Of a DNA stretch of 64,000 bases, positions 1 through 64,000 are shown in pieces; the first letter of the stretch is position 1, and every line of letters begins with the position of its first letter. The position numbers were made by a program, and so were the translations under genes. The DNA comes from Bacteroidetes bacterium UBA2364 (GTDB lineage Bacteria > Bacteroidota > Rhodothermia > Rhodothermales > UBA2364): NCBI GenBank assembly GCA_002344075.1, contig DDTM01000001.1, forward strand, positions 2,529-66,528. The letters run 5' to 3'. The notes beneath the pieces were generated by a model. That model was not told where the DNA came from and made no database searches. It worked only from the letters and a program-made list of their open reading frames with translations.

Positions 1-536
1 TCCACGAAATAAACAATTTCACCACTCCGACCACCGCGGGCATTCGAGCCACCACGGTCGGTTGTGGAAATACCCGCCTGAATGCCGAGGGCACCGTTTA
101 CACCACGAACCGGAAGGTTCTGGATGTCTTCACCACTAATCGTTTTTTCTGCCCCAACGGCATCCTTCGCGATCAATGGTTTTTCATAAACGATTTCAAC
201 GGATGTGACGGTTGAATTTTCCTCTACCAGAGCAAAATTCAGTTCAGTGGTACGTCCGGAACTGATCCGTACGCCCAATTCACTTTTGTTTTTGTAACCG
301 ACGAACGATGCTCTCACATTGTAGGAACCGACTGGCACCCCAATGATAAAGTAGTTTCCGTTCACGTCGGTTACCGCTCCCAACTGAGTGCCCTCCACCT
401 GTACAGTGGCACCCGGGACTCCTGTTCCCGCAGCAGCGTCGGTGACGCGCCCGGAAATCTTACCCGTGTTTTGTGCCAACGCCAGGAAAGGAAGGCAAAG
501 CAGTGTAAGCATGAGTGTACTCCATTTGCGAGACAT
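1..536 (-). CDS. TonB-dependent receptor, N-terminal part only (gene continues past the window start)
   Basis: Absent from the ORF track because it is open at the window edge. Minus-strand translation from the ATG at 536-534 gives MSRKWSTLMLTLLCLPFLALAQNTGKISGRVTDAAAGTGVPGATVQVEGTQLGAVTDVNGNYFIIGVPVGSYNVRASFVGYK... This is a signal peptide, then a carboxypeptidase-regulatory-like domain, then the start of the plug. A GGAGGAGG Shine-Dalgarno lies at 543-550. Confidence 0.8.
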   Translation of the reverse strand, partial: MSRKWSTLMLTLLCLPFLALAQNTGKISGRVTDAAAGTGVPGATVQVEGTQLGAVTDVNGNYFIIGVPVGSYNVRASFVGYKNKSELGVRISSGRTTELNFALVEENSTVTSVEIVYEKPLIAKDAVGAEKTISGEDIQNLPVRGVNGALGIQAGISTTDRGGSNARGGRSGEIVYFV

Positions 537-632
537 ATGCTACCTCCTCCGTAATGGGTTGTTTGGTAATGATTTGGGTTGTTGTTTGTTTGGCTGAATA
601 CTAAAGTGAATTTCACTTCAGGGTTGGCTGAT

Positions 633-680
633 AAAAAACCGTCTTGGAGCAGGGAGGGCTAATCCCGAGCCACGAGACGG
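633..680 (-). terminator. Intrinsic-terminator-like hairpin with U-tract inside the 5' leader of the TonB-dependent receptor gene (attenuator, or end of a small upstream transcript)
   Basis: The minus strand reads CCGTCT, then a GC-rich structured loop, then AGACGG followed by TTTTTT. It lies about 95 nt upstream of the receptor ATG. Confidence 0.45.
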
Positions 681-829
681 CGGTTGGTTTCATCTTTATG
701 ATCAGCGTGTGCTGTTTGGGTTGGAGCGTATTCTGAGAAGCAGTAACCATTTACCATATACTATTTTTACCTTTAGACCAATGGTGGGGTTCATAACGTC
801 TCAATATACGACGACTTTTACCGAACTCA

Positions 830-859
830 AATATAGCAACCCAATAAGATTAATGTCAA
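830..859 (-). promoter_or_regulatory. Candidate sigma70-like promoter (TTGACA, 18 nt, TATATT) reading toward the receptor gene
   Basis: Minus strand: cTTGACAttaatcttattgggttgcTATATTtgag. The call rests only on the hexamer match. Confidence 0.3.
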
Positions 860-1178
860 GAAAAACAAATTCCCTTTCAAAATCAAGTCAATTTTACGTC
901 CCAGCCCCTTATTAAAGGCTGGAAGCGCTTAACAGGTTGTTTTTACTTAACAAATCGCACGATATTTTTAAACCTTCAAAAAACAATAAAAGCAACTATA
1001 TTGCACTATTAGAACTTAAAATATTTGGTTTGTTAATTTCTGTTCATCCTCATGTAGCCTGCCTATCGTGGTGTAATTCTTAAATATATTTTGCCTGAAA
1101 GCGTTATCCGAGTAAAAATTTTGGCATGATTCAAAGAAACGCGGACAGAAAGACCATCCATATTAAGGCCCAGCTAAG

Positions 1179-1210
1179 AAAAAAAGGTTGCCCGAACCAT
1201 GGACAACCTT
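1179..1210 (-). terminator. Rho-independent terminator of serA
   Basis: Minus strand AAGGTTGTCCATGGTTCGGGCAACCTT followed by TTTTTTT, about 25 nt after the serA stop. Confidence 0.65.
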
Positions 1211-1234
1211 CAACGTTATTTTGTGGTACGTTTT

Positions 1235-2824
1235 TTATAATACATAGACCACTTTAACATTTCGAACACCGTCTATGGCCTCAATTTGTGTTCTCACCAC
1301 TTCTGTTATGGTATCATCCACACATACGGCCGTGATGGCTTCGCCTCCTTTACCGGAACGTCCGAGGGTAAAAGTAGCAATATTGATTTGGTTTTCTGCC
1401 AAAATACGCCCAACTGCAGCAACCATACCAGGCCGATCCACATTGGTATAAAATAAAATGTGGCCTTCGGGCTTCACCTCGAGCGGGAAACCATCTATTT
1501 GTACTATTCGCGGATCTTCGCCAGCAAAAACCGTTCCTGTCAGTTTTCGTATGCCCGAAGACGTATGAAAGGTGATTTCGAGCAATTCCGTAAAGTTTCC
1601 CGCATCGTCACTCCGCTGTTCCTCGAACACCACTCCCATTTCATGTGCAATCACCGAGGCATTGATATAGTTCACGTAGCTATGCCATTTGGATAAAATC
1701 CCCCGCATCACGGCCAGCGAGAGCAATTCTGAATATCGTTTAGGGACATCGCCCATACAACGAACCACCACTTTTTGGAGCGAACCATCCATCAGTTGTC
1801 CGGCCACCTGGCCCAGTTTTTCTGCCAGTTTCAGGAAAGACTGAACTTCGCTGCGGGCAGCCATACGAATAGCAAAGGAGTTCACCGACGTCCGGACGGA
1901 GCGCCCTTGTAGCGCTTCAATCAATTCAGCAGTGACTTCTTCTGCCACTTTAAATTGGGCTTCTTTGGTAGAGGCGGCAATATGAGGGGTTGCAACCACA
2001 TTTGGATGTTCAATTAATGGGCGCAAATGGGGGCTTGGCGGCTCTGTGGAATACACATCTAAGGCCGCTCCACCCACCTGACCCGACTCCAAGGCCGCAA
2101 GAAGGTCTGCTTCATTGATGATTTCGCCTCTTGCACAATTCACCACCAGAACGCCTTTTTTACATTTGGCAAATGTTTCTCGGTTCAATAAACCATTGGT
2201 TTCATCGGTCAATGGCGTATGTACGGTAATGATATCGCTTTGGGCATATAATTCGTTTAAAGAAACCAAAGCAATGCCCAACCGTTCGGCAACCGCATGA
2301 TTCAACATAGGGTCATACGCCAACACATTCATGCCAAACCCCCGCATTCGCTCTGCCACGGCCCTGCCAATTTTTCCGGCTCCGATTACACCAAGTGTTT
2401 TGCCAAAAATCTCGGTTCCATTAAACTTATTCCGCTCCCAAGCGCCGGACTTTAAGGAGGCATGGGCTTGTGGCAAGTGTCGTGCCAATGATTGCATCAT
2501 GGCACAAGTATGTTCGGCCGTAGAGAGGGTATTTCCATCCGGCGAGTTCATCACCAGCACGCCCCGCCGGGTGGCCGCGTCTAAGTCCACATTATCCACA
2601 CCCACTCCAGCACGACCAATAACCTTGAGGTTGGTTGCAGCCTCTATCAAGTCTGCCGTAATCTTGGTTCCACTCCGGATGATCCAGCCTTCGTATTGAG
2701 GCAAAATGGCTTTCAGTTCATCTTTTGAGAGTTTAAGGCGAACCTCGGCCTGAATCCCCTTGGTTTCCAACATCGTGGCACATGCTTGGTCCACGGCGTC
2801 GGTGATAATCACTTTTTGTTTCAT
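1235..2824 (-). CDS. serA: D-3-phosphoglycerate dehydrogenase, long form with C-terminal ASB/ACT regulatory domains
   Basis: 529 aa. NAD-binding GVIGAGKIGRAV, the 2-hydroxyacid dehydrogenase core (GRAGVGVDNVDL..., HTPLT..., CARGE), and an ACT-like C-terminus. Confidence 0.95.
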   Translation of the reverse strand: MKQKVIITDAVDQACATMLETKGIQAEVRLKLSKDELKAILPQYEGWIIRSGTKITADLIEAATNLKVIGRAGVGVDNVDLDAATRRGVLVMNSPDGNTLSTAEHTCAMMQSLARHLPQAHASLKSGAWERNKFNGTEIFGKTLGVIGAGKIGRAVAERMRGFGMNVLAYDPMLNHAVAERLGIALVSLNELYAQSDIITVHTPLTDETNGLLNRETFAKCKKGVLVVNCARGEIINEADLLAALESGQVGGAALDVYSTEPPSPHLRPLIEHPNVVATPHIAASTKEAQFKVAEEVTAELIEALQGRSVRTSVNSFAIRMAARSEVQSFLKLAEKLGQVAGQLMDGSLQKVVVRCMGDVPKRYSELLSLAVMRGILSKWHSYVNYINASVIAHEMGVVFEEQRSDDAGNFTELLEITFHTSSGIRKLTGTVFAGEDPRIVQIDGFPLEVKPEGHILFYTNVDRPGMVAAVGRILAENQINIATFTLGRSGKGGEAITAVCVDDTITEVVRTQIEAIDGVRNVKVVYVL

Positions 2825-2864
2825 GTTCTTGGCTTATTATCGTTATACATTTTTTACCATCGCC

Positions 2865-3503
2865 TTATATACATAGATTTAGGATGGCTTGTCGTCCTAT
2901 TTTCTTTACGGACGAACTTTCAACAATTTGAACCTCTAAGGATTTTTCCAACAACACCCGTTCTATTTCGCGTCGTGTTGCGTGCCGTTCTTTTTGGTTG
3001 AGTTTATCCATTTTGGTCAACACCACCACATATAGTACAGGCAAACCCTTCATGAACTCCATCACTTCCTGATCCAAATCGGTAGGTGGATGGCGGCTGT
3101 CTATCAGATGAAAGACCGTTTGCAGGTTTTCTCGCTGGTTCAAATATCGGGTGATGAGTTTACCCCAAGACAGGCGATTGGTTTTGGAGGTACGTGCATA
3201 ACCAAAACCTGGCAGGTCCACCAAATAATACGATTGGTTGACCACATAATAATTGAGGGTTTGCGTTTTGCCGGGCGTACCACTGGTATGGGCAAGCCCC
3301 CGGCGTCCCAGCAACATATTGATCAGTGAACTTTTTCCGACATTGGAGCGGCCTATGAAGGCAAATTCGGCAAGACCATCTTCGGGCAAGTCTTTCCAAC
3401 CGGAAGCGCTTTTCACAAACTGTACCTCCAGATGTGCGTCGCGTGTGGCAACCCGTTTTTCAGGTTGTGGAGCAAATTCCAGAGGCTTTTCCATAATAGA
3501 CAA
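2865..3503 (-). CDS. engB: Ribosome-biogenesis GTPase YsxC/EngB (YihA)
   Basis: G1 GRSNVGKSSLIN, G3 DLPGFGYA, G4 TKMDK. The ~210-aa size is typical of the family. Confidence 0.9.
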   Translation of the reverse strand: MSIMEKPLEFAPQPEKRVATRDAHLEVQFVKSASGWKDLPEDGLAEFAFIGRSNVGKSSLINMLLGRRGLAHTSGTPGKTQTLNYYVVNQSYYLVDLPGFGYARTSKTNRLSWGKLITRYLNQRENLQTVFHLIDSRHPPTDLDQEVMEFMKGLPVLYVVVLTKMDKLNQKERHATRREIERVLLEKSLEVQIVESSSVKKIGRQAILNLCI

Positions 3504-3545
3504 AAAAAAAGGGGGCGTACCCAGCCCGATACGCCCTAAAAACAG

Positions 3546-4415
3546 TTAGACCTTTAATGCCGCAGCAACGGTTTCTCCGATGAGTGCAGGATTCTCCACA
3601 ATCGTGGCTCCTGCTGCTTTTAGAACGGCAAATTTCTCGTCGGCCGTACCTTTTCCGCCTGATATAATGGCGCCGGCATGGCCCATTCGGCGTCCTGGAG
3701 GCGCCGTTTTTCCAGCGATAAACGCGAAAACGGGCTTGGTCATCGTCTTGATAAACTCAGCGGCTTCTTCCTCTGCAGTTCCACCAATTTCTCCGATCAT
3801 CACCACCGCCTCGGTTTCGCCATCGGCCTCAAACAATTCAAGTGCATCACGGAAGCGCGTTCCAATAATAGGGTCTCCCCCAATACCAACAGCGGTGGAC
3901 TGCCCCAGACCGCGACGAGTAAGTTGGTCAACGGCTTCGTAGGTAAGCGTACCAGAGCGCGAAACCACCCCAACCGATCCTGGCGTAAAGATCATACCCG
4001 GCATAATGCCTACTTTTGCTTGATTTGGCGTAAGAACACCTGGACAGTTCGGCCCTACAAACCGTGCCCCCACTTTTGTACCATAATGATAAACCGGCAA
4101 CATATCCTTGACAGGGATTCCTTCGGTGATGCAAATCACTAATTTAATGTCTGCATCAAAGGCTTCCAGAATGGCATCTGCGGCAAATGCAGGCGGAACA
4201 AATATGATTGATGTATTGGCGCCTTCGGCTTCTACGGCTTTTTGTACCGTATCAAACACTGGACGATCTAAGTGCTTGGCACCACCTTTGCCGGGCGTTA
4301 CTCCCCCAATGACGTTTGTTCCATACTCAATCATTTGCTCGGCATGAAACGTGCCTTCCTTTCCGGTAAAACCTTGAACCACAAGGCGGGTATTCCGATC
4401 TACGAGGATACTCAT
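3546..4415 (-). CDS. sucD: Succinyl-CoA synthetase alpha subunit
   Basis: [45 protein letters not shown]..., plus a GHAGAII phosphohistidine loop. Confidence 0.95.
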
Positions 4416-4635
4416 AACAGTTTTGGGCTTATAGGGTTGTGATTTTATTGATGTTCGCTATGGTTGAAATTGTTGAATAGAGGAAACTAAGCCACAGTGT
4501 TGGAAAGAAACATGAAGCAGATCGGCATTTCATGCGAAAGTTTGTGGAATTGCCTCATCGGAAATGCGACCTGCTCCTTTTGACGCGATGCACAATGTTT
4601 CTTTATCTCCATTTTATGACAGTTACGAGCATTCT

Positions 4636-5721
4636 TTAAGGCACCAATAAAACGGACGCGCCTTCTTTGAGGATGCGGAAAGACTCTGAATCCAGATTTT
4701 GTGCCTCGATTGCGGTTCTCAGTTCCGAAAGCGGCTCCTCCAACCCCTCATCAGCCATTTCGAATGTCCCGTAGTGCATTGGGATGGATTTTTTTATCCC
4801 CAGTTCCTGATGCATTTGTACCGCTTGTGCCGGCGAGACATGAACAGGCGACATAAACCACTCCGGGCGATACGCTCCGATGGGTAGTATGCCCACATCA
4901 AAGCCCTCCGGAAACTGTTTTTGAATGCGCCGAACAAAGGGGCCGTATCCGGTGTCGCCTGCAAAGTAGAGCCGCTTCCCTTGCACCGTTAACACAAAAC
5001 CCGCCCAAAGCGTTTTGTTACGATCAGAAAGCCCACGTCCGGAAAAATGTTGCGCGGGCACACAAGTTAGGTACATCACCTCAGACAAACTTTGTGTATC
5101 CCACCAATCCATTTCTGTCACATTCCGAATTCCTTGCCCCACCAAAAAGGCCTCATTCCCCAATGTGGTGATTATTTTGCACCCAAATTGATGTTGCAAC
5201 CGCCCCAAGGTCTGCGGATCACAATGGTCGTAATGGTTGTGCGTGAGCAGTACCACATCAATCGGGGGCAAGTCCTCGAAGCGAATCCCCGGCGGGCGTA
5301 CCCGCTCCGGCCCCAACCAAGAAATAGGGCTTACTCGGCGGGCATATACTGGATCTGTCAGAATATTGAGGCCCTCCCATTGTATTAACAAGGTTGCATG
5401 GTTGATAAAGGTAATCCGTAGCCCCTCCTCTACCCGACTTACCGGCTTCTCGCCAAAGGCTTGATCGGCGTATGGCGGCCAATATCCCACGTTTTTGCGG
5501 TTTATGCGCCACTTCAGTACATCCCAAAACCCCTTCTGCGGTATATCACCCAGATTGTGGAAGTGTGTACCATCAAAATGATCGCTCTTGGGACCGCGAT
5601 AACCCGGAGCAGAAAAAGCAAGATCTGCGAACCAAGCAGTAATTCCGCCCAGCCCTATAACTCCGGCAACTCCTTTCGTTGCTTTGCACATAAAATTTCT
5701 ACGGTTCATAACCTTTTTCAT
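4636..5721 (-). CDS. Tat-secreted MBL-fold metallo-hydrolase (COG2220 / NAPE-PLD-like)
   Basis: HxHxDH motif (LLTHNHYDHCD) and a twin-arginine leader MKKVMNRRNFMCKATKGVAGVIGLGG. The track ORF extends to 5826; I prefer the ATG at 5721, immediately before the Tat signal. Confidence 0.8.
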   Translation of the reverse strand: MKKVMNRRNFMCKATKGVAGVIGLGGITAWFADLAFSAPGYRGPKSDHFDGTHFHNLGDIPQKGFWDVLKWRINRKNVGYWPPYADQAFGEKPVSRVEEGLRITFINHATLLIQWEGLNILTDPVYARRVSPISWLGPERVRPPGIRFEDLPPIDVVLLTHNHYDHCDPQTLGRLQHQFGCKIITTLGNEAFLVGQGIRNVTEMDWWDTQSLSEVMYLTCVPAQHFSGRGLSDRNKTLWAGFVLTVQGKRLYFAGDTGYGPFVRRIQKQFPEGFDVGILPIGAYRPEWFMSPVHVSPAQAVQMHQELGIKKSIPMHYGTFEMADEGLEEPLSELRTAIEAQNLDSESFRILKEGASVLLVP

Positions 5722-5829
5722 TGTTTGCACTCGATACCTCATTTTTGCTAAAAGGTTGCACCCTTCTTCAGCCCCCACCATCCAGCACTTCTGGACGGAC
5801 AATGTTTTTTTCATCCGGACTTGCACATC

Positions 5830-5866
5830 TACTACATTTGTAGTATCTTAGAACTACAAATGTAGT
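5830..5866. promoter_or_regulatory. Two BlaI/MecI-type palindromic operators (TACTACA-TT-TGTAGTA and ACTACA-AA-TGTAGT) in the divergent promoter region
   Basis: 5830-5845 is TACTACATTTGTAGTA. 5853-5866 is ACTACAAATGTAGT, the reverse complement of the first core. The TACA/TGTA dyad is the hallmark of BlaI-family operators. The sites sit 7-40 nt upstream of the repressor ATG. Confidence 0.65.
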
Positions 5867-5872
5867 AATATC

Positions 5873-6259
5873 ATGAAACGACGTATTCTCCAATCTTTAG
5901 GCGAGGCCGAGTGGGAAATTCTCCAAGCCATATGGCAATTGGGCGAGGCTACGGTAAGCCAAGTACATGAGCACATCCGTAGCCAACGAGACGTTGCTTA
6001 TACCACCATCATGACATTGATGAAACGGCTTAGCGAAAAAGGCTATTTATCCTATACGGTTCGTGGCCAAGCTTATGTTTATCATGCTAATATGGAACCA
6101 GACGCTTTTAAAAATGCGATGGTCTCGGAGGTGGTGGAAAAGATATTTAATGGCTCGTCCTTGGCATTGGCACAAACACTCTTTAAACAAGAAACTTTTT
6201 CGGAGGCAGATCGGGCAGAGATAGAGTCCTTACTGGTCCAAATCCGTAAAACCGAATAA
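5873..6259 (+). CDS. BlaI/MecI/CopY-family winged-helix transcriptional repressor
   Basis: 128 aa. EWEILQAIWQLGEATVSQVHEHI...AYTTIMTLMKRLSEKGYL matches the penicillinase-repressor family pattern. Its stop overlaps the next gene's start (ATAATG). Confidence 0.9.
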   Translation: MKRRILQSLGEAEWEILQAIWQLGEATVSQVHEHIRSQRDVAYTTIMTLMKRLSEKGYLSYTVRGQAYVYHANMEPDAFKNAMVSEVVEKIFNGSSLALAQTLFKQETFSEADRAEIESLLVQIRKTE

Positions 6260-7167
6260 TGACGGAGGCGCTTCGTATGAATGCTGGCTTAGGAATAACA
6301 TTGTTGTATAAACTTTGGCTGCCCATGCTGGCTTGGGCGTTTTTGGCATGGGTTTTATGGTTTTTTGTCCAGAATTATGGAACCCGCCACCCTGTTTTTC
6401 GCTACCATGCTTTGCGTGCCCTCATTCTGTTACTGCCGATTGGCCTGCTTGCCGTCCTATTAATCCCTTCTCCGTTTTCGATAAATCGCTCGGCAAATAA
6501 GGTAGAGATTACATCGCTTCCCATAATCGTATCGCCCGCTTTGTCCACGCCTTCCCTACCCGCTCCTGTGCCACCGTCTCCCCCTCAACCGAACATCCAA
6601 AACCTTCCACCCAATTTTGTATGGCGTTCGGCCATAGGTTGGAGCATCTTATGCCTAACTGCTCTTGCTATCATTTTGGGTTTAATCCGATTTGCACAAC
6701 TATTTAAAGAACATTATGCCTTATCTCGTTTAAAGGACAATGTATTTACCCTTCCTCCTGACATAGAAAAGGCACTCACACACGCGCTGGAAATTCCCCA
6801 AAACATCGTGGTTACCCACACCAAGTCTGTAGAAACAGCGCTAACTTTTGGGTGGCCAGAAGCCTACATTGTGCTTCCGACGGCCTTGATCACCGATGCT
6901 GAAGCACTACGTTTGGTTACTCTGCATGAATTATGCCACATCCGACATCACGACTTTCTCCAACAATACCTCCTACGCGGATTAGATGCTGTATTCGCCA
7001 TTAATCCGATGATACGCTACCTTATCCTCCACTTGGAAGCAGAGCGCGAATTGGTTCGCGACAAAGAAGTTGCATGCCACCCAGGTGTTTCGCCTTCTAT
7101 CTATGCCACAACCTTGTACAAGATCGCCACAACCCAAGATAACTTGCGCACCACCTCCTATACCTAA
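6259..7167 (+). CDS. BlaR1-like M56 peptidase signal transducer, membrane and zinc-protease part (ends at an in-frame TAA)
   Basis: N-terminal TM helices, the HEXXH motif HELCHIRHHD, and a downstream ...AERELVRDKEVA... segment typical of M56. Confidence 0.8.
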   Translation: MTEALRMNAGLGITLLYKLWLPMLAWAFLAWVLWFFVQNYGTRHPVFRYHALRALILLLPIGLLAVLLIPSPFSINRSANKVEITSLPIIVSPALSTPSLPAPVPPSPPQPNIQNLPPNFVWRSAIGWSILCLTALAIILGLIRFAQLFKEHYALSRLKDNVFTLPPDIEKALTHALEIPQNIVVTHTKSVETALTFGWPEAYIVLPTALITDAEALRLVTLHELCHIRHHDFLQQYLLRGLDAVFAINPMIRYLILHLEAERELVRDKEVACHPGVSPSIYATTLYKIATTQDNLRTTSYT

Positions 7168-7173
7168 TATCCT

Positions 7174-8319
7174 ATGAGATACCCCACGCTTGCCATTTAT
7201 ACCTTTTCTCCGGCTCAAAACCTCAAAACCCGCCTTCAAAACTTGGCGATCCACCAGACGTACTCTCCACGTCAAAAACGAAACATGATCATACTGCTAA
7301 CCATCACAAGCCTCATCATATTAGTTAGCTTGATTGGTTTTTTTGGCGATCCGCCCAAAGCATCCACCCGCCTCCAAAAAGCACAAACCACCTTTTTGCC
7401 CACCGATCCTTATGCCTCTGCTATGGTTTTTACCAACCTAAGCTGTTGGGTGGATCAAAAAAAAGTATGCGGCCACCCAACAACGTTTAATGTGAATAAA
7501 ATTGGAGTAATTTACCTACTTGATATAGGCTTAGTCACCTTTTCATTACAACCTTTTGCCGATGCCAAACCTATTGGAACGGTGCAAGGGAAAGAACTCG
7601 CCCTCAATATGCCCAATACACCACTACGCTTGACCTCGCAATTTGATATTTTGGTAAAAGCCCAAGGAAAACCCAATTTGGTTTATGTAAAACAAGACGT
7701 AGGTTATAAAATAGAAAGACTCTTAGGTCTTGAATCCGAATACAAGAATACCCCATTCAGGAGTATGGCTTCGAGCTTCAGCGGGAATCAATACACCTTT
7801 GCAATAAGCGATATAAATCAGTATGAAACCTTATATACCGCCAGACCAAAGCCGGGTTTAACCTTTTCTCGTCCAACAATCCAATTGGAAAACCTCGTTA
7901 TACCACCATCCATTTTCATGGCCCCCACGCAATCCGTAAGTCGAAATTTTCCGGGCACATTCCCCATAGAGGACCGCAATATCTTATCGTTAATGGGCCT
8001 GGAGGCTTATGGATTATTCCAATTTTCCTTACATCCTTTTAAAAATGCGACACAATCTGCGCAAGTGGAAGGCAATAGGTTACGGGTTCAAACAGGTGTG
8101 GGACTACTCCAAATCACCACTTCCGAAAATATCCTATTAACAGAAACGGGAACCATCTGGTTTACGTTTATTCCATCTACCTCGCATCGTAAAGACGAAA
8201 TTCGCCGCCAACAAGCTACTTGTCGGGAGGAGCTCGAGAAAACCCCAACATTTGCCGAGCAAAACTGTCGGATAGGCGGCTTCAGAATGCCTGTCTATTT
8301 CGAGAGGAGGAAACTCTGA
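7174..8319 (+). CDS. Probable C-terminal TM4 plus extracytoplasmic sensor portion of the BlaR1-like protein, in the same frame as 6259-7167; otherwise a hypothetical membrane-anchored protein
   Basis: Same reading frame as the upstream ORF, separated only by TAA-TAT-CCT. It begins with a TM helix (MIILLTITSLIILVSLIGFFG) followed by ~320 aa containing an internal duplication (FSLQPFADAK... / FSLHPFKNAT...). Confidence 0.5.
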   Translation: MRYPTLAIYTFSPAQNLKTRLQNLAIHQTYSPRQKRNMIILLTITSLIILVSLIGFFGDPPKASTRLQKAQTTFLPTDPYASAMVFTNLSCWVDQKKVCGHPTTFNVNKIGVIYLLDIGLVTFSLQPFADAKPIGTVQGKELALNMPNTPLRLTSQFDILVKAQGKPNLVYVKQDVGYKIERLLGLESEYKNTPFRSMASSFSGNQYTFAISDINQYETLYTARPKPGLTFSRPTIQLENLVIPPSIFMAPTQSVSRNFPGTFPIEDRNILSLMGLEAYGLFQFSLHPFKNATQSAQVEGNRLRVQTGVGLLQITTSENILLTETGTIWFTFIPSTSHRKDEIRRQQATCREELEKTPTFAEQNCRIGGFRMPVYFERRKL

Positions 8320-8327
8320 GCCGATGC

Positions 8328-9191
8328 TCAGGCCCACTCCACACCTACGAGGGCTTCAGTCTGAGACCAGAGCGCCTCGCCGAGCACGTTGTCATAACTA
8401 AGGGCGGATGATTTTACGGCTTTTCGGTTACTGAAATAGTGCCCAGAGATGCCTGCTACTTCCGGCGAAGAAGCCAGATATACTTGTGTTGCTGCTCCTT
8501 TTTCCACCGAGATGGCGGATAACTTTTTAGCAAATCGCCATGCGCCAACAAAAAGTTTACCGATAGCTCCGGATGCATTGTTATCGCCAAAATCGGAAGC
8601 CACAAATCCGGGATGCAAACAATTGATGGTAATCCCCTTTCCTCCCAAGCGTCGTGCAGCGGCATAGGTAAACATTATGTTCATCAACTTGCTATTACAA
8701 TACTGCCCCCAACCGCTATATGTTTGCCGCATCTGCAAGTCCGACAAATCAATTTTACCCGGTCGGTGCGCATCCGAGGCCACATTTACCACCCGCGCAC
8801 CTTGGGTTTGCGTCAGGATGTCTAACAATTCATGTGTCAACAGAAAATAATTCAGGTGATTCAACGCAAGCGTTTGCTCGATGCCATCGGGGCTTTCTTC
8901 ATACTTCAGAAACATGGCTCCAGCATTATTAAGCAATACATCCAAACGATCGAAGCGGGATTTATACGTAGTTGCCAATTGCCGAACTGCGGCCATCGAG
9001 GACAGATCTGCCACCAAAACATGCACCGCATCATTTCCGGTGGTCCGCTTTACGTCTGATGCCACCTTCTGACATTTGGCCTCGTTCCGTCCAACCAATA
9101 CCAATTGTGCGCCCATCGCCGCCAATTGTTTAACAGACTCGGCGCCAATGCCTGCCGAAGCACCCGTGACTAAAATTGTTTTGCCTTTCAT
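8328..9191 (-). CDS. Short-chain dehydrogenase/reductase (SDR) family oxidoreductase
   Basis: TGASAGIGAE cofactor motif, NNAG, and the catalytic YCNSK (YxxxK). Confidence 0.9.
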   Translation of the reverse strand: MKGKTILVTGASAGIGAESVKQLAAMGAQLVLVGRNEAKCQKVASDVKRTTGNDAVHVLVADLSSMAAVRQLATTYKSRFDRLDVLLNNAGAMFLKYEESPDGIEQTLALNHLNYFLLTHELLDILTQTQGARVVNVASDAHRPGKIDLSDLQMRQTYSGWGQYCNSKLMNIMFTYAAARRLGGKGITINCLHPGFVASDFGDNNASGAIGKLFVGAWRFAKKLSAISVEKGAATQVYLASSPEVAGISGHYFSNRKAVKSSALSYDNVLGEALWSQTEALVGVEWA

Positions 9192-9394
9192 TGGAAAAAA
9201 TGTGAGGGTTAAGGAAACAAAAAAACGTTCAACGTTTGGGCCGTTGTAAGGTTGCTCCGTTTATCGTCCGACACCAACGTTTCAGCCGGAATCGCTTTTC
9301 TTCCCGTTTAATTCGTTTTCTCAAATCCCAATGGCTTCGGTTTTTAAGTAGTTTTATTAATTATCACTTTCCAATTCACCAGAATGAACCATCC

Positions 9395-10471
9395 ATGAGT
9401 GTAGCCCCTGTAAATACGGAATCTATTCTGGCAGATAAAGCCGAATATTATTTGGGATTTAATACCCCGAAAATCAGTAAAGAACAACTTCATTTGCCCG
9501 GCAGCGATTTTGTTGACCGCGTTTTTGGCATTAGTGACCGGACGCCTCAGGTACTCCGCTCCATTCAGGCCATGTTCGGAACAGGCCGCCTTGCCAATAC
9601 GGGCTATCTGTCCATTTTACCGGTAGATCAGGGAATAGAGCATTCTGCGGGTGCTTCTTTTGCCAAGAACCCCATCTACTTTGATCCCGAAAACATCGTA
9701 AAATTGGCCATTGAAGGCGGTTGCAATGCCGTATGCTCTACTTATGGTGGACTCGGCTCGGTAGCCCGAAAGTATGCGCATAAAATTCCGATGATGCTCA
9801 AGATCAACCACAATGAATTATTGACCTATCCCAACAAGTTTGATCAAGTAATGTTTGCGCAGGTCAAGAATGCATGGGATATGGGCTGTGTTTCGATTGG
9901 CGCAACGGTCTATTTTGGATCGGACCAATCCACCCGGCAATTGATGGAAGTCTCCGAGGCGTTCGCCTATGCGCATGAGTTGGGCATGGCTACCGTCTTG
10001 TGGTGTTATACCCGCAACAACGCATTTAAGGTTAATGGCGTAAACTACGAAACGGGCGCCGACCTGACGGGCCAAGCCAACCACCTTGGTGCAACTATCG
10101 AGGCTGATATTGTGAAACAAAAACAACCAGACTGTAATGGCGGTTTTAAAGCCCTCAATTCTGGAAACTCCAGCTATGGCAAATTAGATGAGCGGATGTA
10201 CACCGAACTTGCAAGCGATCATCCAATTGACTTGACGCGCTATCAGGTAGCCAATGGTTATATGGGCCGCATCGGCCTCATCAACTCCGGCGGCGGTTCT
10301 GGCTCCAATGACTTACAAGATGCTGTTATTACCGCTGTTGTGAACAAACGCGCAGGCGGAATGGGCCTTATTTCCGGCAGAAAAGCCTTCCAACGCCCCA
10401 TGAATGAAGGAATCGGTATCTTGAATGCCATCCAAGATGTCTTCTTAGACGAATCCGTAAGCATTGCATAA
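9395..10471 (+). CDS. fbaB: Class I fructose-bisphosphate aldolase (FbaB/DhnA type)
   Basis: [39 protein letters not shown]...[22 protein letters not shown] closely parallels E. coli FbaB. The start is set at MSVAPV (9395); the track ORF starts at 9236 with a non-homologous extension. Confidence 0.9.
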
Positions 10472-10494
10472 GCACGGATCCATTCAACACGTTG

Positions 10495-10526
10495 GCCCCC
10501 GTCCCTTGTTTGGCGGGGGCTTTATG
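10495..10526 (+). terminator. Rho-independent terminator of fbaB
   Basis: GCCCCCGtcccttgtttggCGGGGGC followed by TTTATGTTT. Confidence 0.7.
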
Positions 10527-10730
10527 TTTCCCTTTCCGTTGCCAACGCAACAAACTTTATTTTATCGTATCTTGTGTAGTTGATGCACCTAAAGACCCCG
10601 TTTGTGGCGGCGCACCCTTGCTTACGACCTTTATGGAGTCTGGTTTTCCAAGGCTGCATTTTGTCATTTAGCCTCATACCATATTTTCGTCAACACGAAC
10701 CTAAAACTAACAACTAAAGAAGGTGTCAGA

Positions 10731-12050
10731 ATGTCTCGTGTCTCGTTTCACACCCTCGGTTGCAAGCTGAATTATGCCGAAACCAGCACCATTGCCCGCG
10801 ACTTCAAGGCACAAGGCTACGAGACCGTGCCCTTTGAAACAGCCGCAGATGTAACCGTCATCAACACGTGTACCGTCACAGAACAGGCAGAGGCCAAGTG
10901 CCGCAATGCCATTCGTCGGGCACTACGCGCAAATCCAGACACTTTTGTGATTGTTACGGGCTGTTATGCACAACTCAGACCAGAAGAAATTGCCACAATT
11001 CCCGGCGTGGATGTGGTGTTGGGTGCACAGGAAAAATTCCAAATTTTCTCCCTTTTCAAAGATTTCGAGAAGCAAACACAGACACAAGTTACGGTCTCTT
11101 GCATAGATGATGTAGTGGCCTTTGGTCCGTCATACTCTTCCGGCGAACGCACCCGTGCTTTCCTGAAGGTACAAGACGGATGTGACTATATTTGTTCTTT
11201 TTGCACCATCCCACAGGCACGTGGAAAGAGCCGATCCGCGCCAATCGCCGAAACCCTCCGTTCCGCCCGTGAAGTCATAGAAAAAGGATACAAGGAAATT
11301 GTTCTTTCCGGTATCAATATCGGTTTATACGGACAAGAACATGGAACCGACCTTCTGGCTTTATTACGCGAATTAGACCAACTCGAAGGAGTAGAACGTT
11401 TCCGTATCTCCTCCATCGAACCCAATTTACTCACGGACGACATCCTTCAGTTTGTTGCCGGATCTAATACATTTCAGCCACACTTTCATATCCCGTTGCA
11501 AAGCGGTGATAACGAGGTTTTGGGAAAGATGCGACGACGATACCGCCGTGAACTTTATGCCGAACGCGTGCAGAGAATCCATGCCCTCATGCCCGACGCC
11601 TGTATTGGAGTGGATGTCATTGTGGGATTTCCGGCGGAAACCGAGACCCATTTTGAGCAGACCTACCAGTTCCTGAACGAATTACCCGTTTCGTATTTCC
11701 ACGTATTTACCTATTCGGAACGACCCAACACGACTGCGGTGGAGCAGTTGGAGCGCATGGGAACGCCGGTACCAGCAAGAGAACGCGAACGCAGAAGCAA
11801 AATGTTGCGCATTTTATCCGCCAAAAAGCGATTGGCCTTTCATCAGGCAAATACAGGTACTACACGTCCGGTGCTGTGGGAAGACGAAGAAAAGAGTGGA
11901 CTTATGTTTGGCTTCACTGATAATTATGTAAAAGTCCAGACACCATATGATCCGGAAAAGGCAGGATCTATCGAAACAGTAACCTTGGGAGTCTTGGCTG
12001 AAGACGGGACGGTGAAAGTGGAAGACAAGGCTTTTATCTCGATTCTTTGA
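10731..12050 (+). CDS. mtaB: Radical-SAM tRNA methylthiotransferase, MtaB-like (UPF0004 + radical SAM + TRAM)
   Basis: MSRVSFHTLGCKLNYAETS N-terminus, a CDYICSFCTIP CxxxCxxC cluster, and a C-terminal TRAM-like region. The start is set at 10731. Confidence 0.85.
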   Translation: MSRVSFHTLGCKLNYAETSTIARDFKAQGYETVPFETAADVTVINTCTVTEQAEAKCRNAIRRALRANPDTFVIVTGCYAQLRPEEIATIPGVDVVLGAQEKFQIFSLFKDFEKQTQTQVTVSCIDDVVAFGPSYSSGERTRAFLKVQDGCDYICSFCTIPQARGKSRSAPIAETLRSAREVIEKGYKEIVLSGINIGLYGQEHGTDLLALLRELDQLEGVERFRISSIEPNLLTDDILQFVAGSNTFQPHFHIPLQSGDNEVLGKMRRRYRRELYAERVQRIHALMPDACIGVDVIVGFPAETETHFEQTYQFLNELPVSYFHVFTYSERPNTTAVEQLERMGTPVPARERERRSKMLRILSAKKRLAFHQANTGTTRPVLWEDEEKSGLMFGFTDNYVKVQTPYDPEKAGSIETVTLGVLAEDGTVKVEDKAFISIL

Positions 12051-12264
12051 GAGAACCAGCAATAAAAAGGCTGCCTAAGACCTCAAAAATATCTATTTTA
12101 TTTTTCGGAAGTTATTTTTTGGCGCGATTTTTAGTCTATACTATATAATATAGAATCATAAACCCACCACCCAACGGAAAAGAAAGGGAGTTTTTTCCGT
12201 TATGGTTGTTTATAGAACGCCCTTCATAACCACTTATGTAGGTTTGGGCAAAAACACGCGCTTC

Positions 12265-14550
12265 ATGGAAACCAATTCCCTTTCCGACCCTTCGCAGGTA
12301 CACTATTTGGTCATTGTGCATGGCATGGGCGAACCACGCGAAGGAGCCACCGTTCTCCCCGTGATCAATCGCATGGCCGAGATTCGGGCAAAAGAGATGT
12401 ACCCCACCCTCGATCTTAAACTGGGGATTAAAGAAAACACCATTTCACTGGGACGGATGCTCCCCGCTGGTGGACGACAAAAGTGGGTAGAATTTAAAGG
12501 TATTCCCATCAAAACCGAAGTCAAAACTTCAGAAGCCTGCACGCCAGCCTCTGGTACCCCCACAGCCACTTTTTTGGGAGAACCTTCAGACTGTGGCACC
12601 AATATCCGCTTTGTGGACCTTTTCTGGGGAGATATCACCACCCAACTTTTTCCAAAAGCCGCCGAGCCTGTCAACCTATGGACTCGAGCCTTAATCAACC
12701 GTGTAGAGCAACGCTGGAAGGCACAACGGCGAGATAAAGTATCTAACTCTGGCCTTTACCAAGCCAATGTAGAGATCCAACTTAAGGTGCTCTTAGATAA
12801 CCTTCGTAAAACCCTGATTCCCATTCAGCAGGTACTCTCACTCCGATTCCGGTTTTTATCCGAGCTTATTTTTGATAAGTTTATAGGTGATGTTCAGCTT
12901 TATGCCGAATACATGACCTGCCGAGAAGATGCGATCAAGCGTTTTCATGCTAAAATGAGCGAAGTACATCGCGCACACGACATGACGGAAATGGAGCGCA
13001 AACTCATGGGTGCTGAACCCCGTAAGCCCGTTTATCACGTGATTGCACACAGTCTTGGAACCGTCATGTCACTGGATGCCTTGGTAGAGGGGGCCGCGAC
13101 CGAAGCACCTTGGTTTCCTTTTGTCAAAAATTATGTGACATTAGGCTCCCCGATAGATAAGTTTCTGATGTTGTGGCCAGAAAATTATCACCATTTAGAC
13201 AACCTCAATCATCCCAAATGGAAGGGCCTTATCTGGTCCGAACGTGCATCACGGGTGCAAAAAATTAGACACTTCAATTATTGTGACGAGCAAGACCCTG
13301 TAGGCCATAACTTAGACTTTTTGGAAAAGAAACCCGTAATCGGACACTTATTCGAAACCATCGAAGACAAGGTTTTCGTCCGTTACCCAGTTCCCGGAAA
13401 GGCACATGTAGATTATTGGACAGATGTCGAGTTGTTTCGACATATCCTGCATGTTACCATAGATGACAAGCCCATTACCGATCCTAAGCCACGCAAAAAA
13501 CAGGATTTCCGGAAAACCATGTTGGATATGATGGCCTTCGGTCAGCAAGCGGAGTCCAACCAAGCCGCTACCAAAAACAATGAAGCCGCGCCCGTTCAGT
13601 GGTATCTTCCGAAGGTCTATAAAGAAGTGACCAAAATCTCTTACGTCTTGCTCCCATTGATTTTTTGGACGGTTGCAAGCGCTCTACTGTTGTTTTTTGG
13701 CCTGGGAACCTCTTTTGCTAAAGAAGGTGCCGGAAAATTGTTTGACGATTCGGAATTGGTCTCAAGGACCCTCTTGGCATTTACCTTTTTAGGGGGTTAT
13801 GGTCTCTCAGAATTACTCGCCACCTTAACCGGGAAATCTTTTCCTGAGTGGATCCGTTCTACGAAGCGACCCGCTTTATGGATTACCATTGGAATAACAG
13901 CTATTGCGCCTGTTATTTTTACAGGCATTATCACCATTGGAACCTGGGCAATGCTCCTCATAGGCATTTTAGTAGGTATTCTTTGGCTTTATTTCCGAGT
14001 GATGGAGTTAATGATTCAGTGGAGGCAGATGACGGTTATGCTTACCGATGCCACCAATAAAAACGCACCGGAACTCGAAGACCGCATGACCAAACGCATT
14101 GTTTTACGCATCCGTATTGCGGTATGGGGTTTCTTTTTTCCGGCTTTATTTCTTTTGTTCGGATTAGAGTGGTTCGACCGTGTGGTGGATTTGCGCCTTT
14201 TTGTGACTTCCCCCCTCCCAGTGTTGACCAGTTTATATCACTATCTCTCGCGAGGTATGGCAGATTTGCTCTTTCCGATTGCTATGTTTGTAGGCCCGAA
14301 TCCAGATTATACCCGTTACTACAATGTCATCGTCACAAGTTTTGTTTTGCTTTCGATGACAGGCTCCTTGGTGTATGTGTACCGCGCCCTAAAATACTTT
14401 ATCGAACGGAACAAAACGATCGCGATGAAGCAAGACATGCAGAACAGGGCGGCTTTATTTGCCCCTGAAATGTTACCAGACGCCCGTTCAGAGGCCGCCC
14501 TTGGCAACAGCAACCTAAACAAAACCTCACAGACACCAACACCCCATTAA
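12265..14550 (+). CDS. Alpha/beta-hydrolase (lipase/esterase-like, GxSxG) fused to a C-terminal polytopic membrane domain
   Basis: Oxyanion-type VHGMGEP, nucleophile elbow VIAHSLGT, then GSPIDKF and CDEQDPVGH (candidate Asp/His). After about aa 460 there are 6-7 predicted TM helices. The start is set at METNSL (12265). Confidence 0.6.
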   Translation: METNSLSDPSQVHYLVIVHGMGEPREGATVLPVINRMAEIRAKEMYPTLDLKLGIKENTISLGRMLPAGGRQKWVEFKGIPIKTEVKTSEACTPASGTPTATFLGEPSDCGTNIRFVDLFWGDITTQLFPKAAEPVNLWTRALINRVEQRWKAQRRDKVSNSGLYQANVEIQLKVLLDNLRKTLIPIQQVLSLRFRFLSELIFDKFIGDVQLYAEYMTCREDAIKRFHAKMSEVHRAHDMTEMERKLMGAEPRKPVYHVIAHSLGTVMSLDALVEGAATEAPWFPFVKNYVTLGSPIDKFLMLWPENYHHLDNLNHPKWKGLIWSERASRVQKIRHFNYCDEQDPVGHNLDFLEKKPVIGHLFETIEDKVFVRYPVPGKAHVDYWTDVELFRHILHVTIDDKPITDPKPRKKQDFRKTMLDMMAFGQQAESNQAATKNNEAAPVQWYLPKVYKEVTKISYVLLPLIFWTVASALLLFFGLGTSFAKEGAGKLFDDSELVSRTLLAFTFLGGYGLSELLATLTGKSFPEWIRSTKRPALWITIGITAIAPVIFTGIITIGTWAMLLIGILVGILWLYFRVMELMIQWRQMTVMLTDATNKNAPELEDRMTKRIVLRIRIAVWGFFFPALFLLFGLEWFDRVVDLRLFVTSPLPVLTSLYHYLSRGMADLLFPIAMFVGPNPDYTRYYNVIVTSFVLLSMTGSLVYVYRALKYFIERNKTIAMKQDMQNRAALFAPEMLPDARSEAALGNSNLNKTSQTPTPH

Positions 14551-14652
14551 AACCATCGCCTGCTACCGTTTCTTCATATCCGTTGGAATATTCTGGCGGA
14601 TATTTTTTATCCCTAACTTCCCAAGAATGCAACAGACGTTTTCTCCTTCGTA

Positions 14653-15243
14653 CTATGCTTTCTGCTTTTGTAATGGACGTTTTCGTTGCATCTGACGCGG
14701 GCCATACCAGAGCCAAAAACCAGTGATGCTAAACACCAGCAAGGCCAACCCCATGATACTGGTGTACACAAGTTTAATGATCCCACCTTCGGTTTCTAAA
14801 TAGCGATCCAGTATAGAGCCATCATGGATGTGCTCTACCAAGTCGGCATTTCTGCGTTCAATGAGCAGCACTTTTCCGGTTGCCCCATCTAATTGAATAC
14901 CCCAATAATGATCTGCAAAAACAAACTTGACACTTCCCTTGTCTTGTCGGACGTCAATTCGGTCCAGTCTTGTAGAGAGTTTAGCCGAAATTTTTTGGTG
15001 CAAGGTCTGATTTGCCACCGCCTGCAATTCATGCAAGGGCTTCCATTCCCGTAGTTCGGTTGTGGTTCCTTTTTGTGTAGGGGCCAGTAACAATCCATTG
15101 CTGTTCTTCTTCCAACCCAGCAGCAAGCCAGAGACCGCAATCACCATAAAAAAAACAACGAGGGAAATACCAGTTATCCGATGAACTGCCCTGAAAATGC
15201 GGAGTGTTTGGGCTTGTTTTTTCCGTTTTTCGGTGTCTTGCAT
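14653..15243 (-). CDS. PepSY-associated TM helix domain protein
   Basis: RIFRAVHRITGISLVVFFMVIAVSGLLLGWKK at the N-terminus and IMGLALLVFSITGFWLWY at the C-terminus. This is the typical PepSY_TM architecture. Confidence 0.7.
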   Translation of the reverse strand: MQDTEKRKKQAQTLRIFRAVHRITGISLVVFFMVIAVSGLLLGWKKNSNGLLLAPTQKGTTTELREWKPLHELQAVANQTLHQKISAKLSTRLDRIDVRQDKGSVKFVFADHYWGIQLDGATGKVLLIERRNADLVEHIHDGSILDRYLETEGGIIKLVYTSIMGLALLVFSITGFWLWYGPRQMQRKRPLQKQKA

Positions 15244-15249
15244 GAGAGA

Positions 15250-16692
15250 TTATATTACCGTTTTTAAAAGATCATTTTTTACGGCCAGCATATATGCAAA
15301 AGCAGCTCCATGCTCATTTGGAATCCGGCCTTCGAGAATGGCCTCTTCTATGGCCTTTTTAATGATCCCCACTTCTTTGCCTGGTTTTAGTCCCAAGACC
15401 TCCATAATTTCGTTACCCTTTACGGGTGGCTGAAACTGACGAAGGCGGTCTTTTTCCTCAACAATACGCATTTTTTCTTCCACCAAATCAAAATGAGCCA
15501 GATAACGTGCTACACGTTGCGGATTTTTGGTGGTAATGTCTGCCCGAACAAGTGCCATCAGGTCTTCGAGGTCATCCCCTGCATCAAACAAGAGACGCCG
15601 CACCGCCGAGTCCGTCACTACTTCATCCACCAATGCCACCGGGCGATGGTGTAGTGATACTAATTTTTGCACATAACGCATCCGCTCGTCCACAGGTAAA
15701 CGAAGCTGTTTAAAAATACCCGGCACCATCCGCCCCCCTCTGTCCTCGTGCCCGTGAAACGTCCAGCCAATACCTTGTACATACCGCTTGCTCTTCGGCT
15801 TTCCGATATCGTGTAATAATGCCGCCCAACGAAGCCAACGGGTTTCTTCAACAGGGCGTCCACCAAGCGATTCAGCAAGATTGTCTAACACCTGTAGGGT
15901 ATGAAAAAAGTTGTCTTTGTGCTTATGACCTTCCATATTTTCTACGCCAGCCAAGGCAGTAAGGGCGGGGAACACATGGGCCAATATCCCTGTTTCGTAC
16001 AAAACCCTCAAGCCAACGGAAGGTACAGGACACACCATGATCTTTTGCAGTTCGTCCGTAACCCGCTCCATGCTGATAATCCGGATACGTTCTGCCATTT
16101 TTTTCATGGCATCGAAAGCTTTTGGATGGATACTGAACCCAAGCTGGGTAGCAAAGCGAGCAGCACGCATCATGCGCAAGGGATCATCAGAAAAGGTCAC
16201 TTCTGGGTCTAAAGGCGTCCGAATGAGTTGTTCGGCCAAGTCTTTTTGCCCACCAAAAGGATCCAGTAATGTACCAAAAGTATTCGCATTTAGGGAGACA
16301 GCAAGGGCATTGATGGTAAAATCGCGGCGATTCTGATCTTCCTCCAAGGTTCCCTCTTCAACAATTGGCTTTCGGGAATCCCGAGAATAACTCTCGCTAC
16401 GTGCGCTCACAAATTCTAATTCTAAAGAACGGCCTGCGGAAAGATGAAGGTGTACGCCTGCGGTTCCAAAATTTTTGTGCACATGAGCCATACCCACCCC
16501 ATATGCCGCTGCCACGGCCTGTGCCAACCGAATGCCGCTTCCAGGACCAACTGTCACAAAATCTAAATCTTTAGTTGGTCGTTGCAAGAACCAATCACGT
16601 ACCCCGCCCCCCACCATGTAGACAGGTAGGGCCATCTCATCTGCAAGCGCACCAATCCGGCGAAGAATGTCTGAATACGGAAGCCTGTTCAA
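15250..16692 (-). CDS. cca: CCA-adding tRNA nucleotidyltransferase / poly(A) polymerase family protein with HD domain
   Basis: The GGGVRD nucleotidyltransferase motif (MVGGGVRDWFL), RDFTINA, and the HD motif LLHDIGK. Confidence 0.85.
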   Translation of the reverse strand: MNRLPYSDILRRIGALADEMALPVYMVGGGVRDWFLQRPTKDLDFVTVGPGSGIRLAQAVAAAYGVGMAHVHKNFGTAGVHLHLSAGRSLELEFVSARSESYSRDSRKPIVEEGTLEEDQNRRDFTINALAVSLNANTFGTLLDPFGGQKDLAEQLIRTPLDPEVTFSDDPLRMMRAARFATQLGFSIHPKAFDAMKKMAERIRIISMERVTDELQKIMVCPVPSVGLRVLYETGILAHVFPALTALAGVENMEGHKHKDNFFHTLQVLDNLAESLGGRPVEETRWLRWAALLHDIGKPKSKRYVQGIGWTFHGHEDRGGRMVPGIFKQLRLPVDERMRYVQKLVSLHHRPVALVDEVVTDSAVRRLLFDAGDDLEDLMALVRADITTKNPQRVARYLAHFDLVEEKMRIVEEKDRLRQFQPPVKGNEIMEVLGLKPGKEVGIIKKAIEEAILEGRIPNEHGAAFAYMLAVKNDLLKTVI

Positions 16693-16914
16693 GGATTGTA
16701 TCTCCTAAACCAAATAAGACAAAAGGGCATATTAGGGGCTGCCTGTTCGGCATCACAGGCTTTAAAGATACAAGATTTGATATGTATATTTTTCAAAAAA
16801 ACAGACCAAGACGCTGCCATTTCTTTTTTATAAACAGGTTTTCCCTCGTGTAAAACCTGTTTATTCCGCCACAAAAAGATCAGACATTCTTCCCATCAGG
16901 CTTCGGCAAAACCA

Positions 16915-17808
16915 TTATTCTGTATAGCCCGACTCTTTGGAAAAATGCCTATCCAGTACTTCTCGTACCACCTCCACAGGCATTTCAACCTCCGTCCATT
17001 GGCGATATGCTGCCGCTGCTTGCCCAATAAACATTTCAAGGCCACCGATCGTATTTCCTCCGGCGTTGGCTACCTCCCTCAGAAAGCGGGTCTGGACCGG
17101 GTTATAAATAAGGTCGTAGGCGGTATGATGCACACCAAAATCCGCTACTTCACCCCAAACAGGTTCTTCGATATGGGGATACATCCCTTTTGGAGTGGCG
17201 TTAACCAACAAGTGTGCCGCCCGAATGACAGGGCCAGCTACAGGCCATGCAACGATAGATAATTTTTCGTCAGGATCATAAGGGCGCATGGCGGCAATCA
17301 ATCCTTGTGCCTTTTCCGGTGAACGAACCACCAATCGGATTTTATACAGGTCGAGATGCATCAACAAGCCATAGAGTACGGCACGTGTTGCACCTCCGGC
17401 GCCAAAAACCACCGCTTCTTTTCCGGCAAACGCGGCAACATAGGGCCATAGCGGCGTCAAAAACCCAACCACATCGGTGTTGTCTCCATAAAGCAACGGG
17501 TGGCCTTCTTCATCCACTTTGCAAACAATGGTATTAACAGCGCCTATGGCTTGAGCCGCTTCGGAACATTGATCCATCAACCTAAAGGCGGCTTCTTTAT
17601 GCGGGATGGTGACATTAGCACCCGAAAACCCCAATGCCAGAAGACCACGAATGGCTGCTGCAAGATGATCCGGTTGAACGGGTGATGCCAAATAGGTTCT
17701 GTTCAGGCCCTGCGTACGAAAAGCGACATTATGAATGAGCGGAGAAAGAGAGTGACAAACCGGCCAGCCAAGAACCGCAACCGGCTTCGTGTTCGTATTG
17801 GGGAGCAT
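16915..17808 (-). CDS. aroE: Shikimate dehydrogenase
   Basis: VLGWPVCHSLSPLIHNVAF, NVTIPHK, GDNTD, and the GAGGATRAV NADP-binding loop. Confidence 0.9.
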   Translation of the reverse strand: MLPNTNTKPVAVLGWPVCHSLSPLIHNVAFRTQGLNRTYLASPVQPDHLAAAIRGLLALGFSGANVTIPHKEAAFRLMDQCSEAAQAIGAVNTIVCKVDEEGHPLLYGDNTDVVGFLTPLWPYVAAFAGKEAVVFGAGGATRAVLYGLLMHLDLYKIRLVVRSPEKAQGLIAAMRPYDPDEKLSIVAWPVAGPVIRAAHLLVNATPKGMYPHIEEPVWGEVADFGVHHTAYDLIYNPVQTRFLREVANAGGNTIGGLEMFIGQAAAAYRQWTEVEMPVEVVREVLDRHFSKESGYTE

Positions 17809-17918
17809 ATTGTTTTTTCAGGCTATGATTAAAGGAACAAACAATGCCAAAATAAGTGCCCGACCACACACTTCGTGTACCCGGGCACCGTTTTCCGTCA
17901 TTTTTAGGTTTAGCGCCT

Positions 17919-18851
17919 TTATCGGTGGCGTAACAAATGTGGGTTAAGTTTAGCAGCTTGTTGCCAGTAGTTAGAAAAGGCATCTAAGTCGCCCTTCTGA
18001 CGATAGGCCAAAGCAAGGTTATACAAGGTCGCGGCATCCTTTGGCTCCCCATTCAACGCCGTTTGATAGCAAACAATCGCTTCGTCGAACCGAGAAAGTC
18101 TTGCGAGTACATTACCCCGATTATACCAAGCAGCCGTAAAATTTTCTTCTACAACAGTGGCAAAATCGTAAGACTTAATTGCTTCCTCTAAACGCCCCAT
18201 CCGCGACAATACAATCCCCCGATTATACCAAGTAAGGTAAGCGTAAGGATTATTGTTCAGTTGCTGCTCGTAGCAATACAGGGCACAGGCGTCTTTTTCC
18301 AACATTTCGTAGCAGAATCCTAATTCGTGCCAGGCTTCCTCGTGCTCCGGTTGGTATTTCACACAAGCCTTAAGATGACGAATGGCCTCTTCGTAGCGGT
18401 TCATTTTCTCAAGCAGCCATCCCAAACGAAAATGTGCTTCCACATGGAAAGCATCGGCTGCAATGGCGGTTTCGTAGGTAACAACAGCTTCGGCTGGAAA
18501 ACCCGTTTGTTCATAGGTCTGACCAATCTGAACCATCGAATCGGCATCAAGTGGATTATAGATCAGGTGTTGCCGGAAGGCATCCCGTGCATCAGCAGGC
18601 CTTTGAAGCGCATTCAGTGCCAATCCTTTCAAAAACCAGCCCGTTGTGGAGGCCGGATACAAGGCCAACAAGCGCGTGATCGCACCAAGGGCTTCATGCG
18701 GGTTTTTGTGTTCCAGATACCAAACCGCAATATGCGTTAGAAGATCAGGATCAATAACGGATTCTGGATTTTGGCCATAGGTCGTTAATAAGGACGCGGT
18801 ATGGGCTGGCTCTGCCGAGAATTCCGACGACTCAAATTCAAAATCGAACAT
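17919..18851 (-). CDS. Tetratricopeptide-repeat (TPR) protein
   Basis: Repeated 34-aa W/Y-x-x-G/A...A...Y/F...A...P pattern throughout, e.g. AWHELGFCYEMLEKDACALYCYEQQLNNNPY and TWYNRGIVLSRMGRLEEAIKSYDFA. Confidence 0.8.
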   Translation of the reverse strand: MFDFEFESSEFSAEPAHTASLLTTYGQNPESVIDPDLLTHIAVWYLEHKNPHEALGAITRLLALYPASTTGWFLKGLALNALQRPADARDAFRQHLIYNPLDADSMVQIGQTYEQTGFPAEAVVTYETAIAADAFHVEAHFRLGWLLEKMNRYEEAIRHLKACVKYQPEHEEAWHELGFCYEMLEKDACALYCYEQQLNNNPYAYLTWYNRGIVLSRMGRLEEAIKSYDFATVVEENFTAAWYNRGNVLARLSRFDEAIVCYQTALNGEPKDAATLYNLALAYRQKGDLDAFSNYWQQAAKLNPHLLRHR

Positions 18852-19201
18852 AGATGGTGGTGGTTGCTCAGAATATTTCGGAGAATGGTTTTCCGAACCT
18901 AACTTGGAGTATTCTGTCTTTAAAAGGGTTTATTCCAAGTCTCAAACTGATACCAACTTTTAATCAATGCGATGTTTCAGTGAATTTGCGACCCTGCAAG
19001 CGCTTTGCATTGATACGAGACCCAAAAATCCACACTTCCTTAATATAACGCATCGCGTCATTATTGTATTTGCTTTTCCTTTTATTGTAATTTGGACATT
19101 ACCAAACCAGTCAGATAGTTTACTACCTTTGTAACCAAACAAAACGAAATAACGTGGGAACTTACCAACTGCTGATCTTCCGGATCGCCAGCCGTTTTAA
19201 T

Positions 19202-19771
19202 ATGGCTTATTCTCCTCTTGGCAAACTCATTCGGAAGCAAACAAACGATGCTTACCGTGCCGAGAACCTTTTCATCCTTGCCGCTGCCACGCTAATCATC
19301 GCCCTCATGCTGGCCAACCAATTTGCTTGGGCGTTTATCCGAGAGGAAGTTTTGGCAAACCCGCAAGGCGACGTGGCCATTACCTATTGGCTTGTACAAC
19401 TTTCTTTCATTGTTACCTTCCTTTTTGGTTGTGTAGTCGGGTTTAAGCCTGTAGTCACCATTACCTGCACGTCCTCATCTGTAAACATTCAAAGTGGCGA
19501 TTTGCGGACAGCTATTGGTTACGACGAAATTCAGCAAGTAAAGATTATTTCTGCGGACCTCTTCCATCGCCACTACCGCCGCTACAAAGCTACCATGCCT
19601 GTCATCAATGGTACAGAACAACAATACGCACTATTGGTGACCGAACATCATCCAGTGGTTCTTGGACTCTGTAGTGCAGATCTCGATGCTTTTGTTCAGC
19701 ATGTAGAAGCACAACGGATCCCCGTATCTCAGGACTTTTCCATCGAGAACCGTTTCGCATTTGCTGCTTAA
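19202..19771 (+). CDS. Hypothetical membrane protein (two TM helices plus a soluble C-terminal domain)
   Basis: An ORF with hydrophobic helices (LFILAAATLIIALMLANQFAWAF; YWLVQLSFIVTFLFGCVVGF). No recognisable catalytic motif. The ATG at 19202 is preferred over the GTG at 19154. Confidence 0.5.
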   Translation: MAYSPLGKLIRKQTNDAYRAENLFILAAATLIIALMLANQFAWAFIREEVLANPQGDVAITYWLVQLSFIVTFLFGCVVGFKPVVTITCTSSSVNIQSGDLRTAIGYDEIQQVKIISADLFHRHYRRYKATMPVINGTEQQYALLVTEHHPVVLGLCSADLDAFVQHVEAQRIPVSQDFSIENRFAFAA

Positions 19772-19790
19772 TTACGATAAAATGACTTCT

Positions 19791-19818
19791 AAGCCCGGTT
19801 TTTTAAACGACTGGGCTT
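19791..19818 (+). terminator. Probable terminator hairpin
   Basis: AAGCCCGG, a 13-nt loop, then CTGGGCTT followed by ATTTATTGTTCTTTT. Confidence 0.45.
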
Positions 19819-20335
19819 ATTTATTGTTCTTTTACGATTGTTTTTTAACTTTTGTACATCGTAAATTTGTTGTGTAATAGCCATTGCACTATCCCATCAT
19901 TATGTTGTTTGTAAAAGGGCTACGAGGAGACTCTAGCCCTTTTGCCGTACTTAGAAGGACCTGTCCAAAATTGCGCTGCGAAACGTCCGGTTTATCCCAC
20001 ATCACCTACCGTAAGGAAATACCACCAAAACTCCTTTTTCGCCGTCGATCACTCCAGCAGATCATACCCCGGCTCGGGGTTCTTTTCGAGACATGGAAGA
20101 TACTTAGGAGAAACAATTCGGAAAGAAGTTATCTCCGAGATTACGTTTATTTCAACAACAGCAACATTTCATTATCAAATTAACACAGATCCGCCTACTG
20201 AATTTAAAAAGATGCACCTTCACCTTCTCTTCGCTATTGTTTGTCCCCTGCATAATGACTTATCTTGGAAACGTTTACAAAAGCCGGCATCCTACACGTC
20301 CGGCTCACTTATCTTATCATTTTGGAGGTCATAGC

Positions 20336-21532
20336 ATGCGTAAACTATTTCCGTTTTTATCCATTCCATTGGGTCTATTTCTGGGCATGATGCTCTCGGC
20401 CTGTGGTGGCGGTAGCGAAAAAAACGATACCCCTACGGGTAATAACGACACCAAAGCGATGGAAAGCATTGGCAAAGGCGAAGGCAAAATTTCAATTATA
20501 GCATGGGCGGGATATATTGAGCGGGGAGAAACCGATAAAAACTACGACTGGGTAACGTCTTTTGAGAAAGAATCTGGCTGTAAAGTAGCGGTTAAAACCG
20601 CAGCCACTTCCGACGAAATGGTGACACTCATGAATCAAGGTGGGTTTGACATTGTAACCGCTTCTGGCGATGCTTCGATGCGACTTATCCGAGGTGGCAT
20701 GGTTCAACCAATCAATATTAACCTAATCAAAGATTGGGGATCGGTGGATAGTCGCCTGCAAAATGCCGCATGGCATACGGTGGATGGTGTCCATTATGGC
20801 GTTCCCTATCAATGGGGATCCAATGTTTTGATGTACAATACGAATGTCTTCAAAACCGCACCTACCAGTTGGGATGTCGTTTTTAAAGAGATGGTCCTGC
20901 CAGACGGAAAGTCCAACAAAGGTCGTGTACAGGCATTTGACGGGCCTATTTATATTGCCGACGCCGCCTTGTATCTAAAACATCATCAGCCTGCACTTGG
21001 CATTCAGGACCCGTATGAATTGACACAAGCGCAGTTTGATGCCGCTATTGCTTTGCTGAAAGGGCAGCGTGTATTGGTCAACAAGTACTGGCACGATGCG
21101 ATGGTACAAATGGATGACTTTAAGACCGAGGGTGTCGTGGCAACTGGTTCTTGGCCGTTCCAAGTTAATGGCTTAATTGCGGCCAAAGCCACGGTTGGTA
21201 GTGTAATCCCTATAGAAGGGGCAACTGGATGGGCAGATACCAGCATGATGCACGCCAAAGCACCCAATCCGAATTGTGCCTATATGTGGCTAAATCATTC
21301 CCTAAACAAAAAACTACAAGGCGACTTGGCCGCGTGGTTTGGTTCGGTTCCCGCTGTTCCCGATGCCTGTAATAACAATGCACTACTTGGTGCGGAGGGG
21401 TGTAAAACGAACGGAATTCAGAACTTCGATAAAATTCACTTCTGGAAGACCCCCGATTGTCCGAATGGAAAGTGTATTCCTTATAGTGAATGGACGAAGC
21501 AATACTTAGCCGTTATGGCCAGCAAGTCATAG
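20336..21532 (+). CDS. ABC transporter periplasmic substrate-binding lipoprotein, polyamine (PotD/PotF/YdcS) family
   Basis: Lipoprotein signal MRKLFPFLSIPLGLFLGMMLSACGG, GGAGG Shine-Dalgarno at 20325-20329, a PotD-like fold pattern, and operon context with the PotABC-like genes and patD. Confidence 0.85.
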   Translation: MRKLFPFLSIPLGLFLGMMLSACGGGSEKNDTPTGNNDTKAMESIGKGEGKISIIAWAGYIERGETDKNYDWVTSFEKESGCKVAVKTAATSDEMVTLMNQGGFDIVTASGDASMRLIRGGMVQPININLIKDWGSVDSRLQNAAWHTVDGVHYGVPYQWGSNVLMYNTNVFKTAPTSWDVVFKEMVLPDGKSNKGRVQAFDGPIYIADAALYLKHHQPALGIQDPYELTQAQFDAAIALLKGQRVLVNKYWHDAMVQMDDFKTEGVVATGSWPFQVNGLIAAKATVGSVIPIEGATGWADTSMMHAKAPNPNCAYMWLNHSLNKKLQGDLAAWFGSVPAVPDACNNNALLGAEGCKTNGIQNFDKIHFWKTPDCPNGKCIPYSEWTKQYLAVMASKS

Positions 21533-21620
21533 TCACACCACCACAGCAAACCGGGTAAATGATCTTAACGTTTACCCGGCTTTTGCTTACCAACCTTCAT
21601 TTATCAATCAGTTTAAAGAA

Positions 21621-23063
21621 ATGCAACATAAATTGTGGATCAACGGTTCATGGACAGATCCCGAAGATGGCAGTCTGATGACAGTTAGCGATCCAACTTC
21701 AGGCGTGGAACTTGCCCAAGTTGTAAATGCCGGAGCAAAGGATGTAGATCGGGCCGTACAAGCAGCAAAAACGGCATTTGAGGATGGAAGATGGTCTAAA
21801 AAACCCCCACGTGACCGATCGTATGCACTGTGGAAATTGGCGGATTTGATCGAGCAACACGCCGAGCGTTTGGCAAAAACCGAGAGCGAGAACACCGGGA
21901 AACCTTATAGTTTTGTGAGCTTGGGTGCAGATTTGCCGTTCGCCATAGACAATTTGCGCTTTTTTGCTGCTGCTGCTCGCGATGTACATGGCTCTCATGC
22001 TGGTGAATTTACAGATGGGTTTACGTCTATGTTTCGCCGTGAACCCGTGGGTGTGGTTGCACAAATTGCCCCTTGGAACTATCCGCTAATGATGGCTATC
22101 TGGAAATTGGGCCCAGCTCTTGCCGCCGGATGTACGACCATTCTAAAGCCCGCACCAGGAACACCCCTTTCTACCTTACTCTTGGCAGAACTGATCGCCG
22201 AGGCTGGTATTCCAGAGGGCGTGGTAAATATCATAACAGGTGGTAATGAGGCGGGACAAGTGCTTGTGGAACACCCTGATGTGCGCATGGTGAGCCTGAC
22301 AGGTTCTACGGGAACCGGAAAAAAAGTCATGAAAACCGCTGCAGACACCCTAAAACGGGTGCATTTGGAACTGGGCGGAAAAGCACCCCTTCTCGTGTTT
22401 GATGATGCCGATGTAGAAGCCTTTGCCGGAAAGGCTACGATTGGCGCTACCTTTAATACGGGCCAAGACTGCACCGCTGCCACCCGGATCTATGTGGCCG
22501 AAGATAGGATGAAGGACGTGCAAGAGGCCGTTGTGGAGGCCATGCGTGGCGTGGTGATCGGAATGCCTTTTGATGATGATACGCAAATGGGGCCATTGAT
22601 TTCTTCGGTACAGCGCGAACGGGTGCAGGGCTTTGTAGAGCGAGCAAAAGCAGCGGGTGCAAAAGTTCTTACGGGAGGCAGTGCGCCAAAAGCTTTGGCA
22701 GATGGTTTCTTCTTTGAGCCAACGGTGATTGTACAGGCAGACCAAAAATCCGAAATCATCCAATCTGAAGTATTTGGGCCAGTCCTCACAATCAATACGT
22801 TCAAAAACGAGGAAGAAGCGGTGCGTTTGGCCAATGACGTGAACTTTGGCTTGGCGGCCTCGGTCTTTACGAAAGATGTGGCACGTGCCATGCGGGTTGT
22901 CCGCGATCTGGAGTATGGAACGGTTTGGGTGAACGACCACATCCCGCTCACCTCTGAGACCCCACACGGCGGTTTTAAGCAATCCGGATTTGGAAAAGAC
23001 CTCTCTGCGGAAGCAGTGTCGGATTATCAGGTCACAAAGCACGTCATGATTGCCAATACTTAA
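21621..23063 (+). CDS. patD: Gamma-aminobutyraldehyde dehydrogenase (NAD-dependent aldehyde dehydrogenase, PatD/YdcW-like)
   Basis: The N-terminus [10 protein letters not shown]... parallels E. coli PatD (MQHKLLINGE...). Also present are [27 protein letters not shown] and the catalytic Cys in GQDCTAATR. Confidence 0.9.
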
Positions 23064-23070
23064 CAAATCG

Positions 23071-23102
23071 GGCGGGTTGCAAATGAGTAGCCCGCCTTTT
23101 TT
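23071..23102 (+). terminator. Intra-operon hairpin with T-tract between patD and the ABC ATPase (partial terminator or attenuator)
   Basis: GGCGGGttgcaaatgagtagCCCGCC followed by TTTTTT. Confidence 0.5.
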
Positions 23103-23118
23103 AGCCCTCCTCATTTCC

Positions 23119-24132
23119 ATGAATCCAGCCATTTCTTTCGAGCAAGTCTCCCGACATTTTGGAACAGTCAAAGCAGTGGACGAAGCCAGCTTTCAAGTCT
23201 CCGACGGTGCTTTTTTTACGATGCTGGGACCTTCCGGATCGGGTAAAACCACCTGTCTGCGAATGATTGCTGGTTTTGACCTCCCGACCTCTGGCACCAT
23301 TCGGGTGTCTGGACAAGAAGTCACGAACCTCCCCCCATATGGGCGAGACGTAAACACCGTCTTTCAGGACTATGCCCTTTTCCCTCACATGACCGTAGCA
23401 CAAAATGTGGAATATGGGCTAATGATCCGCAAAGTCCCAAAAACCGAGCGCCAAAAACGGGTACAAGAGATGCTGGATTTGGTGCATCTGCCAGATGTAG
23501 GGAGCCGCAAGCCTAACCAACTTTCCGGCGGGCAGCGTCAACGCATCGCATTGGCACGCGCCCTCATCAACCGTCCGAAGATCTTGCTCTTGGATGAACC
23601 ATTAGGAGCGTTAGATCTGAAGTTGCGTCAACAGATGCAAATAGAACTCAAGGCCATTCAGCAAGAAGTAGGGATTACGTTTGTCTTTGTAACACACGAC
23701 CAAGAAGAAGCGATGGCCCTAAGCGACCAAATTGCCGTATTTAACCAAGGTAAAATCGAGCAAATTGGTTCACCACATGACCTCTACGAGCACCCACAAA
23801 CGGCATTTGTCGCCAATTTTGTCGGAACATCAAACCTGATTTCGGATGACATTGCCCATAAACTCACGGGAGAAAGGAGCACTTTCTCGGTTCGTCCAGA
23901 GAAAATGCACATCCTCCACGAGCAAACTCCCATCCCCGCCAACCATTATCGGCTACAAGGCGTGGTAGAAGATGTGGTATATCTCGGCATTTTCACCCGC
24001 TTCGCCGTCCGAACCTCCGAAGGCTTACGGCTTCAGGTGATTGACCAAAACAGAGAAGCCCAAGACGAGCGTAGAGGTGATGTTGTACAGATAATTTGGG
24101 CAAAGGAAGCCCTAAACAAATTAGCCGATTAA
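23119..24132 (+). CDS. ABC transporter ATP-binding protein, PotA/YdcT-like
   Basis: Walker [10 protein letters not shown], signature LSGGQRQR, Walker B ILLLDEP, and a C-terminal TOBE-like domain. The start is set at [10 protein letters not shown] (23119). Confidence 0.9.
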
Positions 24133-24137
24133 AGCCC

Positions 24138-25043
24138 ATGATCCGACGGTTTTCTACTTATTTATACAACCATCCGGGTGTATTATTGGCCTTGTTACTG
24201 GGACCGCCTTTGGGCTGGATGCTCGTGATCTACCTCGGATCATTGGCGGCGCTTCTGTTCCAGTCGTTTTATTATCTCGATGGCTTTACAGGGCAAGTGG
24301 TACGCGAGTTTTCGTTCCTCACCTACCGCGATTTGTTCTCGGCGGCACATATGACCATTGTGTTAAAAACAGTGGTTATGGCACTCTCGGTAACAATTGG
24401 CTCGGTTCTGATTGCCTTCCCGCTGGCCTATTATAGTGTTCGCTATGCGGGTAAACGCCTCAAGGTTTTGCTCTATTTTGCAGTTCTTTTGCCATTGTGG
24501 TCTTCATATATCATTCGGGTATATGCGTGGAAACTCATGCTCGCCAAAGAAGGCATTGTTTCTTGGTTTTTTGCACAATTAGGGCTTTCCGGTGTATTAG
24601 AATGGCTGCTCTCCATGCCTATAGTGGGCGGGGCCTCGCTTTCGGTGTCCAATTTTGGCTTGTTTCTGGTTTTTACCTATATTTGGCTGCCCTACATGAT
24701 TTTGCCCATCCAAGCGTCATTAGAACGCATTCCACATTCTTTATTAGATGCATCAGGGGACTTGGGTGCCCGGCCTTTGCAAACCTTCCGCCGGATTGTC
24801 TTGCCCTTGGCGTTGCCGGGTGTGGTGGCCGGAAGCATCTTCACCTTCTCGCTTACGCTGGGCGATTACATCATTCCCTCTATCATTGGAGACTCCACCC
24901 CATTTATTGGAATGGCGGTATATAGCTATCAAGGAACTGCCGGAAATTTGCCCCTTGCCGCAGCCTTTACCGTACTCCCGATGGTGATGATGGTCTTTTA
25001 TCTCTTGGGCGCACGGAAGGCTGGTGCGTTTGATGCACTCTAA
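24138..25043 (+). CDS. ABC transporter permease, PotB/YdcU-like
   Basis: Six TM helices and an EAA-like loop (LLDASGDLGARPLQTFRRIVLPLALPG). Confidence 0.85.
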   Translation: MIRRFSTYLYNHPGVLLALLLGPPLGWMLVIYLGSLAALLFQSFYYLDGFTGQVVREFSFLTYRDLFSAAHMTIVLKTVVMALSVTIGSVLIAFPLAYYSVRYAGKRLKVLLYFAVLLPLWSSYIIRVYAWKLMLAKEGIVSWFFAQLGLSGVLEWLLSMPIVGGASLSVSNFGLFLVFTYIWLPYMILPIQASLERIPHSLLDASGDLGARPLQTFRRIVLPLALPGVVAGSIFTFSLTLGDYIIPSIIGDSTPFIGMAVYSYQGTAGNLPLAAAFTVLPMVMMVFYLLGARKAGAFDAL

Positions 25044-25063
25044 ACACCAAATAGCATAAACGC

Positions 25064-25861
25064 ATGAAAAACAAAAACTTGGGCCTTGCAATTACCATGT
25101 GGGCAGTAGTGACCTTCTTGCACATTCCTTTTTTTGTGGTGATGTTGTATGCTTTCACCACCGATTCTTCCACGTTCACATTTCCTCCACCCGGCTTAAC
25201 CTTCAAGTGGTTTGGTGTGGCGTGGAGCCGTGCCGATATGTGGGCGGCTTTAAGTCTTTCGACACGAGTAGCAGCCATTTCTACCTTGGTCGCCCTCGTT
25301 TTGGGTACATTAGCGGCTGCGGCTGTGTACCAAAGCCACTTCTTTGGACGAGAAGCCGTCTCGTTCCTGCTCGTCCTACCGATTGCCCTCCCCGGCATCG
25401 TGACGGGTATTGCCCTTCGGGCAGCAATGGGCGAGGCGGGTATGACCTTTAATTTCTGGACGATCGTTATTGGTCATGCTACGTTTTGTGTGGTGGTGGT
25501 GTATAACAATGTCTTGGCACGGTTCCGACGCTCCAATCCGTCGTTGGTAGAAGCCTCGATGGACTTAGGCGCGGATGGTTGGCAAACTTTTCGATATGTG
25601 GTCTTTCCCAATATCTCCTCTGCTTTGGTAGCGGGTGGGATGCTGGCCTTCGCCTTATCATTCGATGAGGTGATTGTCACCACGTTCACCGCCGGACAAC
25701 AGGCCACCTTGCCAATCTGGATCTTTAGTCAACTCACCAAGCCTCGCGACCGGCCTGTAACCAATGTGGTGGCCTTTTTTGTGGTAATCGTTACCACCCT
25801 TCCAATTCTATGGGCACTCTTCCAAAACCGAAAATTTGAAGAGCAAACCCAAAATGATTGA
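25064..25861 (+). CDS. ABC transporter permease, PotC/YdcV-like
   Basis: A polytopic membrane protein with an EAA-like loop ([24 protein letters not shown]). Confidence 0.85.
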
Positions 25862-26521
25862 GCCTTGGGAAAGCAGCCATATTGGATGCCCCTTAAAAGC
25901 GGACGTAGCTGAGTAGGCATGCCTGATATTTTTCACAACCCAACTTCAATCCACCTTAACCACTACCTCATAGAAAAGAATACACAATTACACTATGGTA
26001 CGAAGTATAACATCAGACCCGTAGTCTATAACCTATAAAATAGAACGAGAATTGACAAGAATAAATTTATCACAAAAAATCAAATAAAAGAACTAAATAA
26101 CATAAATAGAATAGGTTGCATTTCAAAAATATCAATATACATATGCTACACTTAAATCAGGCAGTATGTGAAAGAGAATCTTTGCCTATCGTTGAGAATA
26201 ACTCCGTAGGAGCGACATCATAATAGAGCCCGTAGAGGACAAGCATCATACGCGAGCCCATCTGGTCGGCATAAAAAATGTGAAAGATGTGTTTACCGGA
26301 TAATTGAGGAAATTTTGAAATGCACCCAATAGAATAAATGAGGGAAGATAATAAACAAAGATCCAATTAAAATACAAAGTAAACTTGGCAACTGATATTT
26401 TATTTAGTTTAGAAAATAAGTACTTCTACTCCTCACACAAACAGAGACTTCATACTTCAAGACGAACATAAATAAGCGACAGAAGTTTGCAACAAATTCC
26501 TACCAATCAACCTCCTTGCTT

Positions 26522-27673
26522 ATGATTTTCTCCATCAAGTATTGGCACTACCGGGTTTTGTGGGTACTTGTGCTGTGGTTACTTCCTTCTTGCGATAACC
26601 CGATGGAGGTGGATATTGGTCCGGCTTCGAAGGTGTCTAAGGAGCGTTTAGCACGCATGAACCGTGGGGTTAACCTAAGCCATTGGTTTGCGCAAACCAG
26701 CATTACAACAGAGCGAATGCGCACGTTTATGACAGAAGAAGACTTTCAGACCATCTCGGCACTCGGATTTCGGCACGTTCGCTTTCCCGTAGACCCGATG
26801 TTGCTTTTGAACGAGCAGCAACCCGAAAACCTCGTGGAATCCAATTGGCGTGAGGTTCGGCGGGCTTTGGAGATGATGATGGAGAAGGGCTTGGCCGTGA
26901 CGCTGGAGATGCACGGCAGTACTACATTCAAAAAACGATTGGAGACCGAACCCACGTTTCGTACAGTCTTTACACAACTTTGGCACGCTTTGGCGATTAA
27001 AGTATCCGATACCAATCCTGAATTTTTGTTCTTAGAGCCACTCAACGAACCTGTAATGAACGACTCACGTGGGTGGCAAGTTTTTCAAAATCAGTTACTT
27101 TTAGCCATTCGGTCAGGCGCACCCAAGCACACACTCGTGGCGGTCGGAGACATGTTTTCCAGTCTGGATCAACTAAACTTACTACAACCCGTGGACGACC
27201 CCAATGTGGTATATGCGTTTCATTTTTACGAACCGGGCACCTTCACCCATCAAGGCGCCACATGGGCCGTAGAAGCATGGCCTTATTTGCGGGAAATTCC
27301 GTATCCATTTGATGCCAAACGGATGAACCAACTTTTACCACAGCTTCCAGTGATTGCCCAACCACTTGCCCGTGCTTATGCCGCCGAAAAGTGGGATCGT
27401 TCGCAACTACAAGCCCGTTTGGCCAAACCTTTTTTGTGGGGTCAACGATTTCGGGTTCCAGTAATCTGTGCTGAGTTTGGCGTATATCGCTTGGTTGCGC
27501 TACCACAAGACCGACTGAACTGGATCCGAGATGTACGCATTATTTTAGAGCGTTATCAAATTCCATGGACCATGTGGGACTACTCCGAAGGCTTTGGTGT
27601 GGCCATACGTGAGAATGGCAAACGTGAAGTTGATATGGAGACTGTACGTGCATTGGGATTACATTTATATTAA
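26522..27673 (+). CDS. Glycoside hydrolase family 5 (cellulase/mannanase-like) lipoprotein
   Basis: NLSHWF, acid/base EPLNEP, nucleophile region VICAEFG, and a signal peptide with lipobox (LLPSCDN). Confidence 0.8.
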   Translation: MIFSIKYWHYRVLWVLVLWLLPSCDNPMEVDIGPASKVSKERLARMNRGVNLSHWFAQTSITTERMRTFMTEEDFQTISALGFRHVRFPVDPMLLLNEQQPENLVESNWREVRRALEMMMEKGLAVTLEMHGSTTFKKRLETEPTFRTVFTQLWHALAIKVSDTNPEFLFLEPLNEPVMNDSRGWQVFQNQLLLAIRSGAPKHTLVAVGDMFSSLDQLNLLQPVDDPNVVYAFHFYEPGTFTHQGATWAVEAWPYLREIPYPFDAKRMNQLLPQLPVIAQPLARAYAAEKWDRSQLQARLAKPFLWGQRFRVPVICAEFGVYRLVALPQDRLNWIRDVRIILERYQIPWTMWDYSEGFGVAIRENGKREVDMETVRALGLHLY

Positions 27674-27773
27674 ACGCCTCCGACAACCCACACACATCTT
27701 GCACATGTGTCTATAAGTTCTTACTTTAGGGACAAATTTTTTGACCTACAACCTCATCTATCCTAAAAGACAC

Positions 27774-28277
27774 ATGGCACATTCTTCATTGGTCGTTCCC
27801 GCCGAAATCTTGCGGGCATTCAAAAAAGTTTTTCCAAAAGTGGACGTCAGCCGCGTTTCGTGGTCTTGGGAAGTCCCCCATAAAATTTATGAAGCCTCCT
27901 TCGAGCAAGATGGTTTTTCTTACGAAGTAGAAATTACGGTAACGGGCCACCACTTGCTCTCCGAAATTTATATGCGTACCGAAGCCCTACCGGAAGGCAT
28001 CCGTAACCACATCGAGGCCGAGTTCCCGGGTGCAATTATTCACTCGGTAGAGCGCGTCTTGTACTCCAATGGCGATGTGCAATACGAAATTGACCTGATT
28101 ACCGGAAAAGGTGAACGCGAAATTCTGGTGCGTGAGGATGGCTATATCTTGGATTATGGCAAAGATCCCGCAAAGAAACACAAAAAGGTGAAAGAAAAAG
28201 AAGTGGACGAGGAAGAAGAAGAAGCACCAACGCCAGAAAAAACAGAATCCACTTTAGAGGACACCTCGGAGGTCTAA
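27774..28277 (+). CDS. PepSY-like (DUF2874-type) domain protein with a highly charged K/E-rich tail
   Basis: VPAEILRAFKKVFPKVDVSRVSWSWE...YEASFEQDGFSYEVEI... and a second ...YSNGDVQYEIDL... repeat. The C-terminus is KKHKKVKEKEVDEEEEEAPTPEK. Confidence 0.55.
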   Translation: MAHSSLVVPAEILRAFKKVFPKVDVSRVSWSWEVPHKIYEASFEQDGFSYEVEITVTGHHLLSEIYMRTEALPEGIRNHIEAEFPGAIIHSVERVLYSNGDVQYEIDLITGKGEREILVREDGYILDYGKDPAKKHKKVKEKEVDEEEEEAPTPEKTESTLEDTSEV

Positions 28278-29020
28278 AACATCCATTTTCTATGCAATAG
28301 GCTACACTTTTTACAAGATGGTGTGGCCTTTTTGCTGGCTCAATGGTGGAAATGACACGAGGCCCCATCATGAAAATATGGGGTAAGGTCCAACAAAAAC
28401 CCTACCCCCACTAATGAGATCCACTTTCAAGGTAAAGGTACCGATGAAGGCCTTGCACTTAGACCTGCTTCTGTTCCACTATTATTAATAGGAAAACAAT
28501 GCCCTCATATACCACAAAAAGGGAAAGAGAATCGATAGTATTCATAGTTGATGCCTGCCGAAGCCTCCGAAACAAACTTTTTGGCATTCTTGAGACGCTG
28601 ATTCCGCATTATTCATGTTAAATACGACACATTATGACCCTTTAGCCCATCTAATTTACCAGAATTTATAAACTTATACCAAAATTCAAAACTATCCAAC
28701 TCAACCGATATAGATTCATTTTTTCCCAATAGCAATCATGGAGTCCCCCTAGTAATGCTCTACTGGTTGGAATAGTATCTTCTGATTTTCTGTAATAAAT
28801 TCCATCCTTCAAGATTAACTTTCCCCTTTCATAAATTGGAAGAGCCATCCCCAAACCAATTTGCAAGTACCGCTTATTTTATATAGTCAGTTGGATGGGT
28901 ATGAAAGATTCCGCCTTTGTATGTTACTATTTTTTCATCTCAGCCTTATGGTGCGCCCTCAGAAAAGTCCCTCCCAATTCCATGTCCAAATAGCTTAATT
29001 TTCATTTTATCCAACCTGAG

Positions 29021-29494
29021 TCATCGGTCAACGTTACGAATAGAGGTATGGTCTAAACGATAAAACAGCAATAACTCCGAGTTTGGCAATAGCCTAAACG
29101 TACCTTGTACTTCTACGGGTTGGTCGGTATAGCGAATTTTGCGATCCAAGTTCAATTCTATCATTTTTTCAGGTCCAACGCCCACACAAAACTGACAGTC
29201 CGAGGGGTCCGGTGTGAGGCCAAAATGATGGGTAGAAAACGCCAATTCGATCGGAACCAAATATCCCCGTAGGGTAATGGTTTTGTTTTCTAATTTCTGG
29301 TGTTCAGGAGAAAAAGTGGGTCGGTAGGTTTTTAGGTCATATTCGGTTTTAAGCAAAATTTTCCAAATCTCATCATTGGTATGGCGTTTTTTTTGCATAT
29401 TGGTGACCATCACCAAAGAAGTAATAGCAACTATCATCAGTCCGGTAACCAACGATTTCACCCAAACAGGTATGGTATTCAAACCGTTTGTCAT
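29021..29494 (-). CDS. DUF3299-like membrane-anchored protein
   Basis: An N-terminal TM helix, then ITLRGYLVPIE...LTPDPSDCQFCVGVGPEKMIEL...VEVQGTF, matching the DUF3299 architecture as I remember it. A 3-nt gap to the upstream gene suggests an operon. Confidence 0.45.
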   Translation of the reverse strand: MTNGLNTIPVWVKSLVTGLMIVAITSLVMVTNMQKKRHTNDEIWKILLKTEYDLKTYRPTFSPEHQKLENKTITLRGYLVPIELAFSTHHFGLTPDPSDCQFCVGVGPEKMIELNLDRKIRYTDQPVEVQGTFRLLPNSELLLFYRLDHTSIRNVDR

Positions 29495-29497
29495 GGC

Positions 29498-30322
29498 TTA
29501 GTTACCGTTTTTTTGGAGTATTGAGAGCAACTGACTGGCATTGTCGTTTGCTGGTCGGAGGTGTTTCATGCGTTGCAGGCGGTATCGTCCCAATATATTC
29601 TTCGCAGCGATGTACCGGGTAGAGTCGGTAGCATCGGGCGTGTGGCCCTTGGGCATAGCATAGGTAAAATGGCCTTTGTCGGCGGCAAACACCGGGATTT
29701 GGAAAAAGTCTCGTTTCACAAATTGTTTAGTACTGTCTTGCTCTTGTCCTGCTTGCACAAAAAAGTCCACCGCATAATCGGGGTAACCAAACAGGTACCC
29801 AAAGCCGCGCCAACGATCATATTTAGCAGCAGACTCTACCAAAAGTGGGACAAGCTCGACGGGCGTGGTTTCCGTGATACCTAATTTTGCCCAAAACAGT
29901 GGGTGGCGGCGTATTTCTTTTTGAACACGCTTAATATCTAGTGCCAATAGCTCCAAATATTTTCGGCCATCAAATTCATTTTTAAAAGGCATAAGAACCA
30001 CTTTTTTTCCGTTGCAGGATAGCTTCGCTCCGATATTGGCCCACAAAGTTAGTTGTGGAATGGCCGCCTGGAGCGAGTCGGTATGATACGAAAAGTCATG
30101 AATGGTACTCATCGGCTTGAGGTCTGTAGCCAGTGTATAAAGGGCCTCGTGGTCTAAACCATGCAGCAAGATGCGCTGGGCCACCTTTTGCTCCAAAAGC
30201 GGCCATTCAGAAAAGTCATTACAAGTCTCCACTTGATGGACGGATTTGAGATGCGTACACCCGCCGAGTATAAGTACAAGACCCGCAATGAGCCATAAAA
30301 AGGACTTATTGATGTGTGACAT
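29498..30322 (-). CDS. Hypothetical lipoprotein
   Basis: Signal peptide with lipobox (LVLILGGCTHL). No family recognised. Confidence 0.5.
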   Translation of the reverse strand: MSHINKSFLWLIAGLVLILGGCTHLKSVHQVETCNDFSEWPLLEQKVAQRILLHGLDHEALYTLATDLKPMSTIHDFSYHTDSLQAAIPQLTLWANIGAKLSCNGKKVVLMPFKNEFDGRKYLELLALDIKRVQKEIRRHPLFWAKLGITETTPVELVPLLVESAAKYDRWRGFGYLFGYPDYAVDFFVQAGQEQDSTKQFVKRDFFQIPVFAADKGHFTYAMPKGHTPDATDSTRYIAAKNILGRYRLQRMKHLRPANDNASQLLSILQKNGN

Positions 30323-30426
30323 AAAATCTTGTTTGCGTTATTAGACAACCTTATTCCCCTTGCCCCCGTGCCGCACAATCCCAAAAAAGCAACACGAGGG
30401 CAAACATGTGGGGAAAACCTAAAAAA

Positions 30427-31617
30427 TTATTGAATGGGCCAAGGGTCTTCTAATGGCTTTTGGTTGGTCATGTGCTCAATCAACTCTTTGTCCGTGATTA
30501 GGCAGGTATCCAATAGAGTACGGAACCTTTTTTCGTCCATTTTTTGGCCAATAAAAACCAGTTCTTGTCTCCGATCTCCCACTTTTTTATCCCAAATCGT
30601 GCGTAGATATTGTCGGAAATCTGGTGTATTGGGTAGTCGTTCTTTGGGGACCGCAGCCCACCAATAACCAGCAGTTTCCCAATTTCGTATTCTGCCTGCC
30701 TGCGAGAGGGAAAGTACATCCGCATGGCGTGTCGCCAACCAAAAAAAGCCTTTTGCCCGAATCACACCCTTCCAACTCCCATTAAAGAAGTCGAAAAATC
30801 GCTTTGGATGGAAAGGGCGGCGTGCGCGATAAACAAAACTCGAGATGCCGTACTCTTCGGTTTCTGGAATGTGTTCCCCAGCCAATTCTTTGGCCCATCC
30901 GGCGGATTGCTCGGCTTTTTCCATGTCGAATAGTTGCGTATTCAACACGCCCTCTAAGTCAACACTGCCATATGTCGAAACAATGATTTTCGCATCAGGA
31001 TTTAAGGTTCGTAAAATACTTTTCAGATAGTGGACATCCGAGGCCGTTACGGTATCGGTTTTATTCAGAATAATAACGTTTGCAAACTCGATTTGGTCGG
31101 TTAGCAAGTCCACTAAGGTGCGTTCATCTCCTTCTCCAACCTCTTGTCCCAATTGTTTGAGGGTTTGGGCAGAATTAAAGTCTCCGAGAAAGTTATGGGC
31201 ATCCACCACCGTCACCATAGTATCTAAGCGTGCAAAGGAAGACAGACTTTGGCCATTTTCATCCTCGAAGGCAAAGGTTACGGCTACAGGCATGGGTTCC
31301 GAAATGCCAGAACTTTCAATTACAAGGTATTCAAACTTATTTTGCAGGGCTAATTTCCGAATTTCCACCAACAAGTCTTCACGAAGGGTGCAACAAATAC
31401 AACCATTGGTCATTTCCACCAAGCTGGCATCGGTACGGGTAATGGTTTCTTCATCATTCCGAACAAGCGCGGCGTCAATATTGACCTCGCTCATGTCATT
31501 GACGATGACGGCTATCTTCTTGCCCTGTGTATTATGAAGGATATGGTTTAATAAGGTTGTTTTTCCGGAGCCAAGGTAACCGGAGAGTACCGTTACTGGA
31601 AGTTTGTTTCTAATCAT
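30427..31617 (-). CDS. COG0523 (CobW/YjiA/ZigA-type) G3E-family metallochaperone GTPase
   Basis: P-loop [15 protein letters not shown], metal-binding CxCC ([10 protein letters not shown]), [12 protein letters not shown], and a CobW_C-like C-terminus. Confidence 0.85.
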
Positions 31618-31889
31618 GGTTTATAATTCTTTTAAGTAAATCACGTTAAAGGCGGTTTGTTGCTCCTGAAAACGCATTACAAGACTCGGCAAACACCAAA
31701 AGGGCATAATTTGTGTAATGTACCCACATCACCAATGACACTTCGCGTAGGTCTATCACCCCGATTACCCAAAAAGCCATCGGCACGTGGTTCATTAAGG
31801 AATAAGACAAGAATGTATCACCGCCACCCACAACGAGCCATTTAAGGTTCATTGGGGAAAACGATTCAACTTGGGAAAAGGAAGGGTTA

Positions 31890-32222
31890 TTAGCCTACGG
31901 GAGGAGCACGAGAGGGCCGAGAAAAGAATTCTAAACGAAACGGCAATGTTTGGGAGGTGAAATAACGCGCAATCGCCACCGCCTCTAACTGCGGTACGAT
32001 CTTTAGGCTGATATTCGGCAGCGCCGTCTGGTATTTGATCGCATCACACAGCGAACAATCATCTGATCCACTCTCGTGGTCTTTGTGCTGAGGATGTTCG
32101 TGACAGAAAAAGTCTGAATGATGGTGTACGAGATGAACCCACGGCGCCGCCAAGCCACCGCCCAGAAAGAGCAATAACAAGACCACGGCGCCCAGTTTGA
32201 ATGGTGTTTTTCTCATAATCAA
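31890..32222 (-). CDS. Small His/Cys-rich membrane-anchored protein (possible metal-binding)
   Basis: TM helix LGAVVLLLLFLGGGLAA, then HLVHHHSDFFCHEHPQHKDHESGSDDCSLCD. Confidence 0.5.
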   Translation of the reverse strand: MIMRKTPFKLGAVVLLLLFLGGGLAAPWVHLVHHHSDFFCHEHPQHKDHESGSDDCSLCDAIKYQTALPNISLKIVPQLEAVAIARYFTSQTLPFRLEFFSRPSRAPPVG

Positions 32223-32433
32223 CTAATCTAAGCGCTACACTTTAGGAAACCAAATAAATTTTCCCACCAAAAGTTATTATCCTTGCCCAAGCGCCAACTT
32301 GAACTTACCAAACGCAATAATTTCAAGGATATAGAAATTGAAAAAGATTTTTTGAAATGCGCAACAACAGGCCTATTTTTAGGGTTTACAACCCTTGCCG
32401 TAAGCAGTGTTGGTACACTTAATTTTCATCCTA

Positions 32434-32799
32434 ATGAATTCATTTGCAACCTTATACGATTATCTGATTCAAAAAAATGGGGCTACTGAGACGTTTCCCT
32501 TCGGTGAAGACGTATTGGTGATGAAGGTAATGGGAAAGATTTTTGCCTTGCTCCCCTTAGACGAGACACCCACACGTATCAGCCTGAAATGTGATCCAGC
32601 ACGGGCGTTAGAACTTCGTGCCCAATATGATGCAATTGCGCCCGGCTACCATATGAGCAAGCAGCATTGGAATACCCTCACAGTGGATGGGCGCTTGCCC
32701 GTCTCTTTGGTACTCGAACTAATAGATCATTCTTATAGCTTGGTAGTGGCCTCTCTCAAAAAAGCAGATCGCTTGGCTTTGGAACACACACAATCATGA
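32434..32799 (+). CDS. MmcQ/YjbR-family protein
   Basis: ATETFPFGEDVLVMKVMGKIFALL...GYHMSKQHWNTL... is typical of YjbR-like proteins. Confidence 0.8.
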   Translation: MNSFATLYDYLIQKNGATETFPFGEDVLVMKVMGKIFALLPLDETPTRISLKCDPARALELRAQYDAIAPGYHMSKQHWNTLTVDGRLPVSLVLELIDHSYSLVVASLKKADRLALEHTQS

Positions 32800-32847
32800 A
32801 CAAAAATTTTTTTCTATATAGCACACTGTCCGTTTTCTCTACCCTAT

Positions 32848-33612
32848 TTGATTGGTGTACCCCGCACCCACGCACAAGACCACTTGGTGTATTTTTCAGT
32901 ACCGATTTTAGAGGCCAACACCCGCTGCACCAAACCAATACAAATAATGGGGCGGGTCTGGGAAGATACCAATTTTAACCACCTTCAGGATCCTGATGAA
33001 TCCGGCTTCCCGTCTCTTACCTTACAACTTTGGGACGACCAAAAATTATTGGATATACAACGCACCGACGGGTATGGGCAATATCGCTTTACGTTATCCG
33101 ATTTCACAAAATTCAAGCCCTTAAAAATTATCCTCAACGAAGTGGCAGACTTTAAAGGGCCTTTGGCAAATGTACGGCTAACCGAAATTGAGGCCACATC
33201 CCCTGACCTTAACTCGGATGCCGCACCGCCCCCAGACAATGAACAGGGATTTCCGGAAATGCGTATTTTCCTTTCCGGATGCCCAAAGGAAGTTATTCGC
33301 TTAGATGCAGGCTTCCGGCCCTTTGTATCTCAAGTTCAGGTGAAACATACTGTACAGGTTTTTAAACCGGACGGAACAGAAACACAGGATATGCAACCCG
33401 GATATACGATCTGGACTAACTTGGCGCTGGAAAATCAAGGACCAGACGCTGCAAAGGATATTCGGATAAAAATCCCCATCCCCATACAACAAGAATTTAT
33501 TAAGGCCATTCCACTTAAAGGTCATTATGATCCCGTACAATCCATTTGGCAAATTCCCCTATTGCAGATGAAAGAGCTAACACAAATCATCGTTCAAACA
33601 CGGATAAAATAA
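32848..33612 (+). CDS. Secreted-type SdrD-B-like / DUF11-like repeat protein; the N-terminus is apparently frameshifted relative to a signal-peptide ORF starting at 32796
   Basis: GRVWEDTNFNHLQDPDESGFPSLTLQLWD...TDGYGQYRF (SdrD B-like fold pattern) and ...NLALENQGPDAAKDIRIKIPIP... (DUF11-like). There is no in-frame ATG before 32947; the track starts it at a TTG. Confidence 0.55.
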   Translation: MIGVPRTHAQDHLVYFSVPILEANTRCTKPIQIMGRVWEDTNFNHLQDPDESGFPSLTLQLWDDQKLLDIQRTDGYGQYRFTLSDFTKFKPLKIILNEVADFKGPLANVRLTEIEATSPDLNSDAAPPPDNEQGFPEMRIFLSGCPKEVIRLDAGFRPFVSQVQVKHTVQVFKPDGTETQDMQPGYTIWTNLALENQGPDAAKDIRIKIPIPIQQEFIKAIPLKGHYDPVQSIWQIPLLQMKELTQIIVQTRIK

Positions 33613-33691
33613 AAGCCACACCCTGGGAGGGCATGGCTTTTGGCAGGTAACATACAAAGAAATGTAGGTTATAAGAGATGTTTTTTTATAC

Positions 33692-34696
33692 TTAGTTGAT
33701 GGTTAGTCCTGAAGTTTGCTGGAATTGGTTTACCTCCACGGTAAATGGTGTTGTAAATTGCGAAGGCGGGCGTTTGTACCCCGCAAGTCCAAAAGCCGTG
33801 TTTCCCTCCATCACATAGGCTGCAATCATTCTCTCTGGCTGGGTGAATGATAAAGGATTCTGAGAATCAAGAACCAAGTGAAAATCCAACCGCACATGAG
33901 CATTTGCATTTTGTATGGACGCCGACTTAGACAAGACCGAACTTCCACCACCAAAGCAATAATAATTGATCCCCCCGCTCCCAATAGAAGCCGGGAGGCA
34001 AATCGGTGCTTCAGATAAGGCTGATCCCGATCGTCCTTTATTTTTTAGCGACCTTGTGGCTGTTGTTTGTTCACAACGCTGAATCTGTTCTGTATTTCCG
34101 AGGCACTGCCCCAAGGGAGAACTTGGTAGGTCAGTGATCCCATTGGCCAATTGTGTCCGATTGAATAGCCTGAAATATTGTGCCTCCTCTGTCAAGGCAT
34201 TTTCGTCATAAAAGGCCACCAATACTTGCGTGGCGGTATTGGCCTCGGGCAAATACGGATTATCATAAAACAGCGCTTGGGTGGTAAAGCCATTTTCGTT
34301 CCGAGCAACGGTCACTTTGGAGACCTGACGAGTAGGACCATCGGCTTCATAACTACTCAACTTCTCTCCCACCTGAATATTTTCCAATGGGTCTATCAAC
34401 TCAAGATGTGGGTTGCTTATCGTGCCATCCGAGACAAAAACCACACCAAATGCAGGATCTGTTGCATTTGCTTGGTCTTTTGAAATGACCATCGGAAACT
34501 CTAATGAAGTTTTTTTAGAAAGTCGCAGGGTGGTATTAAGCGGTAGTACAGAAAACTTAGCAGGCAAATTGGTGTATAACAACCTATTATTGATTGGCGC
34601 TTCGTCTAATAAAGACGGAGGCGATGTTTGGTCGCACCCTGCTAATGCAAAGAGTACAATCCAAGACAAGTGTTTGGGGTAAATAAATTTGTTCAT
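33692..34696 (-). CDS. Hypothetical lipoprotein, downstream of the HK-RR pair
   Basis: MNKFIYPKHLSWIVLFALAGCDQ lipobox. No family recognised. A 40-50 nt gap to the regulator gene. Confidence 0.5.
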   Translation of the reverse strand: MNKFIYPKHLSWIVLFALAGCDQTSPPSLLDEAPINNRLLYTNLPAKFSVLPLNTTLRLSKKTSLEFPMVISKDQANATDPAFGVVFVSDGTISNPHLELIDPLENIQVGEKLSSYEADGPTRQVSKVTVARNENGFTTQALFYDNPYLPEANTATQVLVAFYDENALTEEAQYFRLFNRTQLANGITDLPSSPLGQCLGNTEQIQRCEQTTATRSLKNKGRSGSALSEAPICLPASIGSGGINYYCFGGGSSVLSKSASIQNANAHVRLDFHLVLDSQNPLSFTQPERMIAAYVMEGNTAFGLAGYKRPPSQFTTPFTVEVNQFQQTSGLTIN

Positions 34697-34745
34697 ACCG
34701 GGCAAGGTTTTTTAAAGGATGTAGTTTGTGTTTTGCTTCGGGTTT

Positions 34746-35696
34746 TCATACATGGGATAAATCATAGTATTTAGGTAGATCCCATTTTTGCGCCCAAAGC
34801 AGTGCTTCTATAGTAGATTCAATTTCTAATTCCGAAAATATTCTTGGCAGAATGTCTCGTCTAACCCGTCCTTCTTCCCGTTTTAATAATAGGGTTAGCT
34901 GTTCCTCGAAAGACAAATGAGCACCAGTGGTTCTTTCATACCGCACTTTTCCATCCTCTTGCAGGATGGGCTTACGGATGACCCCCAGATCGAGTGCAAA
35001 CTTCTGACTTCTACCTTCTTCCGATTGTACAAACTGCTTGATGTACTCGCTTACACTTTTGTCTTTTGTTTTGGAGGCAGGAACATCTTCCTGAAACAAA
35101 TATTTGGTGCGTCGAATATTGGCCAATAAGTCATCATCCCTCAATGCCATATGTTTTGCCGCAAAAAACCCAGCCAATCGGCTGGTATTTGTATAGCCTT
35201 TTGTTAAGAGATAAAGCACCTCTATTTCGTCTTCGGAAAGTGAATAGAATTTGCTAAAATCCCTATTGACCAAAATATCTGCGCACTCAGGGGAATAAAA
35301 GCCGGTTTGTCCGGAAGCAATTCCCCTTACCGCTTTTCTAATGAGGGCCTTGTCTTCATTTTTATGTAGAATGCCTTCCACCAAACCTTTAAAGGGGAGT
35401 ACGTATGCCACTTCATGTACCAAACCAGAAATAATTAATGTTTTAATGCGAATACTGCGTTTTCTTAGTTCGCGCAATACATCGGTGGCATAGCGGCCTA
35501 CGCCCAAGTCCACGTCCAGAATCAAAATATCCGCCCGATACTGATGAACAATGGCTTGCATCACGGCTTCTTCCGCCGAAGTGGCTGTAGCAACCACCTG
35601 TATTTCCGTACCGTCGAAGTAGCGACTACAGGTTTCCAAGAAGGAACCGTCGTCGGCAATAATCACTTCAATGCGTTTTTTTTTCATGACAGCCAC
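34746..35696 (-). CDS. Response regulator (REC domain) with an atypical, apparently interrupted LuxR/GerE-type output region
   Basis: REC residues IIADDG, LILDVDL, IISG and ILHK. The output region begins LSEDEIEVLYLLTKGYTN and ends ...RIFSELEIESTIEALLWAQKWDL. Confidence 0.75.
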   Translation of the reverse strand: MAVMKKKRIEVIIADDGSFLETCSRYFDGTEIQVVATATSAEEAVMQAIVHQYRADILILDVDLGVGRYATDVLRELRKRSIRIKTLIISGLVHEVAYVLPFKGLVEGILHKNEDKALIRKAVRGIASGQTGFYSPECADILVNRDFSKFYSLSEDEIEVLYLLTKGYTNTSRLAGFFAAKHMALRDDDLLANIRRTKYLFQEDVPASKTKDKSVSEYIKQFVQSEEGRSQKFALDLGVIRKPILQEDGKVRYERTTGAHLSFEEQLTLLLKREEGRVRRDILPRIFSELEIESTIEALLWAQKWDLPKYYDLSHV

Positions 35697-36775
35697 TTCT
35701 CTGTATTTCGAGGAGCTGGTAGCCGTATTTCTATACGGGTGCCTTCGTTAGGTCGAGACGTGACCAACAGCCGTGCACCAATCCCCTCGGCGCGGTATTT
35801 CATATTGGCAAGTCCGGTGTGTTTGCTTCTAACCAGAGCATTAAAATCACTGGGCACATCAAAGCCGCAACCATTGTCTTGGACGGTCAGAAAAGCATAC
35901 CCACCGTGTTCCAATAGCTCTACCTGAATCTTAGACGCTTTCCCGTGTAGCAATGCATTACCGATTGCTTCCTGCACCATACGGAACAATTGGATACCAA
36001 GATTGCCTTCTAAATAAGGGGTTGCTTCCAATTCCGTTTCTATTGTCAACGTGGAATGATGCTTTTGGACTTCGCCGAGGTACGCTTGAATGGTGTTTTT
36101 TAGTCCAATCAGATGAATGGGGGGGGCTATATCCCGATAAATATCATGCGCCAGACCTGCCATCAAGTTTACCCGCTCCGACAGACCTTTGAGGGGTTCA
36201 TGGAGTTGTACGGCTACTTCTAAAGCTTCGTCCTCATCCGGAATCACCCTTGTGATGTGTTTCATTAATGTATGAGGTAATTCCTCGGCAAACCGTTTCA
36301 TAGGGTTGATGACCACATCGTGTAAATTACTCCCGCGTATCCTGAAGCGTTCTTCAAGTTCGTGCAGAAGAATCAGACGTAGTTGAAGTTCAGCTTTTGA
36401 TTTTCGACGATCGTAAGCGTATAAGACCAACAGGCACATTATAATCAGATAGGGGACATATATACCCAAGATGATATTTCCGCTCGGATCAATATTGAGG
36501 AACGTCTTGGTATCTGGCAGTTCGTACCGAATCAGTTGGCCCACTACCCGCGCTTCCTCTTCCGTTAAAGATATAATATTCTTTATATCTTCATCAATTT
36601 TTCGGCCAATCACAACCTTCTCCGGACCATTTTTGGGACGTTCCAGATACATATCTCCCAGTTTTCGGCTCTTCTGCGGATACATTTGAACGAGTGTACT
36701 TAGTACCAGCGCGTAGGTCAAGAAGATGCCTAACACCCATTTAGATACAAGAAAAAGCCATTTATGAATCATCAC
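35684..36775 (-). CDS. Sensor histidine kinase, NarX/DegS-type (HisKA_3 + HATPase_c), two TM helices
   Basis: H-box SNLHDVVINPM, N-box EAIGNALLHG, and G-box VQDNGCGFD. It overlaps the regulator gene by 13 nt. Confidence 0.85.
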   Translation of the reverse strand: MMIHKWLFLVSKWVLGIFLTYALVLSTLVQMYPQKSRKLGDMYLERPKNGPEKVVIGRKIDEDIKNIISLTEEEARVVGQLIRYELPDTKTFLNIDPSGNIILGIYVPYLIIMCLLVLYAYDRRKSKAELQLRLILLHELEERFRIRGSNLHDVVINPMKRFAEELPHTLMKHITRVIPDEDEALEVAVQLHEPLKGLSERVNLMAGLAHDIYRDIAPPIHLIGLKNTIQAYLGEVQKHHSTLTIETELEATPYLEGNLGIQLFRMVQEAIGNALLHGKASKIQVELLEHGGYAFLTVQDNGCGFDVPSDFNALVRSKHTGLANMKYRAEGIGARLLVTSRPNEGTRIEIRLPAPRNTEKWLS

Positions 36776-37046
36776 TTCAAGGATTGATGTCTAAATATTT
36801 TCAAGATACAGAATCGTCAAACAAAAAGAACGGAAAATATTCCCTCGTAAGAAGCCCTCCACGGGTAGAGGGACGCTCCCAATAGCACAGTAAAAAAAGC
36901 GGTTGCTCAATGCGATCTTGATGCTACAGGTTTGTTTTCTTTTTCCTAAGACAAGTAGGGCCGAACTATTTGCAACGGTCTGATAAACAATAAGACAAGA
37001 TTTTGTATCTTACTAAACACCTCCAGCCCTCAAATAAAACACTACA

Positions 37047-38765
37047 ATGAACGAATTGGCCAATATGCTCGGTGCAACCACCGAGGCGCAAACCCCTTTA
37101 GAAAAATATTTTATGCGCTTTCGACGAAACATTATAGGGATAGACCAGATGTTCGAATCTCCATATGGGCGTAAAAAAATAGTCTATGCAGACTGGATTG
37201 CCAGTGGCCGCCTATATGGCCCTATTGAGCGTAAAATGGTGGAACAATTCGGGCCATTCGTTGCCAATACCCATACCGAAACCAGTATCACAGGCTCCCT
37301 CATGACAATGGCCTATCATAAGGCCCAGCACATCATCAAAAAACATGTCAACGCTGGCCCAAATGACGCCTTAATCCTAAGTGGAACCGGAATGACAGGT
37401 GTTATCAATAAGTTTCAACGCATACTCGGACTGCGTGTCCCCGATCCACTCAACCAAGCGGTTCAGATCCATCCACAAGATCGGCCAGTGGTATTTATTA
37501 CCCATATGGAACACCATTCCAACCAAACTTCTTGGTTAGAGTGTCTGGTGGATGTTGTATGTCTCGAACCATGCGAGCGGGGCTTGGTTAATCCAGACCA
37601 ATTGCGGTATGCGCTCACCAAGTTTAAAGAACGCAAACTCAAGATTGGCGCCTTCTCGGCCTGTTCCAATGTTACGGGCATAGAAACACCCTATCACGAG
37701 CTGGCACGGATCATGCATGAGCATGGTGGTGTGTGTTTTGTGGATTTCGCTATGAGTGCCCCTTACGTGGACATTAACATGCATCCGGAAGATCCGATGG
37801 AAGCCTTAGACGCCATCATGTTTTCACCACATAAATTCCTTGGAGGACCTGGAACACCCGGCGTTTTGGTATTTAATGGTCAACTTTACCGTTCTCATGT
37901 ACCGGATCAGCCTGGAGGAGGTACCGTGGCATGGACCAATCCTTGGGGCGAACATCGCTATTTCGATGACATCGAAGCGCGAGAAGATGGTGGAACCCCA
38001 GGCTTTCTTCAGGCTATGCGTGCCGCCCTTGTCGTCCTACTGAAAGAAGAAATGGGGACCGACAATATCCGGAATCGGGAGCACGAACTTTTAGGTATCG
38101 CTTTTGAAAGACTTCGCAAAATTCCTGGGGTATATCTTCTGGCAGATGCCCATACCAGTCGGCTCGGCGCGCTATCCTTTTTATTACCACCCATTCACTA
38201 CAACTTGGTGGTACAACTCCTTAACGACCGCTTCGGCATTCAGGTGCGTGGCGGGTGTTCTTGTGCAGGAACTTATGGACATTATCTGTTACATGTGGCC
38301 CCTGAGGTATCCCATCAGATGACTTCCCGCATAGACCAGGGTGATCTTTCTGCCAAAATGGGCTGGATTCGCCTTTCTTTACACCCCACGATGACCAATG
38401 CCGAGATCCATTATGTGTGTGATGCTATAGACGCCATTGCCAGAAACCACAAGGACTGGGAACAAGATTATTTCTACAAAGCAACTACCAATGAATTTGT
38501 CCATAAAACCCAGCCAGACTACCGTCCCATGATAGAACGCTGGTTTTCACCCGATCCGACAGGCAATATCTTCCAACCTAATCAGCAAAATGGTGCTGCA
38601 CAACTGAACCTTAAAACCAAATCAGGTGGAAAGCCATCCTCGTCTCCAAATTCTATACAATCACCTAAAATCAAGGACAGCACAACCATCACACACACCG
38701 TTCCCCCAGATCTTGAAACGCCCGTAAAAAAAACCACTTTTAAGGTAGGGACGTTGTTTGAATAG
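37047..38765 (+). CDS. Class V aminotransferase-fold PLP enzyme (cysteine desulfurase-like) with a ~90-aa low-complexity C-terminal tail
   Basis: PLP-lysine context MFSPHKFLGGPGTPGVLVF, the HHSN motif, and ...RGGCSCAG... Confidence 0.75.
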   Translation: MNELANMLGATTEAQTPLEKYFMRFRRNIIGIDQMFESPYGRKKIVYADWIASGRLYGPIERKMVEQFGPFVANTHTETSITGSLMTMAYHKAQHIIKKHVNAGPNDALILSGTGMTGVINKFQRILGLRVPDPLNQAVQIHPQDRPVVFITHMEHHSNQTSWLECLVDVVCLEPCERGLVNPDQLRYALTKFKERKLKIGAFSACSNVTGIETPYHELARIMHEHGGVCFVDFAMSAPYVDINMHPEDPMEALDAIMFSPHKFLGGPGTPGVLVFNGQLYRSHVPDQPGGGTVAWTNPWGEHRYFDDIEAREDGGTPGFLQAMRAALVVLLKEEMGTDNIRNREHELLGIAFERLRKIPGVYLLADAHTSRLGALSFLLPPIHYNLVVQLLNDRFGIQVRGGCSCAGTYGHYLLHVAPEVSHQMTSRIDQGDLSAKMGWIRLSLHPTMTNAEIHYVCDAIDAIARNHKDWEQDYFYKATTNEFVHKTQPDYRPMIERWFSPDPTGNIFQPNQQNGAAQLNLKTKSGGKPSSSPNSIQSPKIKDSTTITHTVPPDLETPVKKTTFKVGTLFE

Positions 38766-38770
38766 CGCGC

Positions 38771-40060
38771 ATGAAGCAAGTCCTTTTTATCGCGTATTAC
38801 TTCCCGCCTTCTGGCGGGCCTGGCGTTCAGCGTAGCCTGAAATTCATCCGATATCTGCCCACATATGGGTGGATGCCGACCGTGCTTACCGTTGATCCCG
38901 CTTATGCAGCTTTTCCCGCCATAGATACATCTCTAATGGCCGAAGTGCCTCCGGAGGTAGAAATACACCGAACACGCGCCTTCAACCCGCTCGACCTATA
39001 CACACGCCTCACCGGAAGAAAAGACCAATCCGTAACCGTGGGGACACTTCACGAAGCAACAACCACAAAAGAACAACTCATGCAGTGGCTACGTGCCAAC
39101 CTTTTTATTCCTGATGCCCGAATTGGATGGAACCGGCCAGCCCTCCAAAAAGCCGTAAAGCTGATCCAATCGCGACCTTTCGACGCCATCATAACCACGT
39201 CGCCCCCGCATTCTACACACCTTATTGGGCTGAAATTGCACCAAGAAACGGGCATTCCATGGCTGGCTGACTTTCGGGACCCATGGACGGGCATCAGCTA
39301 TTACCACATGCTTCCCCATACCCATTTAGCGAAATGGTGGGACGCTAGGCTTGAAAGAAAAATACTAAATGAGGCAGATTTAGTTACTATTGTATCTCCT
39401 TATTATCTTAGACAAATGCAAGAACGGATGCAACAACCGGAAAAGATGCACCTGCTATGGAACGGTTTTGATCCAAATGATTTCCCAGCTCCACCAGATA
39501 TCCATTCCCAAAAAGAACATTTCACTTTTTGCTACGTGGGGAGTTTATTTGTAAACCCCAGTGGATTATGGCAGGCCATCGCGGAGGCACGAAAAGACTG
39601 GCCACACATTCGATTGCAATTTACGGGCAGGACAGACGAACGGGTAGTGGCCGATATACACAGAAAACACATAGAAGATTTATGGATACAAGAACCCTAT
39701 GTGCCCCATGAAGAGGCGTTGTTACGAATGCAAGCCGCAGATGCCTTGCTTCTTGTCGTCGAAGAAAATCCGGGAACCGAAGGAATTTTAACCGGCAAAT
39801 TGTTTGAATATTTGGCCACAGGAAAACCCATTCTGGCCATAGGGCCGCCAAATGGCGATGCAGCAAAGGTTTTAAAAGAAGCAGGCGCCGGAGAAATGAT
39901 TTCCCACCAAGATATTGCTACTATTCGCAACCGTATAGAAGCGCTATTATCGGATCCGGATAAACCATCAGTCAGACCATATCCGCAAAACTTCACCCGT
40001 CAACACCTTACCCAAAACTTAGCTTCGTTATTGGATGGATTAAGCCTAACAGGGAAATGA
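38771..40060 (+). CDS. Glycosyltransferase, GT-B fold (family 4/1-like)
   Basis: N-terminus MKQVLFIAYYFPPSGGPGVQR and a C-terminal E-x7-E-like region (GILTGKLFEYLATGKPILA). Confidence 0.75.
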   Translation: MKQVLFIAYYFPPSGGPGVQRSLKFIRYLPTYGWMPTVLTVDPAYAAFPAIDTSLMAEVPPEVEIHRTRAFNPLDLYTRLTGRKDQSVTVGTLHEATTTKEQLMQWLRANLFIPDARIGWNRPALQKAVKLIQSRPFDAIITTSPPHSTHLIGLKLHQETGIPWLADFRDPWTGISYYHMLPHTHLAKWWDARLERKILNEADLVTIVSPYYLRQMQERMQQPEKMHLLWNGFDPNDFPAPPDIHSQKEHFTFCYVGSLFVNPSGLWQAIAEARKDWPHIRLQFTGRTDERVVADIHRKHIEDLWIQEPYVPHEEALLRMQAADALLLVVEENPGTEGILTGKLFEYLATGKPILAIGPPNGDAAKVLKEAGAGEMISHQDIATIRNRIEALLSDPDKPSVRPYPQNFTRQHLTQNLASLLDGLSLTGK

Positions 40061-40129
40061 AGTTCAACCTAAAAGCGTGCATTCACCCGAATGCGCCAAA
40101 GAGACAAACCGATGCTTGTGTGCATCACA

Positions 40130-40540
40130 TCAAGGCACATTGACGGTTATCCGACAGGTTTGTGCTGGCTCAACCCCTTTTTCCCAACTCCGACGGTATT
40201 CCACTACCAACTGACCCGCTTTAACCACTTTAAAGGGGAGGGTTTGGATCCCACCTGCGCCAACCACCATAGGATCCGTATTCGAAGACTTAAAAACACC
40301 GTCGTTCACTTGAACGGCCACGGCTTTGCTGTCTTCGGTTGGATACCACGCATAGCCAGTAGAAGGATTTGCGCTCAAACTCAGCGAGAATAGATCACCA
40401 ACTTTGCCCGTAAAGGTTTTTCCACAGGCCACCGCCACACCATCCTCCGGGTGAGTAGGCGTTTTTTTGGGCGTGCACGCCATAAAGACGCCCAAAAGGA
40501 AGAAAACGAGAATGGACTGTTTTTGCATTAAGATCATCAT
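40130..40540 (-). CDS. Chagasin-family (I42) peptidase inhibitor lipoprotein
   Basis: Lipobox FMACTPKK. The NPSTGYAWY motif and RRSWE are typical of inhibitor family I42. Confidence 0.8.
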   Translation of the reverse strand: MMILMQKQSILVFFLLGVFMACTPKKTPTHPEDGVAVACGKTFTGKVGDLFSLSLSANPSTGYAWYPTEDSKAVAVQVNDGVFKSSNTDPMVVGAGGIQTLPFKVVKAGQLVVEYRRSWEKGVEPAQTCRITVNVP

Positions 40541-40758
40541 AAATAAAAAGGTAAGGATTGTTTTATTCCATTTATTTTAAGGTACAAAAAGAAGGGACTT
40601 ACGTCAAATTCGATCCTACCAAACACCTTGACAATTTCTCAAAAGCAGGCCTATGGCACAACACAAACTTATTTCCTCAACTTGCCCAAAATTCCCAATA
40701 TGATTCATCAAACAAACTTAAATTAGGATCAACTTACCTTAATCATCTAATATTAGAC

Positions 40759-41418
40759 ATGTTTGCAAAAGAAGGATATGGCATTATTGCCAGTTCGTGT
40801 GTATTGGCCCTGCTATTAACACTGGCCGGAATAGGGCTTGGCGGTGTAGTGGGCGCTTTTTTTTATGGGTTAGCCCTTTTTTCCATTTTGTTTACCCTAT
40901 ATTTCTTCCGCGATCCGAAACGAGTCTCTCCGGAGGAAGCCAAAAACGGGCATTTATTAATATCCCCAGCCGATGGTAAAATCGTGGTGAACGAAATCGT
41001 ACACGAACCTCTCTATCTTAAAAGCGAAGCCCGCCAAATTTCTATTTTTCTGTCTCCCTTAGACGTACATGTAAACCGTTCACCTGTAAAAGGGCTTGTT
41101 GAGTTTGATCAATATGTCCCCGGCGAGTACTTGGTGGCTTGGGAGCCTAAAGCCAGTGAACGCAACGAACGATCCCAAATCGGGGTTTTACACCCAAGTG
41201 GACGCAAGTTCTTATTTAAACAAATTGCAGGTTTTGTGGCACGCCGCATTGAATATCACATCCGACCGGGCGATCATGTAGAAGCAGGTGAACGTTTTGG
41301 GATCGTTAAATTTGGTTCGAGGATGGACATTTTGATGCCAATAGATGTGAAGGTGGAGGTTCAAATGGGCCAGCAGGTTTATGCCGGAACCACCATCTTA
41401 GGCCGTATCCCTCAATAA
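40759..41418 (+). CDS. psd: Phosphatidylserine decarboxylase proenzyme (short, Asd-type)
   Basis: FFRDPKR, ISPADGKIV, FLSPLDVHVNRSP, and the self-cleavage site FGSRMD. The start is set at MFAKEG (40759). Confidence 0.85.
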   Translation: MFAKEGYGIIASSCVLALLLTLAGIGLGGVVGAFFYGLALFSILFTLYFFRDPKRVSPEEAKNGHLLISPADGKIVVNEIVHEPLYLKSEARQISIFLSPLDVHVNRSPVKGLVEFDQYVPGEYLVAWEPKASERNERSQIGVLHPSGRKFLFKQIAGFVARRIEYHIRPGDHVEAGERFGIVKFGSRMDILMPIDVKVEVQMGQQVYAGTTILGRIPQ

Positions 41419-41430
41419 CCGGAGTACGTT

Positions 41431-42279
41431 ATGCCACAAAGCCGCTTTCGACGCCGTTTTCAAACAACGAGAAAAAAACCGCAGCTACGGGAACGGATTA
41501 TAATCTATCGAGAAAACCGCTCTGGCCGGCCACGTAAACAAATTCCACGAACCGTGGCACCCTCTTCCCTTACGCTTCTAAACCTCTTTTGCGGTTTTTT
41601 GGCCATTGTGCAGATACACGAAGACAACCTATTGGCAGCTTGTTGGCTAATCATCATTGCAGGCTTGTTTGATTTATTTGACGGCATGGTAGCCCGAATG
41701 GCCAACGCCACCAGCGAATTTGGTATCGAGTTGGATTCATTAGCCGATGTGATTTCTTTTGGTGCTGCTCCCGCCTTCTTGGTGTATGCCTTCGACTTAC
41801 ACACGCTGGGTGTTGTTGGTATGTTGGTTTCTGCACTTCCGGCATTGGGTGGCGCTATCCGGCTCGCACGCTTTAATACCGATGCTTCCTCCGAAAAAAG
41901 CTTTTTCTTTTCAGGGTTGCCCATTCCCGCACAGGCACTGGCCATTGTCGCTTTTATTCTGGCCTTTCATGATTTTAATTTTGGCGCACATTTCGAGTTT
42001 GGACGCAAGTCCGTTCTGGTCCCTTTGGTTGTTACGCTTTCCCTTTTTATGGTCAGTACCATCCGATTTGCTTCCATTCCCAAGCCTACTGTTTCTTCAA
42101 TCCGAGCGTATCCATGGCTATGGATTGGTTTCGGCGTTTGTTTCATCCTTATTCTAATTCTACAAGATATCGGCATCTTTTTATCCATTGTATTATACCT
42201 GGTCACCAACCTAATTTATGCACTCGTCACCCTGATACGAACCCTTTGGGCCGAGACAGAACCTGAAACCACCTTATAA
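41431..42279 (+). CDS. pssA: CDP-diacylglycerol--serine O-phosphatidyltransferase
   Basis: CDP-alcohol phosphatidyltransferase motif DLFDGMVARMANATSEFGIELDSLAD. Confidence 0.85.
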   Translation: MPQSRFRRRFQTTRKKPQLRERIIIYRENRSGRPRKQIPRTVAPSSLTLLNLFCGFLAIVQIHEDNLLAACWLIIIAGLFDLFDGMVARMANATSEFGIELDSLADVISFGAAPAFLVYAFDLHTLGVVGMLVSALPALGGAIRLARFNTDASSEKSFFFSGLPIPAQALAIVAFILAFHDFNFGAHFEFGRKSVLVPLVVTLSLFMVSTIRFASIPKPTVSSIRAYPWLWIGFGVCFILILILQDIGIFLSIVLYLVTNLIYALVTLIRTLWAETEPETTL

Positions 42280-42290
42280 AACCCAAAAAA

Positions 42291-42542
42291 ATGACTTTTA
42301 AGGCGCTTATTACCGTCACCTTGAGGCCCTCTATCTTAGACACACAAGGCAAAGCAGCAGAACATGCACTGGAGCAATTGGGATACCAACAACTCTCCAA
42401 TGTACGCATTGGAAAACATATTGAGTTATTGGTAGAGGCTAACTCCGCTTTGGACGCCGAACTGATGGTTCGCAATGCCGCTGAAAAACTACTTTCGAAC
42501 CCCGTGATGGAAAACTATACGGTTGCTTTACAACCTGCTTAA
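42291..42542 (+). CDS. purS: Phosphoribosylformylglycinamidine synthase subunit PurS
   Basis: 83 aa. VTLRPSILDTQGKAAEHALEQLGY... is the PurS pattern. Confidence 0.85.
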   Translation: MTFKALITVTLRPSILDTQGKAAEHALEQLGYQQLSNVRIGKHIELLVEANSALDAELMVRNAAEKLLSNPVMENYTVALQPA

Positions 42543-42547
42543 ACACC

Positions 42548-42862
42548 ATGATAAGCCTTTGCTCTGCAAATATTGTGGCCTCTGGCATTGACGCTCCCTT
42601 AGAGGACGTTTTAGAAGTCACCCATGTACAATTAGACCGTCCGTGGCGGGTAATCCTCTATAACGACGATATACATACCTTCGACGAGGTTATCTATCAA
42701 CTTCAATTAGCAACCGGCTGCTCGATGGAGCGCGGCGAGCAATTGGCTTGGGAAGTGCATACCAAAGGAAAAGCCAATGTCTATGAAGGAGAATTCGAGC
42801 AGTGCTTTCGGGTACAGATGATTCTGAAAGAAATCGAATTGGTCACTGAAATTCAAGGATAA
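42548..42862 (+). CDS. clpS: ATP-dependent Clp protease adaptor ClpS
   Basis: WRVILYNDDIHTFDEVI...A...VH.KG.A.V is the core ClpS motif. Confidence 0.9.
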   Translation: MISLCSANIVASGIDAPLEDVLEVTHVQLDRPWRVILYNDDIHTFDEVIYQLQLATGCSMERGEQLAWEVHTKGKANVYEGEFEQCFRVQMILKEIELVTEIQG

Positions 42863-43873
42863 TCATCCATCAAAACGGACACAGGCCGAGCCTAAATAAA
42901 GCACGTCTCCCGGCTCTAAGGCCACCGACTGCCCCGTGGCTAATTTCTTGCTGGAAGTATAACCTGTCCGAAAAAAACTGGTGGTTCCTTGCTCATTATA
43001 ATATACAAACTTGCTTTTCTTGTTATCAAACTGGATTTTTCCATGCATTCGGGATACCGTATCATTAATCGAACGGTTGGGGTCGCCAAGAGGCAAGGCG
43101 TTTGGATCCGAAAAATAGATTTGGTTCTGGCGCACAAGATGTCCGCGTGGATTGATGATTTCGCCTAACCTGCCAATGTTGTATGCCTGATTGGTTTGGA
43201 GTTTATAGGCAGCCTGACCGGAAAGGCCCTTGATTACCGTCAGCGAACCAACTAAAGTAGCAGCCGTGCGTTTTGCCAATTCCACATAGATCCGGCTTTC
43301 GGTGAAAGCATCTGCAATTTTAGCTGGCACTTCCGGATAAATGAGCACATCCACTTGAAAATCTTCTGGTACATTAAACCGTCCGGAAATTAGTTTTTCA
43401 AGAACGGCATCTTGGAGCGAGGGCGACAAGTCCGAGATCGCCGCCACATATTTTTGCTGTTCTTGTGGTGTCTCCGCCACAATATGTATCAGGGCCAAGT
43501 TATACGGTAGTACCACACCTCGCCTACGATGTGGCCGCAACGTCTGCTCTACCAACTCCACCATTTCATACCGAATCTCAAGTGTAGATTTCTCCTGAGG
43601 AATTAAGTTCTCAATGGCTTCTACCACGTCTTTTGGTTTATTTAATTTACCAAACAGCCGTTTAAAAAGAGAACCTCCTTCTTCTTGGTTTTCCGGCGTG
43701 ATGGACGTGGACGACTCCAACGGACGCATTGCCGGAACAACAAGAACCGGCTCTGAGCTCTTTTCTTCATCCGCCTTTATTTCGTCTGTTGGTGGCTCAC
43801 TTACAGGATTCAGAACCAAGGTTTCCGGCTCTTCCTCTAAGGCTTGATTTTGATCAGATTTAGACTCGTTCAT
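42863..43873 (-). CDS. FhaA-like protein: acidic N-terminus, DUF3662-like middle, C-terminal FHA domain
   Basis: FHA signature YNIGRLG...VSRMHGKIQF...LEPGDVLYLGSACVRF. Confidence 0.8.
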   Translation of the reverse strand: MNESKSDQNQALEEEPETLVLNPVSEPPTDEIKADEEKSSEPVLVVPAMRPLESSTSITPENQEEGGSLFKRLFGKLNKPKDVVEAIENLIPQEKSTLEIRYEMVELVEQTLRPHRRRGVVLPYNLALIHIVAETPQEQQKYVAAISDLSPSLQDAVLEKLISGRFNVPEDFQVDVLIYPEVPAKIADAFTESRIYVELAKRTAATLVGSLTVIKGLSGQAAYKLQTNQAYNIGRLGEIINPRGHLVRQNQIYFSDPNALPLGDPNRSINDTVSRMHGKIQFDNKKSKFVYYNEQGTTSFFRTGYTSSKKLATGQSVALEPGDVLYLGSACVRFDG

Positions 43874-43911
43874 AATAATTCAGTACACGCTATCGGGCGG
43901 GGTTAATAGGC

Positions 43912-46900
43912 TTATTTAATTAAGCCCAAATTACGGGCAGCATCAATAATGGCACCTGCGATGGGTGCAACCTCCCCTCCATGTTTTCCGGACTCCTCGG
44001 CAAGCACTGCCACCACCAGATGACCTCCCTTGCCATCGGGGGCAAAGCAGACAAACCAAGCATGATCGAGATGTCCAGTTTGTTGGGCCGTTCCGGTTTT
44101 TCCAGAAATGGAGGAGCGGTTTCCGGCAATAGATTTCGCCGTTCCCGTGGTTACCACCTTTCGCATCATGTTTTTAAGTAACGCCGCCTGACCAGTTGTC
44201 AAAATAGTTTTCGGCTCTCCTACAAATGTGGTCTCTTCAAGAAAAAATCGGGGCTCCACCGCTTTACCCTCATTGGCAACTGTAGCCGCCATCCGCGCCA
44301 CATTGATGGGTGCGCCCACAATTTCCCCTTGTCCAAATCCAGCCTGTGCCAGATTGCGGAGGTTATTTGCATACAGTCGTTCTAATTTTTGCTGTTTTTC
44401 AAAGGCGCTGTTTCGAACCACAAAGCCAAACGCATCCAAAACATACAGCATCCCTTCCGGCCCCACACGATCTGCTGCTAAACTTGCAAAATAAACATTA
44501 CCGGAATATACAACTGCTTTCTCCATATCCACCACCCCACTTGGCTCACCAAGCCTGAAAAATTGCGCCCAGCGGTTCCGCTGATCTACCAACACCGTCC
44601 AGTTTGCGGCCCCATCGCCCCCTCTTCGAAACGCAGCCATGGCCGTTGCCACTTTGAGGGTCGAGCCTGGGGCCTTAGACGCATAGAGTCCATGATCGAA
44701 TAGTGACACCTTAGACTGGGCCAAACTGGGAGAAATAAAAACCTCGTGAGGTAATGGATACGATACAGAGGCTAGCAGATCGCCCTTCTTGGCATCCAGC
44801 ACCACCGCCGAAACAACCTGATTCTTCTTCTGCAACCCCATTTGAGCCGTTTTCAGCCGCAAGACTTCCGCCACTTTTTGCTGAAGCCGTACATCAATGG
44901 TCAACTTTAGGTCACGCTTTGTATTCAGTATTTTATCTGCATTTTTCGGATCTGCCCCTCGTAAGAAGGGTAATAATGGCGAATAATCAAACTTAACCAC
45001 TGTATAAGTTGTATCGGTGCCATCTGCGAGCCGATGGGTGATCCTCCGCGCAACTGGTTTGTTATCATAACCTCTTAAAGTAGAAAGATACCTGTTTTCG
45101 GCATATAAGCCATTGGGTGCATTCCACTTTACCCGATTATTCAGGTCACCCAGTAAATAAAAGGTAAGTGCTTCAAAGGGGTAGTGACGCTTGGGCGCAA
45201 GCAACTCATTTTTACTAAGCGGAAATCCAAGTTCCCGATATGTTTTCTTAAACGAAGTGAAAGCACTCGTATCCGAGGCCGCAAGTGGAATTCCATTCCG
45301 ATCATATATATTCCCTAAGGGCAAGGCGTCGCGAATACGCAACATACGTGGATTATACGTATAACTTTTAAGGCCATCGGACTGTATAACGAGCGCTTGC
45401 TTAAGCGAAACATCATCGGCTTGAATCAATTGTAAATACCCAACACGTCCCAATACCAGCAGTGCCAATACCAAGAACGCATATCGTAAGGCTTGAATCG
45501 GCCTCCCGAAATCCTTTTCCTGAATTTGTCGAAATTGTTCCGATGGGTTCTGATTGGAAAGGCTCATCAACAATCCCGCAAAAACCAAGTGCATAACCAC
45601 CGCCACCTTTCCATAGCTAAGGAAGGGCGACACAACGCCTGTTAGAGGTAACAATCCAAAAACCCCTCCCGCAATCAACACCAGTTGAATCATCGTCGAG
45701 GCCACAATACCCAATCCCAAAAAAAGACTAAAACGGGCATCGGTTCTTAACGCAATCATCAAACCACGATGAAAATAGATGGCATAGAGTAAAAATACCG
45801 CCGCCAATCCAAAGTACCCCAACTCCTCCCCAATCGCAGAAAGGATCATATCTGTATGGGCAGCGGGCGTATCTGCAGGAGATCCATCGCCTAAACCCTG
45901 TCCAAACCAACCACCCGCAGCCAGTGACCAGAATGAATATGCTAAATGGTCTCCCCCGTCCGCTTCGTTATCCCAAGGAGAAAGCCACATCTCAATTCTC
46001 GACCCCACCGTCGGGTTCAACTGATACATCACCCAAAATCCTGCAATAAGCAACACCAAGCCAAGTCCTAATGCGGCCCAATGATGCCGGGTAAAGGCAT
46101 AGAGCACCAAGAAAGTGGTACAAATAACCAGTGCCGGGCCGAGGTCTTTTTGTAAATAGAAAAACACAAGCGCAAACGCTACACCAAACAAAATGGGCAA
46201 CATCGCCTTTAGATTGGGCAGGCGGATTCCGGCCCACTCCACCCATTTAGGTAAATGGGCATCCAATTGGCGGATGAACTGCCATTTTCTGGCCAAATAC
46301 CCCGCAAAAAAGATCAACAGGAACAATTTAATAATCTCGACGGGCTGGATCTCTGGCCCAAAAAACAGGAACATCCGCAAGTTTACCCTAGCAGTGCTCC
46401 CTTCTGGTCCAAAACCGATGGTGAGTAACAAGAGGGAAATCAGCGCAGCCCCTCCCAGCCACCAAAAACTCCGGTTTCCGGTTTCGCTGTAATCATATCC
46501 CCAATGCTGAATGTCTGTTAGAGACAAGACCGTAAATAAAACCAACCCCACACCAATGGCCAGAACCGTATCCCAACCCCTCAACAAATCCCGTAGGGGG
46601 TCTGGAATGGCAAACATCATCAACAGCCCCAACCCTGTTAGCATCATCAAAACAGGTAGTATATATGGATCCCCATTAAACTGCCGAAAACGCCACGCCA
46701 CATGTACAAGCCAGAACAAGGCCATAAACAGGCCTCCGAACAGAAAAAGGGCATGGGTAAAATCGTTGGGACCTCGAACAACAACTTGGGGCTTAAGTCT
46801 TGAAAAAACAGCAGATTCAATTAATCTTATAGTATGGGGTTGGGCTGAAAAATGTGCCTCCTCATGGTCCCGAAGGGTTAGATGACGAACACGGCGAAAC

Positions 46901-47577
46901 TCTACACCCGGCTTCATGGCAAGCACATAGTAATCACGATTGGCACCTAAACCCTCGAAAACGAATTGGCCTGAGACATCAGTCCGGACGGTGTCTCGAC
47001 GAACATCAGAATCCAACGTAACCAGTGTTCCCGAAAGTGGATTGCCCGTTGCGTCGCGAACAGAGCCAGAAATACGAAAAGGGCCTTCTCGGTGTCGGGC
47101 AACAGACGGAAATGGTTTGGGGGCCTTCCGCTCTTGTACAACCAATTTGGGAGAGAGGCCTATTTGTTTCCAAGAATTTTCCAACCGTGCTTTCAGGCTT
47201 TCACCGCCTTTCTGTTCAATCTCGTGCGCAGGTACTTTTAGCTTATTCAGTGTTCCTACATTCGGGATTTCACCTGCTTGCACCCGATTAAATATGGCCT
47301 CTGCAACAAAACGCTGGTCCTTTCCATCCGGATATAGGCTTCGCATCACATCCCGCAATTCAGCCGGATTGTTCATCGCATTTAGGTTTATCACCTTTTT
47401 CTGGACCATTAGCTGCTCGGTCTCGCCAAGTGCTTCTGTTTTGGTAAAAAACAAGGCTGCAAAACCAAAAACCATGACCAAGGTTGCAAAAGCAAGCCAA
47501 AGAGCTTCTTGACTCCGTAGTTCATGACGAAAGGGCATTTTTGCGTTCGTAACCGTGCGCTCTGTAAAGGTTGACAT
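43912..47577 (-). CDS. Fusion protein: N-terminal two-TM extension with a periplasmic CarboxypepD_reg-like domain, a SEDS (FtsW/RodA) glycosyltransferase, and a class-B penicillin-binding-protein transpeptidase
   Basis: SEDS motifs QPVEIIKLFLLIFFAGYL, LQKDLGPALV, AAHTDMILSAIGEELG and LPLTGVVSPFLSYG. Transpeptidase motifs STLK (SxxK), SGN (SxN) and KTGT (KTG). All lie in one uninterrupted 1221-codon ORF. Confidence 0.9.
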   Translation of the reverse strand: MSTFTERTVTNAKMPFRHELRSQEALWLAFATLVMVFGFAALFFTKTEALGETEQLMVQKKVINLNAMNNPAELRDVMRSLYPDGKDQRFVAEAIFNRVQAGEIPNVGTLNKLKVPAHEIEQKGGESLKARLENSWKQIGLSPKLVVQERKAPKPFPSVARHREGPFRISGSVRDATGNPLSGTLVTLDSDVRRDTVRTDVSGQFVFEGLGANRDYYVLAMKPGVEFRRVRHLTLRDHEEAHFSAQPHTIRLIESAVFSRLKPQVVVRGPNDFTHALFLFGGLFMALFWLVHVAWRFRQFNGDPYILPVLMMLTGLGLLMMFAIPDPLRDLLRGWDTVLAIGVGLVLFTVLSLTDIQHWGYDYSETGNRSFWWLGGAALISLLLLTIGFGPEGSTARVNLRMFLFFGPEIQPVEIIKLFLLIFFAGYLARKWQFIRQLDAHLPKWVEWAGIRLPNLKAMLPILFGVAFALVFFYLQKDLGPALVICTTFLVLYAFTRHHWAALGLGLVLLIAGFWVMYQLNPTVGSRIEMWLSPWDNEADGGDHLAYSFWSLAAGGWFGQGLGDGSPADTPAAHTDMILSAIGEELGYFGLAAVFLLYAIYFHRGLMIALRTDARFSLFLGLGIVASTMIQLVLIAGGVFGLLPLTGVVSPFLSYGKVAVVMHLVFAGLLMSLSNQNPSEQFRQIQEKDFGRPIQALRYAFLVLALLVLGRVGYLQLIQADDVSLKQALVIQSDGLKSYTYNPRMLRIRDALPLGNIYDRNGIPLAASDTSAFTSFKKTYRELGFPLSKNELLAPKRHYPFEALTFYLLGDLNNRVKWNAPNGLYAENRYLSTLRGYDNKPVARRITHRLADGTDTTYTVVKFDYSPLLPFLRGADPKNADKILNTKRDLKLTIDVRLQQKVAEVLRLKTAQMGLQKKNQVVSAVVLDAKKGDLLASVSYPLPHEVFISPSLAQSKVSLFDHGLYASKAPGSTLKVATAMAAFRRGGDGAANWTVLVDQRNRWAQFFRLGEPSGVVDMEKAVVYSGNVYFASLAADRVGPEGMLYVLDAFGFVVRNSAFEKQQKLERLYANNLRNLAQAGFGQGEIVGAPINVARMAATVANEGKAVEPRFFLEETTFVGEPKTILTTGQAALLKNMMRKVVTTGTAKSIAGNRSSISGKTGTAQQTGHLDHAWFVCFAPDGKGGHLVVAVLAEESGKHGGEVAPIAGAIIDAARNLGLIK

Positions 47578-47683
47578 GGGCTATGCGTTCGAGTCTCGGA
47601 TTTGTTGGATAAACAACCAAACCGCAAACAAGACAAAAAAAAGTAAAAACAACAACTTAAACATAGTACCTAAAAGATAAAAA

Positions 47684-48553
47684 CTACATCCGGAAGATGA
47701 GTTGTACCTGACCTGCAAGAGATAATTCATCGCCAGATTGGAGGGGGTGCCAATGGCCCGATTCCACACGGTGATGGTTAAGATACGTTCCAAAACGGCT
47801 CGTATCTTTAAAGTAAAACGTATTGGTTTCAGGTGTAAAATGAACCCGGATATGCTCGCGTGAAACTTCTCCATTCGTTTGAAGTGCCACGTCCACCCGA
47901 CGGCTCCCAGGATCTAAACGACCAATGATAAAATCTTGTTTTACAATTTGGTAAGTTTGTCTTCCTGCAAGATCGGTGTACTCTAAAAAGGCAGTAGGAA
48001 TGACAGGTGAAGCAGGCATAGATCGTACAGCAGGCGTTGTATTACCCGAAGAACCAACTGGTGCCATTACTGGTGTTACAAGATTACGAGTGGGTTGGTG
48101 CCCCATTTCTCCCAAACGTTCGTCTGCTTTGTCGCGATGGAGGCTCGCTTTTACCCCAATATAGCCCAATGGGGTATCCGCATCGTACACTGGATGAATA
48201 TCTAAGTACCATGTTGCCACCGTGCGCTGGTACACCTCCTTGATCGTCCCAATGGTCGCGGGTTCAGGCTTTCCCCAGAAACGACTAATCCCCCGCACCA
48301 TCCGCACAAGAGGTGTTTTGTTTTTCCGAAGGTTCATGGCCCGCAATTCTTTGTCTAATCGCGCCCGAATACGCTCATTCAAATACGAAAAAGTTGGTGC
48401 GATTTCTTTATATGCTGTTGGATGTAGTAATACTTGAAAGTGAATCGGAACCAAATAGGCTTCCTTATCAAATGGTTCCGCACCATTCTTCATGGCTTCG
48501 GCAACCGTATCCACAATTTCCTGAGCACTGGGGCGACGGAATGTATCTTGCAT
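47684..48553 (-). CDS. FhaA-like protein (DUF3662-like N-terminus plus C-terminal FHA domain)
   Basis: YLVPIHFQVLLHP... in the N-terminal domain. FHA signature FIIGRLD...VSREHIRVHF...SRFGTYLN...LQSGDELSLAG. Confidence 0.8.
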   Translation of the reverse strand: MQDTFRRPSAQEIVDTVAEAMKNGAEPFDKEAYLVPIHFQVLLHPTAYKEIAPTFSYLNERIRARLDKELRAMNLRKNKTPLVRMVRGISRFWGKPEPATIGTIKEVYQRTVATWYLDIHPVYDADTPLGYIGVKASLHRDKADERLGEMGHQPTRNLVTPVMAPVGSSGNTTPAVRSMPASPVIPTAFLEYTDLAGRQTYQIVKQDFIIGRLDPGSRRVDVALQTNGEVSREHIRVHFTPETNTFYFKDTSRFGTYLNHHRVESGHWHPLQSGDELSLAGQVQLIFRM

Positions 48554-49183
48554 ATGAATTGAAGTTTACGTGCATCTAATCCGAATGATACTTAATTTAT
48601 CGGCGGTTGTTCAATAGAAAAATCGTAAACAGACAATATTTCGTCATCGAGAGACCAAAAGTTTCAAAGGATAAAGAAGTCACGTTTTTTCACGAGGTAA
48701 ATATAGCCTACCGGGCCTACCGATGCCCAAATTAAACAATTCATTCCAAGCCCCCATCAAAAAGTACAACAACCGCATCCTGAAGGATGTGTTCATGCCC
48801 CAAGCGAGGCTCAAATGGGTAGTAAAATCAGCTACTTGCAGTATTAGGGATTATTTGATATATTCACTATATCCACCCTATTGCTCCGCCAGCTCTCCTG
48901 ATTTCCCACCTCAAATGTATCGCACTTGTGCCTAAAATGAATTTTTATCACAAGAACTGTCAAGAGTCTGCACATTTTCATTCGTCTGCAAAGAAACCAT
49001 GTGGTCGGTTTGAAGACTGTAACAAGAATCAGATGAAACAATATTCCTATGTGTAGTTTTTTTGATCTGGGGCACTTCCCGTGCAAACAAAAAATGGGTC
49101 AATCACCCTTTCGAACTTGCACATTCATGTCCCACACAAAAGGCACCCATTGGGGTCGCCCATGTTCAACCAACCCTTTATAT

Positions 49184-50224
49184 ATGAGTTTATTTAATAT
49201 ATTTATCCTCCAAGCCCTCCTCGCCTTCCTCCATCCTGCAACTGCCCAGCCCGCATCCAAACAATCCCCTGTTATCGAAAAAGGACAGGCCGTCATTTAT
49301 CCTGACTCCGTAAACGGGAAGTCCACCGCCAGTGGCATTGCTTATAACCCCAATGCTTTTACCGTTGCCCATCGTATATATCCTTTTCAGACCAAACTAC
49401 GATTGGTAAATCCGGCAACCCAAGACACGCTACAGGTGGTGGTAAACGACCGAGTGTCTCCACAATCCGAACATGATTACTGGGTAACCCCCGCTGTTTC
49501 AGAAAGGCTAAGTGTTAAAAAAGCAACGACTTTGCATGTTATAGCCGAAGACATGTATAAGCCCATCGAAACGGACAAATTGGTTTCCGCCACCCGATTA
49601 AAAACCTACGAAACCGTCGGAAAAACAGCCGGAAAGACGTTCCAGACGGGTGGTGCCAGTTTTTATGGAAACAAGTTTAATGGCAGACGCACCGCCAGTG
49701 GTCAGCGGTTCAGTAACGCTGCTTTCACGGCTGCACACCGTTCCTTGCCCTTCGGGACAATGGTTCGCGTCGTCAACCCCCGAAATAGCAGATCGGTTGT
49801 GGTTCGTATTAATGACCGTGGCCCTTTTGTACGAGGGCGGGTGATAGACCTTTCCGCCGCCGCAGCCCGTAAACTCGGTATTGGTGGCGTAGGTACTGTA
49901 CATTTGTATCGCTTAGACCGGAAAGATGTAGTCGAGGTAGAAGAAACCTTAGACGGTCGTCCAGTTACCGAGCCTACACACAAACCCGACGGGGTTTATA
50001 CAATACAAGTTTTTAATCTAAAAGACCCCCAATTGGCACAACGGGCCCTCACTTTCCAAGACGGTTTTTGGCTGGAAACCACGACCGTAGGGAACACCAC
50101 CATGAATCGGGTGAATTACAATCGCTATGAATCAGAAAAAGAAGCCAAGATCGCCCTTGCCTTTTTACAACTAAAAGGCTTCGATGGCTTCGTTAAAGCA
50201 ATACCAACCCAAGAGGCAAAGTAA
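49184..50224 (+). CDS. rlpA: Septal-ring lytic transglycosylase RlpA-family protein (two DPBB domains plus a C-terminal SPOR domain)
   Basis: Two copies of the ...TASG...AAH...PF.T.vRVvN...V.V.vNDRGP pattern. The C-terminus YTIQVFNLKDPQLAQRAL...LKGFDGFV is SPOR-like. The start is set at MSLFNIF (49184). Confidence 0.85.
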   Translation: MSLFNIFILQALLAFLHPATAQPASKQSPVIEKGQAVIYPDSVNGKSTASGIAYNPNAFTVAHRIYPFQTKLRLVNPATQDTLQVVVNDRVSPQSEHDYWVTPAVSERLSVKKATTLHVIAEDMYKPIETDKLVSATRLKTYETVGKTAGKTFQTGGASFYGNKFNGRRTASGQRFSNAAFTAAHRSLPFGTMVRVVNPRNSRSVVVRINDRGPFVRGRVIDLSAAAARKLGIGGVGTVHLYRLDRKDVVEVEETLDGRPVTEPTHKPDGVYTIQVFNLKDPQLAQRALTFQDGFWLETTTVGNTTMNRVNYNRYESEKEAKIALAFLQLKGFDGFVKAIPTQEAK

Positions 50225-50248
50225 GACGACTTACCTCTTCCGGATTCT

Positions 50249-50282
50249 GAAAGCCCATTTCTTGCAAAGTGGGCTTTTTTCT
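50249..50282 (+). terminator. Rho-independent terminator of rlpA
   Basis: AAAGCCCATTTcttgcAAAGTGGGCTTTTTT. Confidence 0.6.
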
Positions 50283-50350
50283 TTGTCAGGCTTGGAATTT
50301 CCAGTTATTCTAATGCGTTTGATTCTTTAAACGTCCCACCTAAATACATA

Positions 50351-50386
50351 AAAAACCGAGTGAACCATGGTGTTTACTCGGTTTTT
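50351..50386. terminator. Bidirectional hairpin terminator, downstream of tRNA-Leu on the minus strand
   Basis: AAAAACCGAGTgaaccatggtgtttACTCGGTTTTT. Confidence 0.6.
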
Positions 50387-50392
50387 AAATTG

Positions 50393-50476
50393 TGCCCGAA
50401 GAGGGACTCGAACCCCCACGACATCGCTGCCAACGGATTTTGAGTCCGTCGCGTCTACCAATTCCGCCATTCGGGC
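50393..50476 (-). tRNA. tRNA-Leu (anticodon CAA), long variable arm, CCA not encoded
   Basis: Minus strand GCCCGAATGGCGGAATTGGTAGACGCGACGGACTCAAAATCCGTTGGCAGCGATGTCGTGGGGGTTCGAGTCCCTCTTCGGGCA. Acceptor stem GCCCGAA/TTCGGGC, anticodon stem ACGGA/TCCGT with loop CTCAAAA, and a GTTCGAGTC T-loop. Confidence 0.92.
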
Positions 50477-50559
50477 TTTGAATGGATTTATAATATACAG
50501 TTGTATTAGGCACATCGCAAGCCCATGCTCACAAAAAAGTATCGAAACGTTTTATTTAT

Positions 50560-51201
50560 TCACGTTTCCATTAGTTTAAACTTCCATGCCCATGCTACAG
50601 CTTCGGACCTATCTGAAACGCCAATTTTTTCATATATATTAGACAAGTGTTTACGAATGGTATGAACAGAGATACAAAGTGCATCCGCCATCGATTCCAT
50701 AGACAAGCCTTTCGCAGCGGCAATCAGAACATCGCGCTCACGACCCGTTAATAAATTTTCTGGCGTTGTATAACTGCTTCGAATTGGGCTTGCGAGATGC
50801 TCCGGACGAAACCATCCCTTACTGCCTGCCGCCACACCTCGTACTGCTTCAACAATGGTATCAAGGGATTCCCGTTTGCTTAGATAACCCGTTACCCCAA
50901 AAGCGAGCACCCGCTTTACATAATGCGGGCTTATGTAGGCGCTTAAGATCAGAATGCTGGTTTGGTATCGTAGCTGAGACAACTTTTCGAGCACTTCCAA
51001 GCCGTTGGCTTCCGGCATATCTAAATCCAGCAATAAAACATCTGGTTCATGCTCAAGCACTAGCTGGATGGTTTCTATACCATCTTTTGCCTCTGCTACC
51101 ACCTCGATGTCTTTTTCCTCGGCCATTCGGTTACGAATTCCATGCCGCATCAAAGGATGATCATCTGCTATCAAGAGGCGAACAGGCATGGCAGGGGGCA
51201 T
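50560..51201 (-). CDS. NarL/FixJ-family response regulator (REC + LuxR/GerE HTH); no cognate kinase adjacent
   Basis: LLIADDHPLM, LLLDLDMP, and the HTH LTGRERDVLIAAAKGLSMESMADALCISVHTIRKHLSNIYEKIGV. Confidence 0.9.
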   Translation of the reverse strand: MPPAMPVRLLIADDHPLMRHGIRNRMAEEKDIEVVAEAKDGIETIQLVLEHEPDVLLLDLDMPEANGLEVLEKLSQLRYQTSILILSAYISPHYVKRVLAFGVTGYLSKRESLDTIVEAVRGVAAGSKGWFRPEHLASPIRSSYTTPENLLTGRERDVLIAAAKGLSMESMADALCISVHTIRKHLSNIYEKIGVSDRSEAVAWAWKFKLMET

Positions 51202-51677
51202 TAATTTACCCGAAACGGGTACACTTGGTTGTTTAAGGCCAATTGGTAGACACCAGAAGCCAGCCGGTCGTTCAATTTAAGATAGAACTTATACGGACGA
51301 ACCGCCATGGTACACATGACTTGGGTTTTACGGCGCACAAGTAAATCCACACGAATGGTTGCGGAATCGCGTGCCTGCGCAACCTCATGGAGTTCGGTAC
51401 ATCCGTCTGCCAGATACCCTTTTACCAACACTTCTACGGCGGCACCTTGGTTACTGGCCTCCTCGGCCTGCACCTGAACCGTATCTACGGGTGCTGGTCC
51501 TACCCGATAAGCGGAGGCAGCATCCGGAGAAATCGGCTTGATAGTGACGATTTGGGAAGCCTCTTCCGCCATACGCTCCGAAGTAGGCTCTAATACCGAG
51601 GGTTGAAGTCCATTACAGGCGGCAATCAAGACCGCCATAAAGCCCACACCCAACCAACTGATGAAACGGAGAAACAT
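51201..51677 (-). CDS. Hypothetical lipoprotein, translationally coupled to the response regulator
   Basis: Lipobox LIAACNG. Its TAA stop overlaps the regulator ATG (TAATG). Confidence 0.5.
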   Translation of the reverse strand: MFLRFISWLGVGFMAVLIAACNGLQPSVLEPTSERMAEEASQIVTIKPISPDAASAYRVGPAPVDTVQVQAEEASNQGAAVEVLVKGYLADGCTELHEVAQARDSATIRVDLLVRRKTQVMCTMAVRPYKFYLKLNDRLASGVYQLALNNQVYPFRVN

Positions 51678-51806
51678 GACGCAAACGTGTTAAGGTTATA
51701 ATTTTAAGGAACCTAACAAATGGCGTATTAAAAAGGCACGGTGATCGGACGAACGGCTTTTTTTCCCTCCTGAACAGACAAAAAATATGGCTGTACGGAA
51801 GTGCTC

Positions 51807-52238
51807 TTAACTGAGCAGTGCAATATGCTTCGTACCATCCTGCACTTCTTCCTTAGGCGCATCCCCCCACAAGCGTTCTAATCCAAAATATGCCCGTTTT
51901 TCCTCATTAAACACATGTACGACCACATCAACGTAATCGAGCAATATCCACTCTTGCTGCTTGTATCCTTCGCTGCGCCAAGGTTTTTCATTCAGTACTT
52001 CCCGCACTTCTTCACGGATACCATCGGCAATAGCCTTGATCTGTCGCGGCGAATCGCCCGTACAAACTACAAAATAATCGGCAATACCACTTACCTCACG
52101 AATGTCCATGACCACGACATCGGTTGCTTTTTTTCCGAATGCCGCAAAAATCGCCTCTCGTGCAATATCTTTTGCAGGGGCTGCATTTTCCATTCTTTTC
52201 CGCTCCGGTTGCCCGGACAAATCATTTAATGTTTCCAT
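51807..52238 (-). CDS. rsfS: Ribosome silencing factor RsfS (iojap family)
   Basis: ADYFVVCTGDSPRQIKAIADGI...WILLDYVDVVVHVF..R.YF.LERLW. Confidence 0.9.
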   Translation of the reverse strand: METLNDLSGQPERKRMENAAPAKDIAREAIFAAFGKKATDVVVMDIREVSGIADYFVVCTGDSPRQIKAIADGIREEVREVLNEKPWRSEGYKQQEWILLDYVDVVVHVFNEEKRAYFGLERLWGDAPKEEVQDGTKHIALLS

Positions 52239-52313
52239 TCAGTTATAGTCAGTTCTTACTTCCTAAAAAATGATGTCTTTAATGAATTGTTCCCATTCCA
52301 CCTGTAGGGTCAC

Positions 52314-52787
52314 TTATTTCAGTTGGAAAGGTTTCAGGTTTCGGTAGTCGTCACCGAGCACTACCGTTACATCCAAGAAGGCATCTGGCATCACTTCTTG
52401 CCGGATACGATTAGCAGGAATGCCCAATAAATAGGCAATTCGTTCGGCGTGTTCCCTCACTCCAGACCGGTCTATGACCACTGTGTAGGCTTCGTCTTTT
52501 TTTTCAGCGTTTCCACTTTCGACCACATCAAAACCGTAGTTCCCCAGGTAAACCCGAACATTTGCGGCCACGTCTTTTACTTGGGTGGCATTCCGTATCT
52601 CCAATTGAATACGCTGTCCCATTAGATTTAGGGGATTGGTAACACGTTCAGGGCTGGTACTGGGAGTTATCAGCCGCGAAAGCAAGGCCCAGATTAGCAC
52701 GAGCATCAAAAGAATGGCCAATACTAGCCCGATATTTAATTTTTGGTCTCGCCAAAACGACTGTAAAGCGGAAGGTTCCATTCCCAA
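52314..52787 (-). CDS. LytR C-terminal (LytR_C) domain membrane-anchored protein
   Basis: A TM helix, then IQLEIRNATQVKDVAANVRVYLGNYGFDVVESGNAE...VVIDRSG, the LytR_C pattern. Confidence 0.7.
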   Translation of the reverse strand: MGMEPSALQSFWRDQKLNIGLVLAILLMLVLIWALLSRLITPSTSPERVTNPLNLMGQRIQLEIRNATQVKDVAANVRVYLGNYGFDVVESGNAEKKDEAYTVVIDRSGVREHAERIAYLLGIPANRIRQEVMPDAFLDVTVVLGDDYRNLKPFQLK

Positions 52788-52969
52788 GTCAAAAAAGTGG
52801 CTGGTTAAGTAATATTTCGAGTCAAGGCAACTTCGGACGAGCCTAGTGTCCGTGAACGCATTTTTTTGTCAGAAGATAGTTTATTTTGTGGGTTTATTGG
52901 CAAGTTTTAAAACAAAATAGGCGCAAGTTCCAGTTGTCCCTGCGCCCACATGGAGAATTACGGATGTAA

Positions 52970-53515
52970 TCACCAATTTCCGTCACCTAAAGAACCCGTT
53001 CCAAAGCGTAGTCCTCCCGCACGATTTCCAAAGAAGGGGGGGTGTCCAAAGCGTGAGGCATCTTCATAACCATATCCATAAGGCGCATACGGGGTTTGCT
53101 GAAACGAGAGGTTCAGCATTACATTTTTGGCAGGGCGGTACGAAAGTGAAGCATTCCGTATAAAAACCTTAACATTATCTTGTCCCATTAATTGCTGGGT
53201 GAGTGTAGTTTTGCCAAAAGGCGCGTGCAAGGCACTTACATCCACATGTGCATCTAATTTTTGCCCCAAATTCCAATTCATACTGGCGGTGTATATACCG
53301 GTTGTTAGTCCCAAGCCACCATAGGACCCAGTGCTAAGTTCATAGCTATGAGAAAGCTGAAACTTATCCGGCGCAAAAACTTTAGACAAAAGACCCTGAG
53401 AATTAAAAACAGAACTGGCGGGACGTAACTTGGCGGTATCTTTGCGTAGTTGCGCCTGCGCAGCACCTACAGAGATACCCCAAGAAACCAGTAGCAACAG
53501 AATTATTTTACGCAT
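52970..53515 (-). CDS. Hypothetical outer-membrane beta-barrel-like protein
   Basis: Signal peptide MRKIILLLLVSWGISVGAAQAQ, alternating hydrophobic beta-strand pattern, and a C-terminal aromatic residue (..GNW). Confidence 0.5.
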   Translation of the reverse strand: MRKIILLLLVSWGISVGAAQAQLRKDTAKLRPASSVFNSQGLLSKVFAPDKFQLSHSYELSTGSYGGLGLTTGIYTASMNWNLGQKLDAHVDVSALHAPFGKTTLTQQLMGQDNVKVFIRNASLSYRPAKNVMLNLSFQQTPYAPYGYGYEDASRFGHPPFFGNRAGGLRFGTGSLGDGNW

Positions 53516-53603
53516 AGCCAAAAGGTTTGGATGAATATGAACCGGATTGATATAGGGCATAATATTAAGCCTTAATCGCCGAAACAGCAAATGGTTCCCG
53601 AAT

Positions 53604-54629
53604 TTACCGATTGTTGGTGCGGGCTGTTGGCTTCATACTGTTCTGGTTTTGAGCATTAGAAGGCTTGCTTTTGGAGTTAGTGGTTGTGTTTCCGGAGGAT
53701 GTACGAGTACTTTTTGAGGTTTGTGGCTTTTTTCGTTCATTCGTCTGTGTTTTGGTAGAGGAAGTGCCTCTTGGCCTCGCCCTATTGGTATTTCGCGGGG
53801 TAGCTTTCGTATTAATTTTGAGATCATTTGTCAATTGTGTCATCCGCTCTGCCCAGAGGCTGAGGTCGAAGCGCTGGGGGGCATCGTGGGCTTCACTCAA
53901 ACCTGCATCCACAGACGCACGAAAAGCAGGGACCAGCCAATAGCCCTTACGCACACTTGCAGCAATATAGACCAGCGCCAAGCGATCATATTGCGCCAAG
54001 GTAAACCCTTCTTCTGGTGCAAGGGCATCCAGACCTGTTTCATCGCGCATCCGAGGCTGTATCAAAGAGACACTCAAGAAAAGCCCCACACGATCTTCCT
54101 TTTCCTTCTCATATTGAGTCGTGGCTAATGGGGTATCAAAAGTTGCTTTTGTGGCCGATGCCCCTATACGGTTGATGATCACATGTGCGAGTACCGGATA
54201 GAATCCAAAATCATTATAGGACCACCCGCTTTCATTCATATCCGCAGGAAAAGAGCTGTCTTTTTCCAACGTAGGGGTACCCGTATCATGGATAACAAAG
54301 TAGCGTGCCGGGATTTTTCGGTCATTTTGTGAAATTTTTGCAAAGACAGATCCGCCCAGGTCTGCTTCATCAATTTGATGCTTGGCGAGATACGCCCGTA
54401 ATTCACGCGCAGTAAGCCCAACCCGTTTTCCGATAATGTTTTCCAGTGGGTCAGGCAAGGTAATGCGAGTAGGTCCGAGCAAGCCATATTTACCCACAGG
54501 GCGCAAAAGGCATCGGGCTTGTTCCGTAGGTGTTCCCGACTTACATGGAACGTTTGGAGATGGCTGCTGTGCAAAGGCCCATAACGGCAAGAATAGGGCC
54601 AGCAGCACCGTATGGTGGTAGGTTTTCAT
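53604..54629 (-). CDS. Secreted Amidase_2 (AmpD/PGRP)-like protein with a long basic T/N/K/R-rich tail
   Basis: Signal peptide; YFVIHDTGTP, AHVIINRIG and ...FTLAQYDRLALVYIA...PQRFD resemble the N-acetylmuramoyl-L-alanine amidase fold pattern. The last ~80 aa are low-complexity. Confidence 0.4.
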   Translation of the reverse strand: MKTYHHTVLLALFLPLWAFAQQPSPNVPCKSGTPTEQARCLLRPVGKYGLLGPTRITLPDPLENIIGKRVGLTARELRAYLAKHQIDEADLGGSVFAKISQNDRKIPARYFVIHDTGTPTLEKDSSFPADMNESGWSYNDFGFYPVLAHVIINRIGASATKATFDTPLATTQYEKEKEDRVGLFLSVSLIQPRMRDETGLDALAPEEGFTLAQYDRLALVYIAASVRKGYWLVPAFRASVDAGLSEAHDAPQRFDLSLWAERMTQLTNDLKINTKATPRNTNRARPRGTSSTKTQTNERKKPQTSKSTRTSSGNTTTNSKSKPSNAQNQNSMKPTARTNNR

Positions 54630-54872
54630 GGTGGTGCAGGTTTAAGAAGAATAAGAAAAAATGAATTTGTATAATAATAAAATACATTCTTCCCCTCCAT
54701 AAACCGCCCTGTTTTTATTAAAGAGATGGTAAGAATATTGTATGAGCAAAACCTTTTCATTTAGCATTTATAGGATACTTCATGACATGTTCAGAAACAA
54801 CAAGAGAAGCGGATACGTTTAGCAGGGCATCTCATGCCAAATACACCGGCCCTATTATCAACCCCTTCTTGT

Positions 54873-57155
54873 ATGTTACTACATCGTTTCTTGGGTTTTG
54901 TTATCCTGCTATTGCTTTGTTCCCTTGTCCCAACGTATGCCCAAAATGCTTCTCTAAGCGGATATGTGCGAGACGCCTCATCCGACGAAACATTGATTCA
55001 AGCCACCGTACTGATTCAGGGCACAACAACTGGTACGGTCACCAACACCAGCGGATACTACACCCTGAACCGCCTCAAAGCAGGTAACTATACCATTTCC
55101 TGCTCCTATATTGGCTATAAAACCAACCGTCTTTCTGTGACCTTATCCGAAGGGCAAGCGCTTATTTTAGACATTCGTTTGGAGCCGGAAGATACCTCGG
55201 TGGAAGTAACCGTGACCTCGGATCGGGAAGAGGTCGAACAACGCAATGTAGGGGTTACCCAAATGTCGGTCTCTACAATCACCCGTTTGCCATCGGTTTT
55301 GCAAGCAGATGTTTTCCGGTCTTTGCAATTGTTACCGGGGATCAAAAGTTCTTCGGATTTTTCCAGCGGTTTATATATCCGAGGCGGCAGTCCCGACCAA
55401 ACCTTGATTATGTTAGACCGAACAACGGTCTATAACCCCACCCATATCTTCGGGTTTTTCTCCACATTCAACCCCGATGCCATTAAGGATGTGAAGCTCT
55501 ACAAAGGCGGCTATCCCGCAGAGTATGGTGGACGTCTCGGCTCGGTGGTGGATATCTACAATAAGGAGGGAAACCGCAAACAAGTACATGGCGTCGCGAG
55601 TCTGGGCTTGTTATCCTCCCGCATTGCAGTCGAGGGGCCACTTCAACAGGAGAAGAGCAGTTGGATGCTGGCTGCACGGCGTTCTACGACCGAGCCTGTT
55701 TTGGCCGTCTTGCGTAATATGAAAGACGAAGACGGCAATCCACGGTTTCAAGGCATTCCAGACAACTTTTATTTCTACGATTTTAATGGAAAGTTCACCT
55801 ATGACTTTACGCCTAAAGACAAAGTGAGTTTGGGTTTTTATGCCGGACAAGATAATGTAAGCATTCCGGTTGGCGAGCAAACAGCATTTAAGGTGCGGTA
55901 TGGGAACGTAACAGGAAATACAAATTGGACGCATATCTTCTCGCCACAACTTTTTTCCAACTTTACGTTTACCGGATCCCGCTACTTTAGCAGTCCGAGT
56001 GGAAAAATTGCCTCCACCGAATTTAAACGCCGGAATGAGGTAACAGAATGGTCTTCCAAAGGGGATTTTGAATACATTCCTGATCCAGCACATCAGGTGC
56101 AAATCGGGTTTTGGGCCGGACGTATGACCATTTTCCTGCAAGACTCTTTTAATGAAATCACAAACGAAGTACTCGACATCCAAACGCCTTATGTATCGGG
56201 CTATGCACAAGAAACATGGCGACCCAATATCCAATGGTCTTTAAAAGCCGGGCTGCGGGCGAACTATTTTGGCGATGGAAATTATTTACGTCTCGAACCA
56301 CGCCTTTCTGCCGATTTTACGTATAGCGAGTGGCTCCGCATTCAGGCGGCATATGGCCGCTATTATCAATTCTTATCGCTCATCACCAACGAGGCTTTCT
56401 CTGGGTTTGATGTTTGGGTGACCGCAGACGAAGGCGTTAAGCCCGCATGGGGTGACCAGTTTTTGTTGGGGGTCAAAACAAAACCTTTCAAAGGATGGAA
56501 TTTGGATGTGGAAGGGTATTATCGCAATATGAATGACCTCTTTGACTTAGACCCCTTCTTGAATGATACCGCCGGATTGCCCTATAACAAGCTCTTCCGA
56601 TTTGGGCAAGGGTATGCCTGGGGAACGGAATTCTTCTTGGAAAAATATGCAGGCCAGCTGAATGGCTTTGTAGGCTATACTTTTGGACGTACTTGGCGAA
56701 AATTCCCCAATATCAACAATGGCGCATATTACCCACCCAAGTACGACAGAACACATGACTTAAATGTGACTGCCAACTACGACTTGTCTTCTAAATGGAC
56801 CGCAACGGCAGTTTTTTCTTATGCCACTGGTCAGGCCTATACCGAACCATTGGGACGAACCTATATCAACAGCCCATTTGGGGAAGGTTTTGCCAATATC
56901 GGAGGAGATGTTTTGACGATAGGAAAACTAAATGCAAGCCGTTTGCCAGCCTATCACCGCCTCGATGTGGGTTTTACTCGTAAAGGCAACGTAGGAAGTT
57001 GGGGAAAATCGGAGTTACAGCTACAATTGATCAATGCATATTCACACCGCAACATCTGGTTTTATCAATATGACTTCGATGTGAATCCAGTCAAGCGCAT
57101 AGACACCCTCCAACTACCAATCCTTCCTAACATTGCCTATACCATCCGGTTCTAA
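54873..57155 (+). CDS. TonB-dependent receptor (CarboxypepD_reg + plug + beta-barrel)
   Basis: Signal peptide ...LVPTYAQN, SLSGYVRDASSDETLIQATVLI...GYYTLNRLKAGNYTISCSYIGYK, the plug (LQLLPGI, IRGGSPDQ), and a C-terminal ...AYTIRF. The track start at 54834 is also possible. Confidence 0.85.
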   Translation: MLLHRFLGFVILLLLCSLVPTYAQNASLSGYVRDASSDETLIQATVLIQGTTTGTVTNTSGYYTLNRLKAGNYTISCSYIGYKTNRLSVTLSEGQALILDIRLEPEDTSVEVTVTSDREEVEQRNVGVTQMSVSTITRLPSVLQADVFRSLQLLPGIKSSSDFSSGLYIRGGSPDQTLIMLDRTTVYNPTHIFGFFSTFNPDAIKDVKLYKGGYPAEYGGRLGSVVDIYNKEGNRKQVHGVASLGLLSSRIAVEGPLQQEKSSWMLAARRSTTEPVLAVLRNMKDEDGNPRFQGIPDNFYFYDFNGKFTYDFTPKDKVSLGFYAGQDNVSIPVGEQTAFKVRYGNVTGNTNWTHIFSPQLFSNFTFTGSRYFSSPSGKIASTEFKRRNEVTEWSSKGDFEYIPDPAHQVQIGFWAGRMTIFLQDSFNEITNEVLDIQTPYVSGYAQETWRPNIQWSLKAGLRANYFGDGNYLRLEPRLSADFTYSEWLRIQAAYGRYYQFLSLITNEAFSGFDVWVTADEGVKPAWGDQFLLGVKTKPFKGWNLDVEGYYRNMNDLFDLDPFLNDTAGLPYNKLFRFGQGYAWGTEFFLEKYAGQLNGFVGYTFGRTWRKFPNINNGAYYPPKYDRTHDLNVTANYDLSSKWTATAVFSYATGQAYTEPLGRTYINSPFGEGFANIGGDVLTIGKLNASRLPAYHRLDVGFTRKGNVGSWGKSELQLQLINAYSHRNIWFYQYDFDVNPVKRIDTLQLPILPNIAYTIRF

Positions 57156-57168
57156 ATCATTATTCCCT

Positions 57169-58068
57169 ATGAAGACCTTTTTCCGTCAAGTGAAAACCAT
57201 GTCTCTCTTCCTGCTCATCGGTTTGTTGGGCGGATGCGACACCTACCAACAAGACTCCTATAAAAAACAATATGTGGTACAAGGGTACCTCATCGCACTT
57301 GAGCCACTTAGCCCTATCTCGGTCTCGACTACTGTACCGCTTAACGAAATATATAGCTTAGAAGCGACAGCGGTAAAAAACGCAAAAGTAGAGGTACAAC
57401 TATTAAATGCACAAGGCCAACCGGAAAAAACGTTTGATTATGTGGCCGATCCGGACTCGGTGAGTATGTTCAAGCCTCTAGATACCACAGCCTTGGTAAT
57501 GCCCAGCCGCACCTATGCACTACGGATCACCTTTCCCGATAAACCAGATGTGATTACTGCAAAAACCGTGATTCCCGACACCATGCGCGTAATTCGGACC
57601 AATGGGGATACGTTCAGATATCAGCAGCAGCCTCAGTTTGAACAGTTGATTAGCCCTAGTTTAAACCCAAGTCGTCAGTCTTATTTTATCTTCTCGGTAG
57701 AAGGCCTGACCCCTTCTACGACCAATTTGGTCCCTTTCTGGGATCCGGAGAATGGTTTTGGTGGAGACCGCAAGCCCCCCAAGGTGTATGCTTCGCCCAT
57801 TCTGAATGAAGCCAACTACCGCACGTCCGAAGGAAATCTATTAGTACAATTGCCTTGGTTGACGGTGGTGTATTTTGGTAAAAACCGGGTCACCACTACC
57901 GTATTAGATGATGCGACCTACAACTTCTTCCGCACCCAATCGGTTCAATTAGGTGGTTCCACCCTCTCGCCCGGCGAAATTCCGAATGCCGTCACCAATA
58001 TTGTGGGCGGAACAGGTGTCTTTGGCAGTTTGGCACGAGCCACTTCGCTGATGACGGTCACACGATAA
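57169..58068 (+). CDS. DUF4249-family lipoprotein, the usual partner of this receptor class
   Basis: Lipobox LLGGCD, a C-terminal NIVGGTGVFGSLA motif, and a position immediately after the receptor gene. Confidence 0.7.
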   Translation: MKTFFRQVKTMSLFLLIGLLGGCDTYQQDSYKKQYVVQGYLIALEPLSPISVSTTVPLNEIYSLEATAVKNAKVEVQLLNAQGQPEKTFDYVADPDSVSMFKPLDTTALVMPSRTYALRITFPDKPDVITAKTVIPDTMRVIRTNGDTFRYQQQPQFEQLISPSLNPSRQSYFIFSVEGLTPSTTNLVPFWDPENGFGGDRKPPKVYASPILNEANYRTSEGNLLVQLPWLTVVYFGKNRVTTTVLDDATYNFFRTQSVQLGGSTLSPGEIPNAVTNIVGGTGVFGSLARATSLMTVTR

Positions 58069-58786
58069 CAGGTTTTTGTGCGAATCGAATAGAAGTACCG
58101 GGAATGGTGTAGATACGCGCCGTTCCCTTGTTTTTTGCCTGAAACTTGATACCCCACCCATGAAGCAAGTCGTCCACTTCGCGCCAATCGAAACCAAAAT
58201 GAGTACTCCATGCCGTTCTCTGGTCTCGAAAAACCGCCACTGACTTTCGAGACAACAACCGGCGCAAGTATATACCCCAAGAAACAGACGGCAATTCGTC
58301 TAACGAATCGCGATAAATCAATGTTTTTAAAAGGAATTTTACCAAACCGATCATCCCAATTTCAATAGGGAGAGACAGAAGAGCCACACCGCTTGGAGCC
58401 ACATGAACGAGCACATTGCGAAGCGCATTTTCCAGATTGCCCGTGTGTTCCAAAGTTTCGAGACAACAGACCAACGAAGCCTGTCTTATTGGGGGTGATG
58501 GCGCAGTGTTTAGGTCAAAAAAAGAAATGTGAGCATCGGGCAAATAGGCCTGTGCATCCCGTAAATGGGCCTGTATGACATCAAAACCATATACACGCTT
58601 CACCCCGCTCCATTCTTGCAGCAGTGCTGTCAGATAGCCATTCGAGCAACCAAAATCCGCCAAAGTCTCCAATATATAATCCTTCCGCAGGCTTAATACC
58701 TCGTTCCGGAGCGTCCTTAATCGGCTACGATGACCCAAATTTCGAAAGCGAAAGGTACGGTACGTCAGCGAATGATCAACAGCCAT
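58058..58786 (-). CDS. Class I SAM-dependent methyltransferase
   Basis: Motif I LADFGCSNGYLT, motif post-I YGFDV, and CLETLEH. It follows the histidine kinase by 18 nt. Confidence 0.75.
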   Translation of the reverse strand: MAVDHSLTYRTFRFRNLGHRSRLRTLRNEVLSLRKDYILETLADFGCSNGYLTALLQEWSGVKRVYGFDVIQAHLRDAQAYLPDAHISFFDLNTAPSPPIRQASLVCCLETLEHTGNLENALRNVLVHVAPSGVALLSLPIEIGMIGLVKFLLKTLIYRDSLDELPSVSWGIYLRRLLSRKSVAVFRDQRTAWSTHFGFDWREVDDLLHGWGIKFQAKNKGTARIYTIPGTSIRFAQKPVIV

Positions 58787-58804
58787 TTTGTTTCGGCAGC
58801 AGGT

Positions 58805-59956
58805 TCAAAACAAAGCAGGACGCGGTAACTCGAACCAGAATACCGAGCCGCCACCCTCACGCGGCAGATACCCGATCTTCCCACCCCAATGTTCTACGGT
58901 TATCTTGCAGAAATATAGCCCTAGGCCCAACTTTCCACGACGCTCTTTGCCTTGCTGGAATTTTTGAAAGACAACCTCCACAAGATCCTGACGAATACCC
59001 GGCCCTTCATCTTCTATTTGAACACGAATATTTTTTCCCACATCCGTCATCCGTACCAGAACAGTTCCGCCTTCACTACTATGCCACAAGGCATTTCCGA
59101 TCAGGTTAAACATTACTCGTTCCAACCGCAACTTATCTGCATTCACTTTCCAATTGCCCCCCTGATCTGTTTTTGGATCCAACAGCAAATTTACTTTGTT
59201 CAGCAAGGCTGTGGACAAAACCGACTTAATCACATCCATCGTGGTGATCAACATGTCTGGAGCTTCGTTGGGCGTTGGTGCAGCAAAATCTCCAGAATCC
59301 AACTCAGCAGAAAAGGAGTCTAGGATCTCTAGCACCAACTTATCAAGACGTGCCGCTTGCCTCTGACATATTTCAATAAACTCGCGGCCATTTGCGCTTA
59401 GCGTTTCTTTCCCCAATAAATCCAGATAGCCTTTTAGGCCGGCGAGTGGTCCGGACATATCATGAACGATGGTATGTAATAAGACGTCCTTCTGCTCCAT
59501 TTCATCACGTACCTTACGATATTCAAGCGTGTGTTCGCGTGCTTTCTGGAGCAAAGTTTGGCGTTCGGCAAACGTACTCCCCATAGACCGCAACAGCAGG
59601 ATGCGTCGGTTCTGTACAAACAAAGCCGTTGCTTCTATAAAATAGTCATCGTCCTGACCATCCGTTTCTTCCCAAACACCTGATTGCAGTTGCTGGTGGG
59701 TATGGGTTTGCCACAGCCGCTCCGCGTCAATCAGGAAGTTGTCCAGAACCGGAGAAAGTTGTCCGAGTTGGTGATTCTGCAAATATTGCTCGAAATTGGG
59801 GTACAACCGAGGAAACCATTCAGGGACCTCGCCTACAACCACAAAATTTCCCAACTTTCTTCGTTCAAAAACCATTGTATCCATCGCCTTCAGCAAGGCT
59901 GGTAGCAAGGCTTGGTCTATAGGGGGTGCTTTATGAGCAGTTATTTCTTGTTTCAT
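58805..59956 (-). CDS. Soluble sensor histidine kinase (N-terminal sensor-like domain + HisKA + HATPase_c); no response regulator adjacent
   Basis: H-box LLHTIVHDMSGPLAGLKGYLDLL, N-box FNLIGNALWHS, G1 EDEGPGI, and G2 GLGLYFCK. No TM helix. The track start at 60010 is possible. Confidence 0.85.
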   Translation of the reverse strand: MKQEITAHKAPPIDQALLPALLKAMDTMVFERRKLGNFVVVGEVPEWFPRLYPNFEQYLQNHQLGQLSPVLDNFLIDAERLWQTHTHQQLQSGVWEETDGQDDDYFIEATALFVQNRRILLLRSMGSTFAERQTLLQKAREHTLEYRKVRDEMEQKDVLLHTIVHDMSGPLAGLKGYLDLLGKETLSANGREFIEICQRQAARLDKLVLEILDSFSAELDSGDFAAPTPNEAPDMLITTMDVIKSVLSTALLNKVNLLLDPKTDQGGNWKVNADKLRLERVMFNLIGNALWHSSEGGTVLVRMTDVGKNIRVQIEDEGPGIRQDLVEVVFQKFQQGKERRGKLGLGLYFCKITVEHWGGKIGYLPREGGGSVFWFELPRPALF

Positions 59957-60034
59957 GGCGGATCGTGATTTGAAACTGGTTGCGTGAAGGGGCACGTAAC
60001 ATGATAGCACTGAAAAATAAGTCCAGAAGAGGAG

Positions 60035-60958
60035 TTAATGTACTAAGAATTCGCTTAAAATTTGACCTGGTTTGGCTTTTGAAGTTAATTCACGTGCTTT
60101 GTCTATTGCTTCTCCCAAAATTGTAAGTCGGTTTTGGCCATAAATGGGTACATTAGCAATCCATACAGCCCCCCACGAGATTCCGCCACGCAACACTATA
60201 ACGGGTCGCAGACCACTTTTTGCATCAAAATAGGTAGGGATAGAAAGCATCAAAGCAAGCAGTTTCTCGGTAAGTTCACCTACCACTTCCTGCAAATCTT
60301 TATCTGTAGGAATGATCCCTAATATGGCCTGAAAACCGGAAGCAGCAACAAAAATTGGCCACGCCAAGGCTTCACCGAGAAGTTTCTCGATCTGTTGAAG
60401 CAAGACCCCAATCTCTGCAAAAGCCACTTGTATGGTTTCTGGATCTTTTACGGCAACATCAAGATCAAACACCACTTCCAGCACCACAACTTGCGCTTGG
60501 GAACCTTCCCTATAGCGATAAATCAACTCTTGTTGCAAGGTACTGGCCATCCGTCCATGACCGTTTATTCGGAGTTTTCCAAGATTTTGCTTGATCAACT
60601 GGAGTTCATTTGCCTGCTGAAACAATTGTTGTTTCTCGATGTGTTGCAACGTAACATCTACAAAGACCACCCAATCCCCGTCCAGTTCATGAAAAAAGTG
60701 TGCATCTGCAATGCGACCATTCTTCATGTGTACATCCGGAACAAGAAAAGACTCTCCATTCAGCGGCAACAGTCCCACCAAAAGGGGTACCATCTCAAGA
60801 ATGGTGTTTGGTAATGGTTCCGGAATACCCAAGTTGAACCAATCTCCACCAACCAAAACGATATTTCCTACAGGATCGGCCTGCACAAACGCTGGCCGGA
60901 ACCGTTCGATGGAAATAGACTCCAGATAGGTTTTAACGGAGACAGGAAGCAGGTTCAT
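60035..60958 (-). CDS. Signalling protein: N-terminal alpha/beta sensor-like (possibly Roadblock/PAS-like) domain, a coiled coil, and a degenerate class-III nucleotide-cyclase-homology domain
   Basis: The C-terminal half follows the cyclase-homology pattern (VVVLEVVFDLDV..., ...LRGGISWGAVWIANVPIYGQNRLTILGEAIDKARELTSKAKPGQIL). It lacks the canonical GD metal ligand and the Asn of VNxAxR. Its ATG overlaps the GTPase stop (ATGA). Confidence 0.5.
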   Translation of the reverse strand: MNLLPVSVKTYLESISIERFRPAFVQADPVGNIVLVGGDWFNLGIPEPLPNTILEMVPLLVGLLPLNGESFLVPDVHMKNGRIADAHFFHELDGDWVVFVDVTLQHIEKQQLFQQANELQLIKQNLGKLRINGHGRMASTLQQELIYRYREGSQAQVVVLEVVFDLDVAVKDPETIQVAFAEIGVLLQQIEKLLGEALAWPIFVAASGFQAILGIIPTDKDLQEVVGELTEKLLALMLSIPTYFDAKSGLRPVIVLRGGISWGAVWIANVPIYGQNRLTILGEAIDKARELTSKAKPGQILSEFLVH

Positions 60959-61458
60959 GGGGTCTCTTTGAGCATCCGTTCAGTCAGTAGTTCAAATATC
61001 TCGGCCACTCCTTCGCCCGTGAGCGCACTGGTTTTTTTGATCAACCACCCTTTCGATAAAAAGCCTTCTATCTGCTCTTCGGAAAGTTGCCACTCGCCCG
61101 CGAGGTCGGCTTTGTTAAGTACCAAAATAAACGGAACCGGCCCAAACGTCGCTTCGGTATTGCGCTGCAAAGCAAGCGCACGATCTAATGTAATCTTTCG
61201 CGTACCATCGGCAACCAAAATATATCCAGACATCCCCCTTAAGTACGAGAGGCGCAACTTTTGAAACTCGTCTTCTCCATGCAAATCCCAAAGCATCAGA
61301 TTGACCTCGGTTTCACCCTGTTTTACGAGACGCTTATCTACTTTCACCCCAACCGTTGTCAGGTATTCCTCCGAGAAGATACTGTTCACAAACCTTTTAA
61401 CAAGACTGGTTTTACCGACGGCAAATGAACCGAGCATGCAAACCTTTTTTTGGATCAT
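60955..61458 (-). CDS. Ras/Rab-like small GTPase (prokaryotic Ras superfamily)
   Basis: G1 GSFAVGKTS, switch I YLTTVGV, G3 WDLHGEDEF, G4 LNKAD, G5 TSALTGEGV. About 167 aa from MIQKKVCMLG. The track's upstream extension to 61614 has no GTPase homology. Confidence 0.8.
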   Translation of the reverse strand: MIQKKVCMLGSFAVGKTSLVKRFVNSIFSEEYLTTVGVKVDKRLVKQGETEVNLMLWDLHGEDEFQKLRLSYLRGMSGYILVADGTRKITLDRALALQRNTEATFGPVPFILVLNKADLAGEWQLSEEQIEGFLSKGWLIKKTSALTGEGVAEIFELLTERMLKETP

Positions 61459-61696
61459 ATTACTTTTCAAGCTAAAGATGAACGGGTAATCAATACCCCA
61501 TATAAACCGTTGCAAGAAAGACCTGCTCCGCTTTATAGGAATATAGGGGCAGGCAGGGTGGTTTGCAAATCCGAAACATGCCTTAGAAGACCCTGTTAAT
61601 GCAAGAAAGTTCACGCGCCCTTGATTGGAAATTCGGAAGCATGACCCTAACTTTTCATTTTCAATATAGCTTGTTTCATTTCAACGATTTAACCTT

Positions 61697-63127
61697 ATGG
61701 CTCAGAACAAATACGACGTTGTGGTCATCGGATCGGGTCCGGGCGGCTACGAATGTGCCATCCGGGCTTCCCAACTAGGACTTAAGACCGCCATTATCGA
61801 AAAGAACAAACTTGGCGGTGTTTGTCTAAATGTGGGCTGTATTCCCACCAAGGCCCTTTTAAAATCTGCCGAAGTACTGGATTATACCAAACATATGGCT
61901 GATTTTGGCATCGAATTTTCGGGAACAATTGGGATTAACTTCCCGAAAGTGATTGCACGTAGCCGAGGTGTGGCAGATAAGATGAACAAAGGCGTCGAGT
62001 TTCTGATGAAAAAGAATAAAATTGACGTTTTATATGGCCATGGAACCATCGAGGCTCCGGGAAAAGTCTCTATTGCGCCGTCAGTCAACATGGACGGTAA
62101 AGAACAAGGTACAACTCAAACCATAGAGGCGGCACACACCATCATTGCCACGGGCGCAAGAACCCGCATCCTACCCAACCTTCCGATAGACGGGACAAAA
62201 ATTATCGGTTCCACGGAGGCACTTATTCAAACCGAGCAACCCAAAAAAATGCTGATTGTGGGCGCTGGTGCCATCGGCGTGGAGTTTGCATACTTTTACA
62301 ACCAAATGGGGACCGAGGTTACCATTGTGGAAATGATGGACCGTCTTGTACCGATCGAAGATGCCGAGGTGTCTAAGGAATTGGAGCGAAACTTCAAGAA
62401 ACAAGGAATTGGAATTCTAACCGGATCGGTAGTGGAGTCGGTGGATACAAGTGGTGTAGGCTGTAAAGTACACGTCAAAACCAAAAAAGGTGTAGAGGTT
62501 TTAGAGGTGGATCAGGTGCTTTCGGCAGTTGGTGTGCAACCCAATACCGAAAATCTGGGTTTAGAAAAATTAGGAATTCAAATGGATCGTGGCTGGATTG
62601 TTGCCCGACGCGACGACGCATCTTATGCCACGAATGTACCCGGTATTTATGCCATTGGCGATATTAATGGACCACCGTGGTTGGCACACGCGGCCTCGCA
62701 CGAAGGGGTTTTATGTGTAGAAAAGATTGCAGGCCATCATCCGGAAACGTTTGATTACGGCAATGTGCCCGGATGTACATATTGTCAACCCCAAATTGCC
62801 TCGGTCGGATTCACCGAGGCCAAGGCCAAAGAGGCCGGATATGAGGTAAAAGTAGGTAAATTTCCATTTACCGCTTCCGGAAAGGCATCGGCCATTGGAC
62901 ACAACGAAGGTTTTGTCAAAATTATTTTTGATGCCAAATATGGCGAGATTTTAGGCTGCCATATCATTGGGGTGGATGCTACCGAGATGATTGCCGAAAT
63001 TGTTACTGCTCGCAAGGCAGAAGCCACCTATCACGAGGTTCAGGAAGCGGTACATCCTCACCCCACGCTTTCCGAAGCCATTATGGAAGCCGCACGTGCG
63101 GCATATGGTCACGCCATCAATATGTGA
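61697..63127 (+). CDS. lpdA: Dihydrolipoyl dehydrogenase (E3)
   Basis: FAD motif VVIGSGPGGY, redox disulfide GGVCLNVGCIPTK, NAD motif GAGAIGVE, and the C-terminal HPHPTLSE. Confidence 0.95.
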   Translation: MAQNKYDVVVIGSGPGGYECAIRASQLGLKTAIIEKNKLGGVCLNVGCIPTKALLKSAEVLDYTKHMADFGIEFSGTIGINFPKVIARSRGVADKMNKGVEFLMKKNKIDVLYGHGTIEAPGKVSIAPSVNMDGKEQGTTQTIEAAHTIIATGARTRILPNLPIDGTKIIGSTEALIQTEQPKKMLIVGAGAIGVEFAYFYNQMGTEVTIVEMMDRLVPIEDAEVSKELERNFKKQGIGILTGSVVESVDTSGVGCKVHVKTKKGVEVLEVDQVLSAVGVQPNTENLGLEKLGIQMDRGWIVARRDDASYATNVPGIYAIGDINGPPWLAHAASHEGVLCVEKIAGHHPETFDYGNVPGCTYCQPQIASVGFTEAKAKEAGYEVKVGKFPFTASGKASAIGHNEGFVKIIFDAKYGEILGCHIIGVDATEMIAEIVTARKAEATYHEVQEAVHPHPTLSEAIMEAARAAYGHAINM

Positions 63128-63145
63128 TCTAAAAAAACAGCAAAA

Positions 63146-63180
63146 AAGCGTCATCGGGCCTCTGGTGGCGCTTTTTTCTC
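63146..63180 (+). terminator. Probable terminator of lpdA
   Basis: GCGTCATCgggcctctGGTGGCGC (two G-U pairs) followed by TTTTTTCTC. Confidence 0.5.
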
Positions 63181-63344
63181 TCTTATGCCAACACCACACT
63201 CGATGGCATTATGAAAAGTTTTTCATAACTTTGGGAATTGCGCCCTACGACAGGTCTGCAAAACGCAAAAGAAGCAACCCTCCTTTGCACTAGCATCTAG
63301 ACACCCCTTACATCAAGGGAATCTATCTATCGTTTTTTAACATT

Positions 63345-63656
63345 ATGCAACAAACCATCCGAATCCTGCTTTTATCGCTTCTCCCTCTGCTTTTCCTTCA
63401 GGGATGTAAAACCACGCAGTATGTGGGTATGCTGGAGGCAGTCGGAAATGAACCTTTTTCGGAGTGGATTCTGCGTACCGAAGATGGTAACGTGATTCAA
63501 CTACTGTTGGATGAAACCACGAGACCAACCCTGCAAAAATATCACGGACAATTGGTGCGGGTTCGGGGTCAAAAAGGAAAAGGGGTTTTATTTCAGAAGC
63601 CCGTCACCACCCTACGACTGAAATGCAGCAAAAAAGATCGGAACGCACCAGAATAA
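63345..63656 (+). CDS. Small hypothetical lipoprotein
   Basis: MQQTIRILLLSLLPLLFLQGCKT lipobox. No family recognised. Confidence 0.5.
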   Translation: MQQTIRILLLSLLPLLFLQGCKTTQYVGMLEAVGNEPFSEWILRTEDGNVIQLLLDETTRPTLQKYHGQLVRVRGQKGKGVLFQKPVTTLRLKCSKKDRNAPE

Positions 63657-63721
63657 ATCGTGTGCTTCCTTTGTATATTGCGCCTCCACCATTTTTCTAT
63701 TAACCTGAACCCTGCAATTTT

Positions 63722-64000
63722 ATGGATTTTGCAATGCACCTTTTGCGCGGGCTGCTTGGTGTTGTCACCATTCTCGCGATTGGATACGCCTTTTCATCGA
63801 ACCGCAAAGCCATTAACTGGCGCTTGGTGGGAATTGGTCTGGGGTTACAACTGGCCTTTGCCATTCTGATTATAAAAAGAACACCGGTCTATTATTTCTT
63901 CGAATTAGTCGGACAAATGTTCACGCGGTTGTTATCTTATACGGCGGCTGGTGCCGATTTTGTCTTCGGTCCACTCTCTAAAGCGGATGGCGTCGGGTTC
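63722..64000 (+). CDS. NupC/CNT-family nucleoside transporter, N-terminal part (runs off the window end)
   Basis: Absent from the ORF track because it is open-ended. The frame from the ATG at 63722 gives MDFAMHLLRGLLGVVTILAIGYAFSSNRKAINWRLVGIGLGLQLAFAILIIK..., the conserved CNT N-terminus (S.NR..I.WR.V..GL.LQ). The competing track ORF 63660-63869 is rejected. Confidence 0.75.
   Translation, partial: MDFAMHLLRGLLGVVTILAIGYAFSSNRKAINWRLVGIGLGLQLAFAILIIKRTPVYYFFELVGQMFTRLLSYTAAGADFVFGPLSKADGVGF

Follow-up and report, generated by a model that had tools for sequence, protein, structure and literature searches.

On the minus strand of the 64-kb stretch of DNA analysed here (the window), four genes for a small GTPase, a 307-aa protein, a histidine kinase and a methyltransferase lie side by side. 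Do they form one signalling system, and is this system new? An earlier note, made from the sequence alone, had described them as a four-gene operon and as a system not known before. The dense, co-directional arrangement on the minus strand could be confirmed, and all open reading frames were found at the coordinates claimed: the GTPase gene at 60955-61458, the gene of the 307-aa protein at 60035-60958, the kinase gene at 58805-60010 (GTG start) or 58805-59956 (ATG start) and the methyltransferase gene at 58058-58786. The gaps were verified as well. An ATGA stop/start overlap at 60955-60958 joins the first two genes; the spacer between the gene of the 307-aa protein and the kinase gene is 24 or 78 nt, depending on the kinase start, and 18 nt separate the kinase and methyltransferase genes. 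The overlap of 4 nt suggests translational coupling of the GTPase gene and its neighbour. Scans for promoters and terminators gave counts no different from shuffle expectation and are thus uninformative on the operon limits. With PADLOC no defence system was assigned; a weak PycC cyclase match and a weak methyltransferase match were the only results.

The GTPase (167 aa; 60955..61458, minus strand) is a single-domain protein of the Ras superfamily, matching Pfam Ras with 2e-27 and also TIGR00231. All boxes G1-G5 are present in the alignment and are eukaryote-like: G1 (G10-T17), G2 (T35), G3 (D58-G61), G4 (N115-D118) and G5 (SAL, about 144-146); codon positions were checked. The five boxes reported earlier, with the switch I YLTTVGV and the motif WDLHGEDEF, were therefore all recovered. 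Within G3 (WDLHGE62DEF), E62 takes the place of the catalytic Gln of Ras. In 19/19 aligned family members the residue here, aligned with the Gln of Rab23, is Glu or Asp, and WDxxGE/D-DEF is invariant across the family alignment. The best 60 PDB matches were all Rabs (Rab23 with 7e-23). By these similarities the GTPase is to be classed as Rab-like and not MglA-like, as had been supposed.

With a family present in at least 563 species genomes the protein shares about 60% identity, and related loci were gathered with the GTPase alignment as query. Two domains recur beside the GTPase, designated NT and HKN; here they form the N-terminal parts of the 307-aa protein and of the kinase. Among 86 loci, the order GTPase>NT>HKN was found in 42, GTPase>HKN in 23 and GTPase>NT in 13. 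In 5 of the 86, NT and HKN are fused in a single protein. The order of the window, with a cyclase homology domain (CHD) behind NT and a histidine kinase (HK) behind HKN (GTPase>NT-CHD>HKN-HK), also occurs in L006, L020, L023, L031 and L057. Elsewhere, both NT and HKN are found joined to many outputs: cyclase, HK, hybrid HK, sigma-54 activator, SpoIIE, GGDEF/EAL and HD-GYP domains.

In the closest relatives of the locus (L001-L005) the flanking lpd, TonB-receptor and DUF4249 genes are found as well, so that conservation among them could be plain synteny. The genes would then be neighbours by common ancestry in one lineage, and GTPase, 307-aa protein and kinase would act independently. We regard this as highly improbable. 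The order of GTPase, NT and HKN genes recurs with other flanks in Cyanobacteria, Acidobacteriota, Desulfobacterota, Verrucomicrobiota and Pseudomonadota, NT and HKN are joined in one polypeptide in the fusion loci, and successive genes within the loci have abutting or overlapping stop and start codons. Since this order recurs in 80 independent loci of several phyla, the clustering is not due to chance.

A system with these features is already on record. Group 1 Rup (Rup1) was defined computationally, by genome comparison (Wuichet and Søgaard-Andersen 2015, PMC4316618). Its outputs are HK or DGC/EAL proteins with an invariant N-terminal Gln, for which a trans-Gln hypothesis was put forward, and its neighbourhood contains DUFY (coiled-coil) and DUFX, often fused to OmpA, in the order DUFY>DUFX:OmpA>Rup (PMC4316618). 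Rup1 GTPases cluster with eukaryotic Rab/Ras/Rho/Ran and Asgard RasL (bioRxiv 10.1101/2024.02.28.582541). In a literature search for Rup1 or the locus tags, the 2015 paper and phylogenetic mentions were all that was found. The GTPase, its G3 box and the kinase features match Group 1 Rup (PMC4316618). Hence, the claim of an undescribed system could not be maintained, and for specialists the locus is only moderately surprising. DUFX:OmpA was detected in 73/80 orthologous loci and DUFY in 64/80; profiles built from these 73 and 64 proteins gave no match when all six reading frames of the 64-kb window were searched. The complete order DUFY>DUFX:OmpA>Rup>NT>HKN-HK occurs in cyanobacteria such as Nostoc or Anabaena. 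Judged by its genes, the locus is a reduced variant of the Rup1 system, which is itself known only computationally.

For the C-terminal half of the 307-aa protein (residues ~150-307; 60038..60511, minus strand) a class-III cyclase fold had been proposed. Direct comparison of the protein with Pfam, NCBIfam and PDB sequences gave noise only, below the PF00211 threshold. A word-indexed search returned the protein itself and a single relative of 68% identity, and the family was revealed by exhaustive HMMER search. Full-length matches were NT-cyclase proteins of about 340 aa, PF00211 was carried by 37/108 homologues, and a profile made from five degenerate sequences alone matched PDB adenylate cyclases at 3e-4; the PycC match adds minor support. 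Thus, the HMM searches place the domain with the cyclases and not in an unrelated family. AF2 on the full protein with a two-sequence alignment was unusable (pLDDT 39.9).

The reported loss of the second metal Asp (S207) and of the transition-state Asn (D286) is real. In addition, the first metal Asp is replaced by V163, the substrate Lys by F203 and the Arg by E290, and the domain is about 33 residues short at its C-terminus. The protein is therefore best described as a class-III cyclase homologue predicted to be catalytically dead. The full D/D/N/R set is kept in 18/65 NT-cyclase relatives, which makes a GTPase-regulated cyclase the probable ancestor. From these relatives it could also be argued that the 307-aa protein itself is an active or ligand-binding cyclase, and that the GTPase regulates signalling linked to cNMP and not the kinase. 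With five key residues replaced, the end of the domain gone and a score below the PF00211 threshold, this is very unlikely. In no NT-CHD protein adjoining an HKN kinase are all catalytic residues kept.

The conserved partner of the GTPase appears to be a different part of the 307-aa protein. NT comprises its N-terminal ~130 aa (residues 1-132; 60563..60958, minus strand), for which no Pfam model exists. It is encoded directly after the GTPase gene in 62/86 loci, and most cyanobacteria have it as a separate protein of 126-139 aa. The cyclase-homology scaffold, seen in the earlier note as a replacement of conservon components, thus has to give way to NT as conserved partner. The AF2 model of NT (pLDDT 89.9) consists of a helix, two strands, a short helix, three strands and a long helix. 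Residues 101-103 (DVT) form a DIT-like junction to this long C-terminal helix, which carries Gln114 (codon 60617-60619). Gln114 is invariant in three NT alignments; an invariant Arg is absent from NT. The best 50 Foldseek matches of the model were all PAS/LOV/PYP folds (E from 1.4e-3, TM 0.44-0.52). No match to Pfam or PDB sequences was obtained, including by profile against PDB. Because all Pfam PAS models failed to match, NT is assigned to the PAS superfamily at fold level only. A relationship between NT and HKN was also looked for: a single sequence against a profile gave E 0.076, and the alignments gave E 0.0012 at 19% probability in one pairing and E 0.039 in another.

The combination of a small GTPase with a kinase but without response regulator resembles the conservon, and Wuichet and Søgaard-Andersen likened Group 1 Rup to MglA/MglB or the conservon as well (PMC4316618). 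The locus could accordingly be an analogue of these polarity or conservon modules, with the 307-aa protein as Roadblock-type GAP or GEF. The missing Roadblock/LC7 partner was rightly noticed before: no Pfam match to Robl_LC7 or DUF742 was found in any of the four proteins. A Roadblock/LC7 identity of NT was rejected, as its model matches PAS folds only. Considering also that the GTPase falls among the Rabs rather than with MglA, and that the kinase is soluble whereas CvnA is membrane-bound, such an analogue is distinctly unlikely.

For the kinase, orthologues beginning with MKQE favour the ATG start and a length of 383 aa. Its catalytic core (58805..59491, minus strand) matches Pfam HisKA (2.9e-9) and HATPase_c (2.5e-23). 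It has H165 (codon 59462-59464) as phospho-acceptor and retains intact H, N, G1 (DEGPG) and G2 boxes. No transmembrane segment was found (maximum Kyte-Doolittle 19-residue window 1.24), and a HisKA/HATPase kinase without membrane anchor is hence in agreement with the earlier description. The first ~160 residues form HKN (59477..59956, minus strand). In most loci Jackhmmer placed HKN downstream of the GTPase. Invariant in HKN are G93, W95, A111 and Q137xxR140 (codons 59546-59548 and 59537-59539); Q137 and R140 were present in 70/70 HKN domains covering that column and lie about 25 residues upstream of His165. Comparison with Pfam and PDB sequences, including profile against PDB, gave no match. 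HKN is to be regarded as a second Rup-associated input domain.

A REC domain was not found in the operon, and the response regulator is missing there as claimed. The nearest regulator is of NarL type (50560-51201), about 7 kb away with genes on both strands in between. NarL-type regulators are usually paired with HisKA_3 kinases. Because of this and of the distance, it is unsupported as cognate partner.

The fourth gene encodes a class-I SAM methyltransferase of 242 aa (58058..58786, minus strand), as Pfam confirmed with Methyltransf_23 (1e-9) and with Methyltransf_12, 25 and 11; the similarity is generic for class I only. Its position, co-directional with the kinase gene and 18 nt behind it, and its retention in the window and in the close relatives L001 and L002, would fit a genuine four-component pathway specific to Rhodothermales, in which the methyltransferase modifies GTPase, kinase or adaptor in a CheR-like manner. 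An intact gene is kept in these three loci only. It is absent from the Rhodothermales-like locus L005 and from all 80 distant loci, and in L003 and L004 it carries a frameshifting internal deletion of 371 nt, the flanks being 99.97% identical to L002. A four-component pathway therefore seems unlikely to us, and the unit consists of three genes, not four. The four-gene arrangement stated before thus holds for the locus itself and for L001 and L002, where the methyltransferase gene is present, but not for L003, L004, L005 and the 80 others. The methyltransferase is probably a lineage-specific, dispensable neighbour and not a component of the module.

Taken together, we consider it fairly probable that this is a Rup1 locus in reduced form, in which the GTPase signals through NT and HKN to the kinase, with the methyltransferase outside as a mere neighbour. 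NT and HKN would bind the GTPase directly and so read its nucleotide state, and this readout would switch autophosphorylation of the kinase, the presumed output. As candidate catalytic residues supplied in trans, Gln114 of NT and Gln137 with Arg140 of HKN may complete the GTPase active site, comparable to the dual fingers of TBC RabGAPs or the Asn thumb of Rap1GAP. The pseudo-cyclase would yield no cNMP and may serve as dimeric adaptor or GAP-like regulator, filling the slot of the stand-alone NT protein of most cyanobacteria. Elsewhere the envelope-anchored DUFX:OmpA and DUFY, usually preceding the GTPase, may feed signals into it.

A bolder version, which we put forward as a tentative and rather doubtful idea, takes NT and HKN as built-in GTPase-activating modules, NT by its Q114 and HKN by Q137 together with R140 as Arg finger. 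Hydrolysis would be mechanically coupled to switching of the kinase, and the dead cyclase would be a competing decoy or timer. If true, it would be a bacterial counterpart of Rab/RabGAP logic wired into two-component signalling, and in Rhodothermales it would be pared down to a minimal soluble form of three proteins, free of envelope components. The invariant Gln residues are located on long helices and could instead have a role in a coiled coil or signalling helix.

Beyond the description of 2015, NT and HKN are recognised here as separate partner domains, neither covered by a Pfam model and both with polar residues that are strictly invariant. A PAS-like fold is assigned to NT, natural NT-HKN fusions exist, and both domains act as modular inputs to many outputs. 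With three genes, fully soluble products and no OmpA-anchored part, the version of the window would be a convenient minimal system for reconstitution.

Compared with known systems, the boxes of the kinase are intact as in classical two-component systems, whereas an adjacent response-regulator gene is absent. With the conservon (CvnA-D) and MglA/MglB the locus shares a small GTPase whose catalysis probably needs a partner, and with the conservon also the coupling to a kinase without response regulator. It differs by the Rab-like type of GTPase, by the lack of MglB/CvnB Roadblock/LC7 and CvnC DUF742 proteins, by the soluble kinase in place of membrane-bound CvnA and by a PAS-like partner domain. 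PAS-linked class-III adenylate cyclases and their pseudoenzymes have the same succession of PAS-like sensor, signalling helix and cyclase homology domain, and relatives of the 307-aa protein with intact catalytic residues exist. In contrast to these cyclases, both metal Asp, Lys, Asn and Arg are replaced here and the domain is truncated.

TBC RabGAPs with their dual fingers and Rap1GAP with its Asn thumb supply GAP residues in trans. The GTPase of the window likewise has no usable cis-Gln, and its partners offer candidate trans residues, Gln in NT and Gln with Arg in HKN; NT and HKN are unrelated to the TBC and RapGAP domains in sequence and fold.

The closest system is Group 1 Rup. The window differs from it by the absence of DUFY and DUFX:OmpA, by the dead, truncated cyclase domain on its NT protein, by the methyltransferase gene after the kinase gene and by two partner domains in place of the single 'N-term' of PMC4316618. 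Shared are the single-domain Ras-like GTPase with eukaryote-type G boxes and missing G3 Gln, the adjacent HK output with an invariant Gln (Q137 of HKN) in its N-terminal region, and the identity of about 60% between the GTPase and its orthologues in DUFY>DUFX:OmpA>Rup loci.

The four minus-strand open reading frames claimed in the earlier note were borne out with exactly its coordinates, and its domain calls were right according to Pfam, PDB matches and cyclase residue mapping. The GTPase gene (60955-61458, 167 aa) matched Pfam Ras (2e-27), Roc and Arf. In an ATGA stop/start overlap it meets the gene of a 307-aa protein (60035-60958), for which no Pfam match was obtained. The kinase gene, with Pfam HisKA and HATPase_c, extends over 58805-60010 with a GTG start or 58805-59956 with an ATG start; the latter is used by orthologues and gives 383 aa (MKQE...). 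For the methyltransferase gene (58058-58786), matching Pfam Methyltransf_23/12/25/11, Pfam and NCBIfam gave generic class-I methyltransferase similarity only. The DNA comes from a Rhodothermales MAG. Upstream lies a divergent dihydrolipoyl dehydrogenase gene (lpd), downstream a convergent TonB-dependent receptor/DUF4249 pair. Thus, the minus-strand cluster comprises exactly four genes.

About 8000 homologues of the GTPase were recovered, many of them labelled "Rab family GTPase" by NCBI. The nearest ones outside the lineage, with about 60-67% identity, belong to Cyanobacteria, Acidobacteriota, Desulfobacterota and others. In the PDB the best 60 matches were all Rabs, including Rab23 (7e-23) and one Thorarchaeota Rab. 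WDTAGQEEF of Rab23 aligned with WDLHGEDEF; hence, the catalytic Gln position corresponds to Glu62 in the window GTPase. Glu or Asp was found at this position in 19/19 aligned family members. A G3 motif without Gln is a diagnostic trait of the "Group 1 Rup" (Rup1) GTPases, for which Wuichet and Søgaard-Andersen proposed that the Gln comes in trans from an unknown GAP (PMC4316618).

GTDB species genomes were scanned with the GTPase alignment, which yielded at least 563 confirmed loci. Eighty were retrieved along with 10 kb on either side; adding the window and five close relatives (L001-L005) gave 86 loci for context counts, and their ORFs were searched with profiles. Two conserved domains accompany the GTPase. 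The first, NT (residues 1 to about 130 of the 307-aa protein), has its coding sequence directly behind the GTPase gene in 62/86 loci, mostly abutting it. In most loci the second, HKN, is found downstream of the GTPase; in the window kinase it takes up the first ~155 residues. The order GTPase, NT, HKN was detected in 42 loci, GTPase followed by HKN in 23 and by NT in 13; five loci encode NT and HKN fused in a single protein, two have HKN before NT and one has neither domain. The fusions directly follow the GTPase (L008 7217-9541, L016 10507-11256, L053 5432-6943, L067 9682-10782, L082 10502-12010), and several run on into a histidine kinase. A Blastocatellia MAG (L083) carries two tandem Rup-type GTPase genes (10001-10492, 10627-11133) before the NT and HKN-kinase genes.

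Clustering of neighbours revealed a ~600-aa protein with C-terminal OmpA domain at position -1 (73 loci) and a ~204-aa helical protein at position -2 (64 loci). The 2015 paper lists DUFY>DUFX:OmpA>Rup as the Group 1 Rup order (Table S2), and the fourth conserved gene it describes codes for an output protein, kinase or DGC/EAL, that has an invariant Gln in its N-terminal region (PMC4316618). This order and the Gln-bearing output identify the GTPase family as the Group 1 Rup/Rup1 system of that paper. The suggestion of an undescribed system is consequently not supported. In 13 cyanobacterial loci a conserved protein of ~1043 aa is encoded at position +3 to +5, on the same strand and downstream of the kinase (L017 13747-16878 and 12 other Nostocales loci), in which only a short HU-like (Bac_DNA_binding) segment was detected.

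NT occurs in proteins of many lengths, and in most cyanobacteria it stands alone, as a protein of 126-139 aa; no Pfam model covers it. Among 108 homologues it is followed by Guanylate_cyc (37/108) or HisKA/HATPase (31/108), and also by sigma-54 activator, SpoIIE, GGDEF/EAL or PAS domains. Gln114 is the sole invariant column of the 108-sequence alignment and was invariant in two additional alignments. An AF2 model from 63 sequences (pLDDT 89.9) starts with a helix (6-20) and two strands (23-27, 33-38); after a short helix come three strands (71-77, 83-91, 94-101) and a long helix (103-131). The top 50 Foldseek matches in the PDB were all PAS-type folds (E from 1.4e-3, TM 0.44-0.52), including FlrB PAS, VC2136, YF1, YtvA, PYP and phytochrome PAS, which excluded a Roadblock/LC7 identity. 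The D101-V-T103 junction resembles the PAS DIT motif. Judged by the predicted structure, NT is PAS-like and divergent, and the invariant Gln sits on its signalling helix. Two tandem NT copies were seen in one homologue of 409 aa (P0126; profile match 134-263, N-terminal copy visible in the sequence).

A word-indexed search with the 307-aa protein retrieved, apart from itself, a single relative (68% identical); an exhaustive HMMER search recovered 364. Proteins of ~340 aa match it end to end, each with a bona fide class-III cyclase domain as its C-terminal half, as in P0141 (LFADIRGFT, KIIGDAVMAIFG, VNLASRLE) and the protein of L006 (PF00211, 2.6e-19). A profile from the five degenerate sequences alone matched PDB adenylate cyclases (AC10, 2w01, CyaB; ~3e-4), and PADLOC gave a weak PycC match. 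Mapped against P0141, V163 and S207 occupy the positions of metal Asp 1 and 2, F203 that of the substrate Lys, D286 that of the Asn and E290 that of the Arg. The C-terminus lies 17 residues past the Arg column (median 50). With catalytic positions replaced and an early end, the protein was correctly called a pseudo-cyclase, and its decay goes beyond what had been stated. The full D/D/N/R set is kept in 18/65 unique NT-cyclase proteins, and 26/65 have neither Asp. One or more catalytic residues are missing from each of the five (L006, L020, L023, L031, L057) whose genes are flanked by those of a Rup GTPase and an HKN kinase.

In the kinase HisKA and HATPase_c cover residues 174-398 of the GTG form, the ~170 N-terminal residues have no Pfam assignment and no transmembrane segment was found. 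H165 and the N, G1 (DEGPG) and G2 boxes are kept. Invariant in HKN are G93, W95, A111, Q137 and R140; Q137 and R140 were present in 70/70 domains spanning that column. HKN is not confined to plain kinases, being also fused to hybrid HK-REC-Hpt kinases, a PAS/sigma-54 activator/HTH_8 protein and an HD-GYP-type HD_5 domain (L040 5951-7018, L045 10520-12307, L084 10495-12495, L056 10509-12923). A single REC domain was detected in the window, that of a NarL/LuxR-type response regulator (REC and GerE; 50560-51201, minus strand), ~7 kb from the kinase and without adjoining kinase gene.

DUFX and DUFY profiles found no match in the 64-kb window, and in L001-L005 lpd is likewise directly upstream in their place. 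The Rhodothermales version is, on this gene content, a soluble three-gene core. Besides the window, only L001 and L002 carried the methyltransferase; it was absent from L005 (GTPase 70% identical) and all 80 distant loci. L003 and L004 carry a 371-nt deletion inside this gene (L002 10737-11107; L003 about 10737), with flanking DNA 99.2-99.97% identical to L002; they are strain-level relatives from independent samples. From this distribution, the methyltransferase lies outside the conserved module and appears dispensable, and the claimed four-gene unit could not be upheld.

Elsewhere on the minus strand, a 341-aa ORF (53604-54629) without Pfam match begins with a signal-peptide-like segment and ends in a long, low-complexity Ser/Thr/Lys/Asn-rich tail; L002 and L003 have a gene of equal length at the corresponding, syntenic site. 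A 1221-aa ORF (43912-47577, minus strand) combines CarboxypepD_reg-like, SEDS (FtsW/RodA) and penicillin-binding transpeptidase domains in one polypeptide and adjoins an FhaA-like FHA protein gene (47684-48553, minus strand). The arrangement recalls the actinobacterial FhaA/RodA/PbpA cluster.

The GTPase, NT and HKN genes have a conserved order and are probably translationally coupled; the two domains are joined in Rosetta-stone fusions and reused modularly as N-terminal inputs. By sequence motifs, the kinase core is intact and the cyclase dead. The GTPase may bind NT and HKN depending on the nucleotide. It has no cis-Gln, and its partners carry an invariant Gln (NT) or Gln-x-x-Arg (HKN); these polar residues may complete its active site in trans. 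HKN could pass GTPase binding on to the neighbouring DHp helix, since Q137/R140 lie ~25 residues ahead of His165. The pseudo-cyclase would serve as a dimeric adaptor or regulator, taking the place held elsewhere by the stand-alone NT protein.

A literature search found no experimental follow-up on Rup1; later work uses it only as a phylogenetic group clustering with Rab/Ras/Rho/Ran and Asgard RasL (bioRxiv 10.1101/2024.02.28.582541). The window locus is a reduced variant of this computationally described system. Its value lies in a Rup1 module cut down to a minimal soluble form and in two partner domains that are now more sharply defined.
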